Below are positions 1-64,000 of a DNA stretch of 64,000 bases, piece after piece. Both the position numbers and the translations under genes were made by a program. The stretch is from the human T2T-CHM13v2.0 reference genome, Homo sapiens. The notes below the pieces were generated by a model. The model had not been told where the DNA came from and searched no databases. It saw nothing but the letters and a program-made list of their open reading frames with translations. The DNA is taken from assembly GCF_009914755.1 (NCBI RefSeq), contig NC_060926.1, one strand, 5' to 3'. Numbering within the stretch: position 1 is the stretch's first letter; each line of letters opens with the position of its first letter.

Positions 1-149
1 TTGCCACAACAGGAGGGAGGTCTGTGCTACTGGCCTCTAGTGGACAGAGGCCAGGGGTGCCGCTAACATCCTACTATGCAGAAGATAGCCCCTCACAATA
101 AGGAATTATCCAGCCCCGGATGTTAGTAGTGCTGAGATTGAGAAACCCT
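1..149 (+). mobile_element. MER20 (hAT-Charlie) 3' portion
   Basis: tgctactggcctctagtggacagaggccagggg...aattatccagccc...ttgagaaaccct resembles the MER20 consensus 3' half. Confidence 0.75.
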
Positions 150-1058
150 TACCTAATTCTAAGCCTCCCACCTCAACATTTCTCCAAAGGAGAAGTAGGG
201 GCAATATGGCAGATATAGCAAGATTAATTAGTCACCATTTCCTGAATGCCCATGAATGTACAATTGCCTGGATTTGGTATTTTGAAGGCTATAAAAAAAG
301 AAGTTTGTATTCCCTGCTCTTCCTAGACCATTTATGAGAACAACTCTGTTGTATATCCAGAGGAAGGCAGTACATGGTAGGCACCAAGTAAGTGCTTTAT
401 GGAGGAAGGAGAAAGGAAGATGGCAACTTATCTGGAGTAGCAAAGGTTTTGGAAGCAGAATAACTCAAAGTATTTGGGAAGAGAGTTGACTAGAAGAGAT
501 GGTTAGATAGGAGAGTGGTAGGAATTCTGGCTTATTGTATACCCACATGCTATACATTAATCATTATTTCATTTATGATGGCCCATCGGGGAGAGGGTGT
601 TAAATCCAGAGTATCTTGCTGCGCTTTGAACCCAAGGAACAAATATGTAACGTTTAAGCTCTGTTGTTTTGGTCCTTTGGTTTCTTCTCTTCTTGATCTG
701 TATTTACCACCTTATGGATAATCCCACATTTGCATCTGTGGTCATGAGTGTGCTCCTTAACTCCAGACCTGAGTCTCTGTGGGTTGCATATGGTCACTGC
801 ACATCCCAGAAGTGTCTCAAGTTCAGTAATTCTGGAAGTCAGCTATTTTTCTTGACTCATCGTTTTCCAATGACAAGCTCGTCCTCCTGTCTTCCTCATC
901 AAAGTTTATTTGTTCGTTTAGTCAGCATTTGCCAAGCACCTGGACACTTAGGAGAAAGATGAATAAGACAGTCCTTCTTGCCAGAGGATTCTGTGTAATG
1001 GGTAAGGTAGATATGTAAATTGGCAGTTAAATATAGCATGAAAATTCGAGTGATCTAG

Positions 1059-1413
1059 CATATTAGTCTGTTTTCACGCAGCTGATAAAGACATACCCGA
1101 GACTGGGCACTTTACAAAAGAAAGAGGTTTAATGGACTCACAGTTCCACATGGCTGGGGAGGCCCCACAATCATGGCAGAAGATGAAAGGCACATCTCAC
1201 AGGGCAGCAGACAAGAGAGACAGCCAAGCAAAAGGGGTTTCCCCTTATAAAACTATCAGATCTCGTGAGACTTATTGACTACCACAAGAAGAGTATGGGG
1301 GAAACCACCCCCATGATTCAGCTATCTACCACTGGGTCCCTCACAACACAAGGGAATTATAGGAGCTACAATTCAAAATGAGATTTGGGTGGGGACACAG
1401 CCAAACCATATCA
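1059..1413 (-). mobile_element. THE1-type MaLR solo LTR
   Basis: Reverse complement begins TGATATGGTTTGGCTGTGTCCCCACCCAAATCTC; 5-bp TSD TCTAG at 1054-1058 and 1414-1418. Confidence 0.9.
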
Positions 1414-2769
1414 TCTAGGATATTTGGAAATAGAGGAAGGATATATCAGGATGCCAGCCTGGTGAAGAGGAGGGTCAGGGGATATCAGGCAGTGTTGCCT
1501 GGAGGGGTTGGTATCTGAGCTGATCTTAAAAGATGGAGAGATGGGGTTTTACCATGGAAAGATAAGCAGGAAAGAACATTCCAAGTGAAAGGCCCTCTAT
1601 ATGCAAGACCTGGAGGAAAGAAACAGCAGAGCACATGCAGGGAACAGCACACAGTTTGGGCTGCTGAAGCATGAGGTACAGGGTGAGGAGTGGGGCAAGA
1701 GAAGACCAGAGGGGGGATCATTACCCAGGCTCCCAACTTCCTTGTCCACACCATCCCCTGCCCCCGCATCCCACTGCATGTTCCAAAAGCAGTCAGTACT
1801 AATTTCAGAAGTGCTGCCTTGCTATTGCGTATATGATCTGTTATATTCCTCCCATTTCATCATAATTCCTATCGTTTTCCTGGCCTTATCACAGCCCTTC
1901 ATCCTCCCCAACACTTCTTCCCCTACCCGTGGACCTCTCAGTTGATTTCAGTCTCATTGTTAACAAGGGCTTGTGTCCAGGCATATTTGCCCCAGCTGTT
2001 AAGAAACACTCCTCTGTACCTTCATCTCACCAGTTATTCACTATCAGGCAAGTAGCATGTGCTTTCAGGGCTGTGCTCAAATCTTCTTCCCTTATTCCAT
2101 CTTTTCCACTTATTCAAATTCTCCTCCCAAAAGCTTCTGTTTATTTTCTTTCCTCTGCGAGATCACAGTACTTTGCATGTATTTCTTTTTTTATATAACT
2201 ATATGTATCATATGCCCTGAGAATCAGATTGACGTGTGTTCAAAGGGTATCTACCATTTATTAGTGGTGTCACTCTGGGCAAGCGACTGCCCCTGATTTT
2301 GATCTTTTCTGTCTTCATTTGTGCTTAACCACGTTATACTGTGTACCATTAGCTGTGGGTGGTAGGATTAGGCTTGCAGTTCTTTTAACCCATAGTATTG
2401 ATAACTAGATAATTTTAGTTGGTTATAAAACTGTAGTGGTGGTCCAGGCGTTATAGAAAATCTAGCATAATTATGAAAAGGTTCTGGAGCCTGACACCTT
2501 ATGTTCTAATACTGCCTTTGCTACTTCCTTGTCTGTGTGTTCTTAGACAAGTTACTCAATCTCTAAGCCTGTTTACCCATTTTTTTAAATGAGGAGAATA
2601 ATAGTAATACCCATGGAGTTTTTTAGTGTGAGTTAAATGAGTTAAAGTCTATAAAATGTTTGTCTCGTGCAAGACATACAGCAATAGCCAACATTTATTG
2701 AATGTATACACTTATTATGAGATAACCAACTGTCCAGAATGATGTGTGGATACTTACTTGCAAGGCTGA

Positions 2770-3084
<315 letters not shown>

Positions 3085-4007
3085 TGACTCTGAATGGGGT
3101 CTTAGTTGGAGCAGTGTTAGTTGAAATTTGCAGAGCAGGTGTTGCTGTGGAAAGGGCTGATAATGGTGAAGTCAAAGGATAGTGCTTCAAAGCAGCAAAC
3201 CTACAGACCCTTCTTTAATGACAAGTCCTACATGTAGAAAAAAATAAGGAATGCATCATTATTCCTTTTATTTATACTCTATCCTTCTATACAAAGGCTA
3301 ACTGTTCAGGCTGTTCTTTATGCTTTGATCAGAGCTGTTTTAATTCCTAATCCTTACTTATCACATTTGAAGCCAACCTAAGTCAATTTTTGCAGCTGTA
3401 AACACTTGGTCACTCCTGGCCTGTGATGAGGGAACACCTGTTAGATCAAGAAACCAAATAGCCACCAAATTAATTAGTTCATTTACTCTTGGAACCAAAT
3501 TAACTGTTGACTTTTAGTCTTTAGTATTAAATAAGGCAAAGCAATATTCAGGTAGATGTACAAAATTTGACGATGTGTCTGAGAATAGAGTAGTTCAGAA
3601 TTAAAACATAAATAAATAAATGTTATAAAATCCCAAAGTTGAGTTGTAGAGAGTCAGTCAATAATACCACGTGCTGGTTTTTCAGGCAGTGTAATAATGG
3701 AGAAACAGCCTTGAACCTTGGAAACCTGGATTCTAGTTCCAACTTTGCCTTAATTACGAGGCTTTTTAACTTTCCTGGGCATTTCCTTATCCATAAATTG
3801 AGGAGTTTAGACTAAATGACCTCTAAAGATATTTGAAGCCTTAAAACATTATCAAGTGCAGGGCTTTGATTTAGACCCTGTGGAAACCAGGGAGACAAAG
3901 AGAGAGTCCTTGTGATAAGAAAGAGATAATTAGAAATACAAGTGCATTTATGTATATATTTATTATTTTATAACTATTACTAAATATATACTAATATAGT
4001 TTTTTAA

Positions 4008-4331
<324 letters not shown>

Positions 4332-4571
4332 TGACCAAAAAAATAGGTATTTGTGGCAGCAGTTTAGTGTAGTGCAGCATTGCCTCTGGAACTGGCCTGA
4401 TTCTTGCCTCATAAAATTCTTGTGACCAATAAATGAAATTCTACACATTTTTATGTGTCTAAAATCCCAAGACTAGTATCTGACACATGGTTAGCTCTCA
4501 ATATATTTTAGCTACTGCTATTATCATTATTGGTAGTACTATTAAACATTTTGAAACAGAAAATCACTTGG

Positions 4572-4890
4572 GGCTGGTCACGGTGGCACACGCCTGTAAT
4601 CCTAGCATGTGGAGAGGCCGAGGCAGGTGGATCACTGGAGCTCAGGAGTTCAAGACCAGCCTGACCAAATGGTAAAATCCTGTCTCTACCAAAAAAATAC
4701 AAAACTTAGATGGGCGTGATGGCATGCCCCTGTAGTCCCAGCTACTCAACAGGGTGGGGTAAAAGGATTGCTTGAACCTGGGAAGTTGCTGCAGTGAGCT
4801 GAGATCACACTACTGCACTCCAGCCTGGATGACAGAGCGAGACCACATCTCAAAAAAAAAAAAAAAAAAGGAAAAGAAAAGAAAAAGAAA
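4572..4890 (+). mobile_element. Alu (old J/S), intronic
   Basis: Dimeric Alu with A-rich tail; TSD aaa(a/g)tcacttgg. Confidence 0.9.
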
Positions 4891-4911
4891 GTCACTTGGA
4901 GGAATGTTTGA

Positions 4912-5070
<159 letters not shown>

Positions 5071-6645
5071 TAATTCTAAAAGACTTCATATTAAATAGCA
5101 GTAGTAAATCTAAGACTTGATGTTTGTATGGAGCCTGCAGCACACCAAGAGACTTGTCATCCATCAATGTACTCCTTAGAAAGTGTAAATGTGGACGTTA
5201 TGGTTGAATACAATGGACTACAGTATTGGTCATTTAATGAGACAGACATTTTTTTAAAATTAGGTTTTGAAGCTATAGTTCAATAAAACAATATTAATAT
5301 AATTGAAACTATCAATGCAGTGTAGACTTTGGACAAGATAATATAATAGTGATCATAAAGAATAAAGACTCGAGGCTTCTACAAAAATCAAATACCCAAT
5401 AAATATTTTGCTCTACCACCAAGACTTTTCCAGAGGTAGAGAAACCGTAGTTTTTTAATTAAACTGTATTTGTATGGGTTAGAGCACATTGAAGCTAATC
5501 CTAAGTTGTTTCTTTGGCTCACACATTACAAATAGAGTGTCTCTGGGGAGAAATATGATGCTATACCATGAGAGAACATCCTGCCTCTTCAGTAGATGCA
5601 TAAGATCATGCCATCATTGCACACACCCGTGGGTCAGTTACCCTTTATGTAAAAGCTCTGCTACATGGATCCTGACCCCAAGGAACTTGTATCTTCTGTT
5701 AACTCCACTGGACACACACACACACATAAATATGATAGAAACATACAAAAAAATCTGTAGGGATCCAAGCTCTTATCTGCCCATCCCTCTTCATTCACAC
5801 ACAGTTCTGTGACTTTCACCTCTTTCTGAATGCATCTAGCTTATTTCTTGGCCATCTTTTCAACCGCTGTCTTTCCTATTAGTGCTACCCATCTCCCCTC
5901 AGAAGAGGCTTTCTCTCTGACCTCATTCCAAGATCAGTTTTCTTTTTCGGGTACTCCGCTATTCTGGCATAATAAAATAACAGTTGTTCTCAGCATAAAG
6001 TCATGAGAAGTGAAGAATGTGAGCATTCCTTTAAAAACATAAAATTTGTCTTATAACAGCCAGAGTATAGGTGAAGGCAGTAAGGATATAAATGTCTTTT
6101 TTTTTTCTTTCTTTCTCCCAGTAAACTTAGTATTTCCAAAGTGCCAGGAACAATGAAAAAACAAATTACACCTTCCACATTTTCGTTATATTTACAGATT
6201 TTATTTTAACAGTCTTGCCTTTCTCTTGGTGTTTTCTTTCTTGTATTTAAACTCCTATTTCTGTTTTTTAAATGCTGCTTTCTCTGGGAGATGATATGTG
6301 TAAGAAGAGCATTTACTATTTGGTATTATTTACACCGTTACTACTACTGGTAGAATAAATAATTATACTCAGATCAGAAATCAGCACTACACAGAAAACC
6401 CTTAAAATTGGTGCTTTCATGTCTGAAAATTTTCCTCTTCAAAAATGTAGCCATCCTTAAAGGGAACTGAGAGGTAACTGTGTATAATGTTGTATATTTT
6501 TGATTTATAAAGTAGCCTTGTATAGTGGAATATCTGCAGAGGCCAAGTAAAAGAAGTGAAGGACTAAGACAGGAATATCAAGGATTGTGGTCGGTGGAGA
6601 GCTCAACTTGGAAATCTCCAGAGAACAAGAATGCAGCAAGACTAA

Positions 6646-6825
<180 letters not shown>

Positions 6826-7779
6826 TGAAATATTCTTTAATTACTGATGTACATTCTAACAGCTGCCAGGAATCTTGTGGTTGAGACTGGTTACTAGGAC
6901 TAGAGGAATTGTCAGCATTATTGGAATGAGTGCTTTAGTTACTGTTTTCTTTGAAAAAGAACATTGCTAGTACACGATTTGGGTTCTGCTCAGCTGATTA
7001 CTGTCATTACTAGAGCTTTTACAAATGTTGTTCTGGTCAGCTTTAATCCTTTTTTGCTAAGAAGAAGAATGCAAATAATATATTTTCATATTTAAGATAC
7101 ACAAAACCATATTTAATTTCCAGGTTATCTTGAACAAGGGAAGGAAAGATGTTAAAGCTTTGTTTTCATGGCCTGTGTGAAGCTGTTACAGGATGTTTGT
7201 TGCCAGAAAAGGCTGGATGGTTTTAAGAAGATGGGTCTTTCTCTTCCCTCTTATGCTTCAATTTTATTTTGTACCCCACAGCTTCTCTTGAACAGCCTCT
7301 TCTGATGTTTCTAGGTAGTAGGAACCTTACAAATACATTTATATATATGTTGCTGTTGGAATCTATCTAAATGCCACTCATTTGGTCCTGCGCATAATGT
7401 AAGATGTAAACATTCCAAGTCTTCTATTATTATACTTTAGTATTGGAAATGGATTACGTGTGGACTATTGAGATTAAGATGACTCCTTTCTCTTAGTGGG
7501 CTACTATTTAAGACTTTGTTTTTTATATTGCTGATTATATATATTCTAAGGAAGATTTTCTCAAGAAAGCAGTTTTTGCACCATTTAGAGGACCTTTAAA
7601 ATTTGTATAATTTTCACAGTTAAAGCTTTCTTAAACCCTAGCATGTAGTCTTATTATGCCTTTAAAATATGAGTAGTTATAAGGTCACATTTGCTTTCAA
7701 AAAGCTATTGTCCTCATGTTACTTTACTATGTTTGGATCTCTAAACTAGCTCTTTTGTTAGTATCGTCTCACAAACTGA

Positions 7780-7923
<144 letters not shown>

Positions 7924-9063
7924 AGTGAAAATCAACCTTTTCATATTAGGAGACATGCATTTGTAAAAATTAATAAAGATGACAAGTCAGTTGTCAATGG
8001 AATTGAGCTATCTGCTAAGACAAAAAATGTTACCTCAGTTCACTATTAAAATTAATTTTAGGAGTGGAAGAAATGTTGTTACTGCCATTTAAAAATATGC
8101 TGAGAAAATTCCAGAAGGGTTATTTTTCCAACCACACCTATTCCCTCTAGTGCCCAGATATTTGATTTGTGAGCTGTACGTTTCACCTTTTCATCTTTGA
8201 TCTACTAAAAACTGGTTTCTTAGTTGTGAGGTGTCACAGGCAGGTTGATGTGGGTAGTAGTCCTTGTCTTTGGAATCTGAATATTTATACTCCTGCTCTA
8301 AGCTGTTCTAAGACTTGGGGTTATGCCTTTAAATCATTTTCAAGCATTGGCCAAATAATAATTGGACAAAGTTCTAAAGTTGTCAAGTGTGTAAGAATTA
8401 GTGAGGTAGCTGTTGAAAATGAGTGAGGATGGTATTTGTATTTGTAATAAGCACTGCAGGTAGAGATATTTCATGGGTTATAATAAGAGAAACACAGATG
8501 AGATGTAGATGGTAAGGAGTCTTACTGTTGTTGGGGTCCTTCCTTTCTCCTTCTTTTTTCCCCCTTACCCCTCCCACAATTTCATGAAGTCTTTTAAATT
8601 AAATATATAGCTGAATTGTGTTGTGAATCAGACCTGAGGACTATTTTTTCGATTATGTGTGTTCATTCTTTGTTCAAATATTTGTCCAAATTCAACTATT
8701 TTGTTCAATATGCCTGTCTACCTAGTATTTGGCTCGCTGGGGATATAGTGATGAATAGGCATGGTCTCTTGTGGAACTTACAGCATGGGTTCCATGCAAG
8801 TTGGTGTTATTCTGCCCCCAAGCACACAGACATGCAATTACTAGACATCTTAGTATGTGCCGGGCACTGCTAAGTATTCATTTGTGTGCTGCCTTTTCAT
8901 GATCTGAACCCTTTGAGGTGTAGCTGCTATTATGATTCTCTCTGTGTCTTCACTTCCTCATCTCTAAAATCAGGATAGGTATTTGCCCAAGGCTACACAG
9001 AGTAGGGGAGGGCTGGAGTTTGAATGTGAGCTAACATAGGCTTATAAGAAAATACAAAAACTG

Positions 9064-9467
<404 letters not shown>

Positions 9468-10519
9468 TTATTTAATTGTTACTTCCCTCATTTTATGGAC
9501 GAGGAAGATAAGGCTCAAAGAATTTTCCTTTCCTGAAGTCTCAGCTATGCCATTGGTTCCACATCATTTCATCCTCACCTGCTCTTCAGCTTGTGTCCCA
9601 GGAGATCAGGCTTCTGGTTCCAGATTGGACAACCTCTAGTTTTGTATACTTGGCCAAGTGATTTAACCTTATAAGCTTCAGAACAAGATGCAGATATTCT
9701 GTTATTAAAGGAACTAAGGTTTTGTCTTTAAATGTTGAGTGTGCATCAGTTTTGAGTGTCTAATTATGACTCCTCTTCAAAGGATTTGACAAATTTGTGA
9801 ATATTTATGACCACCTTTTAGGGTAGTAATTTTCAGTTTGTACTAGTTAACCTGGCAGATAAAAAGGCATCCCTCTTTTACTAGCATTCTAGTGTTAGCA
9901 TTCTTCATTGCTTTGTGTCAATGAAAGAAAAATGGGCAAAGAGCTGATGAACATGAAAAAAGTTCAGTCTACTTGTAAAGACATGCACATTGAAACAGAA
10001 GAGATGGTTTTGCCTTTCAAATTAGCAGTTTTTTTTCTTTTAAGAATTACAGTGCTGATGAAGGTATAATGAGGCAAGCACTTGCATAAGCTGTTGGTAG
10101 ACTGTAAATTAATACCTTTCTGGAATGTACTTTGTGGGGTTTTCTTCTCCCATAATTTAAAAAATAGCTTTATTATAGTATAATTGACATACAGTAAACT
10201 GCATATATTTAAAGTGTACCGTTAGGTCAGTTTTGACGTACATACACACACACACACATCTGTGAAACCACAATCAAGATAATGAATATATCTATCACCT
10301 CTAAAAGGTTCCTGTCTTTGCTTTTTTCTCTGTCCCCTAAACAACCACTGATCTATGGCACACATAGAAAAAAATTAGGAAATATATTAAATGCTCATTT
10401 TGTGTGAGATATCCAAATATTTTTTTCAGAATCCCTAATGAAAAGGTTGATCTTGCTCTAGATACAAGATATAAAATTGTATTCTTGAAATAGCTACATG
10501 CAATTCTTTTTTATTATTT

Positions 10520-10663
10520 TTTAATTTTAATTTTTAGATTTTTAAAGATGGGGCCCTGCTATGTTACCCAGGCTAGCTTCAAACTCCTGGGCTCAAGGGA
10601 TCCTCCTGCCTCAGCTTCTCAAGTAGATAGGACTGATTATAGGTACAGGCTACTGTGCCCAGC
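10520..10663 (-). mobile_element. FLAM/Alu monomer
   Basis: gctatgttacccaggctagcttcaaactcctgggctcaagggatcctcctgcctcagc; TSD caattctt. Confidence 0.8.
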
Positions 10664-11283
10664 TCAATTCTTGATTGAGACATTTACCAGCTCTCCGAAT
10701 TCTCAGTAGTTACCACTGAATAGAAACTTTCTTTACACAAAGCTGATTAAACAGTTTAGAACTTTTAAAAAACATTCAAAAATTGAAAATTTCATATATA
10801 CATAGCCTAACAACTCTTCTTGTCATTGACAAAATGTGATGGTATTTTTTTTGTGATAATACACATGGACCTCAAATGCAATTGAACTATTCATATCAAG
10901 TATTTCCAAATAACAATGACATTCCAATTTATAGAATGTCATGTGTTGTGAGGGTAGTCACCCTGCAACTGGCTTGGACATCTCTAAGCAAATAGAAGTT
11001 TCTGTAAGATAGAGATTTGGGGCATCTACTTGGAACTACCTATGAGGAGCTGGCATTCCTCAAATCCCAACTGACTGCACTTTTCCATGAAATTACCCAG
11101 CAGTTATGATGGTCAGTGGCTCACTCAGCAGCAAGCCACTTAGGTAGCTGGCGAGGTGACGTGGCACAGCCTTGTCTTCACACAGCACATCACAGCCAGG
11201 CAGCAAAGGACAGATCTCTCTCATACTCTTCATTCACAGGGCCTGAGAGGTGGACCATCAGACTCCACCCTGTTTTGCGCTGA

Positions 11284-11654
<371 letters not shown>

Positions 11655-12345
11655 AAGATGGCTATCTCTTAACACACTTGTAACCCATTTGTGCACACAG
11701 GTGTGCCGTGACTCACTGGTGGATCCAAAAAAAGCTGAAGCCTACATTTCCCAGAGCCCCTTTCAGCTTGAATTCCAAATGTGACTTAGCTTCCTCTATG
11801 CAGATGTACCTACTTGAAACTGGGAAGGCCAAATGAGATAGAGGTAATGTTTCTGCCAACAAACAGCCACAGAGCATTTTATTTTTCTAGAAGAGCAATA
11901 ACAGAGACCCCAGGGTGTGGTGTGGCAGGACGAGGAGCATCCATTTTGCTGGTGGGGATTGTGGCTAAAATAATGTGGCTCTGGAGCCAGCAATGGGCAG
12001 CATCTTCATGACTTTCCAGCTTCCAGGCTGTAAGCAGAGATAGCATCTCTTCTGGACAGCCAGTTATGTGATAGTGTTCTGAGAGTCATTCCTGGAAGTC
12101 AGACTAAAGGCTGCTCCTTCAGCCTTTCCATTCATCTTGTAAGCAGGAGGCTTCTGTGCATGGCCAGAAACTAACAAAAGCACATTGTGTCTAAACTAGG
12201 TTGCAGTGGTTTCTGTTATCAGCAAGTAAATCCTGATTGATAAAGATACTACAATATATGCACATATATATGTTATAGAATCAATAAAAATTGGATACTT
12301 TGCTTTAAAAGTTTGTGAATTTTGCTTTTAAAGAATTTCCCTCAG

Positions 12346-12645
12346 GGCCGGGCACAGTGGCTCACACCTGTAATCCCAGCACTTTGGGAAGCCAAGGCAG
12401 AAGGATCGTTTGAGCCCAGGAGTTTGAGACCAGCCTGGCAACATGGCAAAACCCCACCTGTACAAAAAATAGAAAAATTAACTGGGTGTGGTGGCATGCA
12501 CCTGTGGTCCCAACTACTCAGAAAGCTGGGGTGGGAGGATCGCCTGAGCCTAGGAGGTCGAAGCTGCAGTGGGCCAAGATTGTGCCACCGCACTCCAACC
12601 TGGATATCAGAGTGAAACCATGTCTCAAAAAAAAGAATTTAAAAA
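12346..12645 (+). mobile_element. Alu (J/S)
   Basis: Full dimer; TSD aaagaatttc(c/a)ctcaggg. Confidence 0.9.
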
Positions 12646-13032
12646 GAATTTCACTCAGGGTTACAGACACTTAATGTTATTAAGACCCACTAGGAACACC
12701 TGTGTATACTGCTGGCTGGTTTTACATGTCACCCCACCCTGAGCAGGTTTCTCTAGGCAGCAATAAAGCTTCTGAGGCAGAGGAAGGGAGAAACCAACAC
12801 ACCTGCCTTTATTTTCCATTTGTTCTCCTTGCATCCAGTTTTCACCACACTTCCCCATGCTTTCACTACAGTTCTGCCAGGCTCCTCTCAGGCAATCTCT
12901 TTACACCAGGGGCCACATAATCCTAAAGAGGGAAGGGAAGATAGCATCAAACTTTCACCCAATTATTTCAGGCAATCCATCTCCTTCCCTCCTCCTTGCT
13001 TGCTTGCTTCCTTGCTTAAAAAATGCAGAATA

Positions 13033-13375
<343 letters not shown>

Positions 13376-14117
13376 TCATAACTTTTAAGTTAAATTAGAC
13401 AAAGAGCCAATGCTATTCTATTCGAGAACCTTTGAAGTGCTCAGATGCTGCTTACACTCATCAGAAAAATACTCCATCTTATTAAATGTGAGGCCTGAAG
13501 AAAACCTAGTGTTAAAGAAAATCAATTAAAGATAAATAAAACAGAGGGGCAAAGCCCCGTTCACCAGCTTGGGTTCAGATGAAGCTCCCCCGACAGCCAC
13601 TGCTCCTGTGCTGTTGCAGGCTATTGTAACGGGGGTTCCACGTCATCCAGGCCACAGGCCAAGCCTTGGATGCACCTGCTCTTTGCCCAGCTGCCCCAGG
13701 GCAGAGCTCTGCACAGATCACAGTGCCTTAAGACAGGATGATAACACCCCTCAGTGTTTTCCTTAGAGTGCTCCATGCACCACAGCCATTTTTCAAAGCA
13801 TCCCCCAGGCCAGGGTTAAGGCAGAACAGGTTTTCCAGTCATAGCCTCCCACTTAGCTGAGTAACATTTCTTGAGTGATCTTGTAAATGAATAGTTTGAA
13901 AGAAAAACAGGCAACTAAGGCAGTGCGGTCACATTGTTTGAGAATACAGATGCAAAATTACTTGTGAATTTACTTGCTCATTTTTCCAAAGGATGTAATC
14001 TGTACACTTAGAAGTATTTCACTCACATGGGGCTCTTTGTAGCAACACAAACCGAACAAGCTATTTCTGAAACTCATATTTAACTGTGATTTGATATCAT
14101 CTTGATTTTCTTAATTT

Positions 14118-14770
14118 TTTTTAAAATTGTGATAAAATACACAACATAATATTTACCATCTTAACCATTTTTAAATGTACAGTTCAGTGGCAGTGAGTAC
14201 ATTCACATTGTTATATAACAATCACTACCCTCCAGCTCCAGAATCTTTTCAACTTGCAAAACGGAAATACTGACACATTAAACAGTAACTCCCATTTCCC
14301 CTTTCCCCCAGTGCCTGGCAACCACCATTTACTTTCTGTCTCTATGAATTTTACTACTCTAGACACCTTATAGAGTGGAATTGCTCAGTATTATTCTTTA
14401 CTGACTGGCTTCTTTCACTTAGCGTAGTGTTTTCTGGCTCATCCGTGTCATGGCATGTGGCAGTATTTCTTTCGCCCGGGCACTTTGGGAGGCTAAGATG
14501 GAGAGGCCGAGAGTTGAAGACCAGCCTGGGTAACATTGCAAGACCCCCATCTCTACAAGAAAATTAAAAAGGCTTGAGCCCAGGAGATTGAGCCTGCAGT
14601 GAGCCATGATCATGCCCCTGCACTCCAGCCTGGGGAAAGAATGATACCCTGTCTCAAAGAAAAAAAAAAGAATTTCCTTCCTTTTAAAAAGATGGAATTA
14701 TATTCTATTGTATGTATATACCACATTTTGTTTATCTGCAGATGGGCCCTTGGATTGTTTCTACCTTTTG
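14118..14770 (-). mobile_element. Old L1 (L1M) 3' end interrupted by a partial + strand Alu (~14473-14668)
   Basis: aaaattgtgataaaatacacaacataatatttaccatcttaacc... L1M-type 3' UTR; Alu fragment embedded. Confidence 0.75.
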
Positions 14771-14773
14771 TAT

Positions 14774-14776
<3 letters not shown>

Positions 14777-14815
<39 letters not shown>
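14777..14815. repeat. (TG)n microsatellite
   Basis: Uninterrupted TG run. Confidence 0.97.
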
Positions 14816-14817
<2 letters not shown>

Positions 14818-15427
14818 TTCTAGAAACTTGTTATTCTCCTGAGTGTTAAACTGTTTTAAATGTTTGGTTTTTCATTTCTAGAACATTTTCCTATCCTAAA
14901 ATTTACCTATCTGGCTATCTATCATCTATCACTTTTCCTAAGGATCTTTAGTTGTTTACTTTTTAATGAAGTATAATATACGTTATGATAGTGTATTTTA
15001 TGTATCCTCATATCCTTTCACTGTGGATTTAATTTTTAGAAATAACAAAAAGTCACATAGGGCAAATTCATTAAGCTGAGTGGGTGATTAAGTTAACAAT
15101 AGTAATGACCATGTATTAAGTGCCTACTATGTGCCAGGCACTGTGCTAGCATTTCACACCCATTATATCATTCAGTCTTCACACCCCTGTTTGGTGGTTA
15201 TTAATGATTACTAATATTCATTTTATAGATGAATAAACTGATACTCAAGGCCTTAATTGCCTTTCCTAGGGGTGCACAACTAGAAAAAAGGCAGAGCCAG
15301 ATCTGCACCCAAGTCCTTCTGACCCCAGAGCTCATGCTTGTATCATCGCACCAGTGTTACTCAAGCTTTCCTGGTGATTACAGTCACATGTACTTGACAA
15401 AACCACAAACTGTTGGGCCTGTCCCAG

Positions 15428-16070
15428 TGATACTGAATCGAAATTTACTGAGGAGGGACCTGGGAGATTACACTGCTTGAACAGCATGGTACCGGGGAAC
15501 CAGAGATCAACTTCAACCCTTCTGTTAGCTCTTAGTGGGCTGGTCAGCTGGATGTAGAAGCTAAATTGACAGCAGGCAGATTAACAAGAGAAAAATGTAT
15601 AAATTTTACTAGTTTTACATGTACTTGGGGATCTTCACAAGAAAGTGAAGTCTGAACAAGAGGCCAAAGTAAGATATTCTTATACTTTTTAGACAAAGAA
15701 TGATAAATTTGAGAAGAAACAACAGGAGAAAGAAAATCTGGCTAGGACAGTAAAATTTTCTAGGGGAGTCACAGGAGATATATGAGGGGGTGTAAAGCAA
15801 GTGGAAGATAAAGGTTATTTTGTTCGTAAGTTTGTTTATTCGGGTTCCTTGCAGCCTCCAAGTCTCTGGTGATAAGGGCTATTTTCTCATCCTGGTATGG
15901 ATAAATCTCAGGGCCTTCGAAGAGTATCCGTCCCAGAGGATTCTTTATCCCTTGCTCCATACAGGAAGAGATAGATCAGCTCTTCCTTTCTGAAACTAGA
16001 ATTTCTCCATTGTTTTCCATTAGAAATAATCAACATACAAATTTTGGGATGGCACATCCTTCAGTCCTCC
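15428..16070. mobile_element. Probable ERV1-class solo LTR (family not resolved)
   Basis: ~640-bp segment with LTR-like motifs (ggcagattaacaagagaaaa, gtttgtttat); recognised by eye only. Confidence 0.45.
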
Positions 16071-17682
16071 AATGGTATCTACCATATTTTTTTCAAACAT
16101 ATAACATACTTTAAGGTAATGAGATTAGGTCGTGCAGCTCACAAATAGCTCTGAAGGCAGTTCCTATAGCAGAGACTCAATTGTTATGAGCATTAGCTAT
16201 TGGCATGACAGAATAGGCTTCAAAGTGACTTCTTTGAAGGACAAGATTTATTTGAATGTTCTGCTTTAGAATCATTAAAATGAGCACCCTCACTGCCATG
16301 TTGGCTCTACGCACAGTAAGATTAGAGAGACAGCGTTTTACAGTGAAAAGAGTAAGTCAACCCTGGTTTGGGATCTGGATAAATTGCTTAACTTCTCAGA
16401 GCCTTAGTTTCTTCATCTGTAAAATGGATTACTACCCAATTTGAAGGACTATTGTATACATTAGAAATAACTATATATGCCTTGTCATGTAGTAGATGCT
16501 TATAGCAGTTCTTATAATAATAAAGCAAAGTCCCCGTGGTGTATTGTAAATGTGAACCACACTCCTCAGCAGTGATCCTTGTGTGCTAAGCTAGTGGACC
16601 AGAGTTTCCAGCTGAAGTAGATCTGGAACCGAGTCTTGAAAAATGTGTGTAGAGAAGCTTCTGTACTTTTCTTATGTGGATGGCAGTGGCGAGGGGGCGG
16701 TGGCGGGTGCAGCTGCAATACTTAAAAAGGAATTCTATTGTGGCAATAAATGAATATGGCAAGAAATGAGCCTGGCAAGAAATGAATGACAATGGCCCCT
16801 AGGTGGTGCTGAATCATCATGGAAGTGGAGGCTGGACACTTGGCATTTGCGGAGGTGACTTCCTTCTGGTTTGAATTTCAAATAAGAGCAGGACAGCTCC
16901 TTGGGATGTCTGGGAAAAAAGACCAGGCAGAAAAGAGTCTTTTCACTAGGAGCGGGTGCAAAATACACTTGCCTGTGAGGCCTCTTCAGGTCTTCGGTTT
17001 GCTTTAGTTGGAAACAGGAAGCAGGGTCAGACCAACTTGTATTCATTTGCTGAGAGCTGTTGGAGCTGTGACTGATTCTGACAGATCAAATACCATTTAT
17101 AACACTCCTGTGGGGGACACTTTAACCGGGGATGTTAGTGCTAGCCCCTCCAGAGACTAAGTATGTTTGCGGGATGTGAGGACCCCTGGAATATACAAAT
17201 ATGCATGCTAATGAATTTTAACAAAAATAACCCATTATTGTTTTCTGTGCAACACTGTGCATTTCTCAGCTACACCTGTCCTTTCCAACCTCAATTGCTG
17301 GGCAACCTATTTTTCTTTCGGCATCAGAAGCGATAGCATCTGGGAAGTGAATCTGATGAATTCTGCCTGGCAACCAACATCTTTCCAACTGCCAGATCCT
17401 GGGGTAAGAAACTGAGATGCTCTGGAGCTGGTTCAGGGCCAGAACGCACCTGTCCTTGAGGGCCTGGTGATGGGGGAAGGAGGCTGGCCAAATGCAGAAC
17501 TTCTGAAAGTCCACTTCCTGAGTTCATTTCCATTTTGGCAAAATGTGACTTAGGTTTCCAAGGGAAGGAGTTTACATGTATTAAAATGTCTCAGTGGCTG
17601 AAGTTGCTTTGTGTCCTCCGCTAAAGCCTCCTACCATCGATTCCCATCTCCAACACGTTTTCAACTGTGGTGTTTTGGGAAG

Positions 17683-17696
17683 GTAACCATAGCAAC
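17683..17696. promoter_or_regulatory. RFX X-box motif
   Basis: GTAACCATAGCAAC fits GTHNYY-AT-RRNAAC exactly; a second related site GTAACCCCATGGTAAT lies at 17741-17756. Confidence 0.5.
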
Positions 17697-20390
17697 TAAT
17701 CTTATTCAGAAATGACTGGACCTAGGCAGTAAACGGCAAGGTAACCCCATGGTAATTTTCAGTGGAAACCCAATATTGATTCTAACAATTGTACAGGCTG
17801 AGCACTGTTAGCTATTTACTAAGCACTGTTCTCCTTTAAGACATTTGATTCTCACAACCCTGTGAGGTAGTCATCATTATCCTCTCTAACACTCGAGAGT
17901 TGGCCCATGGTTGTGCAGCTAATTAAATCTGCTGGACCCTGAAATCAGCTTTTTTCTCTTATACAGACTCTGCCTTCTAAGGAAAACTGGAGAGACGCCT
18001 TCCGGTGTCTATTTTGCAGGTAGTAAAAGTGAGTCACAGAATCATGGAAATTGTTCAAGGCAACAGCAGAGCTGCAGATCCTCTGCCCTAATCCCAATAA
18101 TGCCTTTCTGTTATATGTAGAGCTTTAGAGCTCTCAAGATTATCTCATCTATTGCTCACAGCGGGTCTTTGTGATGATTATATCTATTTATAGATGAGAA
18201 AATTGAGACATGAAAAGGTTAAATGGCATTTCTCAAGGTCACCAATTACTATATTGAAGAACAAGAAATAAAATCCGTTTCTAATTCTCTGCTGCCTTAC
18301 TAGATGTGGTGCTTTAAAAATATTTCATCCACTTATCTGTTTCAGAATGTATCAGATACATTAGGTACCATATATTATGTGTGGTTGACAAGATTTTCAG
18401 GATTAACTTTAATTCACCAGAGATAAACTTTATATCTAATGAGATCATCTTTATGGAAATACTGTTTATGAGTATAAATGTTTTTATGTGAGAATTATAT
18501 ATTCTAATGAATCTTTAAAAATCCATACTTCATGTGCTATAGATGCAAAATCATAAATTTATCTCTGTAAATTGCCTAAGATGATGGTAGAGAAGGGTGT
18601 TATGCTTAAAATTTTTAGCGCTGTAAAAGCTACAATAGTCTCAAGAGAAAAATGGTCAGTAATCTTTAACAGAGCCACCTGCCATGCATGGGGCCCAGTG
18701 TATGGAGAGGAAGGGTGGGGGCATAACCCCAATCCCACAGGGTATGTTCGGTGGCTTAGATTTGTTCACTCAGTGGGGTAGAGGCACAACTCATGAAGTG
18801 ACACCCAGAAGCCTGGACTCCAAGTTCCTTTGAGAGCTTGATGTAGACCCTTCAAACATTGGTCGGGGGTGGGAGTGCGAGGTGAGAGTAGGAGGTGTGG
18901 GAAGGTGACTGGAGATAGAAGCCTGACTCTTGCCTGGAAAAGCCCAAAGGCAGAAGGCTGCCTGGAGCTGCTGCTGATGGCAGAGCAAAAACAGGTGGCT
19001 GTAAGAAGGCTTTTGGCTTCCAAGTTTTGCAGGGGAGAAGGGATGGCATGGATGCATAATATTTCCTGTGGATTAAACGAATGCTGAAGAAACTAGCAGG
19101 CTTGAGTCATCCTGAAAGGCACCTGTCCTAGAGGACGTCCTGCCAAAGCTCAGAAATCTCAGCAAAAAGAGGCTGTATGGGGTCTTCACAGTCAGCCTGA
19201 GAGTGCCTTGTGGGGGTCAGGTCAGGGAATGCTGTGGTGTAAGAAAGACACGCCATGGAAAGAGAGGTGGGAGTAGGGGTGTCTCTTAAGAACCCACAAA
19301 AGTCACTCATGTGAGGAGGAGCCAGCACTTGAGCATCTAGCACACAAAGGGCATCCTCGCAGACTGCAAGGTCACCAGTGAATAGACCCATTTACCTCTA
19401 GTCCCTCCTCCCCACCTGGCCCTGGAGATGCCAGAGGCAGCACAGTGAGCGGGGCAGGAGGAGCAGAAAACAGAACAAGGGGGGCAAACAGCAAAAGAAG
19501 ATTCCACAGCCTCCTCCCCCTGCTGCTCATTACTGAGCTGGAAGAAAGGAAGGAATCTTAGATTGGGTGAGAGCTGCATATTTTGAGAATAGATCAGGTG
19601 ATGAGCTTTTTAATACCTTAAAATGAGGCTCTTCTAATAGCCATGTGCAACCAAAAATACTCTGGCATATGCCGGAGATGGCCTCTCTGAGGTGGGAAGG
19701 GAGAGCTGGCAGAGCCAGTGTGATGGGCAAGGGAGGGAAGAAGATGGAGCTGTTTCCAGCCTGCTGGAGCTACTGACCCAGCCTGTTCAATAAACTAGTG
19801 TCCCCTAGTAAGAGCCTTCCAAGTTAATCGAATGAACCCCTGGATTTCTTCTTGCTCTGTCACCCCCAGCAGTGAGGCTCACTCTAGAGTTTAGATCCTG
19901 CGTGTTCTTTTTCTTTTAACATCTGGTAGAAAAAGCACCCCCTGGCCTCTTCCACTTGGTTTCACATTTTCACTTTAGAGTTATCACCAAGTAGAAAAGC
20001 CACTTTTCCCTAAACTGCAGGCAAGAGCTGCAAACTCCCTCTAGGTGACTTTGTTGGGCCTTCAGAAGGAGGTTAGAATCTGAAGGGAGTAAACATTACA
20101 ATTAGGAAAAATTATCTCTTACAATAAAACATCCTCTCATACTGTCTGTAATAGCATATAATGTTACATGGGCCCGAACAATATGTATTCATCTGCAATT
20201 ATTTATGCTCACCAGGGAAAAATTATTTGTTTATTGTTTTAATCATGATTAACCAGCAGTGTAATGATAGGGTGATAATGATAACAACGTGAAGAATGAA
20301 ATGTTTGAGGTGCAAATGGAAGGCAAGATGCTAACCCTAGATGCTGAAAGTTTCTGGTAGAGCACAGAGGCAGGAAGTCTATTCTTTAGT

Positions 20391-20391
<1 letters not shown>

Positions 20392-20439
<48 letters not shown>

Positions 20440-20440
20440 T
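20392..20440. repeat. (TG)n microsatellite
   Basis: TG run. Confidence 0.97.
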
Positions 20441-21474
20441 TGGGGGAAACGCATGGTATAGGGGGTACATTTATCCTGAACAAGGACGAGATAGGAGTGG
20501 CCCAGTGCTCTTCTGACTTCCAAAGCCTGCTTTGCATTCAAGTTCAGGAGCTTAGGGCTCTCAAAGACTTCTTTTTCCTTCCATTCCTCCCACAGAATGA
20601 GAACAAATCCTGGTTAGAGCTACAGGGATCTTCCCAGCTTGTGAAAATTCCCATGTAATTGTTTCTGAGAGGCTGTCTTTCTTTCTCAGAAGTTCCAGAG
20701 AATTCCAGCTTCCCAAGGGCTGACCTTGAGTCATCCACACACCCGTTTTCCACCTTCTCAGCTCTGGAACAGGGTTTGGTTCCATGGCTTATGACTTTCC
20801 CAAGGTTTCTGAGCTCGGTCCAGCAAGTAAAATATGTATCCCCTTCACTTAAGGAAGCAAAATTTTGTGGGCAAATTCTCAATCATGGCAAATCTTCATC
20901 TTTTGTATCTGGCTTTGGTTTAAACAAATGGTTAAAAGTACCTCCCAGCTAGCTTTGGTGAATGAAGTTGATAAAACTAAGTTACATTCCTTTTGATTAA
21001 ATATAGGCATGAAGAGTTAATTTTTCTCTTCAGATAAGAACTAACTCAGAAGGCAGTTCCAGAAGAAAAGTGCATCCAAATATTTTGAACAATGACAGCA
21101 TCATGGGAATAAGTGTACGGCAGCATGTCTCCCGGGAAGAGTATTTGAAGCCCAAACCAACAGATACCACATAAAATACAACAATAGCCACTATCTTTTA
21201 AGCATTTTCCTCAAAGGTTGATTAAATGAAACACTTCAACTTTGGGGTAAGTATTATTAATGCCCACTTTATAGATGAAAAAATTCAGACTTAGACTTAT
21301 CAGCCATGTGGCTTTGAGCAAGTAATTTAAATTTTTAGATTTGATTCCAGAGCCATATATCATATATGATATAACTTTGTACCAACCAAACAGAAAGCAA
21401 GTCATTTTCAAACAAATGCTTTATTGATTTTCTCTTATTTATATACTAGGATATGAAGTTAACAATACATTTTA

Positions 21475-21960
<486 letters not shown>

Positions 21961-22676
21961 CTAGGTCTTGGTTTCCTCAGTGATATAACAGTCAAGTTGG
22001 GATAGACCTTCTCTAAGATGTGGTGCTCTCCCTTCTTCGCAAATGCTTAGCATAAGCCCAGATTTCCAATTCCAACATCTGGTCAAAGGCCTTCCCCCTT
22101 GCCCCAAACCATGACTTAAGCTTGTAGAAGTGTATGCTGTCATCCTAGGACTAAGAATGTGCAGTGCCTCATAAATCAAATTCAACATTAAATTGCACTG
22201 CAAACAAAAAGTTTCACATGGTTACAATGTTGCTGTATGGAATTTAATGAGCTCCATATGCCTGACCTCTGGATATAAATGATTTGGGGAACTGTAGCTG
22301 TGAAAGAGTCTAAGGGCATCAGCATCTGGTGGTGTGAGTTACACAGAGTGAAGAGAATCGACCTCATTTTTGTACTATTGCCAAGCTCGGAAAGGTAGAA
22401 ATACTCTGCAATCGGTATGCTCACCTTCTGAGAGAATGCTGACAGTTTTCCAGAATTTTTCTCACTCATCAGGAAGTTGTGGAGTCCAGTGGATTCTGAC
22501 TTCCTTCCTGCAGTGCTCCCAGACACTCGTGCCTGTGAGGCCACTGGGCTTTCACTCTGTCCTGGGGAGAGCAGGCTCTCTTGTTGGACATATCGGTGAC
22601 TTTTGATTGACTACTTGTACTTGTTTTGGTCGTCTCTGCTACCCATAAAAAGGTTCTGCCTAAAACCCAGATCTGA

Positions 22677-23389
<713 letters not shown>

Positions 23390-25207
23390 TTCCTGCCTTC
23401 TTATATTAATAAAAAAAATAAAACAAAATAGTGTTGAAGTTTTGGGGCGGTGAAAATTTTGGGGGGGTGGTATGGAGAGAGAATGGGCGATGTTTCTCAG
23501 GGCTGCTTCAAGCGGGATTAGGGGCGGCGTGGGAACCTAGAGTGGGAGAGATTAAGCTGAAGGGAGGTCTTGTGGTAAGGGGTGATATTGTGGGGTTGTT
23601 AGAAGAAACATTTGTCGTATAGAATGATTGGTGATGGCCTGGATACGGTTTTGTATGAATTGAAAAACTAAATGGAATAACAGAAGGAGAAAAACAGGTA
23701 TAAAAGGTCTAAGAATTGGGACGACTCAGGATATCTGATTGGAGAGTGCTTAAGGAGATTCAGCATAGTCCTGCCAGCAAAGATTATTTATTTACTTCAA
23801 GAGTTAAGAGTGGCAGTTTGGGGACAGCACCAGGAGATATCAGCTGTGATGGCTTGGAGAAACAGTGTAAACTGGCAGTGTAAACAAGAGCAGGGCATGT
23901 ATGAGTAGTTGAGAACGGTGAATAGGAGTATGACTAGACAGAAAATAGGAGTATGACAAGTTTTTTTTTGGGGAGGTAGGCACAGTCTAAGTTGGTCTGG
24001 TGTCTGGAATGAGACTGGGGCCTAATAAAAAGGAGCGTCTATACAGGAGCTTAAATGGGCTGTACCCTGTAGCATTCCGAGGACAGGCCTGAATTCTGAG
24101 AAGGGAAAGTGGTAAAAGTATTGTCCAGTCTTTTTTGGTGGCTGAGCTTGGTGAGGTGTGTTTTTAAAAGACCTTCAGTCCATTCTACTTTTCTTGAAGA
24201 CGGAGGACCGTAAGGGATATAAAGGTTTCACTGAATACTAAGAGCCTGAAAAACTGCTTGGCTGATTTGACTAATAAAGGCTCATCTGTTATCAGACTGT
24301 ATTGAGGTGGGAAGGCTAAACTGAGGAATTATGTCTGACAGAAGGGAAGAAATGACTGCGGTGGCCTTCTCAGACCCTGTAGGAAAGGCCTTTACTTATT
24401 CAGTGAAAGTGTCTATTTAGACTAAGAGGTATTTTAGTTTCCTGACTCAGGGCATGTTGAGTAAAGCTAATTTGCCAGTCCTGGGTGGGGCAAATCCTCG
24501 AGCTTGATGTGTAGGGAAGGGAGGGGGCCAGAATAATCCCTGAGGAGTAGTAGAATAGCAGATGGAACACTGAGAAGTTATTTCCTTGAGGATAGATTTC
24601 CACGATGGAAAGGAAATGAGAGGTTCTAAGAGGCGGGCTAGTGGCTTGTACTATAGTATAACCTGCCTTTGCTGGTGTGTGGCGATTAGGTCTGGTGGAA
24701 CCGCCATCAATAAATCAAGCATGATTAGGGTGAGGAACAGGAAAGAAGAAAATCTGGGGAAATGGGGTGAATGTCAGGTGGATCAGAGAGATACAGTCAT
24801 GGGGTCAGGTGTGGTATCAGGAATAATGTGGGAGGCCGGATTGAAGTCTGGGGCAGGAACAACGGTAATTGTGGGAGACTCAACGAAGAGTGAGTATAGC
24901 TGAAGGAGCCGGGAAGCAGAAAGTATATGCGTCAGGTATGAGGAAGAAAATAGATTTTGGAAGTTATGAGAACTGTAGAGAGTGAGTTGAGCATAGTTTG
25001 TGATTTTAAGGGCCTCTAAAAGTATTAAAGCAGTGGCAGCCGCTGCTTGCAGACATGAGGGCTAGGCTAAAACAGTAAGGTCAAGTTGTTTGGACAGAAA
25101 GGCTACAGGGTGTGGTCCTGGCTCTTGTGTAAGAATTCTGACCGCGCTAACCATGCCTAGGAAGGAAAGGAGTTGTTGTTTTGTAGAAGGTGCTGGGGTT
25201 TGAGAGA

Positions 25208-25522
25208 TTAGTCGGACACGATTGGCAGGGAGAGCACGTGTGTTTTTATGAGAATTATGCCGAGATAGGTAACAGATGAGGAAGAAATTTGGGCTTGATT
25301 GAAGTAATGGGGCTGTCTGTGAGCTTTGCGGCAGTACAGCCTAGGTAATTTGCTGAGCTTGATGGGTGTCAGGGTCAGTCCAAGTGAAAGCGAAGAGAGG
25401 CTGGGATGCAAAGGAATAGTAAAGAAAGCATGTTTGAGATCCAGAACAGAATAATGGGTTGTAGAGGGAGGTATTGAGGATAGGAGAGTATATGGGTTTG
25501 GCACCACGGGGTGGATAGGCAA
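25208..25522 (-). pseudogene. HERV-H pol (RT) fragment, disrupted
   Basis: PVVPNPYTLLS...YSVLDLKHAFFTIPLHP (RT motif with LDLKDAF changed to LDLKHAF), then frameshift. Confidence 0.85.
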
Positions 25523-25783
25523 AACAATTTGGTTGCTAAGGCGCAGATCCTGAACTAACTTGTAAGGCTTGTCTGGTTTTAGGACAGGTAAAATGGGGGA
25601 ATTGTAAGGAGAGTTTATAGGCTTTAAAAGGCCATGCTGTAGCAGGCGAGTGATAACAGGCTTTAATCTTTTTAAAGCATGCTGCGGGATGGGATATTGT
25701 CATTGAGTGGGGTAAGGGTGTTTAGGTTTTAATGAGATGGTAAGGGGTGCATGATCGGTCACCAAGGAGGGAGTAGAGGTATC

Positions 25784-26143
25784 TTATACTTGTGGGTTAA
25801 GGTGGGGGGATACAAGAGGAGGACGCAAAGGAGGCTTTGGACTGGGAAGAAGGGTGGCAATGAGATTTAGCTGTAGTCCAGGAATAGTCAGGGAAGCAGA
25901 TAATTTAGTTAAAGTGTCTCGGCCTAATAAGGGAACTGGGCAGGTGGGGATAACTAAAAAGGAGCGCTTAAAAGAGTATTGTCTAAGTTGGCACCAGAGT
26001 TGGGGAGTTTTAAGAGGTTTAGAAGCCTGGCCATCAATACCCACAACAGTTATGGAGGCAAGGGAAACAGGCCCTTGAAAAGAAGGTAATGTGGAGTGGG
26101 TAGCCTCCGTATTGATTAAGAAGGGGACTGGCTTACCTTCCAC
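25784..26143 (-). pseudogene. HERV-H protease remnant
   Basis: FLINTEATHS (catalytic DTGA altered to NTEA) and PVPLLGRD motif. Confidence 0.85.
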
Positions 26144-26253
26144 TGTGAGAGTTACCGGAAGCTCAGCATCCGTGATGGTCTAGGGGGCTTCCAAGGCGAT
26201 CGGGCAGTGTCAGTCTTCAGCCGCTAAGCCGAGAAGTTCTGGGAAGGAGTCAG

Positions 26254-27418
26254 TCAGAGAGCCTTGGGCCAGAGTTCCAGGGACTCTGGGAGTGGCTGCC
26301 AGGTGAGTTGAACAGTCCGATTTTCAGTGGGGTCCCACACAGTTGGGACGCGGCTTAGGAGGAATCCCGGGCTGCGGGCATTCCTTGGCCCAGTGGCCAG
26401 ATTTCCAGCACATTTAGCAAGCTCCTGGGGGAGGAGGTTCTGGAGGAACGCCTGGCTGCTGCGGTTCAGGCGTTTGGAAGTCTTGTGTGCTGGAGATGTG
26501 TCTGGGGTTTGTCTCACAGTGGAGGCAAGGAATTGCAACTTTTTTCTGTTATTGTACACCTTGAAGGTGAGGTTAATTAAGTCTTGTTGTGGGGTTTGAG
26601 GGCCAGATTCCAATTTTTGGAGTTTTATTTAATGTTGGAAGCAGATTGGGTAATAGAATGTATATTGAGAATAAGACGGCCTTTTGACCTTTTAGGGTCT
26701 AGGGCTGTAAAGTGTCTCAGGGTTGCTGCCAAACGAGCCATGAACTGGGCTGGGTTTTTATATTTGATGAAAAAGGGCCTAAACGCTTCTGATTTGGGAT
26801 AAAGAAAAAGGAGCATTAACCTTGACTATGCCTTTAGCTCCAGCCACCTTTTTAAGAGTAAATTGCTGGGCAGGTGGGGGAGGGCTAGTCACAGAACGAA
26901 ACTGTAAGCCGGACCAGGTGTGAGGAGGGGAGGCGATAAAAAGATTACAGGGTGGAGGAGCGGAGGCTGAGGAAGAATGGGGACGTAGCTTGGGCTAGCG
27001 AGGAGGGGAGAGGTCAGATGGGTCTGTAGAAAAGGAAGATTAGAAAGACTCAGCGACGCTTGGGGTTGGGACTGAGGGGACAGGCGGGAGGGAAAGAAGG
27101 AAGATTTGGGACAAGTTGCACTGGGCACAGAGACTAGGAAGGGACTGATGTGTAAAAGAATGCCTGGACGTCAGGCACCTCAGACCGTTTGCCTATTTTA
27201 CGACAAGAATTATTTAGATTGTGCAGGATGGAAAAATTCAAAGTGCCATTTTCTGGCTATTTGGAACTACTGTTGAGTTTGTATTGGGGTCAAGCGGCAT
27301 TGCAGAAGAAAATAAGGCATTTAGGTTTTAGGTCAGGTGTGAGTTGAAGAGGTTTTAAGTTTTTGAGAACACAGGCCAAGGGAGTAGAAGGAGGAATGGA
27401 GGGTGGAAGGTTGCCCAT
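26254..27418 (-). pseudogene. HERV-H gag remnants
   Basis: MGNLPPSIPPSTPLACVLKNL.. from ATG at 27418; QSASNIK / PQTPQQDLINLTFKVYNNR fragments; multiple stops and frameshifts. Confidence 0.8.
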
Positions 27419-27511
27419 AGTGAAGGAAGCAAGCCTAGAGAAAAGAGAGAGTAGAGAAACGGAGGGAAGGGGTTCAGGAGTTCTTACCTTCCAGAAAAGT
27501 GGGAAAAGGGG

Positions 27512-27686
27512 TTGGGGTGCAGAGATAAGAGGTTGGGGCACAGAAATAAGGGATTGGGGCACAGAGATAAGAGGTTGGGGTGTGGAAATAAGGGATTGGG
27601 GTGCAGAGATAAGAGGTTGGGGTGTGGAAATAAGGGATTGGGGCACAGAGGTAAGAGGTTGGGGTGTGGAAATAAGGGATTGGGGG
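27512..27686. repeat. 21-bp tandem array (8 units, alternating as a 42-bp dimer) in the HERV-H leader
   Basis: ttggggtgcagagataagagg / ttggggtgtggaaataaggga units. Confidence 0.9.
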
Positions 27687-28257
27687 TTCTTGCCCTGTAG
27701 AAAAGCGGGACTTGCCGCTAAGGGTGAAGGAGAAGGGGTTGAGGGGTACTTGCCCCTCTCCCAGAAAAGCAGAGAAGGGGTAGAGACAAGGAGAGAAGGG
27801 GTTGAGGTACTTGCCCCTTCCCCAGAAAAGCGGGACTTGCCGCTAAGGGTAAAGGACCAAGGCAGGCATCCCTACGTGGTCTGACACCCTTGAAACGTGG
27901 GTGTATAATCAGGCGTCCCTGCAATGATTAAACACCAATGGAGGGCTGCCTTCCCAGTCCGTGACCGGCGCCGGAGTTTTGGGCCCACGGATAAAACGTG
28001 TCTCCTTTGTCTCTCCCAGAAAATGAAAGGAATTGAAATTAAGAAAAGGGAGAGATTGAAGAGTGGAAAGGAGAAAGTGGTTGAGGGACAGTGAGAGAGG
28101 TTGGAGAAGAGAGTAAGAAGACGCCGTTTACCTGATTTAAAATTGGTGAGATGTTCCCTGGGCTGGTCGGTCTGAGGACCTGAGATCGTAGGTGGATCTT
28201 TCTCATGGAGCAAAGAACAGGAGGACAGGGGATTGATCTCCCAAGGGAGGTACCCCG

Positions 28258-28275
28258 ATCTGAGTCACGGCACCA
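28258..28275 (-). promoter_or_regulatory. HERV-H primer binding site (tRNA-His)
   Basis: TGGTGCCGTGACTCAGAT, one mismatch to TGGTGCCGTGACTCGGAT, 2 nt from the 5' LTR. Confidence 0.9.
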
Positions 28276-28277
28276 AA

Positions 28278-28730
28278 TTTCATGCGCGTCCGTGTGAAGA
28301 GACCACCAAACAGGCTTTGTGTGAGCAACATGGCTGTTTATTTCACCTGGGTGCAGGCGGGCTGAGTCCGAAAAGAGAGTCAGAGAAGGGAGATAAGGGT
28401 GGGGCCGTTTTATAGGATTTGGGTAGGTAAAGGAAAATTACAGTCAAAGGGGGTTTGTTCTCTGGCGGGCAGGAGTGGGGGTCGCAAGGTGCTCAGTGGG
28501 GGTGATTTTTGAGTCAGGATGAGCCAGGAAAAGGACTTTCACAAGGTAATGTCATCAGTTAAGGCAATGACCGGCCATTTACACTTCTTTTGTGGTGGAA
28601 TGTCATCAGTTAAGGCGGGGCAGGGCATATTCACTTCTTTTGTGATTCTTCAGTTACTTCAGGCCATCTGGGCATATACATGCAAGTCACAGGGGATGCG
28701 ATGGCTTGGCTTGGGCTCAGAGGCCTGACA
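28278..28730 (-). promoter_or_regulatory. 5' LTR7 (promoter/enhancer)
   Basis: TATAAAA (minus) at 28408-28414, two CACAAAAGAAGTG blocks, GC boxes. Confidence 0.93.
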
Positions 28731-28812
28731 TTGGTCAGGCTGGTCTCGAACTCCTGACCTCAGGTGATCCACCCACCTCAGCCTCCCAAAGTGCTGGGAT
28801 TACAGGCATGAG
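28731..28812 (-). mobile_element. AluS, 5' part; continuation of the split host Alu
   Basis: ttggtcaggctggtctcgaactcctgacctcaggtg...; Alu TSD gactcctc flanks the whole composite. Confidence 0.9.
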
Positions 28813-30837
28813 ACTCCTCATTTTTTATGCACATACTGTCCAGTTGGGCCTGACCCACTTTTTAGACTCCTTGGTCATTATTTTCCGTCTTTGGCATTCT
28901 GTGCTCCAGCTACTCAGAGGTCTTCCCCAGCATTCAGATTTCATCTTTCGGAGCCTTTTCACATGCTTTGTACTCTGAGGAATCCCTGCCACCTCTTCAC
29001 CTGGAAAGATTCTCCTATATGAGTGTAGATTGAACAACACTTTCCTGAGTTCTCTCTCCTCACGTGTTCCTGCCCCATTTGTGGTTAGTCTTTGCCATTT
29101 CTGTGTTCCCATGACCCTTAGATGCAGTGAGGGATAGAGAGAAAGGGCTGTATCTTCCTCCAGTAAACTGGGGAACTCTTCAGGAGTAAATATGTGTCTG
29201 ATTCTTCCCTTTCTTTACTGAAGCAGCATATATTTGGCTGTCAGTAAATGCTGAGTGAACAAATGACGGAGTGTATGAATAAACAAAGTCCTCAGAAGCC
29301 AAGCAGAGTTTTCCTCTTTTAATGTTTCTTCACCATATTTCTCTGATTATGTTGCATATCATAATTTATGTCCATCAAAGGTTTAGGCCATACGTACATC
29401 CTTTTTGAAGGCTATCGTTCAAGGGCAGGAAAACAACTAATGTTCCTTTGACCTCAGGAAGTTGCTGTGAAACAGGACAGAAAATGTACCCCCTAATCAA
29501 AAATAAAAGTTAAAAAAAAAAAAAGAACAAGCCAATAGACTTGCTTGTCTCCACAAAATGCTCCCTGAACTCGTTAAGAATCTGGATGGAACTCATTAAG
29601 AATCTTGTCTGAGAGATGTGCTTCGGGTGCAGTCATTTTCTGTGTTAATGTTTTGCAAACAAATAGGTCTCCCAAATGGGAAACTGACCAGAGGCAATAA
29701 TGTAGATCTTCATATAACAAAATTTAATTTTGACATTTTTGTACTTACCTTTATTTCTAACCCTGAGATACCCAATCCATGAATTAGCACCTTTCCTCTT
29801 GATCCTGGATTCTGAAAATAAAGAATCTTCGTATTTTGGAGATTCTTAGTATTGAATATCTAAAATAAAAATTCAGAAGAATTAATAGCAGTATTTTAAA
29901 AGGACATGGTAATATTCAAACATACCATCTCATGTGATTCTTATAACAGGCTTATGAAATGAACTGGGCAAAAATTTAGGTTCTTGTTTTATAGATGAGG
30001 AAGCTAAAGCTCACAAATGACTTGCTCAAAGTCAGAGAGCTAGGAAATTGGCAATGATAAGACGTGAACCATTTATGATGATATGAGTAAACTCATCTCT
30101 CAATTACACGTATTTAGATGTGCATATGTAGTATAGCACAATAGTTTTGGCTACCTTTGCCAGTCTCTGAACTACCCAAGCAAACAATTTGTCCTGGAAC
30201 TAACTCCCTAGTTACTCAAGTTGTCTCTTTGGGTCATTTTCATGCTCATGAGCATGTAGAAGAGAAAATGGGACTGAGAAAGGAAAACAATGAAGATTGA
30301 CCATTTGTTTGATTAAAGTTTTGATGCAAAATGCCAACTGATATTACTTAGAAGGAGAAACAGATTGTGAAATTACAAGGGTGGTTTTGTTTTTTGTTTT
30401 GTTTTTTTTTGTGTGTTTTTTTTGTTTGTTTGTTTGTTTTGTTTTTTAACTAGGACTATCCCCTTTCTCCATTCTCAGAGAGATTCTAGGGCAGACGATG
30501 GTAAAGAATATAGCGATTTCATTTATTTGACTACCTGGATTCTCTTTAGAAAAAGTGATCCAACATGTTAAGAACTCAGTTATTAATAAAAGCAGTGGAC
30601 AATTTGAAAGACAGTAAATTGGGTGTTTCCTGGTAATTCTGCTCTTGTTAGAATAATGAAATTTGAAGGTTTAAAACATAGCTTGTTTTGAAGTGATGCA
30701 TGAGTTCCCAAAAACCTTGTTTAACATATTGCTGGAATAATGCATATGAGATGGTTAAAAATGGAAGTAGAAAAAAAATCCCCAACACCCTTAGAGGAAT
30801 TTGCAATTCATAAAGTTACTGCCAATTTTGCATTATA

Positions 30838-30851
30838 GTTGTTATGGTAAC
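30838..30851. promoter_or_regulatory. RFX X-box motif
   Basis: GTTGTTATGGTAAC fits GTHNYY-AT-RRNAAC. Confidence 0.5.
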
Positions 30852-31719
30852 CATGCTAGGCTTCTGCTCAAATGTTTCTCAGAAGGGGAAGGAATAGTAT
30901 ATAATAAGCTCTTCAAGTGTAATTTTTTTATTGTAGTTGAATTAGTGTGTAATTCTTATGTGAGCATTTTAGTAATCCATAAACATGCACTCTAGTTATG
31001 ATTCTGATTTTTTACCTCAGTATGTTTAAGCAATGTGTGAAAAGTTGCTGTCTACTATCAGTGCTTGGCAATTAATTTTAAAAATAATAACAAAAAGCAT
31101 TAGCAACAGTAATTAATTATAAAAGCAAAAACAAAAGTGCATTTCCAACCTGACTCTAGTAAATTTCCCAGACCAAAGCATTGGCTTGCTTATTGATTCA
31201 AAGTGCTTTCAGCCAAGCTTTTAGCTTACATTCACGAGTCACCCCTTGGCCCTTCTATGTTTTTCCTCAGAAGAATCCTATATATTGAATAAGTGAAGTA
31301 TCAAACAGAGCCAGTTGGACCAATTAGTCTAAAATAAAACTTTCATTTGGCCATTTAGATAGGGAGCTATTTTTAAATGGTAATTGGATTTTTCTTTTTT
31401 TCCTTCAGCTTCTAGGGAGTGAGTCTAACAGCTGAGGTGGAGCAGCACATATCTGGACATGGAGTAAAGGTTGTTCAGGGTTTGAAGCCTCATGGGTTAG
31501 TTTTGAATGCAGAAGAAGAGAAATGGGCTTTGGAGTCCAACAAGCCTGGACTTACACTCTAGCTTTGCATTTTACTAACTGAGGTCTTGGGCAAGTCATT
31601 TACCATCTGGGGCTTCAGTGTCTTCATTTGTATAAACCGGATGCTTATGCCTTTCTTGCAGTGTTTGTAAGAATTAGAACTAATTGGACATGAACCGCGT
31701 AGCTCAAAATTTGGCACAG

Positions 31720-32867
31720 TGTATTAGTTTCCTATTGTTGTTGTAACAAATTTAGTGGCTTACAACAACACATAGTAATTGTCTCATAGTGCTGGAGGTC
31801 AGAAGTCAAAAATGGGTCTAACTGGGCTAAAATTAAGGTGTGGGCAGGGCTGTCTTCCTTTCTGGTGTCTCTAAGATAATCAGGTTTTTTGCCTTTTTTA
31901 GCTGCTAGAGGCTGCCTGCATTCCTTGGCTTATGGCCCCTTCCACTGTCTTCAAGGTTGGCAGCGGCCAGTGGAGTGAGTGTCTTTCATATCCCTTCACT
32001 CTGCTACTGACTTTCTGCCTCCCTCTTCCACTTTTAAGGATCCTTGTGGGTTACATTGTGCCCACTCTGATAATTGAAGATAATCTCCCTATTTTAAAGT
32101 CAGTTTAGCAGCCTTCATTCCACCTGTAATCGTATGGGTCTTTTGCCTCTCCATATAAACTTTAAAATTTAGTTTGTTACTAGCTACAAAATAACTTGAT
32201 GGGATTTTTATTAGGATTATGCTGAATCTATAGATCAATTCGGAAAGGATTGACATCTTGTTAATATTGAGTCTTCCTATCCATGAATACAGAATATCTG
32301 TCCATTTATTTAGTTCTTCTTTGATATCTTTATCAAAGCTTTATAGTTTTCCTCATATAGATCTTATACACTTTTTTTGGATTGATGCCTAAGTATTTGA
32401 TTTTGGGGGTTCTAATGTAAATGATAAAATGTTTTTAATGTCAGATTCCATTATTCATTGCTGGTGTATAAGAAAGTGACTGGCTTTTATTAACCTTGTG
32501 TCCTGCAACCTTGCTATAATAGTTTATTAGTACCAGGATTTTTTATGTTGATTCTTGCAGATTTTCTACATAGACAATCATGTCATCTGCCAATGAAAAT
32601 GGTTTTATTTCTTCCTTCCCAATTGGCATATTTCCTTTTCTTGTCTTAGTGCATTACTTAGGACAAATGTACAAAGTTGAAAAGCAGTGGTGACAGGGTA
32701 CATCTTTGCCTTGTGCCTTATCTTAGCAGGAAGGCTTCCAGTTGATTAGCAACCAAATTCCATCTGCGACCTCAGTTCCTCTTGCCATGTAATGTAACAT
32801 ATTTATAGTTCCTGAGAATTAGGATATCTTTAGGGTGAAGGAGGATGTCATTATTCTGCCTACCATT
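31720..32867 (-). mobile_element. MLT1-type MaLR LTR split by an antisense old L1 fragment (~32135-32740)
   Basis: tgtattagtttcctattg...ggcagggctg.. and ..ttattctgcctacca ends; flanking cacag repeat; L1 ORF2 antisense sequence inside. Confidence 0.75.
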
Positions 32868-33236
32868 CACAGTAAGCACAAATAATTGGTAACTATGGAA
32901 TTTTCTATCATTATCATTACTATTATTATGTATAGTATTAGTAAAAGTAGTCCTTACTCTACCAAAAAGGGTGCTCGAAACAGGATTTGAGACAACAGAA
33001 AAAGCTCTCAAAATCCACAGCCACCTTAATCAAATGTTGGCCTGCCTGGAGTTTTTTGCTGCATCTCTGTTGTCTGACAATCAAACTCTAACAGATTTGG
33101 GTGGCTCCCTAGTTGGACCCCATACCTGGAGAGCCACCACTGGGATGAAGTTTCACTTCAAGTGTCTTGTCTTAATGTGTTTTTAATTATGAGAGGCTTT
33201 ATTTCATTCGTGTTAACTTTTAAAAATTATTTTCTC

Positions 33237-33506
<270 letters not shown>

Positions 33507-35299
33507 TTATTTTCTCAAAATGCACTAATTCCTAAAGCCCAGGAATTCCCCTTCAGGCGGAAAGCCTTAAAGGAGTCGAATGAATAAACCTAGAGATGGC
33601 AGTGGGAGCTCCTGATAATGTGCATCCAGGAATGGTATCTTGACACTGGAGAGTAATGCCAGTGCCTGTCAGACCCCATAAGAAAATAAGACGACCAGAG
33701 ACATGCCTGCTCTTCTTTCCACAGCAAACAGAATGAGAGAGAATAATCCGCACATGACTGTCGGTTAGTAAGAAGGAAAACATTCTGGCCAGTGTTCCAC
33801 CTCGGAACACGGTGACCAGAGGAGATCATGGAGCTACATCTCTGGAGGTCTCATCTGCTTGGGATGGTTTAGGTGTGGTTCTAGATAATGTTAGGCAGAT
33901 GGCTGAGGTCCACCCAATTCCTTCCTTCCCTTATGAGTCAGTGAATTTCCTATCTCTATCTTTAAATTCTCCTTGGACTCAGTAGAACTGTCTCCTAGGT
34001 CGGGTGTACATTATTGCTTCCACAGTTCTCTCCAGGGCAATCGAGCAACTGAAAACATCTGTTTTTCACTGTCTAAAATGGATTTATCCCGTATGAGTTA
34101 CAGGTTCTCTGACTTCACTCAGTATATTCTAGTTTGGGGGAACAGTGTCTTAATGTCACCACCACACTCTCTAATTAGTACATAAGAAGGCTTTATTTCT
34201 ACTTGTCCTCTTCTTTCTCATCTATGTGTTTATTCAAATTGCTTTTTCCCCCATGAATCTTTTAAAATCTCTGTTCTTATAATTTGCTATGCCTTCAATT
34301 ATTATCATTTTTCTTGGCTAGTTATTTCTCCCTCCTTTGATTTAGTCAATATATTTTATCAAAATAATTTAATGGTGATTCTTTTATAAGAGCAAACAAC
34401 CACCTCTCTAAGTTCATATTTTTTTTTTGCAATCTGATTTGCTTAAGGAGAATGTGCTTGAATTCCTAGTCTTAAGCAATAGGAAAGAACAGCTAATACA
34501 AGCTAAAGAACCCAGGTGATTGTCTCTTTTCTCAAGAAATCTACTCATAATGAGTAAATATAAGAAATCCTATTTGCATTATCCCTACAGTTTTCATCCT
34601 TAGGTCCTTTACATTTCTGTGCTGCTAATGTATATATTTCCTACTGCTGGGAGAAGGGAGGAATGTGAAAGAAGGAATTTATGTTTTTGTTGACTTCCCT
34701 TTTACCCAAATTGACCCTCTTTGGAAATATAAGCTATCGTTTCTGTTGCATAAAAGGAGTAAATGTTGCTATTTACTGTTAGTAAAATAAATGGAAAAGA
34801 GCAAGGATATATCAACTGTGAAGTTGTTCCTTTTACTTGAGAACAGGGATAGAATCTTGGACTCTTGAGTGTGTAAATTCAATAAATGCAATAGCAGTTA
34901 AATAAATAAGTTGATATTTAAGTATGTAAAATGATTGTTTTAAATTCTATCCAATAATTTCAGAGACTTTGCTTTGAATAGCATCTCTCTCTCCTTTTTT
35001 TTTTTCCAGGTTTTTGCACAATTCAGGTTTTTTTTCCAGTCTTTTTGAAATACAACCTGAATTTACTGAAGTTTTATTTCCTAGTCTTAATACACTTGAG
35101 CATCTCCAAATCTTAAGTCAGTTTCCAGATGTAAGCTGGCAGATACCAGAGGAATAGACTTGAGTCAGTCATCATTATGGCTGAACTGCTAAGACAGTGA
35201 GGGTTTCAGTGAGGTGAAGTTGCTAGCTCTGGTGTTAGACTGACCCAGCTTCTCTCCATGGCTCTGCCATTTACAAGCTATGTGGACAAACCTCTTAAC

Positions 35300-35430
35300 C
35301 AGGGTGAGCATAATAATCACCCAAACCAGGATACTTTTGAGAGTGAATAGTGGTGTCATTAATAATTATGCCAGGATAACATGTATAAATCAGGACTCTC
35401 TTGGCCAAACCAGAATGCATGGTCACCCAA
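35300..35430 (-). mobile_element. MER94-like hAT-Blackjack MITE inside a MIR
   Basis: TIRs cagggtgagcat / atggtcacccaa; internal acttttgagagtgaa..taataattatgccaggat. Confidence 0.7.
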
Positions 35431-36547
35431 CTCTTAGTAGAATAAGCTCTTTCCTCTGTAAAATGTGTAGGAAAAAATGTAAACATTTGAAAAATACCAT
35501 CTTATACGGTGGTTTGTGGGTTAAATGAGATAATAAATAAAGAGTCCTTAGTATACAACCTGGCATATACTAAGTCAATAAATGTTAGTTATTATTGTGA
35601 ATACATATCTGACTTTTCATGTCCTTCAGAGCAATCTAAAATGTGAAATAGTATTGATAATTGATAGCTACCATTTGCTTATCATATATAACTCACAAAG
35701 CTCTTGGTTTTATTTCTTGAAACATGTGTTCCATTTTTCCCTGTTTCCCTCAAGTACAATTAGTCAAATCTTGCCATCCTAGCCCTTCCACCTGAATAAA
35801 CTAATTTTTTATTAAATCTATTATACCAGAATGCTACTTACTGCCCTTGGGTTTAGAGAAAGGGAGTATAGAGGAGGCTATCACAGTTCTGAATTTAAGT
35901 TTATAATTTTCTATTGCAGTCTAATCACCAATAGAGAATTTTCTTCTCCAGTTTTAGTTCCTGTGCAGATATCTGCCTGAAAGCTTCAGAAAATGTTGCA
36001 TGGCCTTTTCAGAGGCTACCTATGATTCTGGAGGCTGTTAGTGTTGCTGCTCTTGCAATAAGAGCTTGTCTTTGAGAACAAAAATACTTCTCTGATGCCG
36101 TTTTTGTTTAGTAAAGAAAACAAGAATTGCAGATATTAGAATGTCCTTAATACCACTGTGATGAAAAACTCAGCTTAATTGTGCAGGTAGGTTTGTGATA
36201 GGTAAAGAAGGTGGACACCTTGGAAAAACCTCATATTCCTCTTAGAAGGATTCTTGAAAACCCAACCCATACTGCTTGATGGGCCCAGTAATTTCGTGCT
36301 TGTTTCTGTTTTTGTAAGATCTTATGGATATCTGTGGACAAATGTTTTCCTGCTAGCATCATCAAGATACTAGTTGAGTTATTGATGACTTGTCTCTTTG
36401 AAGAGCTCTGTAAACTAGCTTCATTCATTCATCCAGACATCTATACATCCATTAATCTGTATATCTGTTCAACAAATATTTATTAAGCCTGCTAGTATGG
36501 ACTAGGAGCAAAAGATTTTAAGCAAGTAATTTCAATCTTTGCCCTTA

Positions 36548-37067
36548 TGATAGATTTGCAAAAATGTCTCCAATTATTTGCCTCTTCATCTTTGCTTCAT
36601 AACTTTATAGCGCTCTTCCATTTCTGACTCTGGTCTCAACCATAAGACTTGCTTTGGCCAATGACTTGTCAAAAAGCAAGTCATTGGTCAAGCAAAGGCT
36701 TTAAAGTATTTGCAAAATCAGGCTTGTTATCACTCTTACCTTCTTCATCAACATAAGACTATCTGTGCTAGTCTGTTGGGTGATTAGAGACACTTGGAAA
36801 AGAGATGAATTAGCACAGTCATTCCAGCCAAGAGTATCCTATATTGGCTGATAATCAGCTGACCTCTATACATCAATACATCTTCCTAAACATGTGATAT
36901 TATCCAACCGAGGCCAGAAGATTCATCCATTCAACCCAGCCAAGATCAGCAGAGCTGCCTAATCAACCATCCCAGAGGCATGGGTAAGGACTATTTATCA
37001 TTGTATGCCTTTGAAGTGTTGTGGTTGGTTGATAGTCAGCATTATTGTGGGAACAGTTAATGATACA
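36548..37067 (+). mobile_element. Old MLT1-type LTR
   Basis: gacttgctttggccaatg..., cagcattattgtgggaacagttaatgataca end. Confidence 0.6.
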
Positions 37068-39259
37068 GCTTCAGACTCTTGTTCTCATCTTTTCTCCTTG
37101 ACAGTTACACTCCCATTTTTCCTAAGACATGTTGTGCATCTGCCAACTTGATGCTCTCACACATCCCACAATGATTTCTTTGGAAGAATGCAATGGCTGT
37201 TTTGAGGTATTTATCTCTGGCGAGTTCATGTTTCTGAAAGACTTGGATCAAAACTGCAAAAACCTTGAGTGTCTGTGAAATGAAAGAGACGATTCATTCA
37301 CTTGTTTATCATTTATTGGGTGTTTGGGTACTGGCTCTGTATCAGAAACAATGCTGAGCCTTAGGGATGGCAGGGGCAAATGTAAATAAGTTTGTTTATG
37401 CAGATCTTGCATTCTACTGGAGGATGCTTCAAATAGGGAAACAAACCAAAAAAGCACAATATGAAAAGAACAAATACAGAGAAATCAGCACAGTTTTGCT
37501 TATTTTCCAGCCTAGAGAGAGATAACTTTTGATGGAAACATTTGAATTAAAGAAATGCTAAAATATTGTTAAATCATTATTCATTCAATAAGTACATGTT
37601 GAACACCTAGTATGGACAAAACAATGAACTAGATACTTGAAGGTTATACAAAAATAAGTTCTTAACAGGTTTATAGTCTAGAAAGGGTGACCAACATACA
37701 AAATTAATATAAAGCAGAAGGAATGAAGTGCTAAAACAGAGGTTTAAAGTATAATGTAAGCTGAGAGCAAAGAATGACTAATTCTCATTTGGAAAATCAT
37801 GGAATGCTGTAAGAACACAATGGAATTTAAGCTGGATTTGGAAAAGATTTGGAAAGAGAAAACTGAGAGGTGCTGCAGAGGAAGAGCACCTAGAAATAAT
37901 GAGAGCCTTGAGTCCCATGTTCAGTCCTTAGCAGTGCAACTCACTGGTGTGACTCTGGCCAGTTTTAATGTTCTCACCTCAAAAATGAGTAGAGTGATGC
38001 TAAATGATCTATATAGACCCTTCCAGCTTTAATACCCTGAGTCACCTAATTCAGTTGCCCATCATATGCTTAAGCACAATAAAGTGGCCAATAATTTCCA
38101 CTAAGGACAGGCCAGCGTGGGCTCAGTTCATGGGTGTCACTCTGGAAATGCTATTCTTGGAGTGACAGAATCATTAGTTCTTGTTAGGAGTCAGGAGAGT
38201 GGGCTATGTAGGGAGGTTCTATGACAGAGTAAAGAGAATGTCACACAGACCTGGCTTTGATGCCGATGCTGTCACCAGCAATGTTCTTCGACCTAAGTTA
38301 CTTAACCTCTTGCCTCAGTGTTCTCATCTACAAAGTGGGGATGATAATCCTGCTATATAAGGTGAGGAGCAAATAAGGTGGGACATGCAACGTTACCCAT
38401 TAATAATAGTTCACTGTGGATAACACATGAGTGAATAAGCGAGGTATTTGTATGAGGATGTCCCTCTCTATACACAAGAGATGTGTTCCTGAAAGATCAC
38501 ACGTGATTTGAATTGTCTAATACCTCTTTCATATTCGAAATGTGTTGTTTTAAAAGTCTTTTCTGTGACTCTTCTTTCTTAACAATTTATTGTTTATTAG
38601 ATTACATAAAGTTTGAATTTATAAAACAGGGTAATTATTTTCTTAAACAATGAATTATGAAACTAGACTGACCATGGAATGAACTGGTAGTTTTCTATGC
38701 AGTATTCACTTTCCCCTTCTTTCTTAGAAAGATGTTATTTGAGGTGCCAGAGTGCTCAGCTAAAAGACTACATTCCACAATATTTCTTGCATGTATGGGT
38801 GGCCAATGTGATGTAAACTGAAGGCAGTAAGTAAGGCATCAAGAAGAATCCCCTTACTCTATCCCTTTTTCTCATCTAGAATGAAGGTGAGACATTTGCA
38901 GCTTTGAGAATGGAAGTCACACGCTAAAGATGATGGAGCTGCAGCCCCCGATGACTTTGTGTGCTGCAGCACCAGCCCTGAACTGCCCATCTTTGGACTT
39001 TCCTTTCTGTGAGAGAGCAATAAGCTTCTCTTTTGTCTAAGCCTCTATTAGTTCTGTTCTCTGATACTAGCAGCTTATTGCAGTTTCTAACTGATGCCCC
39101 TAGCAATATTAGTGAGATCATCAAGTTCAATGGGCTGGCATTGTGTGTATCAGAATTGAAAATCAGTGTAATAACCATGCCTGAGCACAACCCCCTGGGA
39201 ATCTTTTGAACAAAATCCCACAAGATTAACTAGATAATATTAGGAATGCTGTTATCGAT

Positions 39260-39665
39260 AAAGTTTATTGAGCGTTCACTTAGATGCCTGGGAACAATGC
39301 AGGAAGGGGACCTAGTCTAGTCTTGAAAAACCACAGACGTCTTCATTAGGAAGGTGACGTGAATGCTGAAAACTGAAGCAAAGCAGCTAAAGGAAAGGTG
39401 GAAGGGAGTGGAGAGGGTGGGGGAAGGGTGTTATGGGCAAAAGAAAGAGTGTTTGCGAAGGCAGAGGCAAAGTGAACTTGTTCTATTTGAGGGAACTGTA
39501 AGTGCTTTATAAATAAACAGAACATCGTGTCAGAGGTCAGGACGGGGAGTAGATGGAAGTACTACTTCAGGCCAGAAAACTAGGCAGGGGAGCAGATCAT
39601 GCAGACTTTTAAAACCACACTTACACGTTCCAGTCTTTCCCAAAAGGAATGAGCTTCCATTTTCA

Positions 39666-39707
<42 letters not shown>

Positions 39708-40158
39708 TTATACTTTAAGTTCTAGGGTACATGTGCACAACGTGCAGGTTTGTTACATATGTATACATGTGCCATGTTGGTGTGCTGCACCCATTAACTC
39801 ATCATTTACATTAGGTGTATCTCCTAATGCTATCCCTCCCCCCTCCCCCCACCCCACAACAGGCCCCGGTGTGTGATATTCCCCATCCTGTGTCCATTTT
39901 CAAAAGATCACTGGAATGGCAAGGCAGAGAAAAAACGGGGTGGATGGGAGTTTGTTGTTTCAGTGAACCAGGTGCAAGATAATGGTGACTACTGTAGCAT
40001 GCGATATTGGAAATATAAGAGGTAGACAAATTCAGAAGATAATACAAGTTGGAACGAATACGACTTGATAATTGATTGGCTTAGTGGTGAGGAAGATGCC
40101 CAGATTCTTGGCTTAGGCCAGAAGACAGGAGAGGGAGTGGCATTAATACTTGAATATG
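39260..40158. mobile_element. L2 fragment
   Basis: tttattgagc..., ggaaggtgac..gctga.., gagggaactgta.., caaaagatcact.. motifs typical of degraded L2. Confidence 0.6.
39665..39892 (-). mobile_element. 5'-truncated L1PA 3' end with (TA)n/poly(T) tail
   Basis: ttatactttaagttctagggtacatgtgcacaacgtgcagg...; TSD tccattttc at 39656-39664 and 39893-39901. Confidence 0.92.
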
Positions 40159-42193
40159 TATCAATGCACATTTGAAAATCTCATAGATTGTATATTTGGT
40201 GTTTCTTATAAGTATCCTAAATGTCTGTTTCCTGTTTAAAAATTAGCTTGATAGCAATTGGCTTAGTGAAAATCCAGTTTCATTGGTAAGAAGGGCAAGC
40301 CCTCTGGCTGTTCTCTGACTGGTTGGTATCTATTTCCTGCAGTATAATAAAGGGTACCCCTTGCCACAGGAAGCTATTACCAGATCTTATTTATTTCCTG
40401 ATTAAAAAGGAGTAAATCATAGCTGGACATCTGTGGAAAATGAGTTTTTAGTACAGCTAAGGTAGTTAATGTCTAAATGGGAGTTTCTCCTGTGATGATA
40501 AATGTCTACTCTGTTGAAATAGTTTCCATAAAACTCAGTTGGTACGAGGGTAGAGATATTGTGCAACTGTCAATGAGGCATTAAAGGGATGCTTGTTTAT
40601 TGGGTTTACAATCAACAACAAATCCTAACTCTTATAAAAAATGAAAATGTTTTGGTGTACCAGTTTAGCAATATAGGAGCTTCTTTTTCAGAAGAAAACT
40701 ATATTCTAATATGAATTTAGTTTAACATTCAGTGGATAATAGAAAAAATGTGGAAGACGTCACTAGGAAAAATAGCGAACAATTCCCATGTGTGGGAGCA
40801 CAGTGATAATAGTTCTTAGAACAAATGGTAGCGTATTGCTGTCAAGTTAGTGTACACAAGGGGTGGGCTTTTAAAAGTCATTGTTCTGTATAAGCTTTGC
40901 CTGTAAAATCCCTCACTGCTAGATTGTTGTCTGTATTGATGGACTGATGGAATGTAGCTGCAAGAGGTGAAGTGTACCTTTACCTTCAATTCCTGCTTCT
41001 TTTTCTCCCTTAAATACCTTGATGAAAAATGCTGAACTGCTTCAATGACATTGGATGTAATTAGAAACAACAAATCCATTGTGCTCTGTGTATGTCACGC
41101 TACTGCCGTCCTTGTCGCAGTTGCTTTCCGTAGACTCTGGTTGGGTAGAGAGGGTAAATAGGAAAGCAAGGAAGATGTGACCATTTCCAGAGGGTTGATG
41201 ATTTTCTCTAGGTTATGAAGATCACTGGGTTCCACTAGGATATGTGGTTATCTTCAGCTGGTTGTGGTAGAAACCAGCAGGGCTTCCTCTTTTGGAGACA
41301 GTTATCTAGAACCAGTTTCTATTAGTCAAGATCAGACTAGGCTGCTTTAACAAAGACCCAAACATACCGTGGCACACATAAGCTAGACATTTACTTTTCT
41401 TTCACATAACAGTCCAGAGGTGGGGATAAGCAGAGGTCCAGGGTGGGAAGAGGATTCTGCTCCACTGGCCACCTTGGGTTTTGAGTTTCTTTGAACTTGT
41501 TGCTTTCCCTTCCCAGACTATTGTCCTCAGCTGCAGGGTCAAAGTCAAGTCATAAGCATCATATCCTTTTTCCAACACAAGAGAAGAGGGAAAGAGAAAA
41601 TTAAGGGCAACCAGCTTTCTTTTAATGATATAACCCAGAAGCTGCTCGTCCCATTGGCCTACCTGCAAGGGATCCTGGACAATAAAGTCTCTAGCTCAAT
41701 GGCTGTGTCTCCAACTAAAACTGAAAGTTTTCTAGTACTAAAAGAAAGTTAAGGAAAATGATATTGGGAGGCATATAGCAGTCTCTGCTGCACAGTCCTT
41801 TTAATTTGCTTTAGTGACTGCTCTCTTTCTCAAATTTCATTTCTTGGGTGTTTGGGAAGGTGTCCCTGTATCTTATTGATGATGCCCAGATGGTGACTAT
41901 TTATTACTAAGGAAGAAACCATTGGAAACTATATATTTCAAATGTCATGTTTAAACTGACATAGTTTGAATATTTCATACATTTAAGTTATTCATACATG
42001 AATACACTTCACTCTTAATGTAGCAGACTCAACATGGTGGTAATTACATTGTCTATCATGCTTACCTTCCTACTTGCATATTCAAGTATTAATGCCACTC
42101 CTTCTCCTGTCTTCTGGCCTAAGCCAAGAATCTGGGCATCTTCCTCACCACTAAGCCAATCAATTATCAAGTCGTATCGGTTCCAACTTGTAT
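40042..42193. repeat. 117-bp inverted duplication pair (40042-40158 and 42077-42193)
   Basis: The two copies are reverse complements with 3 mismatches. Confidence 0.95.
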
Positions 42194-42632
42194 GATGGGG
42201 ATTTTCTTGTGTTGTTCCACAGCTCTGTCCTTGGAACCTGGCAATTAAGATTTGCTACCAAGAAATAAATAATGATGACACTTGAAATGAAATGGGAGGC
42301 TTTGTATGTTTAACACTGAAGGAAAATATATTGAGTACATTTGTATTTCAAAATATTATAGAAAGTTTTGTTTCTATGAAGTCCAATGCATCTCAGAAGA
42401 TTCTGAGTTTTGTTTTCTTCTGCAATATTAAAATTATCTTTCCTAGGACTACCATGGTGCTTTTGGATGGGTTGGGGCTGGTGAATTGAAGGGGCCTAGT
42501 CTTTGGATGTTTAGGAGACACCTAGGATTTACTATCTGAGAGCCCAAAGGAGACATGTGGGGTCATTCAGGACTCTTCACACTTTGAGCACAGCAGTAAC
42601 AACATAAATATAAATAGTATAAATATAAAGAT

Positions 42633-42941
<309 letters not shown>

Positions 42942-45182
42942 TAACAATATTTTATTTCACTTATCTGTCTTGTAGTATGGTTGCCTATTTTTTTTTTTTT
43001 TTTTTTTTTGTAGTATGGTTACCTACTTTTCTCTCCAATAAACCTTGAACTCCTTGAGGCGAAGAACTCTGTCTTTTCCCCTTTGTGTTTCCAGGGCCTA
43101 TGACACACTGGCACAAAGTAGAGGCTGTGTGAGCTGGATGGGAATGGATGGGAAAGAGAAGTGGGACAGTATCTCTAAACAGGAGTTGGGAAACTTCCTT
43201 CAGTGTATGAGAACAAAAGGAGGAAAAGTTGGGCATGGATATACAAAGTCCAGGACGCCCCTGACTGATGGCTTCTGCGTACTCTGAGAGGGAGGAGGAG
43301 CTATCTTCAGTGGGTAGTGAGAGGGCGTGGGGAGTCCAATACTTTTGGGGAGCAGAAAACTTCAAAATAGTTACTGTGGGAAATAGGAGAGACAGTTGAT
43401 GGGGAAATATAAGGAGTTGGCTTGCAATACTTTTTCATCTTTTTCACTTTCTGTCCAATCTTCTATTTATTAACCTCTTTTCCCTTTTGGTTTCTTCCTT
43501 TCTCTGTTTAAAGATGCTAACATGCTTGCAGATTAAATGTACAAAAAACTTCCTCAAGCCCAAATCCCTCTCCAGAAATTGACTTCTCCCTCGCCCCTAT
43601 AAAGACAAACTCCTAAGAAGAGTTGCTGTCTTCACTTCTTGACTTTTTCCTGTCCCTTTGGACCTCACTCATTGACCGCCTTCTATTCCCTTCATTGAAA
43701 TTATTTTCAAAAAGTCCTCACGATATATCCCTCTGGCTAAACCCAGTGCAAACTTGAGGTCCTTTACTCACTTGATTTCAGAGCAGCTTTTGACTGCGCG
43801 TTCATTCGTGAAATATTCTGTTTTCTTTGCTTCCAAATTATTCCCTTATCTCTTATCTTCCACCTGATCTTAAGTGCTGGTGTCCCTCAAGGTTTTGTCC
43901 TGGGCCTTCTTTCTTCCATGTTTTCAGTTATATTGTTACACTGATGACTATAGAATCCACATCTCTAGCTCATTTATCTCTCCTTAGCTGCAGACTCATT
44001 TCCAGATGCTTCCTGGACCTCCACACCTGCATGTCCTAAACTCTTCCTGTCCAGAACTCAACTCATCACCATTCATTTGACACCTGCTTATTCCCCCACG
44101 TTCCCTAGTTTAGTGAATGGCGTCTGGCAGACAAGCTAGAAATGAGGACATCATCCCTACCTGCAAGTTCCCCATCACCATGATTTTCCCTTTTAAAACT
44201 TCTTCTCAAAACACTGCAGCACATTAATGCTGCCCTAGGCTAGCCACCAAAGTCTATTGTCTACATTACTTCAACAGATTCCGACTGGTTTCCCTATTTT
44301 CAGTTCATCTTCTCTCCCAGCCCAGATCTTTGCATTGCAGCCAGAATGACCTTTCTAAATGCAAATTTTATCATTTTCTTTCCTGCTTAAATTTTTAAAA
44401 AGATGTCCCCTTTTCCTTCTCCAGGGAGTTTAAACTTTTACCTGGCATAGAGTTGTTCATAATCTGACCATTGATTATCTCTCCTGCCTTATCTATAACC
44501 CCTTTCCCCACCACCACCGCAGCAATCTAGGCCACACCCAAATTGATCTCCTTTCAGTTTCTTGAATATACCATTGTCTCTCATCTCAACATGACACTTC
44601 TGTCTGGAAATCTCTCTCTTCCCTCCTTCTTTGCCTGGCTAACATTCGTTAATTCATTTAACAATTTTTTGTTAATGTATTGTAGTATTAGGGAGGTATT
44701 ATCCTAAACACTAAGGAGATAATAGTGAATAAAATTGAAAAGTCCCTGTCTACCAGTATCAGGACTGTGGATGTACCAATCGGCTTTTGTGTCATCTGTC
44801 ATGGCAAACATCCAACTAGGGCTCATTTTGTGGATTCTTCAGAGGTCCCCAAGGGAAACTTTTCACTATACCCTTCCCTAGGGGGAGATACTGGGTGGCT
44901 CGCCAATTTAAAGGGAGAGCTGAATGACAAAACCTTGGAGAAACAATACCCAAGAAAGCTCTAGGATCTTAAGGTCAGGAACCCTTGGATTGACTCCACC
45001 TGGTGCTAACCTTGAAATGGCTCAGTTCCTGCTAGCTTCCTAAAATTAAGATATGCTGGAGGGGAATTTCTATGTGTTTCCTTGATTAAGATTCAGATTT
45101 CTTTAAGGGTACAAAGTTTCAGTTATGCAAGATGATTAAGTTCTAGAGGTCCATGGTAGAGTATAGTGCCTATAACTAATAA

Positions 45183-45534
<352 letters not shown>

Positions 45535-46282
45535 GAGGGTGGATCTTTAAAGTGTTCTTATCTACACAAAAAATTTCAGACTCCCAGGAGAGAGAATCAG
45601 GTTGACTTAAGTAGGTTCAAATATCTACACCTATAGGTTGGATAATGGGTCTGGAAACTAGAGCTATTGTAACTACCATTACAGTGGTCTAGATAGGAGA
45701 TGATGGTAATTTGGATTATAGTTGCAGTGGAGACAGAGAAAAGTGGATGAATATGTTAATGGGCAGAAGCCATCGGGATTTATAGAATAAAGTGATTGTG
45801 AAGATAGAAGGAAAAAGGAAAGAGAATCATGAATGATGCCTAGATTTGGGGCTCAAATAACTGGTGGAAGGTGGAGCCATTTACTGAGATTGGAAGAATA
45901 TGTAAGGAGGGAGATTTATGTTAGTGGGGTTGGGGGAAAGACAGGAGAGCATGAGTCTATTTTGATCATAGTACGTTTGAGATGCGCAATCAGCCTTTGG
46001 ATATGAATCTGAAGCTCAGTGCAGCAGTGAGGTCTAAAGATGTAAATACAGGAATCTTCAGCATAGAGATGCTAAAGTCATGAGCCTAGATGATATGACA
46101 TATGGACAGATGGAAGGTAGAGAAGAGACAAAGCCCTGGGACTGAGCCCTGGGACACAGCTATACTTAGAGATTATAATAGAGGAGGAGGAGTCTGCAAA
46201 GAGGCTGAGAAGGGAGGCCAGCAAAGTAAATGAAAAAAAAAAAAAAGGAATTTCCCACCATTGTCAAAGAAGCCAGATCGTC

Positions 46283-46592
46283 AGCCTGGGCAACAAAGTG
46301 AGATCCGTTCTCTACAAAAAAATTAAAAAAAAATTAGCTGGGCATCATGGCACATGCCTGTAATCCCAGCTATTTGGGAAGCTGAGGTGGGAGGATGGCT
46401 GGAGCCCAGGAGTTTGAGGTGGCAGTGAGCCATGATTACACTACTGCCCTCCAGTCTAGATGAGAGAGTGAGATGCTATCTCTTAAAAGAAGAAGAGGAA
46501 GAAGAAGAAAAAGAGGAGGAGGAGGAGAAGAAGAAGAAGAAGGGGGGAGGGGGAGGAGAAAGAGAAGGAAAAGGAGAAGAGGGAGGAGAAGA
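46283..46592 (+). mobile_element. 5'-truncated AluJ whose tail became a GA-rich repeat
   Basis: TSD aagaagccagatc; (GAA/GAG)n at 46487-46592. Confidence 0.85.
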
Positions 46593-47049
46593 AGCCAGAT
46601 CTTATTATCAGTAACAGATCTTCTCCTGTGTGGATGCCTGTTCAATCTTGAAATGGATAATCTGCTTTAGTTGTCTTGAAGTTGGATTCACTCTTGCCCT
46701 CCCTATGTATTCGAATGTCTCTGATTTAATCCATCACTGTTCCAAGTGTCATGGATATATCACCCAACCCAGAAGGTATGTGTGGCGTCATTAACAGTCT
46801 GACCACATGCTGTCCCTCTTCTCTGTGGTGCTTATTTTCCTCTACAGGCTATCACCTGTCCAGTTAATCCTGCTCTTCTGTGTTTACGGGGGAATTTCCC
46901 CCACCTAATTCCTGTTACGGTCATGTGCTTTCTGCTGTTGATGGCCCAAGATCTGCACTATGGTTAGGCCTTTTTCTAAGCAAATAGAGTATTAGGGCTA
47001 GGCGGATGCTAAGCAATCCTACAATTCCAACCCCTTACTTTCCCCCCTA

Positions 47050-47256
47050 GCTTTATTGAGGTATAATTGACACATTAAAATTGTATGTATTTAAGGTGTA
47101 CAACTTGACGTTTTGATGTACATATACATTGTGAAATAATGACCACAATCAAGCTAACATATTGATCACCTCACCACATCAGCATCTTCAACAGATATCT
47201 GCCCTACTGTGTTTATTACAGCATTATTCACAATAGCCAATAATTGGAAACAACTA
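47050..47256. mobile_element. Short old L1 with inverted 5' segment
   Basis: Antisense L1M 3' end followed by sense L1 sequence (tgtttattacagcattattcacaatagccaa). Confidence 0.6.
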
Positions 47257-49398
47257 ATCCATTATTTTTAAGGCTAAGGAGGCTGAGGCCTAGAAATGAT
47301 CATCCTGTGCAAAGGGATGTGACGATGACATTTTAGCAGCTGTACTAGTGGAATGAATTCTTTCTGATGAATGAAATGAATTCTTTTGTATATTCTAAAC
47401 TTAAATTCATAAATGTCATAGACCAAGAGACATAAATATCTGGGGCTGAGGCAGGGGAGGTGGTTGTGTAAAGAAAATGATAACACCAGTTCTGCCACCT
47501 TTATGGCTCTATCATTAGATGGCATGAATAATATTGTAAAGTTCATGATAAATAATAACGTGCCATACACATGTGAGGCCATCTCTGTGCTCCAGATAAG
47601 ACAGGCAAATACTCGGCAATTTTCTCAAAAGTCGTTTGCACTCAAGAGAGGAGCTTATCCCCTGTTTTAAGAGCCCTCTGGCTTTAGATTTCTCAGCTCT
47701 TATGAGCACATATGGGCCTCTAGCCCCAGACTAGGGTAGCCCTTACATACAGTCAAGGGCCTTTGTGGGCTTAAGCAAGAACCCTTGAGATTCTCCCCAT
47801 ATTCTGGTATGGGCCAACTGGCTCAAACCTGCTGCTCCCTGTAAAGCAGGTGTTCCTAAAGTACCAAAAGGCACCTGAGGGTGGGAAGCTAGGCTGCATG
47901 GCAAGCTTAGTCCAGGGGCAAGCCCTGGAATGTAGCAGGGCCATTGCATGTCCTCTAGGAGGCATAAGAATGTTGGAAAGACTGATAGGTAGAACACACC
48001 ATTAAATAAATAGAGGTGAATAACACATACTCTTGAAATGAAGACAAATGCATTTTAGCTTGATTTTATTTTCTCATTTTTCCTTAGGGGACCAAGTGGC
48101 CCAGGAGTCCCACAGGTGGAATTGCTATTAATCATTATCATTTACCTTCCAGAAAGGAAAAAATGAAGTCCAATATGTGCAAGCTGTATTTCTAAATTTC
48201 AGATATATTTGGAAACCATAGCTTCATTCTTCCTAATAATTACCAACTACAGAAGGAGAGAAAAAGCTTGTAATCAGGGACGCAATGTCAGCCTTTTTGG
48301 CACTTTTGTTTAAGACATTTATCCAGCCTGAAAAAAACATTATTAGGTTTCCATTCCAGATTGGTTCCAGAGAAAGCTTTTCACTTTCCCTCCCATGACA
48401 CGGATTTTTAATATAAAACACACAGGGGCTACTGGGTAGAGAAAGGACAGAATCAGAAGGGAATTTAAAGATCTGAAATTATAATAAAGATCACTCTATA
48501 GACAAGGTGAGAATGATTTCTAAACATATCCTCTATCCCTGCCCCCGACACCTTCCGTTCCCCATTGACTGCCTTGTGTACAGATGTTGTGAGTACTCTG
48601 GGTCTAAAGGACCAATGCCAGGCAGGGGGACAAAAACTGTAATGCCTGAGGACAAACACTGAAACCAGAAACTTCACTTAGGGCAACAGGGCACAAAAGA
48701 ACCATGGCCAAATTCATCCTCCTACTCCTTCTCTCCCTTTCACCTTAGTATGGATCTTACAAATTTAACTATCTGCTATTTTTTAAAATGCTCAGTGGTG
48801 AGTTCTCATTTTAAAATAATGGTGTTATACAAGCAGCTCATGATAATCTGTATTCTGGAATAATTTGAGTCCTGTACATCCACACTCCTGCTTCCATTTC
48901 TCCTAGGACTGACAGGATCATTTTTTCCTCTTTCCCTTTATTTTTCCTTCCTCCTTCTCCTTCATTTAATTGATTCCCCACTTGTTCCCCACAGTAACAA
49001 AACATGGGTTTGAGGCTGCCTACAGAAATATGAGAAATATAAAAAAAAAAAACAACAAGAAATAGATGAAGAAATTGGGGTGAAAGGAAAATTGGATTGC
49101 AAAAATGAGAGGCAGCCAGGGGTGAGGTTAACGTTTGGCAGAAGAAATGATAAAGTTCTATTTGAAAGCCAGAGGTTGGCCACAAAGTTTGTTTTGAGCT
49201 TCTTGGATAAAAGAGGAAGTGGGATTAGTTGCCAATAGCCAGAAACATACCAGTTGCTCAGAAGAACTTTTATATACTGGTTCACATTTTATTTACCTAC
49301 TTTTGACCTTTTTATTGCTTCTCCACTCTATTGGTGGCTGAAACGAAGATGGAGCAAGATAGAAGCTGTAGGCTGATTTGAGGCTGAGCCTTTGGTAT

Positions 49399-49590
49399 AG
49401 CAGTGGTTTCTACATCAAGCTATACACTAGATTCAGCAGTGGAGGAGGAGCTTTGAAAAAATACACATCCTTGGGACCCATTCATGGAGATTATGGTTTT
49501 GTAGGTGTGGGGTGAACATGAGAAATATGAATTTTTTTCTCCAAACATATCTGCTGTAGCAAGTCCACAGCACACATTTAGAAACTGCTG
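49399..49590. mobile_element. MER5-like hAT element
   Basis: agcagtggtttct...gtaggtgtggggtg...tttagaaactgctg. Confidence 0.6.
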
Positions 49591-49615
49591 ACGTAAGATG
49601 TGGTGAGAGGTGTCA

Positions 49616-51963
49616 TGTTGCAGGCCAGGTTCTCCATGAAACAGAGATTTGCTTGCAGAAAGTTGATTGGGGGCACTCTTGCGATCGATACCTGTAAGGA
49701 GTGGAGGAAAAAAATATGGCAGAGGAAAAAGTCAGGCTGTGAAGCAATCATTGAAAAGGACTTTGGTCAATTCCAAGAAGAACTTTGGAATAGCTCTGCA
49801 TATTTGTCTGAATTAGGGTAAGGGAGACGGGACTTTGTATTTCCTCCTTGACCAGTCACTGGAGGGGAACACAATCTTGGAGGGCGTGGCCTTCTTCAAT
49901 GGAGGGAATCTCTAGAGAGGGACTCATCATGAGCTGTCTGCTGCTGATACTCTTAGCAGCTGGGGAAATGAGACCTTCAGTGCTGGAAAGTAGACTCTGG
50001 ATGGCACAAGGCAGCATACACTACAGTCCACCCCTTGACCCATTCAGATTGACTTGCTTCATATATGTTTGGGGAGCAGCCCATTTGAGATTCTGGTGGC
50101 CCTCTTTTCCTGGAGTGAACTTATAAGTAGAGGTTTAGTGGGATGAGCTATAACCCCTATGACTCTCTGTCATCCATAGGGATGCCTTATTCTTTTAAGC
50201 ATCTCCATGTCTTTCTAAGGGTTGGTCCTTCTTGGCAGCCACTCTGTCCTTGCTGTTCATTGGTCAATAATTGCTTCTACCTTGTCCCCGATGTCTAAGT
50301 TCTCCCCTCCCACATCTGTATTCTGTTGGGATCCAGTGGTCTACATTGCTGCCAGGGAGCTCAATTCTATGATAGCATCTCCTATTGTCAACCATGAACT
50401 ACAGAAGTTGCTCAACACTGAGCTTCCCAGTGATGCTGCTGCCCCTTGCACTGGGCCATTCCTTATGGGTTTGTTGATAGAACGCTTTCTGGGCCCTCTT
50501 GTGGATCAAAGTCATCTGGTGGCCTTTTCAGCTTTATCTGCTACACCCGTGATTGCCACTCTTCTGATGCTTTTAATCTTTCCTGTCACCTGTGCCACAG
50601 TAGTTCTATACTACTTAGTGTGGGCCATTGCTTTCTGTAAGCTATTAAGGATGCTCCTGGTAGCATATTATCACCATCTAACTGGGTTCTTGCCAAGGGT
50701 TGAGTCCTACTCTACTCTCATATCTATAAATTCTCCTTTATCCACTTTTATGTTCCACCCACTCCCTTAATCCTTAGAACTCAGCCCCATACATGTTCTC
50801 CTGGCCTCTGTCAATCCATGTTGTATGGGTTCTACAGCTCCTGTGGCCTGCCAGTCCTTCCTTGCTTAGCATGTCCAGCACTTCTTAGGCCAAATTTTGT
50901 TATGTAAGTTAAACTTAATTACTGTTTTAGTGGTCAGAAGGTGGGTGACCAGGGCAGATCCTGAGTGGAATCTATCTTGTCTAGCAAGAGAAAAGTCCTT
51001 CTGCCTTGTAGTCCATCAAGAGGGACATTGAAAAGAAAGAGGAGGCCACTTCTGCAGAAGATTCAGAAAAATCTGGGGACTCAGATTAAATGCATCAACG
51101 CCAAGCATTTCCATTTCATATCTCAAGGTTCCGTTCCTTCCTAATCAGGGTCTTGACCTGGGTATATAGACCTGCCAGGAATCTTGAGGTATTGGGAGTG
51201 ATGCAACTCTTATTCTTATAAATCTTGGGCTTGATCATCAATTTTGTCTGTCTTGCAGTGGCAGGAAATGAGAGTCACTTGATGATGCTGCAAAGCCGCC
51301 TTTGGCTTTTGCACTCAATCTAAATTATTGATGAATTACCCATATGATGCCTATTTCCTCCATGTTTCTCAAATGCCTCATACATTGGACCTGCTAAACA
51401 TTTCGTTTCACTAGCATATGGTGCTGGCTCACCATCAGTGAAAGTCTTCCCTCACACTGGCATCTAACTGCCATTGGTGACAGCCATCATTATTGCTGCC
51501 TGGCTCATGGGTGATCCAGCTCCAACATCTTATTTGTGAGCCATTGTTTTGAGCACTCCTAACACCCTACCTGCTGCAGATCAGGTTCCCTGGGAGGTGG
51601 TAATCTTTGGATCAACCTTTGTGGGAAAGAGAAGAAAGCAAAAGTGGATAGAGGAAGAAACTGGTCTGTGAGGCATTCACAACCAAGACCTCAGCCCATT
51701 CCATTGTTTGCTCTGCAGCTGTGGCCACTCTGTATCATCATCCCCAATTGGGGCAAGGGGCCCAGCCTTTGTATACCTGACCAGTCATTCACTGGGGGCT
51801 GCTCCCAGGCAGGTGATGAGCCTAGGTTTAGCAGAGAACAATCTCTGCAGCAGGACCCAATTATGAGCTGTCAGCTACCAATACGCCCAGGAGCTGGGAA
51901 AATGAGTGTCTTAGTCCTGAAAGGGAGGAGATATTTGGATGGCCCAACACAATGTCCACTACA
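49616..51963 (-). mobile_element. Ancient ERVL-class provirus remnant: two LTR16-like LTRs (49616-50025, 51571-51963) plus internal sequence
   Basis: Both LTRs end (plus strand) in cagctggg(g/a)aa(a)tgag..c(a/c)actaca; PPT-like AAGGGGTGGAC next to the left LTR. Confidence 0.7.
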
Positions 51964-53377
51964 GAAAGAAAAGCAAGTTAGGGCTTTGAACTTTGAGTCA
52001 CTTACAGAAAACATACAAAGTCTGATCTGTTTGCTGCTATAAGGACAAATATCATAGAGCTGTCTGAGATTAAGACTTAGAATGCTAATATAAATGTGGA
52101 AAGATGAAGGAGAAATCATTAGATGACATTTTGGTTATACAAATCCAAAAATGTCTCCTGATGGTGATCATTTCTTTAAAAGTCTTCTCTTTTCTCAGTC
52201 TAAGAGAGCCTGTGGTTATTAATTGAAGTTCCCCCAGGTCTCTATTCTGAAAGCACTCTGGTCCATCTTCTTAGAGAATACAAGCATCAGCAGGTGTGTT
52301 ACCTGTCCTCCAGGTAGGCAGATTGCAAGGCTATTCACAGCTTGATCAATTGTTAATCCGGCCACTGATTTAATGAGAGTTGATTAAGGGTGCAGAAGGG
52401 AAAGAAGGAAGGAGAACAATACCACATTAAATATACTTATAAATTATAGGATGCATCTCAATTTCAGAAATGTTAAAATGTGTGTAATTATGTGCCTCAG
52501 GAAGGGAACAATACAGTATGAGATAGGAGTAAATGTTATGATAAAAATGGAGAAAATATGGGAAAAGCCATGGAGAGACCATTCCAGAAAAAGCAGGAAA
52601 AACCTCAGGGGAGAGGTACAATTTGAATAGGGCCTTGAAGAAAAAAAAATATGACACACTTACATATGTGTGTAATTCTGCGGTCGCTGACCTTTGAACC
52701 ATCTATATTTATCCATTTAGGCTGGTCTAATCTGGCAGATAAAATCACATTTTTCTGTTGCATTCTTTGTTTTAGCTGAGTCTCCTAGTATATTAAATTT
52801 GTAGGGATCTAATTATTGATCCACTTACATTGTATTTTTATTCAACAATTTAAACGATATTTGCATATATATCATGTTATGGTGTCAAGAGACCTTACAG
52901 CAAGGGAAACCTATTAAAATATCAGTAAAGCAAATGGTGTTTACATTTGCTTTGCTACTTGTTAACATTTGCCAGTTGAGTGTTGTAGTCTCCTAGTAAC
53001 AACAGGGACAAAATAATAATTTTGTAGCCAGTATTACATACTTACCTCAAATTCACAGTAAAGCGTTAGAGATAAAGTAATTCCCAGTTACCACCACATT
53101 TCATATTTGTGAGTAGTAGAACTAGATAAGGAGGAAATAACATTAAATGATGAAATCACAATATTTTGGCAAACCTTAAAGCATTTTTTTCATTTAAAAT
53201 GCTTCTTTCTTCTGCTTATAGAATTAGTACAAGCTCATTGTAAGAAATTTAGAAAATATAGACAAATGAGGATTGGGATGAATTATTCATGTATACTTCT
53301 CAGTAAGGTAGGAACAGCAATTTGGCAATTGAAAATTGGAACAATGCCACCATGAAGTGACTTTTGAATGTTATGAT

Positions 53378-53402
53378 ACACACACACACACACACACACA
53401 CA
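53378..53402. repeat. (CA)n microsatellite
   Basis: CA run. Confidence 0.95.
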
Positions 53403-54878
53403 CTCTTCATTCTATAGCTCAAGTCTTCTAGAAAACAGTAATAAGACTGCCTTGCCCCCTCATTCCTTCCTTCCTCCCCTCCTTTTTGATCTTTCTGAAT
53501 AAACTAACCCCTTGTGAATAACATGAAATCCACTTTTACAAGGTTTATCAAACAAGGAGCCATGTGCTATACTAGGACTTGTGAGGCAGTTTTGAGAATA
53601 ACAAGACATTCAAGATGATTTCAAAGCTGGTGTCACTGTATTATCCTGAAAACAATTGTTTTTCCCAAGAAGAAATGCCAAATATTGGCCATGACACTTC
53701 AGAATTGTTTTAGAGCGGCACTCTTAGATGTCATAGTTATGGTGATGTATAATGGAAAATAAGATTTGTTGATTTAGGAAAACCGCATTACATATAAAAA
53801 CATCCATTTGTAACCATTTGGCTAGTCTGTCTTTAAAGGCATTTGATCACATCTACTAAATCTCTCTAAAACAAAATCTCTCTTGTGTTAGTTGTGGGTC
53901 TGCCCTGTAAATCTTATTGGAAAGAGTTAAGATACAAATGATCAGTGAGTGGAAGTGGAACTTTGGGTCATATATCTATGTAGTGAATACTGATGGTATG
54001 ACAGAACAAGAGCATGGCTCTTGAAAGTGAGCTGTATTATGGAGGCAGATGGACAACTGAGTATATGTCATTCACCATAACTTAGTCTAAACTAATTACC
54101 TAATGTAAGAAACAGATGTCCGGAGAGCCTCATAAACAGAAATGATATATGGATGACTTTATATTGTGGCTAGAATGATGGCAGCTATTAAAATGCCATT
54201 GATCTCCAAAAATAGAAAAAAAAGTATGTCAAATAGTATTTTATAATTATTTTTTCTCTCAGAATTTAAAACATCATATTACCAGTAACATGACCCATGC
54301 ATATTAGTAACCATAAAATAGGGCTATTTGTGAGATTGCTTACTCTGCATAGGTCATCAGGGTACTTTATTTAAATTATTGCTCCTCTGGATGGAATTGT
54401 ATTCCAGTGACCTGCAAACATAAATGCACCTCTGAAGGTTTCCAGTGCCCAGGCAGAATCTGTTCTTACGAACAATGCAATGTTTGCTGTATCCATAAAA
54501 GGAAGCCAATGAGAAAACTAAGACCTGCTCTAAGAGGAATAAAGTCAGCTTCTTAACTTCCAATTTGGTTTGGGAGATCTATCTCCCATAGATCATGTTA
54601 CTGATAAATATAGTGACTGCACATTAGTCTTAATTTAGGATCTCTGATTTGATCAAACAGCAGCTTATATATTTTAATAAATCAGATCTTCCACTACTTT
54701 CTGCTTCCTTTTATTTCACATTAGAGAAGTATAAAGAACGATATAAAACAAACATAGTTACTAACCACCAAGATTTAATAAATGCTAATGTTTTGCCACA
54801 TTTGCTTCAGATCTTGGGGTGGGGATTGGGGACAGTGGGAAGAACAAAACACTCTAGGTAAAGTTTGGAAGGACTTTT

Positions 54879-56140
54879 CTTTTTTTTTCTTTTGTTTTTT
54901 GAATTTTTATTTTAGTTTCAGGGGTACATGTGCAGGTGTGTTATTTAGGTAAACACGTGTCATGGGGGTTTGTTGTACCGATTATTTCATTACTCAGGTA
55001 CTAAGCCTAGTACCCAAGAGTTATTTTTTCTGATTCTCTCCCTCCATCTACACTCCACCCTCAAGTAATCTTCAGTGTCTGTTGTTCCCTTCTTTGTGTC
55101 CATGTGTTCTCATCATTTAGCTCCCACTTATAAGTGAGAACATGTGGTATTTGGTTTTCTGTTTCTGTGCTACTTCGCTTAGGATGATGGCCTCCTGTTC
55201 CATCCATGTTCCTGCAGAGGACATGATCTCATTCTTTTTTAGGGCTGCATAGTATTCCATGGTGTATATGTACCACATTTTGTTTATCCAGCCTACTATT
55301 GGTGGGCATTTAGGTTGATTCCATGTGTTTGCTATTGTGAGTAGTGCTGCAATGAACATATGCGTGCATGTATCTACGGTAGAATGATTTCTATTCCTTT
55401 GGGTATATAATGGTAGTTCCATTTTCAGCTCTTTGAGAAATTACCACACTGCTTTCCACAATGGCTGTGGAAAGTGATTTACCCTCCCACCAACAGTGCA
55501 TAAACATTCCCTTTTCTCTGCAACCTTGCCAGCATCTCTTATTCTGTTATTTTTTGACTTTGTAATAATAGCCATGCTTTATGGTGTGAGATGGTATCTC
55601 ATGTTGGTTTTGATTTGCATTTCTCTAATGGTCAATGATGTTGAGCCTTTTCTTCGTATGCTTGTCGTCTGCATATATGTCTTTTGAAAAATGTCTGTTC
55701 GTGTCTTTGCCCACTTTTTAATAGGGCTGTTTATTTTTTTTCTTGTAGATTTTGTTTAAGTTCCTTATAAATGCTGGATATTAGACTGTTGTCTGATGCA
55801 TAATTTGCGAATATTTTCTCCCATTTTGTAGGTTATCTGTTTACTCCCTTGATAGTTTCTTTTGCTGTGCAGAAGCTCTTAAGTTTAAGATCCCATTTGT
55901 CAATTTTTGCTTTTGTTGTGATTGCTTTTGACATCTTCATCATGAAATCTTTGCCCATGCCTGTCCTGAATGGTATTGCCTAGGTTGTCTTCCGGGGTTT
56001 TTGTAGTTTTGCATTTTACATTTAAGTCTTAATCCATCTTGAGTTAGTTTTTGTATATGGTGTAAGGAAGGGGTCCAGTTTCAATCTTCTGCATATGGCT
56101 AGCCAGTTATCCCAGCACAATTTAATGAATAGGGAATCCA
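54879..56140 (-). mobile_element. L1PA/PB-type 3' fragment (~1.25 kb)
   Basis: ORF2 C-terminal-like peptide (TCTHMFIAALLTIANTWNQPKCP..WINKMWYIYTMEYY); TSD ggaaggacttt. Confidence 0.9.
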
Positions 56141-56149
56141 GGAAGGACT

Positions 56150-59100
56150 TTCCTAAGCTCATTTTTCTCTCCCCTCAAGAGCAACTTTTATCTCAAAGTT
56201 GATGTATATCCTTCCTTTCCATGATTTTATATTTGACTTCAAGCATGTGTATGCATAAACAGCATATGGAATAAAAATATACATAAATAGCATCATTCCT
56301 ATACATATTCTACAACCTGCTTTTTTATTAAACGTTATGTTTTCTAATTCCTATCCACATCAATACAAGTGCATCTTGATCATGTGCTTTTTGTCTGGTT
56401 AAATAAGTCTTATTTAACTCTGGTTTGGAATTCCGTTGTTTGAGATATACCACAATATATCCATCTATCCATTTCTCTATTCTCGAACATTTTAATTGTT
56501 TCTAATTTTTCTCTACTACTAACAAAGTTTCAATAAACATCTTTGTACCTGAAAGTGAAATTACCTATTCATATGTCCATTTTTTTGTATTTTTAAATTT
56601 CTTTTTCTTATTCATTTGAGGGAGCTATTTAAGTTTTCAAATACAATCTGCTGTTGTTGTTGTTATATAATGCAAATATCTTCTTCAAGTGTATGTTTTA
56701 TTTTTAAACATTAAGCTCTCTTTTGTTTGTAGTCAACTTAATCAAACCTTTCCTTTGTAATTGGTGTTTTTGTCTTGTGAAATCTTTTCTTCTAAGATTT
56801 AGTAGAGATTGTAACCTCTAATTTCTACTAAAAATATTAAAATTTTGTATTTCTTATTTAAATACTTAATCCGTTTGGAATGTTTGACCATACTGGGAGT
56901 TAAGAATTTAATTTAATGCTTTTTTTCTATATGAAAAATAATTAACCATTACCAGTTTTTGAATACCCAGTCTTTTCTTAATGATCTGTAATGTCATCTC
57001 TTTCATATATCAAGCTGTCACGTAAGGAGGACATTACTAGTGCTCACCAATATCTGGCTATTCTGTCTTCCTGGATATCCCAAAGACTACTTCTCAGCTC
57101 TTCACCAGGACCATGTACCTAGAAATGACCAATGGCTTGTGAGCGGAAATGATGTGTGTAATTCTGGGATAAGACTGTGAAACATCCTTGTTCTATCTTT
57201 CAGTTTTCCTCTTCTCCTGTGTTAGAAAGCGTGAAGAATATATGTTGGAATGAGGGAGCCCACACAAGATAGAGCTACCTGGATTGTCACATCACCTTGT
57301 GGTCATCTGTACTAACAGCAGGTCCTGCGTGAGTAAGAAGTTAACTCTGAAGTGCTAAACCTCTGAGATGTCAGGACTAATGTGTTACTGTAGCTTACCT
57401 TGATGAATATGCCATGGTTCTGACTGTGGGCTCTCTATTTTCTTCCACTGGTTCATTTGTCTATCCAAATACCATTACTGCATTATCTTAATTATTTTGG
57501 CTTTTGTATAAAGTCTTGCTTTCTCATAGGGCAAGTCTCTATCCTCCTTCTCTTTCTTGTCTTTTTTTGTCTTTTTATCTTTCCAAATGGATTTTTGAAT
57601 AATTATCAAGGTTAACAAAATTGCTGCTGAGACTATGATTAGAATTTTATTAAATCTGTGCTTTAAGTTGAGAAAAAATGACATCTTCATTATACTGAGT
57701 CTTCTATCCAAAAGCATGATAAATCTCCTCCATTTATTAGGTTTAACCATATTAAAGTACCATTTTTTGTAGATTGAAAAAGCCATAGGACCTGTCTGAG
57801 GTATCATTTAGAGACAGGAAAAGATGATCAAGTTCACATAGTGAGTTGAAAAAACAATGGAGAAAGAATAGAATATTTCTGCCTGTCCTATCAAGTCTAA
57901 TTTAGTCAATAAGCTAGTTGTATGAGTTAGATCATGAAAGCTTTAAATTTTTTTAAATGATTAAAAATGTAATTTCATACATAGCAAAAGAATATATATG
58001 AAAGATATGTGTGTAGGGCAGTGGTTCTTAATTGGGGGTGATTTTTGTCTCGTAGGGTACATTTGGCAATGTCTGTGGACAGTTTTGGATGTCACAACTG
58101 GGAGGATGGTGCTACTGTCATTCAATCAGTAGAGGCCATCCTACAATTGCACAATTGCTTGCTTATGCCTTACTTATTTATTTTTTATTTTAATTATTTT
58201 TTAGAGATGGGGTCTCCTTCTGTTGTACAGACTGGAGTGCAGTGGTGTGATCTAAGCTCACTGCAGCCTCAGGCTCCTGGCCTCAGCTGCCACCCACAGC
58301 AAATATTTATTTGAGTTTGAGAACCCTGATATGAAGTGACTTAGAATAACAATAAAATAAATACCATATCTCACAATCTGGCTTAAAAAATTAAATTGAA
58401 AATTCATTTAACCATAGAAGTCACCACTATACTGATTTTTGAGTTTATCATTCCTTTGCATTTCTTTATAATTTGACTCCATATGCATGCATCACTAAAA
58501 AATATATGGTTGAGTTTTGCATGTCTGTATACTTTATAAAATGGAATCCCACTGCATACCGTGTTTACAGGATCCATGTATGTTGAAGTGTGAAGCTGTA
58601 GTTCGATTGATTCATTCATTTTTCACGGTTGTATAGCATTCCATTGGGTGAATTTAACATACTTTAGTGTCATGTTGATTATTTAGGTTGTTTCCGGTTT
58701 TCTATTACGAACAGCATTATTATGTACATTGTTGCATGCACCTTTTGGTGCACATGGAAAAGCTTTTCCTCATGGTATATGCTTGGAATTAAACTGCTGG
58801 GCTACAGAGTATATGCATTTTTTACTTTATTGGAAAATGCAGATGAGCTAATATACATTTTTGTCAGCTGTGTGTAACTGTTCCTGATGCTCCACATCCA
58901 TGGGACTCTGTAGTCTTTATAATTTCTGTCCATCTGGTGAGTCTAAATGGTATCTTTTTTGATTTTAACGTGCATTTCCTAAATTTATAATAAGGGGGCA
59001 ACATTTCATATTTTTATCAGCTATTTGTGTTTATTTTTTGGTGAAATGCTTGCTTAGGCCTTATTTATTTATTGTTTTAATTTTTTTAGAGATGGAGTCT

Positions 59101-60120
59101 CCCTCTGTCACACAGGCTGGAGTGCAGTGGTGTGATCATAGCTCACTGCAGCCTCCAACTCCTCACCTCAAGCAATTCTCCTCACTCAGACTCCTGAGTA
59201 GCTAGGATTACAGGCCCATGCCACCACCTCCAGATAATTTTAAACTTTTTTATTTTACAAATAGGATTTTGCTATGTTGTTCAGGCTGGTCTTGAACTCC
59301 TGGACTCAGGTAATTCTCCCACCTCAGCCTCCTGCATAGCTGTATTTATGTCTTTTGCCTATTAAGTTATTGGTCTTGTTTTCTTTTAGGAGCTTCTAAA
59401 TATTCCACATACTAATCCTCTGTTTATTATATGAATTGCAAATATCATCTACCAATTGGTGGATTGTTTTCACCTGTTAAATAATGTCAGTATTTTCTTT
59501 TTTTGGTTCTTTAAAAGTCATATTGAAGAAAATTACTGTCTAACCTAAGGCTATAAAGAAAAGTTCTATTTGAAACTTTAACCTGAATCGAAATATATTT
59601 TTGGTTGTATTTTAAGGGATCTAGTTCTATATTTTCAATATACCTAGCCTATTGTCCAAGCACTATTTCTTCAAAAGTCCATTTTTCTCTTACTAATATG
59701 CAAAATCCCTTTTATCACATATTAATTTTACATATATGTGTGTGGGCCAGTTTCTGGACTCTATTTTGTTTTATTGGTTTATTTATTTATCCCACACCAA
59801 TATCATGCTATTAAGCTATTTTTGTAAATGGGGCTTAGTATCTGCTAGGATGAGTCACCCAATTTTTTTCTCCTCATTATGTAGAAGTTTTTGTTTCTAT
59901 TTTTGGCAATCTTGGTCTTCAGTACAAATTTTAGAATTAGCTTATCAAGATTTATAAAAAATCTGGTTAAGATTTTAACTGGAATTGCATCAAATCTATA
60001 GATTTAGAGAGAATTGATATCTTTACAATATTTAGTAACCCCACCCCACCAAAATTTATTCAATTTTTCTTATATATTTAAATTTATTCAATTTTTCTTA
60101 TATATCCTGGCAATGCATTA
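56150..60120 (-). mobile_element. Patchwork of old L1M fragments with nested MLT1 (~57035-57405), MER20 (~58019-58150), Alu fragment (~58180-58290) and AluJ (~59075-59340)
   Basis: Degraded L1 antisense motifs and recognisable nested elements; boundaries approximate. Confidence 0.6.
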
Positions 60121-61547
60121 AAATTATTTTCATGCAGTGATTCTGTGTTTGCAGTGAGAGGGCCTCGTTCTATATCAATCCATCTGCCTTGACTGGTATA
60201 TCCTCAAATACTATTAACCAGATCTATATTTTTAACAAGATTCTTCAAGAAATATATAATCTAGTGATAATGGTTAATAGCTATAGCTACACATAGAAAA
60301 GATTAAATCAACTAAACCTGTAAAGAATTTTCAGTTTACTTGAATTAATGTGGGTTGGGATAATTCATGATTCTCACTTGAAGTATTCCCTTTTTATTGA
60401 CTTCTTCCCTAATCTTATTTCTAGAACAACACTGAAGCTTCTTTTCCATTAAAATCTTCTAACATCATCTTCTATTTTAGAATATCCATGTGAACCCTAC
60501 TTTTCCCCACTAGACCTCAAAATTACATTAATGCTTTCTTGCCCAATACCTCAAATGATCAAAAACAAGGATGTTTCCCCTCCAAATATTTATTATAGCA
60601 ATTTTCAAACAGTAAGAAAATTTGCAAGAACAGTAAAATAGAAACCATATACCCACCACCTATAGAAACCATTTAAGGTATTAGTATTTTCCCCTATGTA
60701 CTTCATCTCTCTCCTATTCTAGTATTTATCAATCATCTATTTTGTTGAACCTTTTCAACATAAGTTGCATTATTATGACCTTTCATCCTTAAATACTTTA
60801 ACATGCATCTCCTAAAAATGACGTTTTTCTATATAAACACAATGCTATTATATACCTAAGAAAGTATTAATGATATTCCAAAAACCATCCAATATCAAGT
60901 CCATATTAAACTTTTCCCATTGGTGAGTTTTCTACTTCTACTCTTCCTTCTGTATTAGCCAGCATTCCTCTTTAAAGCAGAGGTTTTATCACTAACTAGA
61001 GAGGTAAACATTAGTTGCTTCTAAATAGCCAAATTAAATTAAAATGCAATTTCTTAACCTGGGATTTGTAGTGACCACAGGATGCACTTCGGAGTTTTCT
61101 GACCCTCTTTAAATTGTATATACATACATACATATTTTGGGGGGCAGGGGAGAAGAGCCATACTATGCTCAGGTTCTCAAAGGTGTCTGTGATACCCCAA
61201 AAGATTAAGAACCACTCTTCTAAATGTTCCTTGTTATCCAGTGTGAAACATGGAATTCTCTGTATTGACATATAGAGGAACTATACCAAATGAGAAATAG
61301 CCATATGTTCCATTTCAGAATGTGTGTTGCTGATTAAAAGCCAAATGGGAGTTATAAAATTTGGGAAAGTGAAGGAAAATAAATGCAACTATTAATTAGG
61401 ATCTAGTTATGATGCTGTTGTGAAGAATAATACATCTTTAGCTTAAATAATATTCAATATCTTGATTATATGTACCATTAGGGGAAAATAGTGACTAAGT
61501 TGTTGTTAGTCTATAAAATTAAAACATACCCCAAAAATTAAAGCATT

Positions 61548-61875
<328 letters not shown>

Positions 61876-64000
61876 TCACTGATGACTCCGGTGGTGACAG
61901 GTTAGCTTAGTTCACACATTTCATAGATGATTAAAGTTAATGAGTGAAGTGTGAGCAGGACTCTACTTAATGAATGTGCTAATTGTTTTCCTTGCTGCAA
62001 ATGTTAGTGTTGCTTTTAACCACAATATACAGAAGATTAGGAGCCAATTCATTATATGTTATTTAATGAGTTATATTTATACTATATAATGGCATTGTTA
62101 AATTCACACAGTACCCTGCTTAATATTCAAAGCACTTTACTAGAGCACACTATTTTAAGCTCAAAGCTGTCCTTTGTCATAGGGAGGCAGGAAGAGTATG
62201 CCTATTTTATTTAGCATGGTGGTTATGAACTCAGCCTCTGAATTCATGCTGCCTGGATTTAAGTCCTGGCTCCTACTTACCAACTGTGTGACCTAAGAAA
62301 TGTTACTGACCTTTCTGTGCCTCAGTTGTCTCACTCATAAAGCAGGGTGAGTAGTAGTATCTACATCATGGGGTGTTATAGAATTTGGTGAGTTAATGCT
62401 TGTAAAGGGTTTGATGCAGTGCTGGGCATGCTGCTAGTCTCCAAAGTATGTTACATGATTCTCAGTTACACTCCTTCCCTCATGATCCATTCTCCACGCA
62501 GCACTCAAAGTGAACTTTCAAAACTGAGAATCCCTTCATGCCACCTGGCTGCTTAAAATACTCTGGGGACTGCCCATGGCAAGGGATTGAAATCCAAACC
62601 ATTCACCATGGCCAGGCCTGTTCTCTAGACTGTGCCTAGCTCTGTGCACTCATCTTTCTCTCCTCACCCGTGCCTGGCTCCTGTGCTCTAAGCATGCTGC
62701 TCTCCTTTTCGTTTTTCAAACACACCAAACTCTTTTCTGCTTCAAGGACATTGCCTGAACCCCCTTCCCCCAGATCCTCTGGCACCTCTGATTCATGTGC
62801 CAACTCAAGGCAGATTCAGGAATGAAGGCTGCCTTCCCTGACTACCCAATCCCAGTTGCACCTGGCTGCTGCCACAGCCCTGTTGAATGAATAGATGAAT
62901 GAAATTTTGTGAACCTTCAGGCTCATGGCACACTATCATCACTAGTCCTTGCTTTATTCTATTTTCTTTATAGCTCTTATCCCTTAAACAATGCATAAAT
63001 GTACACACAGGTTATTTATTTATCTGAATAAATCTGCAGTGATGCATAAGTCCCTTAGAACTCAGAATCTCCTTGGCTGATACTGTCATTCTTTCCATAT
63101 GCTCTCTTGGCTGGTGGTTCTCCAAGTTCAGTGTGTGCTGGGCCTATCTCCAGAGTTTCTGATTTGGTAGGCCAGGGCAGATCTCTTTGGGAAAGTGACA
63201 TTCAAGGATGAGGCTTAAAGGATGAGAAGAAGTCCAATCACATGGGAGCTGGAGGATGAGAGTTCTAGGCGGTAGGAACAGCAAGTGCCAATAAGCTGAG
63301 CTGAGAAAAGAGCTATAGTGTTTGAGTAACAGAAGGAAGGTGAGTACGGCTAAAGCTTGGAGGGAGAGTGGGAAAGAATTCCAGGCTGACCTTGAACAGG
63401 AGGCAGGGGTCTGATCAGGCAGTGCCTATTGGCCCTGTGGGGGAGGGTAGTTTGTGTTCAGAGTACAGTGAGAAAGCTTTGCACAGGGGAGAAACATGAT
63501 CCAATTCACATTGTTTTAAAGGTTCACTCGGGATGCTGTGTGGACAAAGCCTTGTAAAGGGGCAAAAGTTCAGTAATGAGATTCATTCTACTCCTTCCTT
63601 TGAAGCAGTCCTCTGGTCTACACTGACTTCCCACAGAGCCCACTGTGTGTTTTGGGCTCTAGAGCTGCTAGAGAACTCCTTTAAAGTAGGTGGTTGCCAT
63701 TGTAGCAAACAAATGAATATAGTGTCTGCCTCAATTCCCAACTTGGAGGAAAAGCTTCAAGCTCACAGTCTCTGTCTAGGGAGCAGCCCATGTCTTTTTC
63801 TGTGTAGGGGAACTCTGTATTCTGCCTCACCTATCCTGTTGCTCTGGCCCAGGTGTTGGACCAGGAGAGACACCAGGGTGGCCAGAATGCAGGCTGGCCT
63901 GCAGTTAGCGAGGTGGCCTGGCACAGGGCTCTGCCTAGCAAGGTTAATGATAGTGAACAAACCACTCCCATCAGACACTGTCTTTTGCAGCAGCAGCAGT

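What the first reader, a model, noticed from the sequence alone, without database searches (positions are those of the whole stretch)
40042..42193. 117-bp inverted duplication flanking 1.9 kb: probable inversion scar
40042-40158 and 42077-42193 are reverse complements with only 3 mismatches, yet they derive from a very old L2 fragment. They are therefore a recent local duplication, not independent insertions. The L2 appears to stop at 40158. Inverted duplications at breakpoints are the signature of staggered-break or template-switch inversions, so 40159-42076 may be flipped relative to the ancestor. The repeats could also mediate recurrent or polymorphic inversion (inference).
Basis: partly seen in the sequence, partly recalled or inferred. 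Interest (0 to 1): 0.7.

Follow-up and report, generated by a model that had tools for sequence, protein, structure and literature searches.

The report
Short inverted copy-paste repair scar
About 110 bases of an old repeat are duplicated backwards 1.9 kb away in human DNA, most likely as an ordinary DNA-repair scar rather than the edge of a flipped segment.

Summary
The inverted pair is real: 40042-40158 and 42077-42193 agree at 114 of 117 bases, and only these two copies were found in the genome. The left arm is the original, part of an old L2-type repeat; the right arm is the copy. The inversion reading is not supported. No old repeat rejoins beyond chance when the inner segment is flipped, though the left junction leans weakly that way. 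The empty site matches the start of the left arm at 14 of 16 (3 of these assumed), the best match in 64 kb (chance about 0.3%, found after looking). This fits a microhomology-primed templated insertion, the 'inverted duplication' class that made up 54% of 229 checked 'inversions' in Sudmant 2015. No outgroup could be read, so inversion keeps about 17%. The locus is not in the inversion table checked. Ordinary; low interest.

The parts
39418..40158 (-). Old L2-type repeat fragment that holds the donor arm (family name and sense strand recalled)
   Evidence: Profile matches 39418-39612, 39894-39990 and 39955-40129, colinear and crossing 40042 without a break
39656..39902 (.). Younger insertion inside the L2 (L1 3' fragment by recall) between 10-base direct repeats at 39656-39665 and 39893-39902
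   Evidence: direct repeat; 71% match to 54884-54990
40042..40158 (+). Left arm: donor (original) copy
   Evidence: continuous with the L2 on its left
40039..40054 (+). Donor-side stretch that matches the reconstructed empty site at 14 of 16; likely priming site
   Evidence: only place in the arm-less 64 kb window with 2 or fewer mismatches to it
40159..42076 (.). Inner 1918-base segment; likely in ancestral orientation (inferred)
   Evidence: Flip tests not beyond chance; composition skew uninformative
42067..42076 (+). Target-side remnant: 9 of 10 identical to 42181-42190; its last 5 bases (42072-42076) recur exactly at 42186-42190
   Evidence: chance estimates
42077..42190 (-).
   Evidence: L2 profile matches only 42190-42098 here
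42198..42243 (+). Weak match to the 3' end of the same repeat family, beside the insertion
   Evidence: 3.6 bits, E 0.14; too weak to orient the inner segment

Best explanation
This is likely a templated insertion: one copy of about 110 bases pasted backwards 1.9 kb from its source during DNA repair or a replication stall, with the DNA between likely never flipped. Shown: the right arm is the copy, it is bracketed by an exact 5-base direct repeat inside a 9-of-10 repeat, and it has no poly-A tail. Inferred steps: a free 3' end at about 42072-42076, running leftward on the minus strand, annealed to the similar stretch at 40039-40054 on the other strand (14 of 16, an 8-base perfect run if 42191-42193 belonged to the target); a polymerase copied 40050-40158; the strand let go and rejoined its own site five bases back. 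MMBIR/FoSTeS or polymerase-theta end joining would both do this and cannot be told apart here. It is likely functionless and likely fixed; 3 differences in 117 give 13 Myr (95% range 2.6-37) at an assumed 1e-9 per site per year, less if the two adjacent mismatches arose during copying.
For:: of the four arm flanks only the inner flank of the right arm matches the opposite arm end (9 of 10; the others 5, 5 and 4 of 10); 66 and 100 of 127,980 window 10-mers reach 9 of 10 at the 11 offsets allowed, about 0.26% over four flanks; with L2 composition the rate is 1 of 1452 and 6 of 15,416, so the family has no such inner repeat; the inversion model's switch from inner segment to arm has 0 matching bases; donor and copy are told apart. 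Prior: 54% of 229 verified 'inversion' sites were inverted duplications, nearly all under 1 kb and within 5 kb of the other copy, put down to replication errors (PMC4617611, passages); 21 opposite-strand non-tandem duplications among 166 rearrangements in one genome (PMC5829575 section 18); germline templated insertions mostly carry microhomology (PMC8421209).
Against: The L2 match fades close to the arm's end, and the left junction scores better flipped than as it stands (+5.5 against -2.4 bits; +2.0 against -3.9); the present continuation was beaten by 483 of 500 random ones. The empty site does not restore a longer L2 3' end (182 of 400 random continuations as good; 145 and 268 of 300). The return junction has 0 exact matching bases. 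The 9-of-10 match was noticed by eye first, so its true chance is nearer 1% (my estimate). Three of the 14 matching bases (42191-42193) could have come from the donor. No empty allele was seen in any genome.
Confidence: 0.76

Rival explanations
1. Staggered-break or template-switch inversion: the ancestor read left arm, reversed inner segment, right flank; the event flipped 40159-42076 and duplicated the arm.
For: One-sided inverted duplication is the expected scar (model recalled; Ranz et al. PMC1885836 seen in a search listing only). The 29-copy profile ran 11 bases past the junction when flipped, 34.9 against 33.7 bits. Anchored score +5.5 bits; 7 of 200 shuffles reached it.
Against: The 76-copy profile ends at 40129 in both arrangements. 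34 of 400 and 146 of 500 random continuations score as well; the gain lasts about 12-21 bases. The second junction is no better than random when flipped (329 of 500, 251 of 300, 367 of 400); joint chance 0.42. It leaves the 9-of-10 junction repeat unexplained.
Confidence: 0.17
2. Gene conversion between two older, oppositely oriented L2 copies made 117 bases nearly identical.
For: Read on its own strand the right arm is followed by 12-21 weakly L2-like bases, and a weak L2 3' end lies beside it.
Against: Similarity between the arms drops to background at both edges; the profile does not extend right of 42190; copies about 70% alike are poor conversion partners (own knowledge); the 5-base direct repeat is unexplained.
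Confidence: 0.04
3. The arms now mediate recurrent or polymorphic flipping, or form a functional RNA hairpin in a long CPO transcript.
For: The arms could pair as RNA (-220 kcal/mol duplex); the annotation puts the site inside the CPO span.
Against: Arms 117 bases, longest perfect run 75; 72% of recurrent inversions had flanks of 10 kb or more (bioRxiv 2021.12.20.472354, passages); no row here in Porubsky 2023 Table S1 although it lists calls of 1.3-1.9 kb; no RefSeq element here; no Rfam match at gathering score. The 5-base repeat still sits by the right arm, as an unflipped allele would have it.
Confidence: 0.03

Closest known systems
'Inverted Dup' class of Sudmant et al. 2015 (PMC4617611)
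   Same: Stretch under 1 kb, inverted, within 5 kb of the other copy, no sign of retrotransposition
   Different: Those were polymorphic with an empty allele seen; this one has 3 differences and is likely old and fixed; no empty allele seen here
Microhomology-mediated templated insertions, MMB-TI (Osia et al. 2021, PMC8421209)
   Same: Nearby inverted template, imperfect microhomology at the priming junction, return to the original site
   Different: Template 1.9 kb away against within 100 bp in the yeast events; return junction has no exact match
Non-tandem duplication, opposite strand (Frith and Khan 2018, PMC5829575)
   Same: Same dot-plot pattern
   Different: There ancestry was fixed with ape alignments; here it is inferred from junctions
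Staggered-break inversions of Drosophila (Ranz et al. 2007, PMC1885836; listing only, model recalled)
   Same: Inverted duplication at two nearby sites
   Different: Reversal of the inner segment is not shown here
Templated sequence insertion polymorphisms (Onozawa and Aplan 2016, PMC5110952)
   Same: 5-base duplication of target bases as in class 1; microhomology as in class 2
   Different: No poly-A, no TTTT/A site; donor is local, not distant

Membership tests
Local inverted duplication (Sudmant 'Inverted Dup') | Duplicated stretch under 1 kb, inverted, within 5 kb | tested here: met
   117 bases, 1918 apart
Local inverted duplication (Sudmant 'Inverted Dup') | Not a retrotransposition product | tested here: met
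   No poly-A and no TTTT/A at either end of the copy
Local inverted duplication (Sudmant 'Inverted Dup') | Empty allele with the inner segment in the same orientation | not testable with these tools
   No other primate or human haplotype is held (no relatives)
Microhomology-mediated templated insertion | Microhomology at the priming junction | tested here: met
   9 of 10 independent, 14 of 16 with the assumed boundary
Microhomology-mediated templated insertion | Microhomology at the return junction | tested here: inconclusive
   0 exact, 2 after one mismatch
Staggered-break inversion | Inverted duplication at the breakpoints | tested here: met
Staggered-break inversion | Split elements rejoin when the inner segment is reversed | tested here: inconclusive
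   Left junction weakly better flipped but within the null; right junction no gain
Staggered-break inversion | Opposite orientation in an outgroup | not testable with these tools
   No outgroup genome; ape tables too large to read
NAHR-mediated recurrent inversion | [quoted passage not shown] | tested here: not met
   117 bases; threshold
NAHR-mediated recurrent inversion | Inverted allele seen among humans | tested here: not met
   0 of 25 chr2 rows of Porubsky 2023 Table S1 lie between 184.2 and 222.6 Mb; one call set only
Class 1 TSIP (L1-mediated) | Poly-A tract and TTTT/A target | tested here: not met
   Junction letters; definition

The most novel reading that the evidence does not exclude
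An unlisted 1.9 kb inversion with a one-sided 117-base staggered duplication, fixed on the ape or human line inside the CPO locus: a Drosophila-style staggered-break inversion in a primate germ line, usable as a phylogenetic marker.
Probability: 0.17. Interest if true: 0.3.

Novelty: new member of a known kind. Interest (0 to 1): 0.12.

Why it matters
Little. It is a clean example of a common mutation class with a readable priming site, and a caution that inverted duplications in a single genome usually mark an insertion, not an inversion. If the inner segment did flip, it would add one small fixed primate inversion of an uncommon type, with no known gene effect.

Tried and rejected
Repeat-continuity tests of both junctions in five arrangements: none beyond random continuations. 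By eye I first thought the flipped right junction, then the empty site, restored an L2 3' end; neither held. Composition skew: no usable signal. Tandem repeats in 36000-46000: only a T run. Rfam 37000-45000: 8 matches, none at gathering score; 6 lie at 42637-42938 (Alu by recall). Independent insertions rejected. L1-mediated insertion rejected (no poly-A). Literature: searches; FASTKD2 + CPO + inversion gave 1 paper, on pseudogenes (listing only). Coordinate searches gave nothing in supplements of PMC10150506, PMC4617611 (one file, may lack the inversion table; hg19 position from a recalled offset) and PMC12350169 (file cut, hg38 position from a recalled offset). Tables of PMC12058530 could not be read and may bear on ape orientation.

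Full report
Observation. The two arms, 40042-40158 and 42077-42193, are reverse complements with three mismatches, at 40056, 40057 and 40133; similarity falls to background at both edges. It is the most identical of the 25 longest inverted pairs listed, of 379 found in the window. A whole-genome search with 39900-40300 returned 2 places, the two arms.

Donor and copy. No repeat library was on hand, so I collected relatives from the genome by motif: 47 matches (all 46 other than the window's own fetched), 8 and 38 (30 cut), each with 0 control matches. After dropping 5 loci from the window itself and 6 duplicates, 76 copies made the profile; 51 of them made a second profile toward the 3' end; 20 of 75 further matches seeded a 3'-end profile. 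The name L2 is recalled. The profile runs unbroken from 39955 to 40129 across the left arm's start, with colinear pieces back to 39418, while at the right it covers only 42190-42098. So the left arm is the original.

Is the inner segment flipped? An inversion predicts that the L2 continues from 40158 into the reverse of 42076, and that the reverse of 40159 joins the right flank. First junction: a 29-copy profile ran 11 bases past it when flipped (34.9 against 33.7 bits); the 76-copy profile ended at 40129 either way. Anchored scores were +5.5 flipped against -2.4 as is, with 34 and 299 of 400 random continuations as good, and 7 of 200 shuffles reaching the flipped score; with a second anchor +2.0 against -3.9, 146 and 483 of 500. 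This leans toward the flip but is within chance and lasts under about 20 bases. Second junction: flipped 329 of 500, 251 of 300, 367 of 400; arm simply removed 145 and 268 of 300, 182 of 400. No arrangement wins. Composition skew gave nothing.

The junction signature. The 10 bases just inside the right arm (42067-42076) match 42181-42190 at 9 of 10, and 42072-42076 recurs exactly at 42186-42190. Joining 42076 to 42191 gives an empty site that matches 40039-40054 at 14 of 16 on the other strand; it is the only place in the arm-less window with two or fewer mismatches. The other three flanks reach 5, 5 and 4 of 10. Chance is about 0.26% over four flanks and 11 offsets, and 1 of 1452 or 6 of 15,416 per flank among L2 10-mers; a lenient any-offset test found 9 of 10 in 2 of 42 copies. 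I saw the match before testing it, so about 1% is fairer, and three of the 14 bases rest on the chosen boundary. An insertion uses this match: it is where a free end would anneal, and the two diagnostic bases in the right copy switch from target type (42194) to donor type (42185) across it. An inversion does not use it: its inner switch has 0 matching bases. The return junction of the insertion model also has 0 exact matches, which counts against neatness.

Mechanism. Inferred: a 3' end at the target annealed 1.9 kb away on the opposite strand, copied 109 bases, and rejoined five bases back. Two of the three differences lie 6-7 bases past the priming site and may date from the event (inference). 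Age 13 Myr (2.6-37) for 3 differences, 4 Myr (0.1-24) for 1, at an assumed 1e-9 per site per year.

Comparison. Sudmant 2015 (PMC4617611, passages): 54% of 229 verified inversion sites were inverted duplications, nearly all under 1 kb and within 5 kb. Frith and Khan (PMC5829575, passages and section 18): 21 opposite-strand non-tandem duplications among 166 rearrangements. Osia 2021 (PMC8421209, passages and part 1 of section 10): 138 of 155 and 135 of 148 germline junctions had microhomology. Onozawa and Aplan (PMC5110952, passages): class definitions; this site fits neither class fully. Porubsky preprint (10.1101/2021.12.20.472354, passages): NAHR flanks counted from 200 bases, recurrent inversions mostly 10 kb or more. 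Porubsky 2023 (PMC10150506, supplement Table S1, 25 chr2 rows seen): none between 184.2 and 222.6 Mb. The locus was not found in the searches or the supplement searches; the last two used recalled coordinate offsets and incomplete files, and the ape tables could not be read.

Verdict. Real feature, likely a templated inverted insertion (0.76), inversion 0.17. A new member of a known, common kind, with no sign of function. One outgroup alignment would settle it.

Noticed in passing
window 22938-23391 and 28278-28732: 456-base direct repeats, 97.6% identical, 5.3 kb apart, each under a RefSeq enhancer; likely the two LTRs of a provirus (family not tested).
   Followed up: no
window 14776-14815 and 20392-20431: A perfect 40-base direct repeat 5.6 kb apart inside the listed CPO alternative exon; possibly another local duplication.
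   Followed up: no
window 39656-39902: Young insertion (L1 3' fragment by recall) with a 10-base target duplication splitting the donor L2; a dating landmark for outgroup work.
   Followed up: partly
window 44002-44491: Another L2-type copy opposite in orientation to the donor, covering the same part of the family but only as diverged as ordinary copies.
   Followed up: partly
window 27499-27685: Tandem duplication of about 83 bases, 92% identical, inside the LTR-bounded element.
   Followed up: no
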